From positions 1 to 43,973 of the forward strand of contig MU271534.1 in assembly GCA_021432655.1 (NCBI GenBank): a stretch of 43,973 nt of DNA, given 5' to 3'. This stretch comes from Atractiella rhizophila (lineage: Eukaryota). This document shows, in pieces, positions 1 through 43,973 of this stretch. The notes below the pieces were generated by a model. It did no database searches. It was not told where the DNA came from and was given only the letters and a program-made list of their open reading frames with translations. The translations under genes were made by a program, and so were the position numbers. Each line of letters opens with the position of its first letter. Positions within the stretch are counted from its first letter, which is position 1.

Positions 1-194
1 AATACATCGGCATGTCAGATCTTGAGATTCGTGTGTAACGTAAAACCATCAAGCTCCAAGCATCAGTCAATAAGAGGAATCAATGTCCAGCGAACAATTA
101 AACACGAGCGGCGAATTTAATAACTCCTCCCTTCCGGCATGTGCTTATCTTCTTTCTTCTTCAAGGGATTCGGGTGACCAACGGTGCAGAATTC

Positions 195-890
195 CTAGTA
201 CTTAGCACCTTGCAGCGGCGGCGCGTATCCACCCTGAGGAGGCTGTTGTGGCATATACCCTCCCTGAGGCGGCCCTCCGTATCCTCCCTGCATTTGAGGA
301 TTGTAGCCTGCCGGCGGTGGCGGACCTCCCCAACCCATCGGCTGTTGAGGGGCGTATCCTCCTATGGCAACAAACATTGTCAGCGCCTCTACAGTCGACA
401 CATGAAGAAAGGGGAAAGCACGAACCCATCATTGGCGGCCCTCCTTGTGCTACAGGCGGCGCAGGACCAGACTGGTCGGCTTCCCAATTACAGATGGGAC
501 AGTACCAGATGTAGGAAGATGAAATAGGACAGAGAGGGACACAGCATCTGTAGGTCGGATCGTCCAGAGTCAGCCATTACTTCGTCCTGGAGGAAGGATT
601 GATGAAGTTGGAAAGGGTACGCACATCTCTAGTTTCTTGCTCTTCTTCGCTCCTGTTACTGATGCGTTCCTGCAGCGAGGACACCACCGTGGAGTCTGAT
701 CCCCTTCTTGCGATATCCTACCCGCAAACATTTAGCTCTACCATCCTGTAGCATCTGGGAAAGAGAACAACATACTGGTCGCTACATCCCTAGAACGAAG
801 CGAGGATGAATGATTACGAGGGCAGGATGTAAAAGGGAAGGAACGAACAAGAGAGATGCAGATACAGAACCCAAAGTCGTCGTCGCACAT
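195..890 (-). CDS. Small zinc-ribbon (zinc_ribbon_15-like) protein with Pro/Gly/Gln/Tyr-rich C-terminal tail; 5 exons
   Basis: Manual splicing on the minus strand with GT..AG introns gives MCDDDFGFCICISLGCSDQISQEGDQTPRWCPRCRNASVTGAKKSKKLEICCVPLCPISSSYIWYCPICNWEADQSGPAPP...GGYAPPLQGAKY*. It has two CxxC pairs (CPRC, CPIC) flanking a hydrophobic CCVPL segment. ATG at 890, stop at 195-197. Confidence 0.75.
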
Positions 891-1279
891 CGTTTAAGCT
901 TATGTCGCGCAACAAGTGAAGATAAATCCCAAAGTCCAAAGATGAAGCTGAAACTGAAGATAAGGAGGAGCTGGTCGCGGTCTGTCAAGTGACCCGGGAA
1001 GGACAACAGCTGGAGGCTGTGCGACCAAGACGTTAGAACCGTGTCGACTGACAAGAACAAAGAGAACGAATATACCAGAAGATACGAGCTGACGTGCGCT
1101 AACCAAGAAACAGAAGAAGCTCCAATGGTTTGAAGCACTTGGCAGAACTCTTGGAGCCGAGGAAGTCCGAAATGTGAACAACAGATCGTTATTCATCCGA
1201 CGTCTAAATTACCAGCAGGAAACTTGTTTTGACTTGAAATTCTGAAAAACATGGACAAAGCATCTTTTGGGGATTACAA

Positions 1280-2330
1280 AATGACGGGAGCCACAGTTCT
1301 CTCTCCTTCTACGGAGCCTCAACAACGATTCCGATGTGACGAGTCAAGCTTTCTCCGGCATGTGCGTTGGCTCTCAGCAAGTTCTATTTTCTCGTACTAT
1401 CAGTCCAGTCCTCTACACCGACGTCGCCTTTCACGCTGGTGATACAGCAGCATTTATTTCCTCCGTGAAAGAAATGCTCGAGCTGCTCTGGCATTGAGAC
1501 GTCTGGCGATCCATCCCACTGCCGAGAGGTGTCATATCGCCTCCTGCAGAGACCTCAACAGGCGAAGATTTGAGCGTCTTTCTCTCTATGATCTTACGAA
1601 AGAAGCAGGCACACAGTTGCGTCTCCACAACAATCAAAACGCTGCGACCAACTTACCTGCTTCACCTAATCTACGAGAGCTGAATATCCGTGGTGACTAC
1701 AACGACCTCTCAGTCGGATTCCCCAAGCCCGAGATCATGGAGCTCACGGATGCTGTCAGACCACACTATGCCTTATAAATGGCCTTTACAAAGCTCCTGC
1801 GCTGAGGTCCCTCACCCTTGAGCCGCACCATTGTCCTAAAAGTTTGCAGTGGCTGCGAACTATCGATGAATGGGACGTTCGACCTTCTGAGTCTCTGAAC
1901 AACGGGTTGACGCATCCTGTCGCTCAATCTACAGCTTCTTCTCAACGTTGAGACCTCAGTACTATCTGACACCCTTTCTGTGAACTAGTCGAGTTTCCCT
2001 GTCCTAACTCTTGCACACTGTGCTTCCAGTCTTTCCCAACCTTCCTTGCCTCCGGCTTCAACATAAACGCCATTCGCACGGGTTGTTTAACTCGACATTC
2101 ACTTAACCAAGTCGTTCCCGAACTCAGTAAGCACAAATCACTTATTACTCTCGATCTCTGGAACTTCCTCATCGATTCTCCACTGAAACGTCCTTATGAA
2201 TTTTCACCGTCCTTCTTGAGGGTCACATTTTGTCGGTTGGTCAACCAGTGCAGTGCTGAATCGCCCATGCACGGTGAATCTGCACCACCTCCGACAGCTT
2301 CCTTCGCTTCTCCATCAACTCAGTAGGATA
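1280..2330 (+). pseudogene. Decayed F-box/LRR (RNI-like)-type gene remnant
   Basis: Fragments in shifting frames read ALSKFYF / SRTISPVLYTDVAF / AFISSVK / NARAALALRRLAI / PNLRELNIRG / LRILSLNL / SLITLDLWN. This resembles the fungal F-box plus LRR pattern, with several frameshifts and stops. Confidence 0.45.
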
Positions 2331-2462
2331 ATCAAGCTTTGCTAAATTCGGGTCCCTGTCACTTTCTCATGAGGTGCGTTTGAGATTATTCCTTTTCATT
2401 CAACTCGAGCCGAGAGGTATTTTCTCGAATTCGGATTGGAGAGACACGGACGCCATTATCAC

Positions 2463-3537
2463 TTGATTGTTATTCTTCGCTGACCAGATGTAAGTCCAAT
2501 GTCCGAATAATAATGAGATAATTGCATTGGACAAAAATTGCTTCAGGTCGCCATTGATGTTAAGTATTGACAGATTCTCTGGGTAAGATGAACGAGAGAG
2601 CAATGAGAGGTAGCAAAGAAAACGCTGTTTCCGAAGCTGCACAGGAATACTGAGACGCTGTAGTTATTCCATTGAAGCCTCCGATCCACCATGGAGACTT
2701 ACAGGAGACAGAGATTGTGTAAGAAAGTGGCAGAAACCAGGCTGCAGTTTGGCATACTGGATATGGCATCATGCGCAATATGACTACCCTGAAAGCAAAG
2801 GAGGGGCCCTAATAGTGCTTCCTTCGAGTTTAAGAATTTTTGGTGACCTTGAATTTGTTCAAGACGCCAGAGCATGACGTGAACGGAAATATCTTTAACA
2901 TAAGGGGTCCCCCTCTGCTGCCTAAATACGTATTTGGTTCCAGTAAAACCACGGAATAGTCTTGATAAACGAGAAGTTATTCTGAGGCTGATGCTACACC
3001 TGAATTCAACGAGAACATCAACACCCTCAGCCTCCCTCCTGGGACGGTATCTACGCACACACACAGTAAGGTCAACGCTTTCATTCCTGGTACACGCTTA
3101 ATCCCTTCATAACGTAAGGTGATAATAACTTCATTCCTCTTTCCCGAATATCTTGAGAACAAAGGATAGAAGTGAAGTGCGTCCGAGTCGCGCCGTGTGT
3201 ATGTTTGGGTACGTAAATTCATAGTCCTTCATTCAAACTCAAGTTCTGCAACAGGTCCAGTCCACAACCGCCTTCCCTCATCACACAGACAACTATCCAC
3301 CTCCGAGAGCGTTCCAAAGGAATAAGTCGAACAGGAAAGAAAGGTATAAGATGTGCCACTTCGCTTTCTCGGGAGAACAGGAAGTGACAAGCTGACCGCA
3401 ATACCGCGGGTTGCAGTGCCTCCGTTTATACTTTGAGACGACCAAGCAAATCAACAGTGGACGCCTTTCCGAAGCACACATTAGTCTATAAAAGGGCGAA
3501 TATCCCTCCAAGTCCCCTTTCACCCTTCCCACCAACC
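2463..3537 (+). repeat. Copy 1 of a ~1.07-kb direct duplication
   Basis: Runs from ttgattgttattcttcgctgaccagatgtaagtcca to cctttcacccttcccaccaacc. It is collinear with 3794-4862 apart from scattered substitutions and small indels. The ORF track shows near-identical paired ORFs (e.g. 2699-3064 vs 4030-4389). Confidence 0.95.
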
Positions 3538-3566
3538 GTCGGGGAACGCTCCAACGCAGAGGCTAG
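3537..3566 (+). mobile_element. Helitron-like 3' terminus (subterminal hairpin + CTAG|T)
   Basis: cgtcggggaacgctccaacg (3537-3556) folds as an imperfect 8-bp stem with an AACG loop, followed 6 nt later by CTAG (3563-3566) and T. No 5' TC end or RepHel ORF could be located. Confidence 0.4.
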
Positions 3567-3793
3567 TAAGTAAATCTAATCTAACCTAAGATACTTTCTA
3601 ACGAAGAGTCCGTGGAGGGAATAAGCCAAGAGGGAGTGAAGAGAAGAGCTCCTGACGTTGCGCGAGCCCACTTGAACTGTGTGGCCGTGGTGTTGAGTTG
3701 GAACACCGTGGCGTGAGCTCGTGCACTTGAACATAAACGGACCTGCTGTCTACCGCAGGGTTGGAAGCACCTTACGGATGGCAATTCGGGAGT

Positions 3794-4862
3794 TTGATTT
3801 GTTATTCTTCGCTGACCAGATGTAAGTCCATGTCCGAATAATAATGAGATATTTTCATTGGACAAAAATGGCTTCAGGCCGTCGTTGATGTTGAGTATTG
3901 ACGGATTCTCTGGTTAAGGTGAACGAGAGAGCATGAGAGGTAGCAAAGAAGACGCTGTTGTCCGAAGCTTCACAGGAATACTGAGACGCTGTAGTTGTTC
4001 TGTTGAAGCCTCCGATCCACCATGGAGACTTACACGAGACAGAGAATGTGTGAGAAGGTGGCAGAAACCAGGCTGCAGTTTGGCATACTGGATATGGCAT
4101 CATGCGCAATATGACTACCCTGAAAGCAAAGGAGGGGCCCTAATAGTGCTTCCTTCGAGTTTAAGAATTTTTGGTGACCTTGAATTTGTTCAAGACGCCA
4201 GAGCATGACCGGAACGGAAATATCTTTAACATAAGGGATCCCCCTCTGCTGCCTAAATACGTATTTGGTTCCAGTAAAACCACGGAATAGTCTTGATAAA
4301 CGAGAAGTTATTCTGAGGCTGATGCTACACCTGAATTCAACGAGAACATCAACACCCTCAGCCTCCCTCCTTGGACGGTATCTACACACACACAGAGTAA
4401 GGTCAAGGCTTTCATTCCCGGTACACGCTTAATCCCTTCATAACGTGAGGTGATAATAACTTCCTTCCTCTTTCCCGAATTTCTTTTCTTGAGGACAAGG
4501 GATAGAGGTCAAGTGCGTCCGAGTCGTGCCGTGTGTATGTTTGGGTACGTAAATTCATAGTCCTTCATTCGAATTCAAGTTCTGCAACAGGTCCACCTTC
4601 TCTCATTACACAGACAACTATCCGCCTCCGAGAGCGTTCCAAAGGAATAAGTCGAACAGGAAAGAAAGGTATAAGATGTGCCACTTCGCTTTCTCGGGAG
4701 AACAGGAAGTGACAAGCTGACCGCAATACCGCGGGTTGCAGTGCCTCCGTTTATACTTTGAGACGACCAAGCAAATCAACAGTGGACGCCTTTCCGAAGC
4801 ACACATTAGTCTATAAAAGGGCGAATATCCCTCCAAGTCCCCTTTCACCCTTCCCACCAACC
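3794..4862 (+). repeat. Copy 2 of the ~1.07-kb direct duplication (includes promoter of the 4916 gene)
   Basis: Collinear with 2463-3537 and ends 54 nt before the ATG at 4916. Confidence 0.95.
4812..4818 (+). promoter_or_regulatory. Putative TATA box (TATAAAA) of cupredoxin-DUF3455 gene; second copy at ~3488
   Basis: ctataaaagg lies about 100 nt upstream of ATG 4916, followed by a CT-rich tract. Confidence 0.55.
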
Positions 4863-4915
4863 TCAACCTACTCATAACGCATCCAATCCTACCCTACTTT
4901 TGACGAGAGAAGAAG

Positions 4916-6620
4916 ATGACCCGTTCCTACCTTCCCCTGCTCCTTCCCACCATCTCCCTCCTTTCTTCGGCCATCCCACCAACATCAGCAGCACCAGGCA
5001 ACGGTGAATGGCGCTTCGGTTCCTTCTTAGGCGGTTGGGGTGATGGTGCTCCCTCCTCGTCCTCCTCGGGGTCCACCAGCGCGCTGGCAGACGGAGCTTC
5101 CTCCAAGAACGCTGCTAATGGACCGAGTGGGACGACGAACAATGCGAGCGTGTATGCACCGGGAGATGTACAGGTCGTCGTCGTTGGAGGAGAGGCTGGA
5201 TTAGTGTATTCGTGAGTCACCTCGCACTCTTCAACCTCACACCTCCATCCAGAGGCACTGGAATGTTTCCTGACGGGCTTCCTCTGGAACAGACCATCGA
5301 TAATTACCGCCTCCGTCGGTTCGAAAGTATTCTTCGAATTCCAATCCAAAAACCACACCGTGACCCAGTCCACATTCGACTCGCCCTGCACACCCCTCGA
5401 CGCCGGCTTCTCCTCCGGATTCCTCTTCTCGACCCTCGGCGGAAACTCGTCCACATCCACATCCGGTCCAGGCTTCGTGCTCGAAGTAACCGACGACCAG
5501 CCCATCTGGTTCTACTGCGCTCAAACCCTCCCCGTGAACCACTGCGAGGCCGGAATGGTGGGTGCCATCAACCCTCCGACGGAGGGGAACACGTATGAGT
5601 CGTTCCTCGCTAATGCTCTCGCTCTTGGGAGCGCGAGCGGAAGTGCAAATGGCAGTGGGACGAATAGCTCGATTCCACCCACGAATGCTACGTTTAGCCA
5701 GCCGTCGATCACGGGTTCGGCTTACCCTGCTCCGACAAGCTCATCTTCTGACTCCGGAGGCTGGAATGGGACTTCCACGGGTAGTGGAAACGTAACGACG
5801 GTTTCCGGATTCGGATCCAAGTGCAACTTGACAGATATCGGCCTGACGTTCCCTGAAGGATCGAACCTGACCATTCCCGAGGGAGCAGTGGTTGATTATG
5901 TGGCTTTGGGAGGCGGAACGCAGGTGCGTCTCCTGCACTCTCCACCTTTTCGGGATTCAGAGTGCTAATGTGATACTGCGATATCTAGAACTACACCTGC
6001 ACATCGGGCAAGTACACCTCGATCGGGGCCGTCGCAGGCCTCGTAGACGTCTCCTGTCTCGTCGACGCCTCCTACTTCCTCGACCTTCCCGCGGTCGCCC
6101 TCATCCTCGGCCAAGCGTACGACTCAGACGGAAACCTGAACCTGACCTCCGAGGTGAACCAGACGCTATCCGCCTACTCCCCCGACGCGGTGACGGCGCT
6201 CCAGGTGCTGCTGAACAGCGACAACTGGATGCAGTACTACCTCGGCCTGCACTCCTTCACCTTCTTCCCCGAAGGCGCGACCAAGGCCTCGCCGGAGTTC
6301 ATATTCCCTCAAGAGGATGGAACGGTGTCGGCACAGGATTATGTCATTGGAAACCTCACGGCGAGCTATCCGGACCCGGTGGATTCGAAGGCGAACATCA
6401 ATTGGTTGCAGCTTTCGGCTATCGATGGACAGCTTGCGACGGGCGTTTATAGGATCGTGACTGCTGGAGGGGTGCCGCCTGCTTCTGTACGTCTGTCTAG
6501 CTTTTTCTTGATGCAGTGAAGGTTGCTCATGCTTGCGGTGGTGGATGATGATGACAGTGCGATACTGAGGGTGAGGAGTTGGATGTTGACTATGCCGCGT
6601 TCTACGTTTTCACTTCATGA
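4916..6620 (+). CDS. Secreted protein: signal peptide + fungal extracellular cupredoxin domain + Ser/Thr linker + DUF3455-like domain; 4 exons
   Basis: Introns 5212-5292, 5924-5988 and 6487-6557 keep the frame. Hydrophobic N-terminus MTRSYLPLLLPTISLLSSA. Cupredoxin motifs VVVGG..LVYSP, KNHTVTQSTF..PC and PIWFYCAQ...HC.AGMVGAIN. DUF3455 motifs VALGGGTQNYTC, LGLHSF, NINWLQL and YRIVTAGGVPPASC...VDYAAFYVF. Stop TGA at 6618-6620. Confidence 0.85.
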
Positions 6621-7072
6621 GATTGAGATGGAGATGGAGAGGAGACGGGGTCGGAGGTGGAGTGGAGCATGCAGTTGGAAAGACTGTTGGATAGATGGAG
6701 GTATTCCCAACGCCGTCCAGTGACGGTGAGAGAGGATGGGAGTTACGCTTACGGTCAAAATAGTACTTTACATGGACAATGAAACTGCAACTCGCACGGT
6801 CGTTACGCATAGCATTGATTCGTTTTTTGCCATCTGAGTAAACTTTACAACAAGCAATATGCTCCCTCCATAACATTTCAGTATGATCCTCGACAGAAGA
6901 TATAAAAGCGGTCCACGAGCAATGTGAGCTTCATAACAGCATCCAGAAAGCGCCTCTAAACTGATAAATGGCATTGTTTGGGGCGGTTCCGAGAAGACAA
7001 GGTTCCGACACGTCTCACGTTCTATCTTCCACTCACCAGCCAAGAGGCACATCGACGAAATCGCACAGAGCG

Positions 7073-11195
<4,123 letters not shown>

Positions 11196-11414
11196 AAGTG
11201 GATAAGGCAGCGTCAGCGACGTAGTTCGAAAGTGCAACGTTTGATGGACAGCCTTTTTGTCTAAAGGACTGATTGAGGAGACCGTTCGTTCGTTTATCAT
11301 GGATTGATTTAATTTTCGAACGTACTTGAAGCTTGCGCTGGGTTGAAGGGAGGTTGAGAGTTATGATTTAAACGTAGATGTTGTGATTGTGTCTGTGATG
11401 CTGCCTCATCTCAT

Positions 11415-11440
11415 GGATTGATTTGATTTGATTTGATTGA
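11415..11440 (+). repeat. Short (GATTT)n microsatellite in STE20 3' region
   Basis: ggattgatttgatttgatttgattga. Confidence 0.7.
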
Positions 11441-12195
11441 CTGTATTTCACTTTCTTTATGCTTCAGTGTCCAGAATGAAATCCTGAAAGTATATACCAG
11501 AGCCACAGTGCTCAGTGCACTCAAGTTCCATGTCGCATATTCATCAACGGATATCAAAGTCGACTGAGCCAAAGCTTAGATTGGTGCTTGCTTACTCCCA
11601 AGTTTCCCTCTCTCCTTCTCCCAGTGACTCCCCTAGTGAGTTCAGGATATCGAGCCCGCGGGTATGCTCCCACTTGGTGTCCTCCTTGGTCGTGCTGTCC
11701 GCACGGAAGTAACGACATATGGGACAGATGTCGACAGAGTTCAGTTTGAGGAAGAACGTCCGTAGTTTGACCGCTCCTGTGATAGTAGGTCGAGTGCTCC
11801 CGCGGTTTGCAATTGGGAAACACGGAGCCAAGAACAGGATGCCATTGACTATTGAACACCAAAAAGCGCGAGTGATTGAGATGTGTGCGAAGAAATAGAG
11901 TACGGGCGACAGGAAAATGCATTCCGGGACTGAACAGGGAGCGAGAGATATTCCTGCCCGCGTCTCGCGGGGAGACCACTTCCTCGCAAGGTGTGCATCA
12001 ACATAGACGACGACAGGCAGCTGAAAGTATGCAGTAATAGCTTACTTGAATATCGGGAGGGGTGACCAGCGTGGGGATAATTGAAGGCACAGCGTTTAGG
12101 CAGCGTAGCGGCATAAAAAGGATCTGTCCCTCTTTCTGTTATAACGATCAGTCAAGCTCTCAGTCAGAGGATCAGAATCAGTTGCACCAACCGAA

Positions 12196-13408
12196 ATGTC
12201 GTCAGCCGAAGACTTTCCACGCCTCCATCCCGAACTCCGCCAGCTATACGCTACTGTCTTTGCGGCTGGCTACCCTGCGCCGATCAGTTCGCACCCGTCC
12301 CAACATCTGAGGCTCATCCCAGTGCCTTCCGATCCAATCCCATCTTCCATCGCGAAGACAGAGAACGTAGAGATTCCTGGAGGGGATGGGCAGCCCTTAA
12401 GATTGGTGGTTGTCAGACCAGTGAATGCGGGACTGGAGAAGGTTCCTGCCGTAATGAGTTTGCATAGCGGGGGTGGAGTGGCTTTCGCTCCTGAGTATGT
12501 TTCCCATCTGTCCCAGAGCAGAGCAGGACTCTAATCAGTACCAATGGCTAGATTTAATTTTGGGGTTTACTCTGTCTTTGCTCAACAGGGCGTAGCGATT
12601 GTCAGCGTGGATTATCGACTAGCTCCAGAACACAGACTTCCCGCTTCTCCCAAAGATGCAGAAGCAGCTTGGAAATATATAACATCACCCGACGGCGCGG
12701 AGAGGTTAGGAATCGACACGAAAAAGTTGGGGGTACTCGGTTCTTCCTTTGGCGGTTTCCTCGCAGTGGGATTGGTACACAAACTTGCGCAGGACAAATC
12801 GGCAATAAAACCCAAACTCGTCATATTGGACTCGTAAGTTTAATGCAGCAAGCCTTAGGTGCAAGCTACTTATGAAGTATGTAGACCCCTGCTCAGCGAC
12901 CCAACTGTCCCGTTCGCGGCGGAACATGGGGAACTGAAAAAGTATTACTCGGTTCGTTCCCTCTCAGATTAATAAAACGCCAGACGGACTCAATGTGTTG
13001 TGCCTGCAGGTTTGGACCACCCAAAATGATGCAGACCTTAGCGTCCACCTCGACTCATCTACAGCCACCAGAAAGGCTTTGACACCGCTCAACACCATCT
13101 CGAAGATAGCGGCCTCTTCTTTGCCCCCACATTGTGCGTCTCCTCATACGTCCTCTATCGCAATCCCACAAAATGAAGAAAGACTAATGCTTAATCCTTT
13201 TCTAGATATAAGCGTAGCCGAATTCGATTCTCTGTCAAAAGGACAGATGGAATACGGATTCCTCCTCCTCGAAGCCGGAGTACCACTCGATCTGAAGGTA
13301 TGGAAGGGAACGGTGCACATCTTCCCTACCATTGCTGCACAGTTGGATATTGGCAAGAAAGCAATCATGGAATGGATCGAAGCTTTCAAGCTTGCCATCA
13401 CTTCTTGA
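12196..13408 (+). CDS. Hormone-sensitive-lipase-family alpha/beta hydrolase (Abhydrolase_3 esterase/lipase); ~5 exons
   Basis: HSGGG oxyanion motif, VSVDYRLAPEH, nucleophile GSSFGG, acid in VAEFDSL and His in KGTVHIF, spread over ORF pieces 12196-12534, 12544-12837 and 12995-13408 joined by short introns. Confidence 0.88.
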
Positions 13409-13965
13409 TGTTCGTTGTTATGGAACGTCTTCTATAACCATGCAATCATCAATCATATATACCTTTTCACGCAGCAACCATTCTTCCCAATCCCTGCCTC
13501 GAGCAATGCGTCTTCTTCGTTATGGGAAGTAAAAAATAAAATAGTTGTGAGCTAGCTCTGGTTACTACCCTCCATCGTCAGAAGATGATCTAAATAAAAC
13601 TACAAAACTGTAGGAATGGAAGAAGGATAAAAATGGTTCCTTGCAGACCGTAACGTAACAATATAAGTATGAGCAGCCCGTGACACCGTTGAGGGAATGG
13701 TCAGATAAAACAGATAAACGAAGGCGCAATGATTATTAAACTTCCATGGGAGAAAATAACACCAAAATGGTCAGCTATGATGGTGCATTGTGTTATCGCT
13801 GTGTAGACACAAATCTTCTGAAGTCCAAGAAAAGTGCACACTTAAGGATGAAGAGCAGACATTGTTGGCGTTGAAGATGCTCGCATTCACCTGGGTAATC
13901 GGGAACTACAGACCTTGGCATGTTGAAGGCCACAGCTGCTGTCAGAGAGGAAAGCTGTTAAGAAC

Positions 13966-16551
13966 ATGGCAGAAGCTTTGTCGGAGAGAAAGCGGAGAGT
14001 GGCCATTGTCGGCGCAGGGCCTGTGGGATGCACAACGGCGCAAATGTTGCATGCCAGAGGATGGGAGGTTACAGTGTTTGAAGCCAGGGATTGTAAGTCA
14101 CCCGTTCAAGGAGCAATGGTTTTGTGTGCCTTGTTGTCATTTTTACTTTGGAGGACGCTGGAACATGTCGGTAATGCCCACGTTTGTGAGCACCGGCACG
14201 TTTGACATTTATATCCAGCAGAATCGGATTGTAATTTTCCTCAGGAGAGATTGGTCCCTTTCGTTACAACGGGTGTAGAAAGGAAGGAAGGAGTTTTCGA
14301 GATATATCGTATTGAATTTCATTACCTCGTGCTCATTCCGGCTTTGCATGCTTGTGCAGTATGATGGGCTTGCAGGTGGGCATCGCAACGGCTTCATGTG
14401 CCTGAAGTATTGTATTGATGGAAGGAGAAAAATAATTTCCGACAGGTTCGTAGAGGCTTCACAACCAGCATATAAACGATTTATAGCACTACCTTCTAAC
14501 AGGCAAGGCATAAAATGGCATGTTCCTATACGAGTCTTGTGACTGTTGAAATGAAGTCAGCATCCTTCAAGCGATGTGGGTTACAGTTGAGAATTCACAG
14601 GAGTAGATAGGGAGCGGTTGTGTGGTGCATTTCATCGCGCTTTTTAGTCAAGAATTCCAGTGTAATACTAAGCGGTTAATAAACAGGCGTAATTTTGCAC
14701 AATTTCGGGTGTTATACATCTTATCCCGTCTCGATATTGGAGATTGTTCCTTGCATTTCAATTCCGAGCCCTTCCAAGTGCATGTCGCGATTTCTATTCG
14801 CTACATCGCCCTCAAATGGGAGTGCTATATTACAACATGCATTTATTATCTCAATTACCCGGCGCTGCACTTGGCCACTTGGCCAATCTGTTCTCGATGA
14901 AGGTTTCGACGCCTCGCGTCTCATTCTCATCCGCCCTGTTGCGGTATGTGCCTGTGCCTACAGCTTGATGCTGCAACTTGTTTTCTCCTATCATCAATTC
15001 AGATTTACTGAGAACGTGCTCCTGATATGCACATCGCGTTTCTTCTCTCGGCTGGCGACCGCTTACCTTATTGCTTACCGATTTCCATCGACCCAGAACT
15101 CTGGACTTTCTGACCTATCGTATCGCAGCTCCAGCTCCACAGCTTGGCCGTTCCGTCAATCTCGCCCTTTCAGCACGCGGTCTTGCCTCTCTGCGATCGT
15201 TCTTCTCAGCTTCAACTTTGAACCGAATCGAGCAGATGATGGTTCCGATGTCGGGACGGATGATACATCCAGTCTCGTCCGCTGCTGAACCCCAGGCTTA
15301 CTCGTCTCAAGGGTTGTGTATCAACTCAATTTCGCGAGCTGAGATTTCGAGCATTCTTGTGAAAGCTCTTGAGGACGAAGGCGTCGCCGTACGGTGGGGT
15401 CAAAAAATCGCTCAAGTGAAAGTGTTAGACACTGCTGTGAAGTTGGGAGACTGGGAAGGAGATTGGATCATAGGATGTGATGGTGCTTGGAGCCGCATCA
15501 GAGATGCACTAGGGAGATCTGAAAGGTATGTGAGCTTGCAATGTTTGATCCTTGAACATTCTGAACCCAAATGTAGACTCAATACTGCCCAGACTTACGC
15601 TTCTCAAATTTACCTCGAATTCAACATCCCGTCGTCAGATCCCCCTGCTCTATCCATGAATCACCTGCACATCTGGCCGCGGCATGATTTCATGCTTATT
15701 GCCCTCCCGAATGCCGTGGGTTTAGCCACTATTATGCCACTGCGTATCTCACTTATTCTGTAGGACGGATCATTTACGAGTACATTCATGGGATCACCTG
15801 ATATGTTCAAGACCTATCAATCAGACGAAGCCATCTTGAACTTCTGGAAGTCTACTTTCCCAGATGCCGTGTCCCTCATCGGAGAGTCTCATATCCTTGA
15901 CCGTTGGCGCAATGGGTACAAAGGAGGTCTATTGAGTATTGAGGTAGGTTTCTTTCAGTCTACTAACACAGCTGTCTGAGCCGTTGCACCCTACAGTGCT
16001 CTCCTATGCATCATTCCGACAAGCTTCTTCTGTTAGGAGACGCAGCCCATTGCATGGTCCCTTTCTACGGGCAGGGTATGAACTGCGGCTTAGAAGATGT
16101 CCGTGTTCTCTCTCACTTCCTCGATCTATACTCCGCCTCTCCCGTCAACCCTGTCCCCTCCAAGTTACCGTTATCTCGAAGGGCAGGTCCGCCACTCGTA
16201 ATCAACGCGTTCTCCTCGCCACTTTCGCAGGCGCTACAAGCCTACGAACGACAGCGCGCTCCTTCCGTACACGCAATGCAGGATCTGGCAATGCGTAACT
16301 ACAAAGAAATGTCGTCATCTGTCCTCGACCCTATGTACCTCATTCGAAAGAAGGTGGACCTGTGGATGGCACGATTGTTCGGCAGCAACTGGAACTCGTT
16401 ATACGAGATGGTGACCTTTAGATCGGACCTTGCATATGAAGAGGCATTGAGAAGGGCTGAGCGCCAGAAAGTTTACGTGGATTGTTTTGCTATTGGGGTT
16501 GCTGCCAGCGTGGCAGGTCTTGCGTGGATCACATGGAGAGGGAGAAGGTGA
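13966..16551 (+). CDS. BNA4: Kynurenine 3-monooxygenase (FAD-dependent)
   Basis: VAIVGAGPVG, GRSVNLALSARG, IIGCDGAWSRIR, HLHIWPRHDFMLIALPN|DGSFTST, LLLGDAAHCMVPFYGQGMNCGLEDV, LYEMVTFR and a hydrophobic C-tail. Introns 14093-15128 (long), 15526-15576, 15716-15763 and 15944-15996. Confidence 0.92.
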
Positions 16552-17042
16552 ATGAAAACATTGCCCTATCTTGGATCAGTTCATTTTGCTGCTGTTCACT
16601 ATGTGAAACCCGCAATATGTCGCACTTAGTATCACTTGGTAGTATTATTCAATACGAGCAATTGCAGCAGTAAATACACACCTGTCCATAGAAGCATAGC
16701 ACCAATGTACGATGGGAACTTCGTATCCAAACAGCCAAACAACAGAATCCACTACCACAAGAGCTGTGCGAAAGCAACCAGTCGCAAAGAAATGAAAGAA
16801 CCAAAATTTTGAGTAGCGGTAATGCTCTAAGTGGTAAGGAAACCCTGTTTTGCGACACTGATAGATGACTTTCCGATATCCAATAATCCCACAAGCTCAA
16901 GACGTACACCGCACAGATATTGCGACAGAAATCGAAGGGAGACATATGTGAAACGGTGGAGACTGACAACAGGTCCAAATTCCAAATTGACATTTTCAAG
17001 AGACGGCTCAATGAGCCAAACAAATATAGGACTAACGGGAAA

Positions 17043-18739
17043 TTAAGCGTAGGAGCCTTGACCATGTAGGTCGATTCCCAATCCAGCCACGCCAGCGTGA
17101 GTCGGATAGAAAGGATAGCTCTCATCCGGTTGCTGGTGGTAGAACCCGTGCTGGAAAGCTTGTTCATCCGATTCTAAACCAGGCGATAACGTCTCATTCT
17201 TCCCCAATCTGTGCAACTGTTCCATCTGCTCAATGGTATAAGGAGCATACTGGATTCCGTAGCTGGCTTGGATCGGAACTTGGTAATTAACGGGAACGTA
17301 AGTTTGGAAAGTAGGAGTAGGAGCAACTGAGAGCGGGTACTGAGGTTGAGGCGGGAGAGCGTGAATGTGAGATAAATTAGGGGCTTGAGAAACTGGAACA
17401 TAAGCGTTCGTAGTTGTTTGGATCGTGACAGGTGGAAGATAAGGTCCAGGTGTCGGTAGGGACATTGCAGGGGGCAATGGCGAAATGTCAATGGAGTGTG
17501 CGATAGGCGCATGAATCAGCTTCTGTTGTTGCTGGAGGTAGAGGTATTGAAGCTGCATATGAGAATGAAGATCGACACCTGGAGTGACGGGATAGCTTCC
17601 ATTTCCGTGAAATAAGGACATATTTCCACAAGAAGGCACGCTGAGGATGGATTCTTCGGATGCAGCGCTGCCCGAAAAATTGCTAAATGTTGGAGAGGGG
17701 GCTTGATGGAGGTCTGGGAAATGAATGTGAGGCGAAGAGAATGTCGAATAATCGTGAACCATTGGGGGAGCGCTGAACTCAACCGGGTTCTCGACTGTTT
17801 GAAATTTATTGGCAGCCTCCTCTTGCACATTCGAATACTCGTTAGTCGAATAGACATGAGAGGGAAAGGTGGTCTGGATTGAAGGAGGCGAAATTGCGGC
17901 GCTGGTGAGAGGAGAGGGAAAGACATCGCTCGATGGGGCGGTTCTGGAAGGAGTTGCTAATTGGAAGGGAGCTGATGGACTATAACTCTCTGGTTTCGAA
18001 GCAATAGTGGCGGAGCTGTGAGTTGCCAGGGAGTCCACTGCCTGAAGAGACCGTGGTGGCGTGAAATCATCATCTGTATCGCCTTCTCCATCCAAATCAA
18101 CGTTATCATCCGTATCCGAATCAGTCGCCTTCGCTTTCCGTTTCCGCTTTTGCGTCTTCTTGGGGACACTCTTCGCCTTAGTTGGCTTCGTGGGCTTAAC
18201 TTTCGAAGAAGACGGTTTTGACGCGGTCTCTAGCGACTCTCGTAAGGCATCCGCAAGGTTTCGGCGCGTCTTTCTGAAAGAATAGCGCTCATTCTTGTCG
18301 CCATCTGGAACCCAGTTAATCAGCTGGCGCTCTGGCACAAATGGAATGACGGACCTTCAGGACTTCCGCTAGCGACAATAGGTTCTTCCTCCTCAGATTC
18401 CTCTTCCTTGTCGCCCCAAGGAGGAGGGCTTATGTACACGCATCGCACTAGAGAGGGATCTTCTCCTCGAGCGCCAGCGCTCCCTGAAATACAAACTGAG
18501 TGATTAAAAGTATGATGCGCTTGACGTACTCCTGCAAGCATCACAGCCAGGCCGCTCTGCTGAGCATCGTACCTGGACTTTCGTGAGGATTGCTGCGACA
18601 AGTCAGAGGGGCAACCAACCTTTCTGCTGCGACCTGCGACGATTGATTAGCGAGAGAGCAGAGCAGCCAACAAGCGTGACATACATTTGAGACAGGCTTG
18701 GTTCCTAGAGAGTGAACTGGTAACCACTCTTGTTCTCAT
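17043..18739 (-). CDS. Zn(II)2Cys6 binuclear-cluster transcription factor with long disordered Ser/Pro/Gln-rich C-terminus; 5 exons
   Basis: Splicing four short introns gives MRTRVVTSSLSRNQACLKCRSRKVRCSAERPGCDACRRSAGARGEDPSLVRCVY..., which joins in frame to ORF 17043-18338. Confidence 0.85.
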
Positions 18740-20388
18740 CTTGCTCGAAAGTGAGAGATTGGGGTTGGTTGTGCAGGAGGAGAGCTGGAGACGGCTTTTC
18801 AACTTCTTTCAGACGGATCGACCTGCGGGAGCAATCTCGTTAGTTATCATACGTGCGGAGTGAGAAGGAGGGACCAACCTATGGCAGAGTCCGGGAACCG
18901 GCAACAAAGGGAAGGGCGTTGATAGGCGTCGTCGCTCTTCTTAGCCTAGGTCGCAGCTGAGCGGAGCTGAGTTTGAAAATTTTGGAGCAGAAAAGTTTCT
19001 CAGAGTTGATGAAGTGCGCCTTTTAAGTGAGCATGTGAGAGCCCCGATGACTCTTTTACACCTCGTAGGTCTGATTGACCCGTGCTGTGAGAGATTAGGG
19101 TTGCCCAACGTGGTCTCGCAAGGTGCACAGCGGAGCAAGCAACTCGCTTAAAACGTTGCTCGTGTATAAAAAGCGGAAAGCTTAGGACCTGCCACGACAG
19201 AACCCGGCTGCTACTGCCATTTTAAGCGTTCTATTGAGGACCCTGCCATTGATTAGGTTGCAACGTCGCCGGACCGCGAGTAGCAGTGCGAAGTCGATCT
19301 CTTTTGAGATCTCAGGAATTGCTGCAACGATTCACATGTTCATGGAAATGTCCGATAGAACTCCACGCTTGTCCTTACGTACCCTCTGTGGGCTGACTTC
19401 AGTAATTCTGTAAGATGGCACACTTTAGAGACTTCCGACCAGTCCGCCAACCATCTGAGTTTGCAGAAGCTCTTAGAAAACAGGTGACACCATCGCGATC
19501 GAAGCTTGTACGGATCACCTGAGATCAAACTCGCTATCGCAATTCAATTCCTAAGTTGGCTTTCTGCGGTTCTATCGATCTCGAAAACGTCTGCAAAGCT
19601 GACATGCGCATGAACCTGACACGTCGGAGTGATAGTTGCGAGACCAAGACTGGAGCGGCAAAACGGAAACGCAAGGTATGCCGGGAGTCTTGATATATCC
19701 CGCACTCACAGCCTTCCTCACGAGTCCGCCGGCATCTTGAAGAGCGAAATGGTAAATGCAACAAAATTGGGCCTTGAATTGACCATGCATTTATACTGAG
19801 CACATTACGCGTTGTTTAGGCCGCCTCCGCGAGAGGAATGAGGAAAATCGGGATACGTCCCAATCTGTATAGCCCAAAGGGAGAACCAGTGGGGTTTGAA
19901 CAATTTGAGTGTCGTCACCATCCTCCTTTAAATGCAAATGACTTTCCCGTAGAATTGGCGGTCTCTGCTGATTTTCAGAGGTGGAGGTCCAGCGGCTGTT
20001 GACTCAAAGCATATGGACCAGTCTCTGAATAATCCCCCCAATTCAACTCGACTTCAATGGAACAGACCAAAGACCCGTAGTCCCATAGGGTTGGCGTTCA
20101 CTGCCTCTTTTTCCACTCTTAGAGACCTTTAGAAGCAGCATGGGTGCGCCGTAATAAGGGGTAAGCTGCCTGAGTTAGCTTAAGACTTTGTTAAGTTTGA
20201 CAACCACCCACTCCAGAGAGACCCATGAGACTCATCAGACCCATCCAAATTCATCCGACCCACAGCTTTCTGTCATATGTGACAAGCAAGTGGAGTGACA
20301 AGCGAGCGGAGTTTGAGGAGAGATTACTGACGGCTTGCGGTTCATCGATGCCCCCAAAGTCGCAATTGCACTTGCTTAATTTCTACAA

Positions 20389-21733
20389 TTACACTCGTTC
20401 GATTTGTTCAGGATACGTAAAGTTGTTCGCTTCCCTAATTTTGTCAAACACCTGTGAAAGCAGCGAATGACGACAGGCTACGCAGCACAACAAATAATGC
20501 TTACGTTCATCATCTCCGCGGTCAAGGCCCAGCTCATCGTCTCGCTCTCAATCTTTCCATCCCTGATGCATCTCGCCACCTCGTCCGCTTCCCAAGCGAA
20601 ACCCCAGATACCGCCTATCACGGCGAGGAATTATTGGGGAAGAGCGGAAAAAAGAGACGAGACAAACCAGGTCTTTCTCGGAAATCAAAGGTCTCCTCTC
20701 TAGCAGGCTTAAAGTTCTTGCTGTCAGCGATATTAATATCTTCTCGCTTATCCCACACTTGAACTGTGAAGGACTGAGGTCTATAAAGCGGCCCTTCCAC
20801 CCAAATCCTGCCTTTCTCTCCAACGACCAAAGCTGCTCTATCCGTTGGGTAGGCAGCGTAGAAGCCACAGGAGAGAACTCCCTGCACTCCTTCCGTTTGA
20901 AAGACAGCAGTGGTAGAGCCATCCACCTTTTGATCAGTGAAGATGATGCTCGAACCTTTGTAGTTGGCCGTCGTAGGAAGGGAAGGTGCGAGAAGTGACA
21001 TCCAAGTCCAGGAATAAGGACTGGCAGAGAATAACAGTGTCAAAGGCGGCACTCAACGCAAGAAGGGCCATACCCAAGATCAGTCAATGCACCTCCACAC
21101 AACATAGGATCGAGAAGTCGATGCGTTTTAGGAAGCAAATCCATCTTGATGTTGCTGTGGAGGTGAGACTGGACGTAGTGGATTGGTCCGATGACACCAG
21201 AGTTCAGTGCTTTCAAGACAGCTTTCGTGACCGGTTGAAAGCGTGTCCAAACAGCTAGCAAAGCTCATAAACAAAGGGGTCAATAAAGAGAAGCAAGGCG
21301 AACCTTCCATGAAGAAAAGATTCTTCTCTTTTGCAAGCTTGAACAAAATCTCTGCCTGCTTTCCATTTACAGTCAAAGCTTTCTCGCAAAGAACATGTTT
21401 TCCTGCTTTCAACGCTCCCAAGCAATCTTCATAATGTCTCGAATGAGGAGTTCCAACATAGACGACTTCAACGTTCCCATCCTTGAACATGTCGTCATAG
21501 TTGCCATACGACTTCACTCCACTCTCGTTGGGGAGATAGTTTTTGACGAATTCCTCCGCTTTATTGAGAGAAGAAGAAGAAGATACAGCAACTATCTTGT
21601 GCACGACGTTGTTATCAGGAGGAGAAGTGGAAGCCCGTGTTGATGCTGGCACGAGAAGATCGAGGGCAAACTTTTGAGAGATCCAGCCAGTGGCGAGGAT
21701 CCCCCATCGCAGAGTGAAAGGTTCAGTAGACAT
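20389..21733 (-). CDS. Gfo/Idh/MocA-family NAD(P)-dependent oxidoreductase (dimeric dihydrodiol / D-xylose 1-dehydrogenase-like)
   Basis: LRWGILATGWIS, VVYVGTPHSRHY, GKHVLCEKALTVN, FFME|AVWTRFQP, GGALTDLG|PY and WEADEVARCIRDGKIES. Four short introns; stop at 20389-20391. Confidence 0.92.
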
Positions 21734-22834
21734 ACTGAATCGAATGTGGTTGATCGATAGAGCAGCATTGGAGGAGCAACAACTGACGAAAGATGAGAGA
21801 GATGCCGAAAGCTTTCCGAATTTGAAAATTGATCAACATCCCCTGTTTTGGGATAATTTTTCTTGCTTTCATCCTTCAGCTCAACAGAGCGTAGGATTTG
21901 GAGAAGAAGGAAAGAGCAATGCGAGTGCAGACTGAAGCGCGTCGCAAATTCATCTTCTTCCAACAAGTCACGGCAGAACTTCGTCTCCGTGCTTGCGTTC
22001 TTCGATGAGATGTGCAGACCCAGAAGCCAGCGCTGCCAAAAAGGAAAACATAAGGTGTAGCTTGTACCTGCAAGCGGTGGCGTTCCCCTTTGGTTTCTCG
22101 ACATCGTTTTCTGACCTTCAGTGTAATTTTGACCTTAGTAAATGCATACGCAGTGTCTGCCACTCTGAGAGCAACTATGGAGAGATCTCCCTCTATTGAC
22201 ACCGACGTAAATCAACGATGACATGACAGATACAGATATGCCAAAGGTTAACACAGCAGGAGAAGCAAAGGTTAGCGCGACGAGTAGATCAACGCTGACC
22301 TTTTATTCACGGAGAACGCTGCAAGTAGCCTCATTACTCGCCCAATAGGCTAAGAATGAACACAGGACGAACGTATACCATCCTCCTCAAGTCCCTCGCT
22401 CAGAATCTCGAGACGCACCTATACCTAACCCGCTCTCATGCTCTCACATATCTGTCCTCACCTACACCTTCTTAACTAATTTCCACCATTACTAACACCT
22501 CTGTTGGGCATGGCTGCACCCAAACTCGGTCGTCGCCGAAAACCGTTGTTCAGAGCTTGTGCTACCAATGGAGGGGAAGGGAAACGAGGCGACGGCAAAA
22601 AACAGAACATAGAAGGAACCAACCGGAAGGCCTTTGGAAGAGAGTCCAAAGGCTGTCACAGACAAACGCGTTCAACAGGTTCAGGCAATGTCCGTGGTTA
22701 GTCATGGTTTAGGAGTATTCTACACGTGACGTGAGGATGCTCAACTATGACCATAACAAAAACATACATACATTGCGAAGAAATACAAAGACTCAAATAC
22801 ATCACCGGTTTAGATCGGTATATTATCACTGGAA

Positions 22835-25470
22835 TCAGGGGGCTTCTGAGCTTGCTTGCTCCTTCTCCTGCTCTTGTGCAGATCTCATACCTTCTTTCTT
22901 CATCCCATCCACCTCCGCGTCCTTTAATTCCTTTGCTAGCGTCTCCGTATCAAATTCCTTCACAGTCTCTTCATTCTCATCCAACCAGCCAGTGATGAGT
23001 TCCACAGTTCGTAAGCCAAGTTTGTAGCATCCGTCATTTGTATTTGCCTCAAACATCGACATATGTCTAAAACAGCCGTCAAAATAATCCTGTCAGTCAA
23101 GTAGAGTTACACACGCTTCAATCTCGTCATCGACCAATTTATTCAAGTTCTCTTCGAAAAATTTCGATGTCGGAGCATCTTTCACAGGTAAGGAGATAAA
23201 CGTCCGGAGGCCGCTATCTTTCTTCTTTTTCAAGCTGATATGGAAACTAGAAGCCATTTGTCAGTTAGGAACTGCTCAGACCATATATGAAGGAGCAAGC
23301 GAACCAGTGGAATCCCCACGACCCATTCTTCGTACTATGCAAAATATCATCTACTCTCTCGTTCAACCTCTCCCGCTTGTAGAGCTCTCCAACGAATTCG
23401 AAGTGACTCATCAACCAATCTACATGCCATACGGATTAGCATATGACAGCCATAAACACAAATAGGAAATATTTGAATGTCCAGACGCACCCATTCCTCC
23501 CGCAATCTGCTTTCGTTGCAAATATGCAGCACCTCCCGCGGCTATCAATCCAGCAGCACCAGCAGCAATCTTATAAGGCATCCATCCACCAGAAGTAGGA
23601 GGGGGACCGCGAGAGCTGGCGACCATTGTTCCTGAGGCTGCAGCGGCGGAGGCTGTGCTGGACGCATTACTCGAGAAGGGAGAGAGGCCAAAGGCATCAA
23701 GGATCTGATGACCAGACTGTGCATACGAGAAGTATTTCGATCCTTGGGACGTGATGAGCGAGTGATTTAGTCCATAGTATGGCGTATCGTAGCTGAGTAT
23801 GCAGGTAGAGTCAGTCGGTGGCACTCCGGATCTTTTTCTCTCGATCCGATTGGATGCTGCATCCCAGGCTCAATGCCAACAGATCAATCTCTCTGTTAGA
23901 AGGTTCACGTCATGTCGATCGTGAGAACCGGGAATATGAGCAACCACAGCTCTAATCGTAACAAGCCTGAGATGCGATAGAGCGGCAAATCAAAACATGA
24001 ACATGCTCTTTCAGGTCTGCTGAGATGGCAAAAACGGAGGAACTGGCAAGATCTGGGAGAATCCGGCACAATATCGTTACGACCTGAGGCTATTTACTCA
24101 AGGTGATATTCCCACCCTCGTCCAGTTTCGGTCGGGACTCGGTCACTGGAGGAAGCACCAAGGTGATTTTCGGAATTGGCATATCTCTTTCTGTTCGTCC
24201 GAATTGTCTTTGACCATACTCGGACTCTATCTCGCGGTCGTGACTTCTGTCTCACCAACCTCGAGCATGCATTGGCGAAGGATCGAAGATCCATTACCGA
24301 ACGATTAAACAATTGGAAGGACATTATCAAGGAAGCCAGCGGGCATGGCTGCTCCGTACCATGGACTCCAAAGATCAGCACGATTGTCAGCAGGATCGCC
24401 GCATAACACAGTTCTACCTTTCGTGCTTCTAACGTGGAGCAGTAAGACCGGGAGTCAAGCGACGAAATGAAGTGCGGGTGTCCGTCCAATGCTGGACATT
24501 GAACACCTTTAGAACTAGAAGCAAACTCTGGATATTCCAGCTTAAGACCAATTATAGGAAATTAAAGATGGGGTGAGGCTCCAACGTCAGGTGATGGTTC
24601 ACGTCTGCTTAGAAAGAACGTAAGGAAAGCAGGTCCAATAAAGCTCCGTCGGCTGTAAGAGGCTAAAAGTTTAGGACCTCTAGACTTTTAATAGAGCAGA
24701 GATCTATGTGATGCACTTTGTGCATTGCATTTGTATCGCGTAAGAGAAGTCACGTATCGACATTTTTCCCGATGACATCTCCTCTGTTGGCCTCCAGACA
24801 TCGTTAAATGCTACGCAGCCAAGTTTCTAGAGAGTTGTCTCCCTTTCAAGAGGGGCTAAAGCTGTCTACATTGTTTTTGTGGGAAGGGGAGCCAATGAGA
24901 CTCTAGTTTAAGTCGACTGCCCCCCCTATGGTCACCACGCGATGGAAGTGTTATCACACGAGCATATCGCAGTATCGTCAACGGAAAAAAGCTCAGAAAG
25001 AGGAGCGAAGCGAATCTCAGACCGTATGAAGAGACGTACGCAACGACACCGACTATCCCAAGTTCCCTCCACACCCTACTAGCGCAATCTGCCGCCAATA
25101 AACCACCCATAGAATGTGCGAGTAGGATCGTCCGAACTCTACCCCTGCCCTCTCCAGCGGTAGGGAAGCCATCGGGCCAAACCTCCATCTGTCTCTCCAC
25201 CTGTGCGCCAGTCAACCAACCTATGAACTGATCGACAGCATTTTCAAGAGAACCACGTGTATCGTACGTGGGATATACGAGCGAGTGGACGGAGTAGTTT
25301 GGCAGAGAGGCAGAGAGGATGGATACGAGCCGAGAAGGGAAAGAGGAGAAGGACACGCTCGATCCTTTGAAACCGTGAATGAATACGAGCAGGAGAATAG
25401 TGGTCGGAGGAGGTTTGATTAGGGCGAGCCCGGGGAAGGATATGGAAGGGGCGGCGAGAGGCGAGGCCAT
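22835..25470 (-). CDS. DUF676-like fungal alpha/beta hydrolase (putative serine esterase); 5 exons, ~1.25-kb first intron
   Basis: Exon 1 has LVFIHGFKGS and ILLAHSMGGLLAAD...GVVA. It splices across intron 25039-23793 to YDTPYYGLNH, followed by WLMSHFEFVG, RTFISLP and DEIEAHMSMF; stop at 22835. Confidence 0.85.
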
Positions 25471-27047
25471 CTTTGAACTGGACGCTAAGCCAACAATTGT
25501 ATTCAGCTTGCAAACTTCAGGATTCGGAAGTCGGTTTATTGCGGATTGGGCAAAAAATCCCTAGCGTATTTGCATTGTGTCCAACCAATTTGGTTATGAG
25601 AAGCGAGTTAGATGTGAAGGAGAGGAACGCCTTCCATTCTATGTGTCACTCGATTTATTGACATTGAAAATACAGTTTCACCAAATCTTCGTTTCTGTTT
25701 CCAAATGAGCGAATATGATACTCCTAATTCAGACCAGGTCTCTCATGGAACAGTCAGAGGCGTCAATCTTGCTTGGCTCACTACCTTAGCGTACAGCTGA
25801 GCATTAAATCAATAACAATTAAGCGCCGTTCCAGGCATACGTCAAGATCGGGAATTACAGAAGCAGAAGCAGAAGACACAGATGCATGGACCGGATCACA
25901 GCCCACATCAACAGGGCTGAAAGACTATCGCCTGCATGTGCACCCGAATGCTCTTGAAATCGGGACACGCACCAACTTTCGTAAACAATCTAGCAGTACA
26001 AAATCCTTCCGTCTATTCGGGCGTCTGCCATTCCCTTCAGGTCTCAGTCAAGCAACACCGTTGATGAAGCTATGAAGTTCTGGTTCTGTCAATGCTGGAT
26101 CTGACGTACAAAGTTGGCAAATGTGGCACGTGAATAGCCACCTGAAAGTCAATCGCGGTGCACAACACAACCAACGAATTTAAGGGGATATCCCTGGGTC
26201 CCTGACAGGCGAAGAAGTAGGAAAGGGTATCTATTTTGACATTTTTTGCAGAAGAACAGGGGAAAGGTTGTCATTCCAGGTGTGTTTCTTGCGTATTCTT
26301 CAGTCCATTATTATGTTTATGCTCTTTTCTTGCTACTCTTCGCGTTGTCTTCGTGTCCACATGCACACACCAGCAGCGCGCCTTTCGGCTGCAGAAAATA
26401 CCGAAGCTGTGAACCATGAACTTGACGGAGACTAGAGACTGCTACTTCATGCATTATGTCTGTATCAATGATTGGGGTTCCCGCACTCCAAGCAGGATGA
26501 ACGGCACAATGTGAATGTTTATCTGGTAACAGTCGTGTTTGGCCATGTGAAGGGATGCTAACGTACAAGTGTTCCCGAGACAGGAGCCTCGCCTGTTCCG
26601 AAGGGCTTTTGGTCATTCTTACAGCCCTATATCATGAGAGAATGAAGCAAACGTCTGGACAAGAATCCTTCCTTGAACTGTTTGAACAGCAAGATTTTGC
26701 TTAAACTGCACTCCGTCTAACAGATTGAAGTACACATCCATCACCTCGTCGTACATTTTGCATATGTCTCAGTGTAGTTTTGCCGCATTAGCATTGTCCT
26801 TGCCGGTTCCTGCTTTCTTCCTCCCTGCTTGATACTAGCTACTTCGCGCAGTATGCTTCGGCCAGGGCATCCCTGTCCGACTGAGGTTAGATAAAGCGGA
26901 AAGTGGCCAAACAAGCTCTGGGTTAGACGAAGTGGTAACGGTCTTTTGATAACAAGTTAAATTTTATTTCTTTAGGACCCACACCACGACGAGAAGGATC
27001 ATACTCATTCATTGACAAAGTTCTCGTCTGTATTCAGAAACAAGACA

Positions 27048-28066
27048 ATGTCCAACGCCACCTACCGCATCGTCTTCTTCCTCTCCACAGCCGGACAGGA
27101 CCCCTCTGAAGTCTCGATTCCTTGGAAATACCTCACCTCTCAAGGAGTTCAAGTGGAATTTGCGACCGAAGATGGAAAGCCAGCGACATGCGACCAACGG
27201 ATGATCAATGGACTTTTGGCCGTCTTGATGGTTTGCAGTCCATTTTATGGTTTTCTGCAGGACGCTAAGGAGACGAATCATAAAAGGGGGCGACAGCTGA
27301 AGCCAAGCGAGCACACGCCGAACTGGTCCAGACCGAAGCATGGCAGCACCCGCATTCGTGGACCTCCCCAACCTTCCAAGAAGACCTGAAACAATATGAC
27401 GGCATCCTGCTACCTGGAGGACACGACAAAGGCATGCGTCAATACCTTGAGTCGACCTCCCTCCAAAAACTGCTCGCCGATTTTTTCCCACTTTCTTCTC
27501 GCTCCGGAAGTGACAAGAAGGTCGTGGCAGCGATCTGTCATGGTGTCCTCGCGCTCGCTCGCTCCAAGAAGGGAGACAAAAGCGTACTCGCGATTAACGA
27601 GGGAGTAGAGACGACTACCCTACCTGTACATTTGGAAAGGTTCGTCGTACCTCACCCCGGATACATATCGCAAGCTGAAGATTGTGCATGGTGGAACCCA
27701 CAGATTCGCTTACGTTGTCACTGCTCCCTTCCTCGGCAAGTACTACAGGACATATGACGCATATTGTGCCACGGAGGTAATTGCACATCGCTCATCTTTC
27801 TCCCTGCGTTGACATACATGGAAGGTTCAATCATTGCTCGCCAAACCCTCCCTTTACAAAAGAGGTGGTTTTTTCGATACCCGTCCTTTCGTTGTGGTGG
27901 ATAAGAAGTCAGTATTCCCTTCCTCACACACCCCCCTATCGCTGATGTCCTGACATCCTGATGGGATAGCCACTATTATGTTTCTGCGAGGTTTCCGGGA
28001 GACGCGCAAAAGTTCGCGGAGAACTTTTTACAGCTGTTGAAGGAAGCGAGGGCTGTTTCTGCATGA
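27048..28066 (+). CDS. DJ-1/PfpI (class I glutamine amidotransferase-like) protein; 5 exons
   Basis: GQDPSEVSIPW, VEFATEDGKPA, YDGILLPGGHDKGMRQYLES, VAAICHGVLALAR, YYRTY and YVSARFPGDAQKFA; stop at 28064-28066. Confidence 0.9.
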
Positions 28067-28290
28067 AACTGGCATGTGGCGTCCAGAACTGAGCCAGAGC
28101 ATCATCCGATGTTTAATTTATTTTGATATTAGTATCCAGATACCTTGGTTACTTGATTCCCTTGTTTTGACCTTATGAGGGATTCTTTGCAATTCATGCT
28201 TCATAAACATACATTCGACAGTGGCAAGGCATATCAGCTATGATTTCTGCGATTGAACACGATAGGATCGAAATAAATAGGGAGAACAGA

Positions 28291-31200
28291 TCACTCAACC
28301 TTCGTAGCATCCTCATCAAGCTCATCTTTATCCTCGTTCGGAGCTCGACCTCCCTTCTCATCTCCGCTTCCTCCATTGAATGAAATTTCATCTTCCGAAT
28401 AAAAAAACTCTTCAGGCTTGTCAAGTTCTTTCTGTTTCTCCTTCTTCTTTTCCTCCACCTTTTTTGCAGGTTCAACCACCACGTTGTCTTCTGCACCAGG
28501 ATCATTAGAACTGGAATTGAAAGCAGTAGGAGGAGGAGGAGCCGAGGGACCGTTGGTAGAGCTTCCAGGAAGTTGTATCGTCGACATGTTTTGTACCTGT
28601 GCCTCTGGTCGTGGATGCTTTGGTGGTCTTCCTCGCTTCCGCGGTGGGTCTCCAGGCTGTCGACGAGTGTATGGACGTTTCTGCTTCGGAGCTGGTTGAG
28701 CCGTCGTCGTGTCGAGCGCTGCGGAAGGTTTAGATGTAACTTCCGCTTTGGGAAGAATCTGTTGAGGAGGAGATGTAGGTTTCGGTTTAGAGGAATGGGA
28801 GAAGTCATCCGCTCCGGACGAAGTAGGTGGAGCGAAAAAGGATTGGCGGCCGAGGGAGTTTTGGGATATGGCTAATAATGCACAAAACTGGTTAGAAGGA
28901 ATGATTTGGAGCTCGAGGAGCAAGCATACAACAGTCGATGCAAAGGTTATCCCGGTGCTGAGGGGCTTGGCGACAATTGGTACAAAGCTCCCGTTGACCC
29001 TCCGTGTCACCGCCAGACGGATTAATAGCCAGCATATACCCGGAAGGTGGAGGAGGGTACAAAGCAGGGGCACCTGCACGATTAGAGAGTTTAATCATCC
29101 CAAAATAAAAGAGGGCAGGAATAAACGTACCCATTGTAGCCCCTCCAGTCCCCAGTTGTTGTTGCTTCTTTTTTTTGGAAGACGTTGAAGCTTGGGGTGA
29201 AGAAATAGGGGCAGCGGATGAAGGGTCTTGGTTTGGAGCGAGAGGAGGGGAACATAATTGAGGTTGTGATTGTACTTCCGTTCGAGGAGACGACTGTTGG
29301 GCGGCGGCAGGAGATGCTCGAACTGGAGCAGGAGAAGTGGTTTGATCTTCAGGAAGAGGGGCCGTTTGAGAAGGGGGAGAGTCTAGAACCGGGGGGGGAG
29401 AGAACTGTGGAGGAGGAAGTTTCTCACGTGGTGAATAAAACATTTCCTGACCCGCAGCTGGTGATGCATCGCCTTGTTCGAAGTTGGATTCAAAGTTTGG
29501 CTCTCGCAATTGGGAATGATGCTGAGGGAGAACAGCATGAGGAGGAGGTTGAGGATGAGGATAATGAGGCATGTATGTTGCCCCATTATGAGGAGGATAT
29601 TGGGCCATGGGTGCCGAACCCAACAAAAGCTCGCCGTTTCCTTTCTCGGAGTGATCCCTCCTCCTAGGATGGAAGCGATAGTCGGGATGCTTGATCTTGT
29701 GAATCTTCTTCTGCTCCTCCGCAATTTCGTGATACGGTGCCCTATCTTCGTCTGTCATCTTCTTCCAGATCTTGGATGCTTCCTTCGTTATTTGCTTGGA
29801 ATTGATCAACCCCATTGCCTTTGCCTCTTGTCTAGCCACTCGATAATGCTTCAGAAAGACAACCCAGACATTATCCGGTCTGTTGATGTGCCCTGGACTC
29901 GTCTGGCGCTGATGCCTTTTCCTCGGCCTCACCGCACTCGATCCAACCGAGGACGACATTTGCTGAGCTGAATCGGCAGGTGGATAAGGAGATGCGGATT
30001 TATCCTCTTCCACTTCTCCTTCCATCGCAGGATTAATGACTGTGTTATCTGCCAATGTATTGTCTTCGTTTCGGATCAAGAGATCTCGTTCCTGCATCGT
30101 AGGAGGACGAGGAAGAGGGGGTGTCGGAATCCGTTCTTCTTCCGATCCTTCCGGTCGAGACTCTTTCGCCTCTCTTCCCCCTCCTCTCCCTCTTCCACGT
30201 CCCCTTCCCCTCCCTCTTCCTCTCGTTGGCTTCGGCGCAGGCAGGAGTTCTTGAAAGCGTGGATCTATGAATCCACCGACTGGATGACCAAGAATTGGAA
30301 TCTGAGTACCAGGAGGAAGGGTTCCCACAGGTCGCCCGTCGCGGGTATAGAGGACTTGATCGTGAGGTCCAATGGGGAGAGGAAAATGTGGCATGTGAGG
30401 ATGTTGCACGATAGACGGGCGACGTCCATCTATGAAAGGAGGTGGACCATGACCGGGATGCCCCATTTGATACTCGTTGAAGGGATGATGGGGGATGTGA
30501 CGTCCTTCGTCTACATCCATTCGATGGGAAGACGAGGGACGATCTGACGGACCGGGAGTGTCGCGAATTGGGATGGGATCCTGTTGAGTGTTGCTCACTC
30601 GAGGTCGTTTCGAAAAGGGTTTTTGGTCCTCCTCTTCGTCGACGGTCATATCAATCACAACTCTTTCGTCATCTTCGAGACCGTCTCGACTTCGTTGTCT
30701 TTTGGAATGTGATGCTCGGGAAGGGTGTCCGTATGGAACAGGGAATCCAGGAGGAACCTATGTCCCAGATCAATATGTCGCCTAAAACCTATGGTGAAAA
30801 GGCGAAATATATACGTAGAGGGGATGGCCAGGCGGCGGACCATGGACGTAACCACCAGGAGGAGGATGTATAGGCATCATCGCGGCCATGGGAGGACTTG
30901 GATGTTGAGGATGAGCGAATGGAGGTCCATGGATGCTTCCCATTCGAGATCTCTCTCTCTCGCGTTCTGCTGCGAGGGCTCGCTCTTCCTTATTGCGTGG
31001 CACCTTATATGCGTCCCCTCCAGCTTTTTGACCTGGAAGTTGAGGTTTATACCCCTTCTCCGTGCCAAACATCGCCGTACTCCCAACTTCCCAGTTCGCT
31101 CGCGCATTCCCATCCGCCCTAACCTTCACGTGCCTCTCTCCTCCGTCTTCCCTCCCGTCCATCGAAAAGACTGTCATCAACGCGGGCGGTCTCTTCGTCG

Positions 31201-32344
31201 AAGGTCCCGAGGAAGCATGTGGCAGAACCTCATCATAAGCGGACTGCCAATTCTCAACAGCCCTCGCCTTACTCTTATGTTGACCTCTCGAGTTAGACCC
31301 ATCCTTCCTCGATCGCGTTGACTGATCTTCAAAAACTCTCGGACGCTGTTCATGGGGATCCACAATCATCTCCTCTCCATCTGATCCCACCCCCCCTTTT
31401 GCAACATCCACTCGAAAAGCAGGCTTCTTGACTTGATTCATATACTCCGCCTGCCTTCTCCTCCGCTCCTCAGCTTCCCCAGTCCTCCAATCTACCCCGG
31501 CCGAATTCCGAATGGCGTTCGTAGCCGGTGGTCCACCGTAGAAAGACTTCATGATGCTCATGTGACCGCCGAGGTCTTGACGCCAGACGTTCATCATCCA
31601 CTGATCCTTATGAATATCGGTGAGAGGAACAACGTTGTCGCGTTCGTATTGGTATGTGATGAGGTGATAGATCGTGTCCATCGTTTTGAATTCGAGGTGG
31701 CGCCTGACGAAAGGAGGTGTCTGAGAGAGGGATGTCCACGATTGACAACAGCGCGCTAACATTAGCGGATACGTGATTTCGGTGCTTTCTGACCTTTTCA
31801 TGCCCAGAGAATTGTGAGCGACTCAAGGACAGTCGCAAAGGAAAGAAACGAACCAAACGATTCCATCTTCAAATTCAGGGATACCAGAAGGACCTTTGAA
31901 CCTTTCGCCGAGTGAGTCACGTCGAACATGTTAGGAGAGAAAGACGAACACCCAAGTATTACCAGGACTCGTTACACGATACCTCGCGTCTCCCAACTTC
32001 ATCAAAAACTCAATCACGGCTGTATTCATCAGAGGGAGCTTTCCCAAGTGAGCAGCATGCACGACGAGCATGGCACATTCTTCCGTATCAACTTTTCTGG
32101 TAGCAGAGAATTCACATCAATCCTGCACTGAGCGCGGGAACGTGGGAAGTTAGGAAGCGCACCCAAACCAAGTGCTCTTCACGTCTTCGTTGAAAATTTT
32201 CTTGCCATCAGGCAGGGTCAGAAGTGGAGCGTTCGGATCGTGCTCGTCACTCAATGGTGCATGTTGTTCCGGTTGCTGAGCATGTTGAGGCGGAGGAGGT
32301 CCCCTGATATGAGGACTCTGGTGTGGTTGAGGAGAATGTTCCAT
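28291..32344 (-). CDS. Large multi-domain transcription factor: divergent Gti1/Pac2 (WOPR)-like N-terminus + RG repeat + MATA/SOX-type HMG box + CxxC-x10-CxxC + AT-hook; 7 exons, ~1,200 aa
   Basis: Introns 32162-32097, 31949-31902, 31853-31794, ~30814-30758, ~29130-29073 and ~28929-28872 link ORFs 32150-32386, 30782-31801, 28892-30658 and 28291-29079 in frame. HMG box HINRPDNVWVVFLKHYR...ITKEASKIWKKMTDEDRAPYHEIAEEQKKIHKIKHPDYRFHPRRR (~29657-29895). AT-hook RKRGRPPK (~28618-28642). Confidence 0.8.
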
Positions 32345-34201
32345 CCCACGCAAAAAAAAATACGCGTTTCTCGGGTAGGGAGACAAGGGGGCAGAATTGC
32401 GTTGTTGACAAGGGCGGGTTTATATGAAAACGGACTGAGAACAGCACAACTCAATTTGATATCATCAAACTAAACTTTGCGATCATGCGTTTTACTTTCA
32501 GCTGCTGCGGAGTGAATGGGATCTAAAACTCTGTGTCATTGACTCAATTCAACACTTTGATCGCTTGCACATGCCTGACGGTGACTGGGCAACGATTTTC
32601 TAAATTTATTGAATAGAAAATTCCGCTTTGAATACCTTCTGTCTTCTCCTTTAGCACAATCTGTGTTCCACCTTTAGCGAGATTCTTAGCCATTCCTGGC
32701 AGGACCCTGGACACATGACAGGACCAACTAATACACCTCAATTCACACGTCTTCCTTCAGCTTCCTTGTCTATTTGTGAATCATTTGTAGCCAGGCGCTC
32801 TCACAACGCAACGCTTGAGACAAGTTGAATAGATTTCGCACATTCCAGAAAGATGCAATGACAAAACAAACTTTGGCTGGAAGATAATTAAAGACACTAA
32901 ACGGTTCTAAAAACGCTCAGCATATTAGATCATCCGTAGTGTCAGATTTAAATTACTCATCCATAAATCTGCAGATGCCGGGAACAGAGCCTGATCTTGG
33001 TAGATCTTGGCTTACATGTATACTCTCGGCGCAATCAAACAAATGAAGGTTTGCAAGACAATGGCCATTGATTGAAACTGTGAAAAAAGTGGCACACGTG
33101 CATTCCTATTACTCACCCGTTGAAAGTTTAGACACTTATTCAGGAATAAGCAAAAGGCGAAAATGCCATCTCAGGGAGCTCCTGGAACTGGTCTGCTATT
33201 TAGTTGATAATCAGATTGTAGCGTTTCACGTGATTATATCTGCAGTTACATTCGGAACCTTGTTTTTGTCTGATTGAGTTTCTGCAACTGTGCGTGTACC
33301 TCCCTTCTCGCTCCTGTACATGCGAGCATCCACTCGTCCCCCTTCCTGCGTTCTCACGAGCTTGAGACTTAACCTTCTTCAAATTTACGTGATGAGGAAG
33401 AGGAATTTTCGAATGGTACTGGATTGAAAGTTCCCTCTTCTATCTGTGAGTGATTTCTTGCGCATGAAAAGGACGTTAAGACTCTCCAAGTACTGTATTT
33501 TTCATATGACTGCCGGAGGCTTACCACATGAAGACGCTTTGCTAACCTGTTGGTGTTGCAGTCTTTTGTTGTTAGCATTTTACACTACCTTGCACATTTG
33601 GCCCTACTCTCTCTTTACCTATATATAGCAATGCTGAAACACTTCCTCCTGTCCATATAACACAACACAACGTCCTGCTCTCTGATCCCCCAAGCACCAC
33701 CCGAGGCTGTGCTTTTCTTTGTCTGAGCTCAATGTCAAGCTGCAATATTGTTTTGCAGCAAATACAATCTAACTGTTGCAAACGAAATGCTCACAGGATG
33801 AGCCTGTTTATTCATTTGTTCAGACTCGAGTAAAAGCGGACACATTTTCTTATGACACGGTTGTCCAGTTGCCAACGACTCACGCTCCTTCCTTTCGTAG
33901 TTGTCAGGCAGTTAAAACAATAGCTACAATGCCCTAGTGACTAGGAAGTGGAGGACTGTGCGATTCGGTGTCAACAACAAAGCGAAAGAATGCAACCTGG
34001 AACAAGTCTCGCACGTGCGTTAATGTCGCAAACGCCGCACTATGCCGAAAATACGCATACGTTCCCCGACTTTGACCAGCCACAAGGCTTGAAACTAGAG
34101 AGCGTTCTTTCGTATATTCAGACGGCAACGCCTTTATAAAGGCCATTAGAGCTTCTCCTTCTTCAGAACTCAACCAAGTCCCCTTCAACCTCTCAAGCAA
34201 G

Positions 34202-35013
34202 ATGGCTCAACCTCTCACGGTTCCACCGCACCCCATTGGGCTGTTGCCTCAGTACACCAAACACAGTCAACCGATCGCCATAAAGATCAAAGAACATGTT
34301 TTATCTTTATCGGGAGATTCGTTCACGATTAAGGATATCGGAGATAACAGCATCGTCAAGGTGGATGGAAAGTGGATATCTCTCCACAGCAAGAAGAGTG
34401 CGTTTCCGTCACTTTTCAGGCGTTGTTCTCATGGTTATTGTCACATTATTTTTCGACTAAAGCCTTGCGAGATGCCAATACAGATGCTGAACTTTTCACC
34501 ATGAAGAAGAAGCTCTTGAGGATCCACCAAACCTATGAGCTAGTTGACGCGTCCGAAAATGTTCTGGCTGTACTAAAAGGAAAGTGGGGCATCAGCGCGA
34601 AGATCGATGTTACTTTCAAAGTGCGCATCTTCTATCATGTCCAAGCAGATAATGCAGGCTGATAGTTGGCTTGCTAGAATTTGGCTGGAAATGGAGAGGA
34701 AGTGGTCCTCAAATTGAAAGGCGATTGGTTTGACAGAAAGGCGGAGATTACTTGGGACGATAAACCGATCGCCTATATATCAAGGAACTTCTTCAATGGA
34801 AGAGGTGCGGATTATTCGTCCCTTGTCCTCTGCTCCTCTTTAATTTGCTGGCATAGAATTAATTGGTGACGCTCAGACCTACGTTGTACAGATTGCGCCG
34901 TATGGTAAGTTTGCATCTTCACTAACGTCGTCAGCTCATACGGAAATGCAGTTGATGTCGCACTCATCATTGCGGCCTGCGTTGCTCTTGATGAAAAAGA
35001 GAATGAGGACTAA
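34202..35013 (+). CDS. LURP-one-related (LOR / tubby C-terminal-like, DUF567) protein; 5 exons
   Basis: IKEHVLSLSGDSFTIKD, KVDGKWISLHSKK, LKGDWFDRKAEI, IAYISR, QTYVVQIAP and VDVALIIAACVALDEKENED*; stop at 35011-35013. Confidence 0.88.
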
Positions 35014-36037
35014 GTGCTCCCAAGCAAATTGTTGTGTAAAAGGGTTGTATACCGATCGCTTTGTGATATCCGAACGGAAGTTGAAATCTGCCAGTCAATG
35101 TAATTCAATTTATTACAACAAGTCTTTCTGTTAGTTACGAACATGTTGAGCTTCGAGGCTCGAGGAGAGCTCGAATTCATTCTAAGCTCTGTTCTCGCCC
35201 CCCTAAGCCTTGCCTTTGATTGTCAAGTGATATATTACGCACACACAACCCTGTATGAACGAATCTCTTTCACAAAGGACATTTGAGCCAGAGTCGTCAT
35301 GACCTGAAGGTCCATTTGAAAGCACGTGAGTCCAGCACATCTTCTACTCGCCACTAGCCGGATAGATCATTGACTGACATCATTTCAGGATGTACACTTG
35401 CCTGTGGAGGTACAGCAGATCCAAAGAAGTCACAAATCGCCTGCACGGACCCTCGAACTTTATTTAAGGTTCGAGGTTGACAGGAGAAGCTTCGAGAGGC
35501 AGCTGCAGGGAGCTGAATTTCCCTCGTCGACTTAGCAAAGACGTTCCAGTTGATGGAAGGGTAATCGCAACCGGAGTTTCGAACCACTGATTGAGCTGAT
35601 CTTCAGACTTCAAGAGTCAAGTTCAATGAAAATGACACAGACCTACCCACGAACATTCACATTTGCATTGAGTCCTTGCGGATGACATCCTCGTCTCCTC
35701 TCAACAAAACCCAGGTCGATCATCCAAGATTTCTAATGAGATCCCGTAGCGGAAACGAGACTCCGAAATTTGGGCATAATGCTCTCGAAAATTGTTTTAA
35801 AGGTACGTACCATCCCTACATCACGCTTTTACAGCTCTAAAACCTCTAGAAACTAACATCACCTCCGTCTTGAAGCTCTTCGAAGCTTGAACACGAAGAA
35901 CGTAACAATAATCTCTTCTCGGCTCTCTATCCTCCATAAAAGCAGCCACAATGTCTACACTACTCACCATCAACTCGCACTCAATTCCTGCTTTGTCTTC
36001 AGTTGCCAATCCACAGAACTACTACTCAGTCGAACAA

Positions 36038-36823
36038 ATGGAGCCATCCTGGGTCGGGTAAGTAGCTAGTTCATCTGCCCGCATTGTACCCTGACTCTAG
36101 GCCAGACAAATTACGAGCGAAAACGATGCTTTAGTCATAGTCGTGCGTTCTTCGATCTCACAGACAAGATGTCTCATTGACTCTTTGCAGATGGCCGCTT
36201 CTCAAGGTCTTTTAGGCCGCCTGACGGATTGTCCTTCAGTGGACGAGATGAGAGCCATGGCTTGGTCTGGTGAGATTCTGCTCACTCGTTAAGTTGACGC
36301 TGAAATTGGCGACAATAGGTGCTGTTTATGTGTATGTTATCTCTCAACTCAAGTTTCTCTTCTGAAACAGAAGTGGCAGTTGGGAACAGAATGAGGCGGA
36401 ATTTTCTAGATGGGCGGATGGACTCAATTGGCAGGTCTTCCCCCTTTTCTTTCATTCGTACTCTGATAATAGCTTGGAATCGTAGGGCATCTACACAGCG
36501 TCAAGGCTCCTTTACTATTAGCACTGTTGGTTCTCCAAATGTTTTATTTGGGGATATTCCTCTCATACTGATTCGCTGTAGGCATCAGCTTCTCCCGCTG
36601 GAAGCCGGTTCATGAAGCAACAAATTCGGTGCACGACATCTGATGGACATATTCTATATCTCGTGGCATATATTTCAACTCGTGAGCATCTTTCCAGCCG
36701 TGCTCCTGCTACAGCGCTAACCAGTGAATAGGTGACATTCCAACGGCGCAGAGGGTTGCGGATGACCCGCTTCTAGGTTCTATTCGTGTCCCTCCCGGTT
36801 TCTTCACCACTAGGGCGGTTTAA
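36038..36823 (+). CDS. Minimal stand-alone Gti1/Pac2 (WOPR)-like protein, ~143 aa, 8 exons
   Basis: Introns 36058-36105, 36143-36190, 36270-36318, 36332-36379, 36431-36485 (GC-AG), 36526-36581 and 36682-36731 give MEPSWVGQITSENDALVIVMAASQGLLGRLTDCPSVDEMRAMAWSGAVYVWEQNEAEFSRWADGLNWASTQRQGSFTISTASASPAGSRFMKQQIRCTTSDGHILYLVAYISTRDIPTAQRVADDPLLGSIRVPPGFFTTRAV*. This matches the order of WOPR consensus blocks (T.xG.I...DAL; SG.VFVW; RWxDG..W; HL.xY; DP.L..I). Confidence 0.75.
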
Positions 36824-37041
36824 ATTTGCAAGAAAGCGGCAATTTGGACGATAGACGTATCAACGTTGCATGACTGCATGGGATTCATAACACTGAAAAG
36901 TTCATAGGATCATCCGTCATTTCTTTTCATTATGTAACCTCATCGTGCGCAGTGCACTTCAAACTCCAATATTGTTTCAATGGTTGTTTTGCAATACAAC
37001 ATTTCAGTTCACTCTATACATCACTGCTTCTCTACGACTTC

Positions 37042-38301
37042 TTAAGCATCTAAAGTCTCCAAGGATGACCCAGCCTCATCGATATCTAGGACGCGCCAAC
37101 TTGCCTCAATCTGACTCGTCGCACCTGGCATGGGTGTATCTCGGAAAATGCCCACCACCGCTTCGCCTATCGCTTCAAAATTGTCCGTTGCAAGAGCGAG
37201 GATAGTTGGACCTGCACCGGAGAGACAGATGCCCAACAGTCCAGGAAGAGAGTCTGGGGAAAGCGATAGGATAATTGGAAGCGCTGGGATCTGTACAAAT
37301 AATTTCAGTTCTGGGACCTGAAGAGGCTCAAGACAAACGTACCAGGCCTGCGCGGAAGGGTTGGTGGAGACGATCCTGCATCCCTTCGTATATCACCGCT
37401 GCATTCGGTGGAGCAGTAGCGAGCGCAGTAGTCAACACTGCTAAGCGTTGAAGGTTGAAAACCTGCACATGTGTTGTCAACAATTATGAGCAAGGATGGA
37501 GTAGAAGGACGGACTGTATCTGCTCTAGAGTATTGGGGTGGGAGGACATTTCTAGCTGCAGCCGTCGACACCTCAAATTTAGGAATTACAACTATGGCCT
37601 TAATGGCGTTGTTAATCTGGTATTTAACCCAGTTTCCAATCCTCCCCGGCGGGGCAGGAGGCTTTGGAATAAGACCCCAACTCTCATTCGCATCGCTCGG
37701 AAACTCGGGAAGGACTTCAGACAGGGGGACAGAGGTAGCAGAAATCTCTGAAGGGTTAAGAGAGCGGATGAAGGAGCCCACGAAACCGCCGAGAAGTGCA
37801 GCAGTAACGTTGTCTGGATGACGTTCCACCATGAGGGTGAAATCGAGCGCTCGAGAGCTCGAGAGAGATAGATCGCCAATGGCTGATGCAAGAAGGACAC
37901 CAGCGACTACCGCTGCGCCGGAGGAGCCCAGACCCCTCCCGAACGGGATATCATTGGTCACGTCCACCTCGAGCTGAGTCTTTGTCGCTCCAGGAAGGTC
38001 AAAAAAGGACATGATACCATGACATCGAAGCACATAAAGTGCCACTCGTGTGATGAGGTTCTTGTAAGGATCGAGGGGAGCTTCTGAAGAGCCTTCGCCG
38101 CTATATCGCAGCACGGGATGAGACGGCTGCTCCGTAGCGATTAACCGTACGTCAAGGGTGAGGTAAAGCTTGTAAGCCAGTCCAAGGACGTCAAATCCTG
38201 GCCCAATATTTGCTGAAGTGGCTGGTACACGTATTCGCCATCGTTTCTAAATGCCTTGTTGAGCATTTCATTAGCAGTACTGGACTTACTTCTGCTGTCA
38301 T
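37042..38301 (-). CDS. THR1: Homoserine kinase (GHMP family)
   Basis: MTAE|KRWRIRVPATSANIGPGFDVLG, NDIPFGRGLGSSGAAVVAG, VERHPDNVTAALLGGF, MQDRLHQP and GICLSGAGPTILALA; stop at 37042. Confidence 0.95.
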
Positions 38302-38420
38302 TTTAAATTCAAGGCTATGCGGCAGCTTTAAGGTAAGATCTATACACCTCTAGTCGTTTCCTAGCCTGTACAGCTGCAAGAGAGAGACTGAGGTGAAGAG
38401 ATTGATCGAGGAGGTTCCCA

Positions 38421-38440
38421 CTGATTGTGACTCACATCAG
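38421..38440. promoter_or_regulatory. Gcn4/CpcA-type element TGACTCA (38428-38434) embedded in a near-palindrome, in the divergent THR1/permease promoter
   Basis: ctgattgTGACTCAcatcag lies ~130 nt upstream of the THR1 ATG. A TCACGTGA E-box palindrome is nearby at 38491-38498. Confidence 0.55.
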
Positions 38441-38864
38441 AAGAAGGAGCTTTAGGGGCTTGGTGGTTTTTGGTTGTCCTTGGCCCCTCATCACGTGAGA
38501 CCCTCTTGGAGTTCTCCACTCTGTCTGTCTTACAAGAACCTAGTTTTGCTGTATTACTTCTGCTGTGAGAAGTACATCAGCTGATGAGAGCCCACAGCTG
38601 CTCAACTTGAAAGCATTACAATAAAGTTCTCCTCCACCGGATCGCGTTCAACGGTCCCCGACTTTGTAAACTTTATGGGCTCATGCTCTTAGTGCAGCCT
38701 TATCATCATGCGCTCTGTTCATCCATCAATTAACTCTGTGCTTCGGATGTGGACTTCCGAAGATAAGCATTATGGACCTTTTAAAACACTTCCTCTGTTC
38801 CCTCCCTACCTCTCCTCTCCGGTTTCCGACCTAGTTCGCATTTTGGAGTGATTGCAGTTTGGAA

Positions 38865-41521
38865 ATGTCACACGACACGGATAAAAAGGCTGTTATTACA
38901 GATGATGAAGCTGAGCTTGCTCGGTTGGGATACAAGCAGGAGTTGAAGAGGGATTGGTCTTTGTTGTGCGTTTCCTCATTCTTCTCTATCCTTCTCTACT
39001 TGCTCCTTGATTCTCTTTTCATTCTCGCTCGCTTCATATTCTATTTCGAAATCTAAAAGATGTAGTAAACTAACATTTGATTGGAGGGCAGGCAAAACTT
39101 TGGCGTCTCCTTCTCAATCATCTCCGTTATCAGTGTGCCCGCCTCTCTTCCTCATTCTCTCCATACTGACCAAACCAATAGCGGGGATATCAACTCTCTT
39201 CCTCTATGGTCTCACAACCGGCGGACCAGGTCTGTCCCTTAATTTTCCTTCGATGATGAGAGGCTAACCTGTCTGCAAACTGCAATGAAGCGGTAATGTC
39301 GATAAGCTGGATAATCGTCGCCTTCTTCACTCTCATCGTCGGACTGGCGATGGCTGAGATCTGTTCTTCCATTCCTACTTCTGGAGGTCCATACTGTTCG
39401 CGTCTTTCGCTTTCTCCTTTTCCAGATACACTCTGAGGAATACTTTGCGTGGTGTGCAACAGTTTGGTCTGCAATGCTCGCATCCCCAGGACAGTCCGCG
39501 ATTGCAGCTTGGATCACAGGATGGTTTAATGTCGGTCTTTCTTGCCTTCGCCTGAGTTCGTGCTCATGTATCGGGTACAGCTTTTAGGACAAGTTGCAGT
39601 GACCACTGGGATATCTTAGTATGTCGCTCGCTGCACCAGCATTGAGGATGCTGAGAAGAGGTTATAGTGGATGCTCCAACTTCATCGCAACAACCGCGGT
39701 ATGCTTTACTCTCACCATCGAGCCGCCCGCTTGTCTGACTATTTTGTGCATGATATAGACACTAGTACGTCTTACTATTATGATTTCGCAGAGTGCAAGC
39801 ATTGAGGGATGGATAGCATACCGGATTTGAGCCTAACAGTAGACATGTCATTGGTATTTATGCAGGAGTACTGGTCACGCAAGGTGCTCTCCCTGCATCC
39901 TTCCCAACTCTTCCTCCTTCACTAAACTGACTCCGTCCTGGATAAAAAGGATTAATCAACACCTTCGGCGTCCACCTCCTCAAATACCTCAACAACGCTT
40001 CCGTCGTGTTCCACAGCGCCGGCATATTCAGTATCGCTGTTGCGGTCCTGGCGAAAGCTCCAAAGCTTCAAAGTGCTAGCTTCGTGTTTGGGAAGTTTGT
40101 TGATGCGACTGGAGTTGGAGAAGACGGAGTGGGATGGGGACAGCGGGCCAGCAAGGCTTATGTGGCAGTCATAGGTATGACCCTCTCCCCTCTCTTCCAT
40201 CTCTGTCAAGAGAAACAGAGGCTTATGTGATGTCGGATAGGTATCCTCGTTGCTCAGTACACCATGACCGGCTTCGATGCCTCCGCTCACCTTTCAGAAG
40301 AAACACATAACGCTGCCCTTCGCGCTCCGCAAGGGATTATCATCTCCATCCTCTGTTCAGCTGTCTTCGGATGGTTCCTCCTCCTCTCCCTCCTCTTCTC
40401 CATTCAGAACCTCGATGGCGTTCTAAATAGCGCAACCGGTCAGCCCGTCGCACAGATTTACATTGATGCAGTAGGCACCAATGGTGCGATTGCTATGCTC
40501 ACAGTCACAAGTTCGTCGCCCCTTTGTCGCTTCGGAGAGCGCGCATTGTGACACAAGTGACGGATAGTCATTTGCATGTATCTCTGCGGAACCTTCTCCA
40601 TCACCTCCAACAGTCGAATGATGTATGCTTTCTCGAGAGATGGAGCTCTGCCTCTCAGCCGATTCTGGCACCATGTCGACGAGAAGCGTAAGAGCCCAAT
40701 TCGCACAGGTTTGTTTTTCGCTCATCTGAGGGCATGGTAGAGTCCAAGTGCAAACGTGACTTTGATGGATAGTGTGGCTCGCCGTCCTGCTCTCATTCTG
40801 CCTCGGCTCCCATCCCTTGGTTCTGCCGTCGCCTTCTCAGCTGCGACTTCAATAGCTACATCTGGACTGTACATCTCTTACGGTGCTTTTCTCCCCTATC
40901 GATTTCTGCCTTGATCCACCGCTGAGTTGATTATGATTGGGCTACTAGTGATACCTGTAGCGTTCAGGATGATTGAGCGCAAAAATTTTAAGAAGGGTCC
41001 TTTCCATTTGGGGAGAATGAGTATGCCAGTCGCTTTCGTGGCTATTGCATGGGTGTGTTTTTAACCATCGTCTTTGTCTTGTGCGTCTTTATCTCCGTTT
41101 ATCAAATCTTCTCGTTGAATGATTGTGGCGTCGTTAAAAAGGCCAGAACTCAATCCCATCACATCACAAACGCGTCCGTTTCATCTCCTCCCCTATCAAA
41201 TATTGCTGATTCGCAATGATTCGCGAACGTTGTCACACTAACTGCAGTCAATTATACGCCTGTTGCTTGTGGCGCTATCCTTGTTGGCTCTCTCTTCTGG
41301 TGGTTCCTTGATGCCAGGAAATGGTTCAAGGGCCCAATACGGCAGATCGAAGCTGAGAGACTCGTGCGTCCCTTTTCGCATCCTTTTTTGAAGGCAACAG
41401 CCTTGATCCATACTTTCGCTCTAGGGAATTGATATAACCGAGCCCTGGAGCGTTGGAAAAAGCGGAGAGAGAGGGAAGGTTGGGAAAAGAGGATAGCGTG
41501 AGTGAGGAGAAAGCAGCTTAA
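38865..41521 (+). CDS. APC-superfamily amino acid/GABA permease (UGA4/TPO5/HNM1-like), many short introns
   Basis: DEAELARLGYKQELKRDWSLL|QNFGVSFSIISVI, LAMAEICSSIPTSGGPY, AWITGWFN, AQYTMTGFDASAHLSEETHNA, SNSRMMYAFSRDGALP, FKKGPFHLG and ARKWFKGP; stop at 41519-41521. Three apparent 1-nt homopolymer frameshifts near 40807, 41060 and 41444. Confidence 0.9.
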
Positions 41522-41651
41522 TCCCGTTTAGAGTGGTAAGTTCTCGTTCAATTCTCAGAGGAGTTTGAGAAGAGCTTGAGCGGTGGGACAGTTTTTATGT
41601 CTTGGGATCCAAGGATGGGTTTGGAGCGTCTCTACCTTCAACTCTGTGCTC

Positions 41652-41813
41652 CTATCGGTGCAATACACCTTTTAATTTCTCGTTTTCTGATATTTTGCGT
41701 CCCCGAAAGAATACTATATTNNNNNNNNNNNNNNNNNNNNNNNNNCTATCGGTGCAATACACCTTTTAATTTCTCGTTTCTGATATTTTGCGTCCCCGAA
41801 AGAATACTATATT
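41652..41813. other. Assembly gap (N 41721-41746) with ~68-nt duplicated flanks
   Basis: ctatcggtgcaatacacc...gaaagaatactatatt occurs on both sides of the Ns and differs only in a T-run length, typical of an unmerged contig overlap. Confidence 0.9.
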
Positions 41814-43973
41814 CGCACCACAAAACTTGACACCTTTTTTCAACACTGAATTTGGCAGAGAGAAGCAGCTCTCTTCATTCAAGCAGGGACATGCCGAAAC
41901 ACATATATCTTATCTTTGATTTTTTGCGTGGAAAGGAGTGAATAAGATCAATACTCTTATAAATATTCACCTCCAAAGAGGATACCTCTTTGGCCCACCA
42001 ATGGACAAGTTGACGGAGTGCGTAAAAGGCGGGATTTGGCTGGGGTGGGGCAAACTCCGACAGCCAAACTTTGTTCTGTCGGACTTTACACAGCAAATTG
42101 TCCCTCACAGAACTGCTCTTCACGTTTACCCTTCCTACTGCTTCAAAAGAGCTGCAACAGCTTAGATGCTTGGTACAAGTGTAGACAAGATTGATGAGAA
42201 TGTTATAGCAAAGTTTGAAGGAAATTGGAAGTCGGTTGTCTAAGTTAGAGATGGATTTTCAATCTGTCCCATTGGTGGGTACTGTCCCACACGTGGTGGC
42301 AAATACAGTAGAATCGAAGTGTGATCGCGTCCGAACATTGCCTCAATATGTCTCAAGGATTGCAAATGCAGCAAGGAATGCGAACGCATTGTTTGTTATT
42401 TGCCTGCTTGTTTTGCCGCAGCAAACCTTCTATGCGATAAGGTTGGTCATATCGAAATCATTCCAAGTTTGCCATTAGTATTGGACACTTGAACCAACTT
42501 GAACCTGAGCGCTTGAACTTGAAGAATAAACCAGATTTGCACAGTGAGAACGTGTTACTCGTGCATCCTACAGAGACAAGAGGTGCGTCTGATTCCACTT
42601 TGCCAAACTAACTTGGAGCTTTCATAGTCTTGGTTGACAGAATATTCAAGGTAAGAATTGTTTCTAATAGAAATGTTTATGTAGAAACCGAGAAATCGGT
42701 CTGTTTTTGCTGCGTACGACCCGGAGGAGGGTCTAGTAAATGAAAATCAACCTCAGTGGAAGAAACTGAAGACTTTGCGCCGCGTTCAAACGCGTCATTT
42801 AATATTTTCACTCTCCCATTCTTAAGCTGTTGTGAAGGTGGAAATTTACTAGGACGTTCGTTCTCTTTCTGTATCACTACGCGTCGCTGTTCACTTTCCC
42901 TTGACGGAAGGCACGAGACCGTTGAGTGATTCATGTGATGAGAAGCGTACAATTGAAGTGGAGTGTTTTGGTTTCTCACTCTGGCGACTTACTGTTGTTT
43001 CCTCCTGAATATACGCTCACTTTCTATCTCTGGAGCAAGGAAAACGGAAGATGCGGTTTCGAACAGAAGTCTCAAACATCCAAACCTTTACACGTTTGTC
43101 CCTGTCCCTTCCTCCTTCATATATGGAGACACCGATTGAAATGAAATGGAACTTACAGGTCTTGTCGGATCCCTCGTACCCTTCTCTCCTGACGCTGCAA
43201 TTCTCAAACTCACTCCTTCCAAGGTCTGCCTCGCCGCATGGTCCTACCGCTTCTGAGTCTTTCTAGCCAGTATTGCTGATCGTTGGACTATGGTAGATTC
43301 ACTTGATTTGCGCCTCGCCATCCGGGACTGGTTTAAATGATGAAGAAGAGGACGAGCTCGAGAGGTTCCAGGGAGAGAGCGTGAGGGGAGGAGGTGGGGG
43401 TTGTCAAGTATGGAGGTCAGTCTCTTCACTCTTGTCTCCCCTCTCGCTTCCTGGCTTTTATTAATTTTCTCTTGTGACGTGTTGGATGGATAACAAGTAA
43501 TATTAACGAATCACTCATCTTCTCCGATTATCGAATAGAATCAAACAACCAAAATGAGATATACTTGGAGATTCAATCGCTTGACTCTATGCACGTACGA
43601 CATCTATATCATCATTCTGCATTTGATGCTTGTAAACTGAGGAAGCGAATAGCGAGCTCTGAAGTCGGCCGCCGAAGCTTCATCGCTCATAATGCGACTT
43701 TGCAAAAAGGGAGGGAAGCCGATACTCTCCCTAGATATCAGAGTAGCGGTGCGTCACCGTCCGCTGTATCCCTCAGATTACTTCTTTCTTAGTTTCCATG
43801 CCTCATTCTGACCTAATATTGGCACGGGAAAACAGACGATGTCAAATCGCGAGACTCTGATTGTCCAAGATATCGCAATAAAAGTCCTGAAGCCATCGGA
43901 GATGAATTCTTTTACCGAACCATTGTGCCCAGAACCCCCGGTGCTTCCCTCTCTCCTATTCCACTCACCGCCG

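Follow-up and report, generated by a model that had tools for sequence, protein, structure and literature searches.

Do two neighboring genes of the root-associated basidiomycete Atractiella rhizophila both encode WOPR domains, do they stem from a local duplication, and does one act on the other? As master switches, WOPR factors govern morphology and virulence in fungi. Excerpts of a review describe them as having an N-terminal WOPR domain and, behind it, a tail without structure; each fungus is said to possess a single gene of the Gti1 type and a single one of the Pac2 type (PMC8232033). The two genes considered here, A and B, lie 3.6 kb apart in divergent orientation within a 43,973-nt stretch of contig MU271534.1 (hereafter, the window). 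On balance, we favor the view that they are two members of a lineage-specific, fast-evolving WOPR offshoot, with the history and roles set out below.

Gene structures and transcription

Gene A (28291..32344, minus strand) starts with the ATG at 32344 and ends with the stop codon at 28291-28293. Its seven exons (32344-32163, 32096-31950, 31901-31854, 31793-30815, 30757-29131, 29073-28930 and 28871-28291) join into an open spliced frame coding for 1235 amino acids. All six introns appear as joints in RNA-like contigs of run X16, and some of them also in X1, X2 and X3. The three introns within the WOPR part (32097-32162, 31902-31949 and 31794-31853), all of phase 2 and situated in the codons given by the preliminary description, are skipped by X16 contigs; the contig across 32097-32162 differs by one synonymous change at 32165. 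A single X16 contig spans exon 2 into exon 5, which bears the HMG box, and the WOPR part and the HMG box lie within one open spliced frame. The nearest database protein, P0001, has a model that begins downstream of the WOPR part, and a word-index protein search with exon 2 of gene A as the query returned no protein containing this N-terminal exon. If confirmed, the structure presented here corrects the public gene model of the large gene.

Gene B (35951..36823, plus strand) consists of eight exons according to the database model and the contigs (35951-36057, 36106-36142, 36191-36269, 36319-36331, 36380-36430, 36486-36525, 36582-36681 and 36732-36823). The spliced product is a WOPR-only protein identical to P0002, a 172-residue A. 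rhizophila protein that represents two accessions at two loci. Details of the preliminary description had to be revised. The start had been placed at the ATG at 36038, whereas the database model begins at the ATG at 35951, 29 codons upstream, and the acceptor after the VYV codons had been put at 36370 instead of the actual 36379|36380. Four of the seven introns have no counterpart in gene A. Two elements are unusual: a 13-nt micro-exon (36319..36331, plus strand), contained both in a loose end of one X16 contig and in the letters between a joint in X1, and a phase-2 GC-AG intron (36431..36485, plus strand) in the DGLNW codons, with the ends GCAGGT..TCGTAG. The corresponding joint (36429>36485) can be shifted by up to two places. 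RNA contigs confirm the introns in VYV and DGLNW, while the first intron (36058-36105) is based on the identity of the product with P0002 and on being the sole splice that keeps the frame open. RNA junctions thus cover all three WOPR introns of gene A and two of the three introns that gene B shares with it.

A LURP-one-related (LOR) type gene of five exons (34202..35013, plus strand) lies between genes A and B as a neighbor outside the WOPR pair. Against Pfam LOR (PF04525; cut-off 24.5 bits), its exon 1 scored 16.4 bits (E 0.0073, profile positions 10-54) and its exon 2 scored 13.5 bits (E 0.055, positions 55-95); each match is below the threshold alone, yet the two are consecutive on the profile. 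RNA contigs, at high coverage, show its four introns as well as a poly(A) end near 35124. The depth of X16 contigs is very unequal across genes A, B and the middle gene, and is unfit for ranking the genes. The canonical WOPR motif had 10 matches in the window with at most one mismatch vs 9.94 expected, and no exact match. The shared intergenic regions show no sign of WOPR sites.

Domains of the two proteins

Gene B clearly encodes a Gti1/Pac2 (WOPR) domain, for which a complete fold is predicted. Residues 33-107 matched Pfam Gti1_Pac2 (PF09729) at profile positions 1-75 with 54.5 bits (E 2e-14, cut-off 23.6), and the database annotation of P0002 also lists PF09729. On a WOPR profile of our own, built from 149 library representatives with gene B excluded, the protein aligned to columns 4-144. 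Sequence comparison with solved structures retrieved Wor1 (4qtj, E 3.1e-6) and YHR177w (4m8b, E 0.0014). The predicted model (pLDDT 89.9, pTM 0.79) was matched by Foldseek to Wor1 (4qtj_A) with E 1.8e-10, a target-normalized TM of 0.76 and an rmsd of 2.6 over 147 columns, and to 4m8b_R with E 9e-10. The protein has an 11-residue linker and lacks an activation tail, in agreement with its earlier description as a bare WOPR domain.

The gene A domain is much more diverged. Pfam searches with ten single-exon translations of genes A and B gave no Gti1_Pac2 match at E up to 10, since the WOPR domain is too broken up by introns (in gene A it extends over four exons). Using our own profile, we mapped a WOPR-like domain with both conserved halves to residues 54-178 (31637..32185, minus strand). 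It scored 25.0 bits with columns 6-121 in order, and the first 220 residues scored 30.4 bits, while the best of 2000 shuffled sequences reached 5.0 bits. The hhalign probability was 96.7% over 106 columns. As judged from these profile comparisons, the N-terminus of gene A is a very diverged WOPR domain; the proposal that both genes encode WOPR-type domains thus holds, for B through Pfam and fold and for A through our profile and hhalign.

To quantify the divergence, we considered 44 columns in which 80% or more of 119 representatives have the conserved residue. The representatives keep 30-44 of these columns (median 42), gene B keeps 22 and gene A 17; the A. rhizophila WOPR paralog P0009 keeps 25. 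Seven arginine columns of our profile (27, 33, 36, 37, 43, 64 and 75) were chosen by conservation and not by DNA contact. Gene B retains two of them (33 and 64) and gene A one; gene A also has F in place of the invariant W in the RWTDG motif.

Such losses might indicate that gene B is a decaying duplicate without a function of its own. In this case half of the conserved columns and five of the seven arginines would have eroded, and the product would depend on a 13-nt micro-exon and a GC-AG intron. However, the frame is intact over eight exons, the identical product is encoded at two loci, the unusual splices are in use in two runs, and the confident model shows a complete WOPR fold. We therefore regard decay as very improbable.

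Beyond the WOPR part, gene A had been assigned three further modules, which fared differently. The SOX/SRY-type HMG box (29675..29884, minus strand) is beyond the Pfam threshold (HMG_box, PF00505, E 3.8e-10, 40.5 bits, cut-off 25.4). Its solved relatives comprise 29 chains at E ≤0.001, led by SOX-9 (E 6.3e-10), SOX-11, SOX-2 and SRY. The CX2CX10CX2C cysteine knuckle (residues 1025-1042; 28931..28984, minus strand) was read from the spliced translation with RNA-confirmed flanking introns, and matched no Pfam family. The AT-hook-like motif (28612..28644, minus strand) is visible by eye as a GRP core with basic flanks, but Pfam AT_hook (PF02178) gave it only 9 bits (E 2) vs the cut-off of 17.4.

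Shared introns and the kinship of genes A and B

The preliminary description had also noted phase-2 introns at three equivalent codons of the two genes. They indeed occupy the same columns of our profile (13, 56 and 73), in phase 2 in both genes. With the three introns of gene A placed at random among 348 position-phase slots and gene B filling six, the chance of all three coinciding is ~3e-6. We regard the three shared introns as homologous.

How much the introns say about the specific kinship of A and B depends on their age. If every WOPR gene of this lineage had inherited them from a common ancestor, they would be uninformative in this respect. In a metagenome scan based on a 21-sequence WOPR alignment, all three sites were unbroken in each of the best 80 of 281 confirmed WOPR loci. 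This set is biased, as the column-56 site lies within the search pattern and unbroken matches are ranked higher. All it indicates is that the introns are not universal; it does not speak to this lineage.

Sequence comparison places the two genes far apart. Their domains share 22 of 115 aligned residues (19%), and gene B takes only rank 118 of 121 among the matches of gene A. In phylogenetic trees, gene B groups with P0009, an unlinked paralog of 455 residues (SH-aLRT 95-96), and the very long branch of gene A is not joined to B in free trees. The wider clade of gene B consists of proteins of Paraphysoderma, a member of a distant phylum, which looks like long-branch attraction. All of the groupings involve long branches that the tree tool flagged as unreliable. 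We ran AU tests on 36 rows, namely 16 chosen sequences and 20 drawn at random from 120 full-domain representatives (P0007 was omitted as a near-duplicate of P0010). A clade of A and B was not rejected (p 0.447), nor was a clade of A, B and P0009 (p 0.514), whose log-likelihood is 0.83 above that of the free-search tree.

One way to read these data is that the two genes are adjacent without a common local origin: the introns would be old in basidiomycete WOPR genes, and A and B would represent different old lineages. The very low identity, the separation in free trees and the closer relationship of B to the unlinked P0009 are all as this reading would have it. On the other hand, the clades uniting A and B stand unrejected, the one with P0009 giving a slightly better tree, and the metagenome loci suggest that the introns are not universal. 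Moreover, the probability that two WOPR genes come to lie two genes apart by chance is, by a rough estimate, <1% (assuming about six copies among about 14,000 genes, both figures being assumed). Separate origins thus appear rather unlikely to us.

An old local duplication behind the A-B pair is plausible. Gti1 and Pac2 are reported as single-copy in fungi, at least in the excerpted parts of the review (PMC8232033), so that extra linked copies point to a local origin. In the scenario that we prefer, the two genes would be neighbors with three introns in common because both go back to a single intron-rich WOPR ancestor, an old duplication at this site being the simplest route. One duplicate would later have been joined to an HMG-box gene, and a later dispersed duplication would connect gene B and P0009. 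The original duplication proposal is partly supported, by the shared introns; that A and B are duplicates of each other is put in doubt by their 19% identity and by P0009 as the nearest relative of B. The linkage itself is not preserved at every copy, since the A-like paralog P0001 resides on a contig distinct from both contigs that carry P0002.

Possible roles and relation to known systems

Gene A is probably a nuclear DNA-binding regulator. Judging from the families involved, sequence-specific binding would most likely be provided by the SOX-type HMG box, with help from the AT-hook. As the WOPR domain has lost most of the conserved residues, among them the arginines of six of the seven columns, it is probably an accessory module contacting DNA or protein rather than a reader of the canonical WOPR motif. 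Gene B would most likely work alone, as a small factor of altered specificity that binds DNA or competes, similar to short Pac2/Pth2-type paralogs.

The two genes could be more intimately connected. MicroProteins of the Id and LITTLE ZIPPER type act through a dimerization domain. By analogy, B might bind the WOPR domain of A, or compete for its sites, and in this way tune or block A. B does resemble a microProtein: it is small, and its only domain is related to one within a much larger, multidomain neighbor. The adjacent, divergent genes are both transcribed and correctly spliced in run X16. Yet Gti1/Pac2 factors are reported, in the excerpts of the review (PMC8232033), to bind DNA as monomers, so that no dimerizing surface is known for them, a difference from true microProteins. 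In addition, the domains share as few as 22 of 115 residues, the closest relative of B is P0009 and not A, and P0001 sits on a contig without an identical copy of B, the only annotated B-like protein found being P0002 itself. This makes a regulator-microProtein pair quite unlikely. To a more elaborate variant we would give a slimmer chance still: a WOPR domain deprived of its canonical DNA-contact arginines would have been taken over by a SOX-type HMG factor for regulation or protein binding, and the locally duplicated B would modulate it by binding or by competing at composite sites, as a decoy circuit private to Atractiellomycetes.

Under the preferred reading of a diverged WOPR offshoot, A. 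rhizophila possesses extra, strongly derived WOPR copies, one of them a minimal 172-residue fold. It also combines WOPR and SOX/HMG in a single transcript, an architecture absent from the public gene models that we found. If confirmed, these genes would widen the range of WOPR architectures and provide a natural test of the role left to a WOPR fold after the loss of its conserved arginines.

With the Wor1/Gti1/Ryp1/Sge1/Ros1 class (PF09729; 4QTJ, 4QTK and 4M8B), the two proteins share the N-terminal two-half WOPR fold, recognized in B by Pfam, sequence and predicted structure and in A by profile. Pfam scores of typical members are 113-155 bits compared with 54.5 for gene B, and these members keep 30-44 of the 44 conserved columns compared with 22 in B and 17 in A. 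Unlike the Wor1/Gti1 class, B has no C-terminal tail. The HMG box of gene A has no equivalent in any of the 94 WOPR family representatives scanned.

As a near-bare WOPR domain, gene B resembles an already known class of short paralogs. Both Pac2 of S. pombe and U. maydis (PMC8232033) and Pth2 of Candida and Nakaseomyces (PMC13729134) are described as small, with little beyond the WOPR domain; each is a second member beside a larger one. Short full-domain representatives of ~150-250 residues are also common in our library. Gene B differs from Pac2/Pth2 in having lost most of the conserved arginines, and it groups with a species-specific paralog and not with P0013 from Ophiocordyceps, the one representative named pac2.

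The last comparison concerns fungal SOX/MATA-type HMG-box regulators such as Prf1, Rop1 and Ste11. To our knowledge, none of these regulators carries a WOPR domain, and among the literature on WOPR, Gti1 and Pac2 with HMG we found no title or abstract describing a WOPR-HMG fusion. The box of gene A itself resembles theirs: it is of the sequence-specific type and ends in HPDY..PRRR.

Gene structures and transcripts

The region is eukaryotic and intron-rich and contains three genes. Gene A, located on the minus strand (ATG at 32344, stop codon at 28291–28293), consists of seven exons, which after splicing form an open frame of 1235 codons. Gene B, on the plus strand (35951–36823), has eight exons and 172 codons, and its spliced product is letter-for-letter identical to the database protein P0002. 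Between them, also on the plus strand, is a LOR-type gene of five exons (34202–35013). Its exons 1 and 2 match consecutive parts of the Pfam LOR family (E = 0.0073 and 0.055), each individually below threshold. Elsewhere in the window, Pfam searches with long open frames identified a PAK-type kinase with PBD and Pkinase domains (8917–10663, plus strand), an alpha/beta hydrolase (12938–13408, plus), an FAD-dependent monooxygenase or squalene-epoxidase-like gene (15026–16551, plus), a GFO/IDH/MocA oxidoreductase (21128–21832, minus), a second alpha/beta hydrolase (24856–25560, minus) and a GHMP kinase (37305–38246, minus).

Transcript evidence was obtained by aligning contigs of four public sequencing runs to positions 28000–37200. 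Run X16 is RNA-like, as introns are missing from its contigs, one of which has a poly(A) end at 35124. All six introns of gene A (32097–32162, 31902–31949, 31794–31853, 30758–30814, 29074–29130 and 28872–28929, minus strand), including the three within its WOPR-like domain, were present as contig joints. The joint over 32097–32162 carries one synonymous difference at 32165, and a single 1413-letter X16 contig spans exons 2, 3 and 4 and reaches into the HMG-box exon 5.

The structure of gene B, with seven introns within a 519-nt coding sequence, was supported in part by contigs. Introns 36431–36485 (a GC-AG intron, starting with GC), 36526–36581 and 36682–36731 (plus strand) were seen as joints. 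A 13-nt micro-exon (36319–36331, plus), with introns of 49 and 48 nt on either side, is present in an X16 contig end and in a contig of run X1. The first two introns (36058–36105 and 36143–36190) were assigned from the identity of the spliced product with P0002. One boundary in the preliminary description had to be corrected: the acceptor after the micro-exon lies nine bases further downstream than proposed, at 36379|36380, which leaves the frame unchanged.

Two further stretches are covered by contigs. An X16 contig lacks a 46-nt GT..AG intron (35560–35605) about 350 nt upstream of the gene B start codon, which may belong to the 5'-UTR of gene B or to a different transcript. A contig of run X3 over 35388–35638 is unspliced. 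A low-depth X16 contig (33622–33824) is the only coverage in the 1.85 kb that separate gene A from the LOR gene.

WOPR domains and other modules

Pfam searches with translations of single exons of genes A and B gave zero Gti1_Pac2 matches. The complete gene B protein (P0002), on the other hand, matches Gti1_Pac2 with 54.5 bits (cut-off 23.6, E = 2e-14), and sequence searches link it to the structures of Wor1 (4qtj, E = 3.1e-6) and YHR177w (4m8b, E = 0.0014). Its AlphaFold model, built from an 85-row alignment (mean pLDDT 89.9, pTM 0.79), matched Wor1 WOPR-DNA complexes in Foldseek (E about 2e-10, target-normalised TM 0.76–0.79) and 4m8b (E = 9e-10), with the next match only at E = 0.016. Gene B was thereby established as coding for a Gti1/Pac2-type domain, as had been proposed.

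For gene A, we constructed a WOPR profile from 149 library representatives found with P0002 (the best 150 of 883 at E <= 0.001, minus P0002 itself, so that gene B was left out). The profile matches residues 54–178 of gene A over columns 6–121, taking in the two conserved halves in their proper order. Scores are 25.0 bits for the domain and 30.4 bits for the first 220 residues, compared with a maximum of 5.0 bits in 2000 shuffles of these residues; hhalign gave 96.7% probability over 106 columns. These results support the WOPR-like domain claimed for gene A, in a very diverged form. A six-frame scan of the window with the same profile revealed zero further WOPR-like stretches.

Gene A also codes for an HMG box (Pfam, 40.5 bits), whose closest solved relatives are SOX-9, SOX-11, SOX-2 and SRY (29 chains, E <= 0.001). 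The CX2CX10CX2C knuckle has zero Pfam family matches, and the GRP-type AT-hook motif scores under the Pfam threshold. The closest public model to gene A is P0001, an 893-aa A. rhizophila paralog (71% identity across 77% of the query). Since this model begins just downstream of the WOPR part and no database protein contains gene A exon 2, the fusion is missing from searchable gene models. P0001 (KAH8930507.1) is itself probably incomplete: compared with window positions 29131–30757, its HMG box is cut off after the first half, because of which its HMG score (22.7 bits) falls under the Pfam threshold.

Common introns and relationship of the copies

On the common profile, the domain of gene A is interrupted by phase-2 introns at columns 13, 56 and 73, and gene B has introns at the identical columns and phases, as the preliminary description had it. 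Gene B has four more, at columns 25 (phase 0), 52 (phase 1), 86 (phase 0) and 120 (phase 1). With 348 position-phase slots, 6 of them filled by gene B in the common range, the chance of the full three-intron coincidence under random placement is about 3e-6; the introns were therefore inherited from a common ancestral gene. The three introns are not universal among WOPR genes. In a metagenome scan, all 80 kept WOPR loci (of 281 confirmed) were uninterrupted at all three sites, although the selection favoured intron-less genes: the scan pattern runs across the column-56 site, and unbroken matches rank higher.

The proposed old local duplication receives a mixed verdict. The common introns may speak for it, whereas the domains of A and B are identical at only 22 of 115 aligned residues and gene B ranks 118th among the 121 matches of gene A. 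The tree partner of gene B is P0009, an A. rhizophila WOPR protein of 455 aa encoded on a different contig (SH-aLRT 96 with 122 rows and 95 with 36 rows). Gene A has by far the longest branch and, in the 36-row tree, belongs to no well-supported group. The pair of B and P0009 is surrounded by four proteins of Paraphysoderma, a member of a distant phylum, a placement that looks like long-branch attraction. Nevertheless, a clade of A and B is not rejected (cost of 1.75 log-likelihood units, AU p = 0.447), and holding A, B and P0009 together is 0.83 units better than the free-search tree (p = 0.514). The data thus allow for, rather than demonstrate, a species-level clade comprising these three derived WOPR genes.

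All three are strongly derived. Across 119 representatives, 44 columns are conserved in 80% or more; A retains 17 of these, B 22 and P0009 25, compared with 30–44 (median 42) in the representatives themselves. For the seven conserved arginine columns, the counts are one, two and three, respectively.

It had also been suggested that the two genes form a microProtein pair, with the small B acting as a dominant-negative or heterodimer partner of A. We consider this improbable: WOPR has no known dimerising surface, the A and B domains are very unlike, and the contig of the A-like paralog P0001 carries no identical copy of B.

Two loci of one A. rhizophila assembly code for the gene B protein of 172 aa, as P0002 stands for two accessions (KAH8918001.1 and KAH8927027.1) that come from two contigs. 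The identity with P0002 indicates that the window derives from this species or a very close relative. Contigs of X16 show about 1% difference from the window. Together these observations may be due to two haplotypes or to a segmental duplication of recent date.

Origin of the pair and comparison with the WOPR family

According to a review, Gti1/Pac2 factors bind DNA as monomers, and Gti1 and Pac2 are single-copy in fungi, with no duplications on record (PMC8232033). For a family said to comprise two single-copy genes per fungus, finding two members only two genes apart would, by a rough estimate, be unlikely by chance. The most cautious reading is that derived WOPR genes expanded in this lineage, that A and B stayed close together after an old local duplication, and that one of them became joined to a SOX-type HMG regulator. 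DNA binding by gene A would be driven by the HMG box, with the degenerate WOPR part in an accessory role, and gene B would act as a stand-alone small factor of altered specificity.

Short WOPR paralogs as such are already known, Pth2 being one example (PMC13729134). Two short WOPR proteins of Paraphysoderma sedebokerense (P0153 and P0024, 242 and 254 aa), with consecutive accessions on one contig, look like a tandem pair in a distant fungus. P0064 (850 aa), one of the 94 family representatives scanned with Pfam (below), carries a partial Forkhead domain together with Gti1_Pac2; it represents either a further case of WOPR fused to a second DNA-binding domain or two gene models merged into one. 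Among the papers listed in literature searches, no title or abstract described a fusion of WOPR/Gti1/Pac2 with an HMG box. Among 94 family representatives of 300–1400 aa scanned with Pfam, 92 have Gti1_Pac2 and none has an HMG box; in contrast to this scanned family, gene A adds an HMG box of the SOX type.

Follow-up and report, generated by a model that had tools for sequence, protein, structure and literature searches.

A remote WOPR-like domain and an HMG box encoded by one spliced gene of Atractiella rhizophila

A single gene on the minus strand of Atractiella rhizophila contig MU271534.1, at 28291..32344 of the 43,973-nucleotide stretch analyzed here (the window), encodes a 1235-residue protein that joins a remote relative of the WOPR (Gti1/Pac2) domain, identified by sequence comparison, to an HMG box. 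This pairing was not found among characterized regulators, and the protein is a real, expressed, and unusual chimera. Fungal morphology and virulence are under the control of WOPR proteins, which act as master switches. Finding a diverged form of their domain in one protein with a second DNA-binding domain of unrelated type would mean that other factors can recruit the WOPR fold. The explanation that accounts best for the data as a whole, and that we hold with slightly more confidence than doubt, is that the HMG box reads DNA and the WOPR-like head keeps its fold without canonical DNA binding.

Gene structure and splicing

The coding region (28291..32344, minus strand) consists of seven exons with a spliced minus-strand length of 3708 nt, and its spliced translation of 1235 amino acids contains a single terminal stop. 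The start codon (ATG, 32344-32342) and the stop codon (28293-28291) coincide with those given by an earlier reading made from the sequence only, and the N-terminal peptide quoted there is present in the spliced protein. All exons lie on the minus strand. Exon 1 (32163..32344; residues 1-60 plus 2 nt) encodes a Pro/His/Gln-rich leader and then the start of WOPR-like conserved region 1 (CR1; ..STWFG). Exon 2 (31950..32096; residues 61-109) contributes the main part of CR1, and exon 3 (31854..31901; residues 110-125) carries FKGPSGIPEFEDGIV(W). Exon 4 (30815..31793; residues 126-452) encodes the end of CR1, conserved region 2 (CR2), and then a Gly/Arg/Pro-rich low-complexity stretch. The RG repeat and the HMG box are located inside Pro/His-rich low-complexity sequence in exon 5 (29131..30757; residues 453-994), a four-cysteine motif forms the end of exon 6 (28930..29073; residues 995-1042), and exon 7 (28291..28871; residues 1043-1235 plus the stop) encodes an AT-hook-like motif and an acidic/lysine-rich tail.

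The six introns measure 66, 48, 60, 57, 57, and 58 nt in order, all with GT..AG borders, and each was skipped exactly in cDNA contigs of public runs (X23, X1, X2, and X5). The intron 1 joint was present in X23 and X1 contigs, where it reads 32097>32166 with CG in between, which is accounted for by the 66-nt intron together with a single synonymous TTT>TTC change. The joints of exons 2 and 3 were present in X23 and X5 contigs; X23 and X2 showed the skips of introns 5 and 6, and X1 that of intron 6. An X23 contig covering 29496-30376 was unbroken, with no skip within exon 5.

Intron 4 (30758..30814, minus strand; 57 nt, phase 0, GTATAT..ACATAG) separates the exons of the WOPR-like region from that of the HMG box. 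It was skipped in three of the four runs: X23 (two contigs), X1 (one contig, whose shorter side is only 21 nt), and X2 (one contig, recorded as RNA); intron 4 lies outside the coverage of run X5. One 1413-nt X23 contig corresponds to 30498-30755 joined to 30813-31791, bridging exon 5 to exon 4 and further, and its equal depth indicates that introns 3 and 2 are skipped in it as well. A single spliced molecule thus contains, in frame, both the WOPR-like exons and the first part of the HMG exon. The region 28291-32344 is one gene with a single spliced transcript and a single reading frame, and the earlier proposal that a phase-0 intron joins the N-terminus to the HMG part within one transcript was borne out by the cDNA contigs.

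The WOPR-like N-terminal domain

In WOPR proteins, CR1 comprises about 80 amino acids and CR2, downstream of it, about 50 with the pattern ..KKT.S...HL.SYY. For comparison, a profile was built from 30 verified Gti1_Pac2 domains from metagenomes, picked via the motif WTDGxxWSPSR; all 32 of the 32 metagenomic ORFs tested for it belonged to PF09729 (Gti1_Pac2), with E-values of 1e-43 to 1e-63. The spliced N-terminus scored 19.1 bits against this profile (E 1.2e-7), a score reached by none of 2000 shuffles (best 6.8 bits) and lower than the Pfam family cut-off of 23.6 bits, which refers to a model different from our own profile. Profile positions 1-67 aligned to residues 58-129, giving 16.5 bits for the CR1 stretch (31784..32173, minus strand; split by introns 1-3), and a second WOPR profile gave 12.3 bits. 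The best score among 669 ORFs of the window was 3.5 bits. Scored singly, the three WOPR-like sub-segments reached 5.9, 8.9, and 2.9 bits, the last being that of CR2 by itself, which one of 500 shuffles also reached.

Profile-profile comparison with hhalign likewise recovered CR1, with a local probability of 95.3% (E 2.2e-8, 75 columns, 24% identity), and the global alignment, which includes CR2, reached 93.3% over its entire length; none of 200 shuffles exceeded 6.7%, and reversing the sequence gave 0.8%. The global alignment onto the CR2 consensus placed a putative CR2 at residues 146-175 (31646..31735, minus strand; TSLSQTPPFVRRHLEFKTMDTIYHLITYQY), collinear with CR1 and, by our reading, matching 8 of 15 invariant or near-invariant columns, although by itself this segment hardly rises above shuffles. 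The WOPR block order that the sequence-only reading had recognized is thus present beyond chance, and the profile-profile check agrees with its view of the N-terminus. By these sequence comparisons, the N-terminus is a remote WOPR relative and its similarity is not at the family level.

Standard searches of the separate pieces gave no such signal. Pfam's Gti1_Pac2 model matched none of the six separate exon translations at E<=10, and an intron read-through covering exons 1-4, its four intron stops replaced by X, gave no Pfam family; on exon pieces the Pfam test is insensitive because the introns cut the conserved blocks. Neither exon 2 nor the start of exon 4 matched a PDB sequence at E<=10, and the WOPR structures of Wor1 (4qtj) and YHR177W (4m8b), both present in the PDB, were matched neither by exon pieces nor by the read-through. 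The sole PDB match of the read-through was a lactonase beta-propeller repeat on GPSGIPEFEDGIVW (E 0.038), so that this motif alone is not WOPR-specific. No usable match for exon 2 or the start of exon 4 was obtained in the ESM Atlas (best score 0.78), and a single-sequence AlphaFold2 prediction of the intron read-through had a mean pLDDT of 36.3 and a pTM of 0.25, values too low to lend the WOPR fold structural support.

When the conserved columns of CR1 were examined individually, 11 of 24 were kept and 13 changed. The kept positions include G61, G106, S115-G116-I117, D122-G123, and W126-S127-x-S129, together with one conserved arginine, R99. Changes comprise R>T86, R>A87, E>A98, R>E119, W>F120, T>E121, and P>E128. 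In motif terms, TA stands for the RR of the family's 'vsrRp' stretch, PEFEDG for KRWTDG, and WSEST for WSPSR, with the last Arg of the family motif unaligned. In total, four of the five conserved CR1 arginine columns were replaced, as was the lysine of KRWTDG (a consensus column), with glutamate at two of these positions, and the segment is acidic where the WOPR family is basic. In a published study (PMC13729134), KRWTDG is called a putative PKA motif of high conservation, and the key contact of WOPR with the minor groove is ascribed to an arginine that penetrates deeply. With most conserved basic residues lost, canonical WOPR DNA binding by this domain is doubtful. Such a natural variant would be useful for asking which residues the WOPR fold needs.

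The HMG box, accessory motifs, and the one relative found

The HMG box (29675..29884, minus strand; residues 744-813) matched Pfam PF00505 over profile positions 2-69 of 69 (E 3.3e-10), scoring 40.7 bits where the cut-off is 25.4. A PDB sequence search returned 31 matches at E<=0.01, led by SOX-9, SOX-11, and SOX-2 (E about 1e-8) and made up of SOX proteins, SRY (alone or in fusion constructs), capicua, HBP1, and LEF-1; the sole HMGB1 entry among them is an SRY/HMGB1 chimera. Judged by these PDB sequences, the box is of the sequence-specific SOX/SRY/TCF type and nearer to these proteins than to HMGB/UBF, in agreement with its first assignment. SOX/MATA-type HMG boxes bind and bend DNA via the minor groove.

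The WOPR-like domain lies about 570 residues upstream of this box and a CxxC-x10-CxxC motif about 210 residues downstream. An RG repeat, expected as RGRGRGRG, is present at residues 631-644 (30182..30223, minus strand; found by regular expression on the spliced protein) and is followed by GGGR. The CxxC-x10-CxxC motif (28931..28984, minus strand; C1025, C1028, C1039, and C1042), a possible zinc-binding knuckle, holds four of the eight cysteines of the 1235-residue protein. The pattern of the proposed C4 zinc knuckle is therefore there, and exon 6 matched no Pfam family at E<=10. The AT-hook-like RKRGRPPK (28618..28641, minus strand; residues 1120-1127) is likewise present with its RGRP core; it scored 9.9 bits against Pfam AT_hook (PF02178; cut-off 17.4, E 0.98), and the corresponding site of the only database relative reads RKRERLPT, so that the core is not kept.

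That relative is KAH8930507.1 (hypothetical protein BT69DRAFT_1275401, here P0001), also from Atractiella rhizophila. It was the one protein found when exon 4 was searched exhaustively with HMMER against 1.84 billion representatives, with 89% identity to exon 4 from residue 196 onward and 83% identity to exon 7. P0001 shares the exon 4-exon 5 junction, the RG repeat, and the start of the HMG box. Its 893-residue model begins with MNVWRQ, past the WOPR-like domain, and so offers no orthologue with the N-terminal domain; it also lacks HMG helix 3 and the cysteine motif. The model is probably partly mis-predicted, because the RNA contigs show no skips inside exon 5. Standard annotation misses such cases, since the P0001 model drops the domain and Pfam is blind to it in exon pieces. 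Comparison with longer proteins identified no relative among 7999 candidates for exon 5 or among 14 for exon 2, and a metagenome scan for the exon 4 start yielded 144 pattern matches with none confirmed. Neither the exon 4 HMMER search nor the exon 5 comparison revealed an orthologue outside Atractiella, and 14 control genomes contained no PF09729 match. The practical reach is limited, as only one little-studied lineage (Atractiellomycetes) is known to carry the gene and the functions given here are predicted.

Comparison with known regulators and alternative explanations

Like the WOPR/Gti1-Pac2 proteins Wor1, Ryp1, Sge1, and Ros1 (PF09729; 4qtj, 4m8b), this is a fungal protein with the domain near its N-terminus and CR1 followed by a putative CR2. 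It differs from them in its fused HMG box and in escaping Pfam's model on exon pieces and read-through. Among the matches listed, all 120 WOPR proteins of 455-2000 residues carried PF09729 alone and none an HMG box, which upholds the earlier description of the architecture as unusual; in the titles and abstracts of literature containing both 'WOPR' and 'HMG', no WOPR-HMG fusion was described. Sequence-specific HMG-box regulators of the MATA/SOX type in fungi, such as Ste11, Prf1, Rop1, and Pcc1, resemble the protein in having a single SOX/SRY-like box in a long low-complexity chain, but not in the N-terminal WOPR-like domain, the RG repeat, the C4 motif, or the AT-hook-like motif. TCF combines an HMG box with a cysteine C-clamp. 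Like TCF and capicua, the protein is an HMG-box factor with a second, separate module that may aid DNA recognition; it differs in that its additional modules are a WOPR-like domain and CxxC-x10-CxxC. The canonical CR1-CR2 linker, given as 25-100 residues in passages of PMC4567300, contrasts with almost none here.

On the favored explanation, the locus would be one expressed gene of a root-associated fungus (Pucciniomycotina) encoding a nuclear transcription regulator of 1235 residues. DNA would most likely be recognized by the SOX/MATA-type HMG box (residues 744-813), and basic accessory elements (the RG repeat, the AT-hook-like RKRGRPPK, and the four-cysteine knuckle) may help. Residues 58-175 are a compact, strongly diverged WOPR relative in which a putative CR2 follows CR1 in the usual order with almost no linker. 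This relative keeps the glycine, tryptophan, and serine positions but has lost the KRWTDG kinase site along with most conserved basic residues. Because of this combination of kept and lost residues, we infer from residue identities that the fold was retained and canonical DNA binding lost, leaving a regulatory or protein-contact module; the WOPR-like head was probably repurposed. The sequence-only reading had expected several minor-groove DNA-binding modules in one protein. This is not supported as worded, given the lost WOPR basic residues, the AT-hook core that P0001 does not keep, and the C4 motif without a family.

If the head were a genuine WOPR homologue with DNA binding intact, its specificity perhaps altered, the protein would be a two-headed binder of composite sites in the manner of capicua. 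The remote homology supported by profile and hhalign is compatible with this, as are the retention of R99 and of the G/S/I/D/G/W/S positions around the conserved loop. HMG boxes alone are reported to bind weakly and to use helper domains, as with capicua, whose HMG box and C1 domain are both needed (PMC5344332 and PMC13152641). The replacement of four of five CR1 arginines and of the KRWTDG lysine, two of them by glutamate, and an acidic segment in place of a basic one argue against it, and we consider continued DNA binding by the head unlikely. We give similarly low credence to an N-terminal domain unrelated to WOPR, which would be lineage-specific, with motifs arising by chance or convergence, in an HMG-box factor with an orphan N-terminus. 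The lack of Pfam, PDB-sequence, and Atlas signal (exon pieces; read-through for Pfam and, lactonase apart, for the PDB) would fit such a domain, as would the 13 changed CR1 columns and an SGI..DG..W motif that is also propeller-blade-like, and the region was picked while WOPR likeness was sought, which is a selection bias. Its weight is reduced by the calibrated profile E-value and the hhalign result of 95%, with 0/2000 and 0/200 shuffles near the real scores, by three collinear segments each above nearly all shuffles, and by a match that runs from profile position 1, near the N-terminus of a fungal protein, like all known WOPR proteins.

Two adjacent genes, a WOPR-like one ending at the intron 4 stop and an HMG gene starting from a Met near 30650, with read-through or a chimeric assembly joining them, would be a far less probable arrangement still. 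With intron 4 retained, translation would indeed meet an in-frame stop at 30782, so that the protein would comprise little beyond the WOPR-like part; exon 5 contains a Met further downstream, and minor isoforms are compatible with the contig data. However, the exact GT..AG removal of intron 4 in three runs, one of them recorded as RNA, the frame preserved across it and open for 1235 residues, and the independent annotation of P0001, which joins the same exons, all speak for one gene, and no intron-4-retaining contig was present among those listed for the public cDNA runs.

Returning to the single chimeric protein, it is conceivable, if improbable, that it holds the first WOPR-fold domain outside stand-alone WOPR regulators, captured by an HMG-box factor either as a non-DNA-binding regulatory head or to read DNA a second time. 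In the first case, its glutamate in place of the putative PKA-site threonine might mimic permanent phosphorylation; in the second, it would let one protein recognize composite WOPR-plus-HMG sites. In both cases, the picture of a domain 'always alone, always DNA-binding' would understate the modularity and the evolutionary plasticity of the WOPR fold.

The proposal of a chimeric developmental or mating regulator stood as far as the chimera in one transcript is concerned; a mating or developmental role is a conjecture, and the 128 ORFs scanned elsewhere in the window (26 of at least 130 residues and 102 of 85-129) included neither a STE3 nor a homeodomain gene. A PAK/Ste20-like kinase, the sole mating-related hint, is encoded about 20 kb from the gene.

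Gene model and transcript support

The HMG gene on the minus strand proved to be a real, expressed chimera that joins a degenerate WOPR-like domain to a SOX-type HMG box. Reading the minus strand of window positions 28100-32700 gave a model of seven exons, located at 32344-32163, 32096-31950, 31901-31854, 31793-30815, 30757-29131, 29073-28930, and 28871-28291. These are separated by six GT..AG introns: intron 1 (32097-32162, 66 nt), intron 2 (31902-31949, 48 nt), intron 3 (31794-31853, 60 nt), intron 4 (30758-30814, 57 nt), intron 5 (29074-29130, 57 nt), and intron 6 (between exons 6 and 7, 58 nt). Spliced translation of the 3708-nt CDS yielded 1235 aa, with the terminal stop as the sole stop. 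The gene coordinates proposed by the sequence-only reading (28291..32344) are the exact stop and start of this model, and the N-terminal peptide it had quoted is the product of the seven-exon splicing. Every intron except intron 6 is a multiple of three in length (66, 48, 60, 57, and 57 nt), which places exons 1-6 in the same genomic frame. In-frame stops were present inside introns 1-4, retention of intron 4 ending the protein at a stop at 30782; intron 5 contained no stop, and its retention would insert 19 aa.

Alignment of contigs from four public runs (X1, X2, X5, and X23) to window positions 27900-32700 revealed exact skips for all six introns, with contig joints coinciding with the model exon ends after a 'cut +2' or 'cut +4' adjustment. 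The joint between exons 1 and 2 was reported with two intervening letters, which corresponds to a 66-nt intron together with a single synonymous difference (TTT>TTC). Intron 4 was spliced out in two contigs of X23, in one contig of X1 (one side covering only 21 nt), and in X2, a root metatranscriptome recorded as RNA (shorter side, 50 nt); the coverage of X5 did not include this region. One X23 contig of 1413 nt matched 30498-30755 and 30813-31791 and, judged by identical depth, also lacked introns 3 and 2. A contig of the soil metatranscriptome X5 united exons 4, 3, and 2. The run kind of X23 is unrecorded, and it was taken as cDNA because its contigs lack all six introns. Retention of intron 4 was not seen among the contigs listed for the four runs, whose resolution does not extend to rare isoforms. 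The independent annotation of P0001 (KAH8930507.1), a protein of Atractiella rhizophila, continues uninterrupted over the exon 4-exon 5 junction. A reading of the locus as two genes is thus countered by intron 4 skips in three runs and by P0001 crossing the same junction; the HMG gene is a single spliced reading frame, and the single transcript across 30758-30814 that had been proposed was borne out.

Further sequence differences were observed in the contigs. A low-depth X23 contig (depth 7.7) over exon 1 (window 32166-32356) carried 19 differences in 191 nt, the remaining X23 contigs being near-identical to the window at a depth of about 420; it may derive from a paralogue, from another allele, or from another organism present in the run. 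At window position 29300, contigs of X1, X2, and X5 lacked 3 nt relative to the window; this indel keeps the frame and is a polymorphism of the Pro/Ser-rich stretch that follows the HMG box.

Probable remote homology of the N-terminus to WOPR

Searches that did not use the spliced protein gave little. No exon piece matched Gti1_Pac2 (PF09729, the WOPR family) in Pfam at E<=10. Exon 2 and the start of exon 4 gave no match to PDB sequences, which include the WOPR structures of Wor1 (4qtj and 4qtk) and YHR177W (4m8b), and no usable match in the ESM Atlas. Since introns 1-3 are multiples of three, exons 1-4 can be read in one genomic frame; this read-through, with X at the four intron stops, matched 0 Pfam families, and its sole PDB match was a lactonase propeller repeat at GPSGIPEFEDGIVW (E 0.038). 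This exon 3 sequence (window 31856-31900, minus strand) resembles the blade motif of the beta-propeller lactonase 2qc5 over four repeats, so the motif by itself is no proof of WOPR ancestry. The AlphaFold model of the read-through (pLDDT 36.3) was unusable. All these tests are weak because three introns split the conserved blocks exactly.

The motif WTDGxxWSPSR is characteristic of WOPR domains. A degenerate pattern of it retrieved 117 loci from soil and root metagenomes, most of which contained ..SGIKRWTDG..WSPSRILG.., and all 32 long ORFs tested from these loci were assigned to Gti1_Pac2 by Pfam (E 1e-43 to 1e-63). In such metagenomes, the motif picks out WOPR genes with very high specificity. 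Thirty domains formed the WOPR profile, two loci (L030 and L049) with a Pfam match split into two stretches being left out. Against this profile, whose members were selected via the motif itself, the spliced N-terminus, a region chosen beforehand for its WOPR-like look, scored 19.1 bits, below the Pfam family cut-off of 23.6 bits and reached by none of 2000 shuffles (best, 6.8 bits); the highest score among 669 window ORFs was 3.5 bits. A second, weak but collinear stretch paired profile positions 156-175 with FVRRHLEFKTMDTIYHLITY. When segments were scored alone, aa 56-110 gave 5.9 bits and aa 108-135 gave 8.9 bits (each matched by 0 of 500 shuffles), and aa 140-200 gave 2.9 bits (1 of 500). 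Local hhalign returned a probability of 95.3% (E 2.2e-8, 75 columns, 24% identity) and global hhalign 93.3%, with conserved region 2 (CR2) paired with ..GLVKKTiSV..HHLVSYY; the controls reached at most 6.7% for 200 shuffles and 0.8% for the reversed sequence. The WOPR likeness claimed for the N-terminus was upheld in the form of a remote relationship, and the region is probably a remote WOPR homologue.

Conserved columns were defined by the same residue in at least 27 of the 30 profile sequences. There were 44, of which 24 fell within the aligned conserved region 1 (CR1), and the chimera kept 11 of these 24 (G61, R99, G106, S115, G116, I117, D122, G123, W126, S127, and S129). The altered columns were D>C68, L>M70, R>T86, R>A87, E>A98, I>T103, S>P105, F>W109, R>E119, W>F120, T>E121, P>E128, and one gap. 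Four of the five conserved Arg were lost, and Gly, Trp, and Ser positions were kept; WSPSR has WSEST as its counterpart, the Arg of the motif lying outside the alignment. PMC13729134 describes KRWTDG as a putative PKA site highly conserved in WOPR, and a deeply inserted arginine as the key minor-groove contact; where canonical WOPR domains have KRWTDG, the chimera has PEFEDG. Its CR1-CR2 linker comprises only a few residues (aa ~140-145), compared with the 25-100 aa given for WOPR in PMC4567300. From these substitutions, we infer a WOPR-like domain in which the fold would be conserved and canonical DNA binding lost or altered.

HMG box and other elements downstream of intron 4

In the exon translations, Pfam placed an HMG_box at window 29675-29884 on the minus strand (aa 744-813; exon 5 residues 292-361) with E 3.3e-10 and a score of 40.7 bits (cut-off, 25.4). 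Of the 31 PDB matches at E<=0.01, the top ones were SOX-9, SOX-11, and SOX-2 (E ~1e-8), with SRY, capicua, HBP1, and LEF-1 ranking next. By sequence similarity, the box belongs to the sequence-specific class, as had been proposed. Patterns on the spliced protein located an RG repeat at aa 631-644 and a CxxC-x10-CxxC motif at C1025, C1028, C1039, and C1042. The latter had zero Pfam family matches in the exon translations; it accounts for four of the eight cysteines of the 1235-aa protein, which argues for a genuine metal site. RKRGRPPK contains the RGRP core and scored under the Pfam AT_hook cut-off. The corresponding position of P0001, the sole orthologue, reads RKRERLPT in a stretch otherwise 83% identical, so selective constraint on the motif is doubtful. 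The proposed reading as a chimeric regulator was supported in part: the single expressed WOPR-like/HMG-box protein stood (RNA contigs, profile, and Pfam), and canonical WOPR DNA binding and constraint on the AT-hook are doubtful.

Relatives, architecture, and neighbourhood

In the collections searched, the chimera had hardly any relatives. A search with exon 4 among 1.84 billion representatives found one protein, P0001 (89% identity), from Atractiella rhizophila (Pucciniomycotina, Atractiellomycetes). Exons 5 and 2 had no relative among longer proteins, and a metagenome scan returned none for the chimera. The P0001 model begins with MNVWRQ, immediately past the WOPR-like region, and lacks the N-terminal WOPR-like exons, 13 aa of exon 5, HMG helix 3 (34 aa), and the cysteine motif. 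Exon 5 showed zero internal skips in the window's RNA contigs, and the public model is therefore probably mis-predicted in part.

The WOPR profile matched 1949 longer proteins at E<=1e-5 among 8000 candidates scored. PF09729 was the only domain in all of the best 120 of these (455-736 aa), a biased, mostly ascomycete sample. Literature mentioning both 'WOPR' and 'HMG' yielded no WOPR-HMG fusion by title or abstract. The chimera so far comes from one lineage, and both component kinds are already known.

The neighbouring genes are ordinary, comprising a PAK/Ste20-like kinase, FAD oxidoreductases, hydrolases, a ThiJ/DJ-1-like gene, a GHMP kinase, an amino-acid permease, and a Hus1-like fragment. 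In some basidiomycetes, mating loci are associated with STE20. No pheromone receptor (STE3) or homeodomain gene was found among the ORFs scanned in the window, and a mating-locus setting is thus unsupported. The kinase gene (window 8917-10663, plus strand; PBD E 3.8e-8, Pkinase E 4.8e-37) and the HMG gene are about 20 kb apart. The ThiJ/DJ-1/PfpI-like gene (window 26976-27757, plus strand; E 8.7e-29) is convergent with the HMG gene at its 3' end, and some 530 nt separate the two coding regions.

Follow-up and report, generated by a model that had tools for sequence, protein, structure and literature searches.

A transcribed, tail-less WOPR paralog of Atractiella rhizophila that has lost most of the conserved polar residues of its family

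The window, i.e., the whole stretch of 43,973 nucleotides analyzed here, carries on its plus strand a small gene of Atractiella rhizophila whose product, P0001, belongs to the WOPR (Gti1/Pac2) family. The splice model read from the sequence has 519 nt of coding sequence for 172 aa and seven coding introns of 48, 48, 49, 48, 55, 56, and 50 nt, with a frame that stays open to a TAA at 36821-36823. The transcript was followed in the spliced contigs of a single public run (X1), whose type is off record (not recorded as RNA). These contigs cover positions 35483 to 36977 and add two 5′ UTR introns to the model, and the transcript has at least ten exons. Its features, all on the plus strand, are as follows.

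35483..35560, plus: first covered 5′ UTR exon (run X1); the true start is perhaps further upstream
35561..35606, plus: 5′ UTR intron A, 46 nt, GT-AG; joint in run X1
35607..35802, plus: second 5′ UTR exon, carrying five of the six upstream AUGs
35682..36394, plus: out-of-frame upstream ORF in the spliced mRNA, 148 codons (107 in the second copy)
35803..35875, plus: 5′ UTR intron B, 73 nt, GT-AG; joint in run X1
35876..35950, plus: last part of the leader (run X1)
35951..36057, plus: coding exon 1, with the ATG at 35951, a 29-aa low-confidence N-terminal extension, the second ATG at 36038, and the start of WOPRa
36058..36105, plus: intron 1, 48 nt, phase 2 in Gly36; joint in run X1
36106..36142, plus: coding exon 2 (model and run X1)
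36143..36190, plus: intron 2, 48 nt, phase 0; joint in run X1
36191..36269, plus: coding exon 3, with D-C-P and E-M where the family has R-R-L and E-R
36270..36318, plus: intron 3, 49 nt, phase 1; loose ends in run X1, and aligner
36319..36331, plus: micro-exon (exon 4), 13 nt, a beta strand of WOPRa; loose ends of run X1 at 36272 and 36380 read through it
36332..36379, plus: intron 4, 48 nt, phase 2; loose ends in run X1, and aligner
36380..36430, plus: coding exon 5, recognition-loop region, S-R-W-A-D-G-L-N-W against the family's K/R-R-W-T-D-G-x-x-W
36431..36485, plus: intron 5, 55 nt, non-canonical GC-AG, phase 2 in Trp96; run X1 joint, aligner, and public protein agree
36486..36525, plus: coding exon 6, end of WOPRa, A-S-T-Q against the family's S-P-S-R
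36526..36581, plus: intron 6, 56 nt, phase 0; joint in run X1
36582..36681, plus: coding exon 7, linker of about 10 aa and WOPRb strands
36682..36731, plus: intron 7, 50 nt, phase 1; joint in run X1
36732..36823, plus: final part of the coding sequence, with the end of WOPRb and the stop codon; no tail follows
36824..36977, plus: 3′ UTR as covered by run X1; the contig continues through the stop

A spliced aligner guided by a WOPR profile built without P0001 returned the same seven introns with a score of 159, compared to 6 to 14 for eight random stretches of the window and 7 for the opposite strand. The X1 contigs also support all seven, with joints at introns 1, 2, 5, 6, and 7 and loose ends crossing introns 3 and 4. 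The uninterrupted frame across seven introns of 48 to 56 nt that the original prediction had described was therefore recovered by the model, the independent aligner, and the contigs, and the proposed 13-nt exon is read from exon 3 through exon 4 to exon 5 by the loose ends. For intron 5, a GT donor at 36435 was ruled out because the contig joint spans 55 nt and fits the GC donor, and an alternative donor for intron 6 at 36530 is gone in a second copy of the gene on contig C57. The gene is real, and it is spliced and expressed as modeled; since X1 is one run, available as contigs, it reports that the gene is expressed, but expression levels cannot be ranked from its depths.

The product is most likely the 172-aa protein that starts at the ATG at 35951. 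This codon was preferred because it is in frame, lies within the transcript, has a good context (gccacaATGT), is the start of the public model, and opens an extension holding two silent changes between the copies. The start at 36038, and with it the 143-aa product first proposed, is less favored, being the second ATG only, which may be used through leaky scanning. With an intron-retaining 63-aa piece as the query, one public protein was matched, deposited twice as a hypothetical protein (KAH8918001.1 and KAH8927027.1); it agrees letter for letter with our independent splice model, and its record already has PF09729 precomputed. The locus had been described as a hidden 8-exon gene, liable to be missed or mis-modeled by automated annotation. 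It does have eight coding exons and no long ORF, but its transcript is longer by the 5′ UTR exons and the public model (KAH8918001.1) is exact. In the window, no ORF of at least 100 aa lies over the gene, none of five exon pieces gave a match in an exon-level Pfam search, and a six-frame search of the genome for PF09729, which gave 25 matches, passed over the locus.

The spliced leader is at least 349 nt long and holds six upstream AUGs, with upstream ORFs of 28, 19/17, and 12 codons in addition to the out-of-frame ORF, which overlaps the main start in both copies. The latter was rejected as a second protein, as all six of its changed codons are non-silent and one of them is a stop in the second copy. 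An intron-containing leader with this many upstream AUGs would be expected to give low or conditional translation, and the long leader of WOR1 is reported to reduce translation (PMC4552353). Just upstream of the first covered base lies an inverted repeat (35451-35476) with 8-bp arms and an AT-rich core, each half of which is one mismatch away from a WOPR site. Similarity of this degree is expected by chance, as no enrichment of WOPR sites was found in the window (30 one-mismatch matches versus 34 expected).

Three further genes flank this locus. A convergent GHMP-kinase gene (minus strand, 37031-38246; PF00288, E = 7e-14) is spliced in run X1, which removes an intron at about 37291-37342. On the other side lies a probable LOR (LURP-one-related) gene (plus strand, 34076-35013; weak Pfam matches, E = 0.03 to 0.06), the end of which was guessed from sequence. 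It separates the small WOPR gene from a WOPR-like/HMG-box gene on the minus strand (28291-32344), whose ATG at 32344 is 3.6 kb upstream of the small WOPR start codon and which encodes a highly diverged WOPR-like head (aligner score of 41) with an HMG box downstream (PF00505, E = 4e-10). Copies of this neighbor, about 91% identical, are found on contig C3 (one full, one partial), with a fragment on contig C144; the public model of a C3 copy (P0153) begins after the WOPR-like head.

P0001 could be imagined as the dedicated partner of the HMG-box neighbor in a two-gene module, a reading that we consider very unlikely. The modeled head of the neighbor and the small gene have three intron positions in common (columns 36/2, 79/2, and 96/2), the splice sites of the head are kept in the two C3 copies, and both WOPR heads are acidic and degenerate. 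However, common introns speak for common descent and not for partnership, the tree does not join the two sequences (both on long branches), and the neighbor was copied to C3 and C144 by itself, no small WOPR gene having been found beside these copies within the stretches searched (35 kb on C3, 10 kb on C144). The observations support common ancestry of the two genes but, given these solitary copies and the probable LOR gene in between, not a functional pairing.

The second copy of the small WOPR gene lies on contig C57, which matches the window colinearly along 8.2 kb, with the overlap lying at the ends of both contigs, at identities of 97.8% (over 6.5 kb) and 92.8%. About 600 bases of the window (41714-42312) are missing from C57. 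Given the colinear overlap at the contig ends, the C57 copy is probably the other allele, and an independent paralog is less likely; it may also stem from a recent segmental duplication. The splice sites are intact in both copies, and the coding sequences differ by four silent and no amino acid changes, two of the silent ones falling in the N-terminal extension. Neutrality gives such a pattern a probability of about 0.003 to 0.011, in a test that rests on four changes.

These comparisons bear on the reading that P0001 is a leftover duplicate under relaxed selection, transcribed yet nearly or entirely functionless, as one among the many drifting copies of the WOPR expansion in this genome. No ortholog above about 40% identity was found among 1.84 billion representatives or in a 5.8-billion set, the branch of P0001 is long (1.75), the genome holds broken WOPR copies (L017 and L023), and the six upstream AUGs in the leader would also suit a decaying gene. 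Nonetheless, we regard drift as unlikely: the changes between the copies are all silent, all nine introns are spliced with every splice site intact in both copies, the frame is open despite about 32% identity to the nearest paralog, and, as described below, the losses fall mainly on polar positions and spare the core. The search among the 1.84 billion representatives returned 883 matches at E ≤ 0.001, and the 150 listed are 24 to 41% identical to P0001 (itself aside); a metagenome scan for P0001 gave 384 pattern matches, none of which was confirmed.

In fungi, shape, sporulation, and host colonization are under the control of WOPR proteins as master regulators, and most fungi are described as having two of them (PMC4917244, PMC6243373). 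That P0001 is one of them, as first proposed, was borne out by a Pfam search, in which PF09729 (Gti1_Pac2) matched residues 33-107 with 54.5 bits against a cut-off of 23.6 (E = 2e-14), and by its fold match to Wor1. A WOPR profile built without P0001 was covered in one stretch over columns 1-136 of 138, indicating that WOPRa and WOPRb are both present. An AlphaFold2 model, for which an alignment of 80 WOPR sequences from the 150 matches listed served as a guide, has a mean pLDDT of 89.8, with the first 30 residues of low confidence. It superimposes on Wor1 (4qtk) with a Z score of 19.6 and an rmsd of 1.9 over 135 residues (Foldseek E = 7e-11), in an alignment spanned by Wor1 residues 6 to 267, and the Atlas's own model of P0001 reaches a TM score of 0.83 to a Pac2 cluster. 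The predicted structure of P0001 thus comprises the whole interlocked WOPRa/WOPRb fold. The next structural match after WOPR, in both the Foldseek and the Z search, was the N-terminal domain of Ssr4 (Z score of 6.6).

On this kept fold, the family's polar positions have been lost to an unusual degree. Over 38 columns conserved in at least 80% of 79 homologs, P0001 keeps 12 of the 17 non-polar columns and only 8 of the 21 polar ones, the lowest polar count of the 80 sequences, 61 of which keep 19 to 21. Its core has 6 lysines and arginines against a median of 15 and a net charge of −4 against a median of +5, its pI is 5.0, and no basic cluster was found in it. At nine WOPRa sites, hand-picked after viewing the alignment, P0001 keeps one, while eight or nine are kept by 132 of 146 others; three repeat proteins that did not align were left out. 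The replacements are R52S, R61D, R62C, R68M, K/R88S, T91A, S97A, S99T, and R100Q, with S125R and H135Y in WOPRb, and ungapped pairwise alignments at the lost sites, both to Wor1 and to a rust-fungus WOPR protein, confirm the register. The threonine of KRWTDG, kept in 137 of 146 homologs, is an alanine in the S-R-W-A-D-G of P0001; by motif count, alanine is also present at this position in 7 of 149 other listed matches. By this alignment, P0001 is the most degenerate WOPR protein among those compared at conserved polar and basic positions. Several paralogs in the genome keep merely two to four of the nine WOPRa sites, and such degeneration beyond P0001 suggests that relaxed constraint or changed specificity is common in this genome.

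From conservation, charge, and the known features of the family, we infer that the lost residues would be DNA-facing. R89, which we take to be the equivalent of the deeply inserted DNA-binding arginine, is kept in P0001, along with W90, D92, W96, K121, Y139, and the hydrophobic core, so that the recognition-loop arginine and the DxxxW motif are present (R89, W90, D92, and W96). WOPR proteins are reported to bind DNA through a loop and such an inserted arginine (PMC13729134), with the DxxxW motif stabilizing the recognition loop (PMC9252788). DNA binding requires both subdomains (PMC4917244, PMC6243373), which in Wor1 are also sufficient for it (PMC3364952, PMC4917244), and 15 residues of Wor1 contact DNA (PMC4917244). 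As for the threonine, its mutation impairs Gti1, Wor1, and Sge1 (PMC3364952), and T67A is reported to cripple Fgp1 (PMC10149712).

It is possible, if doubtful, that the retained arginine and loop still allow P0001 to bind DNA, either at WOPR sites or at a shifted motif, and that the tail-less protein blocks or represses the sites it occupies. The residues listed above would serve such binding, as would the predicted complete fold with the two subdomains that suffice in Wor1, and new basic residues adjoin lost ones (R69, R101, and R125). Against it stand the loss of most of the conserved arginines and serines and of the threonine, the negative net charge with no basic cluster, and the report that point mutations in the WOPR domains disrupt DNA binding by Wor1 (PMC5786334). 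The competitor or repressor suggested by the original prediction is weakened in the same way, since competition on DNA needs intact WOPR-site binding, yet P0001 is acidic and the most degenerate protein aligned.

The other peculiarities first noted for P0001 were a linker of only about 10 aa between the subdomains and the lack of any activation or low-complexity tail. The linker length was confirmed by measurement but is nothing special, as linkers of 10 to 13 aa occur in 13 of the genome's 25 WOPR matches according to the spliced aligner (among these 25 rows, two loci were entered twice and some are allelic or broken). The missing tail held up better: the stop codon comes about 4 residues past the domain, and the X1 contig runs on into the 3′ UTR, whereas 14 of the 25 genome rows have an in-frame continuation of more than 160 aa after the domain. 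Both subdomains are covered by 121 of the 150 listed matches, and 13 of these besides P0001 stop no more than 40 aa past the domain; of the 12 that were looked up by name, six are labeled partial. Atlas clusters with short representatives (153 to 193 aa) were also found, one named a fragment. Complete tail-less WOPR proteins look uncommon, with perhaps some other cases. A 149-aa isoform of osaA is reported to lose most of the domain and is no parallel to P0001 (PMC4567300).

The genome as a whole gave 25 six-frame matches to PF09729 (L001-L025), located at 23 places, where fungi typically have two genes, and the WOPR expansion comprises roughly 20 genes. A short-linker clade, marked by R-W-x-D-H and a single intron close to column 95, accounts for most of these matches, and some of the matches are allelic or broken. 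We found no further hidden, intron-rich canonical WOPR gene: none of 11 loci hit by a pattern scored as WOPR (a looser pattern was uninformative), and P0009 as the query gave no match at a new contig. This null result is weak because a six-frame search misses intron-rich genes. P0001 is an expressed, lineage-specific WOPR (Gti1/Pac2) paralog from this large expansion. In the tree, its nearest relative is another paralog, P0008 (KAH8923439.1, L060, contig C143), with support of 98/94 and a long-branch warning. The two proteins are 32% identical, degenerate, and acidic, and both genes have introns at Gly36 and Trp96, the first of which is also common to the modeled head of the HMG-box neighbor. 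In contrast to P0001, P0008 has 455 aa, of which about 300 form a Ser/Pro-rich tail; its domain is interrupted by just two introns, arginines are kept at the R62 and R100 positions, and the loop reads R-W-Y-D-A. As the nearest relative shares two introns and has such a tail, the simplest reading is that the tail was lost in the P0001 lineage. A predicted complex of P0001 (29-172) and P0008 (5-156) scored 0.00, which speaks neither for nor against contact.

Our main reading, to which we give a probability of about 0.5, is that P0001 is a maintained, tail-less, pseudo-DNA-binding WOPR protein that acts by protein contact. It would bind the canonical WOPR site without useful affinity and would have no activation region, which together would make it a pseudo-DNA-binding protein. 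In this role, P0001 would most likely serve as a small damper or adaptor, its targets being the cofactors or partners of WOPR regulators with tails instead of the DNA sites of those regulators. The concentration of loss on polar positions, with the core kept, argues for such a maintained protein, whereas the kept R89, W90, D92, W96, and K121 and the new basic residues argue against abandoned DNA binding. A broader proposal, that a DNA-independent, selectively kept pseudo-WOPR controls the expanded WOPR factors through partners or through the factors themselves, would be rather unlikely, and an inhibitory layer of this kind for the WOPR family was not found described in the literature searched. 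Among the papers listed there, none dealt with WOPR proteins that are degenerate or lack a tail, or with the WOPR genes of Atractiella.

The family and the gene model were already known, and the unusual feature, which the original prediction did not mention, is the degeneration at conserved polar positions in a tail-less WOPR protein. A fold that is kept while its charged surface is shed, in a tail-less product verified by transcript, suggests a second, DNA-independent job for WOPR proteins. P0001 might accordingly serve as a natural separation-of-function variant for finding other WOPR binding partners. The reach of these observations is one species, a root-associated fungus, with a public gene model and a function read from sequence.

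Several known systems can be set beside P0001. MicroProteins and Id-type inhibitors are small single-domain kin of larger regulators, without effector regions or DNA-binding residues, and they work by dimerizing with the full-length factor. To our knowledge, no such dimer surface is known in WOPR proteins, and no evidence of one was found for P0001. The N-terminal domain of Ssr4, a SWI/SNF and RSC subunit of S. pombe (PDB 7k7v), belongs to the same fold clan, at 13% identity and in a separate Pfam family, and we saw no sign of a chromatin-remodeling role for P0001. Ssr4 does provide a precedent for a WOPR-type fold without support for DNA binding, as DNA binding is said to lack support for same-fold proteins such as this one (PMC9252788).

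Closer to P0001 are the short-linker WOPR proteins of rust fungi and their relatives (P0006 and P0009, Phakopsora pachyrhizi; named Gti1/Pac2 family), which are 34% identical to it and colinear over the whole domain. Judging from their motifs, these proteins are presumably Pac2-like. They have in common with P0001 the short linker, W-E-x-x-E-A, and K-Q...T-T-x-D-G...L-x-A-Y; unlike P0001, which falls outside their clade in the tree, they keep R-R-L, E-R, K-R-W-T-D, and S-P-S-R and have tails of about 270 to 390 aa. The reference systems remain Wor1 of Candida albicans and YHR177w of S. cerevisiae, whose complexes with DNA have been solved (PDB 4qtj, 4qtk, and 4m8b) and whose PDB sequences match P0001 with E values of 3e-6 and 1e-3. 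Like them, P0001 is predicted to adopt the fold over residues ~30-170 (Z scores of 18 to 19.6) with both subdomains present, and it has the R-W-x-D-G-x-x-W loop skeleton. In contrast to them, it is 20 to 25% identical in sequence, tail-less, and acidic, with a linker of ~10 aa, and it carries replacements of the KRWTDG threonine and of most of the conserved basic and polar residues.
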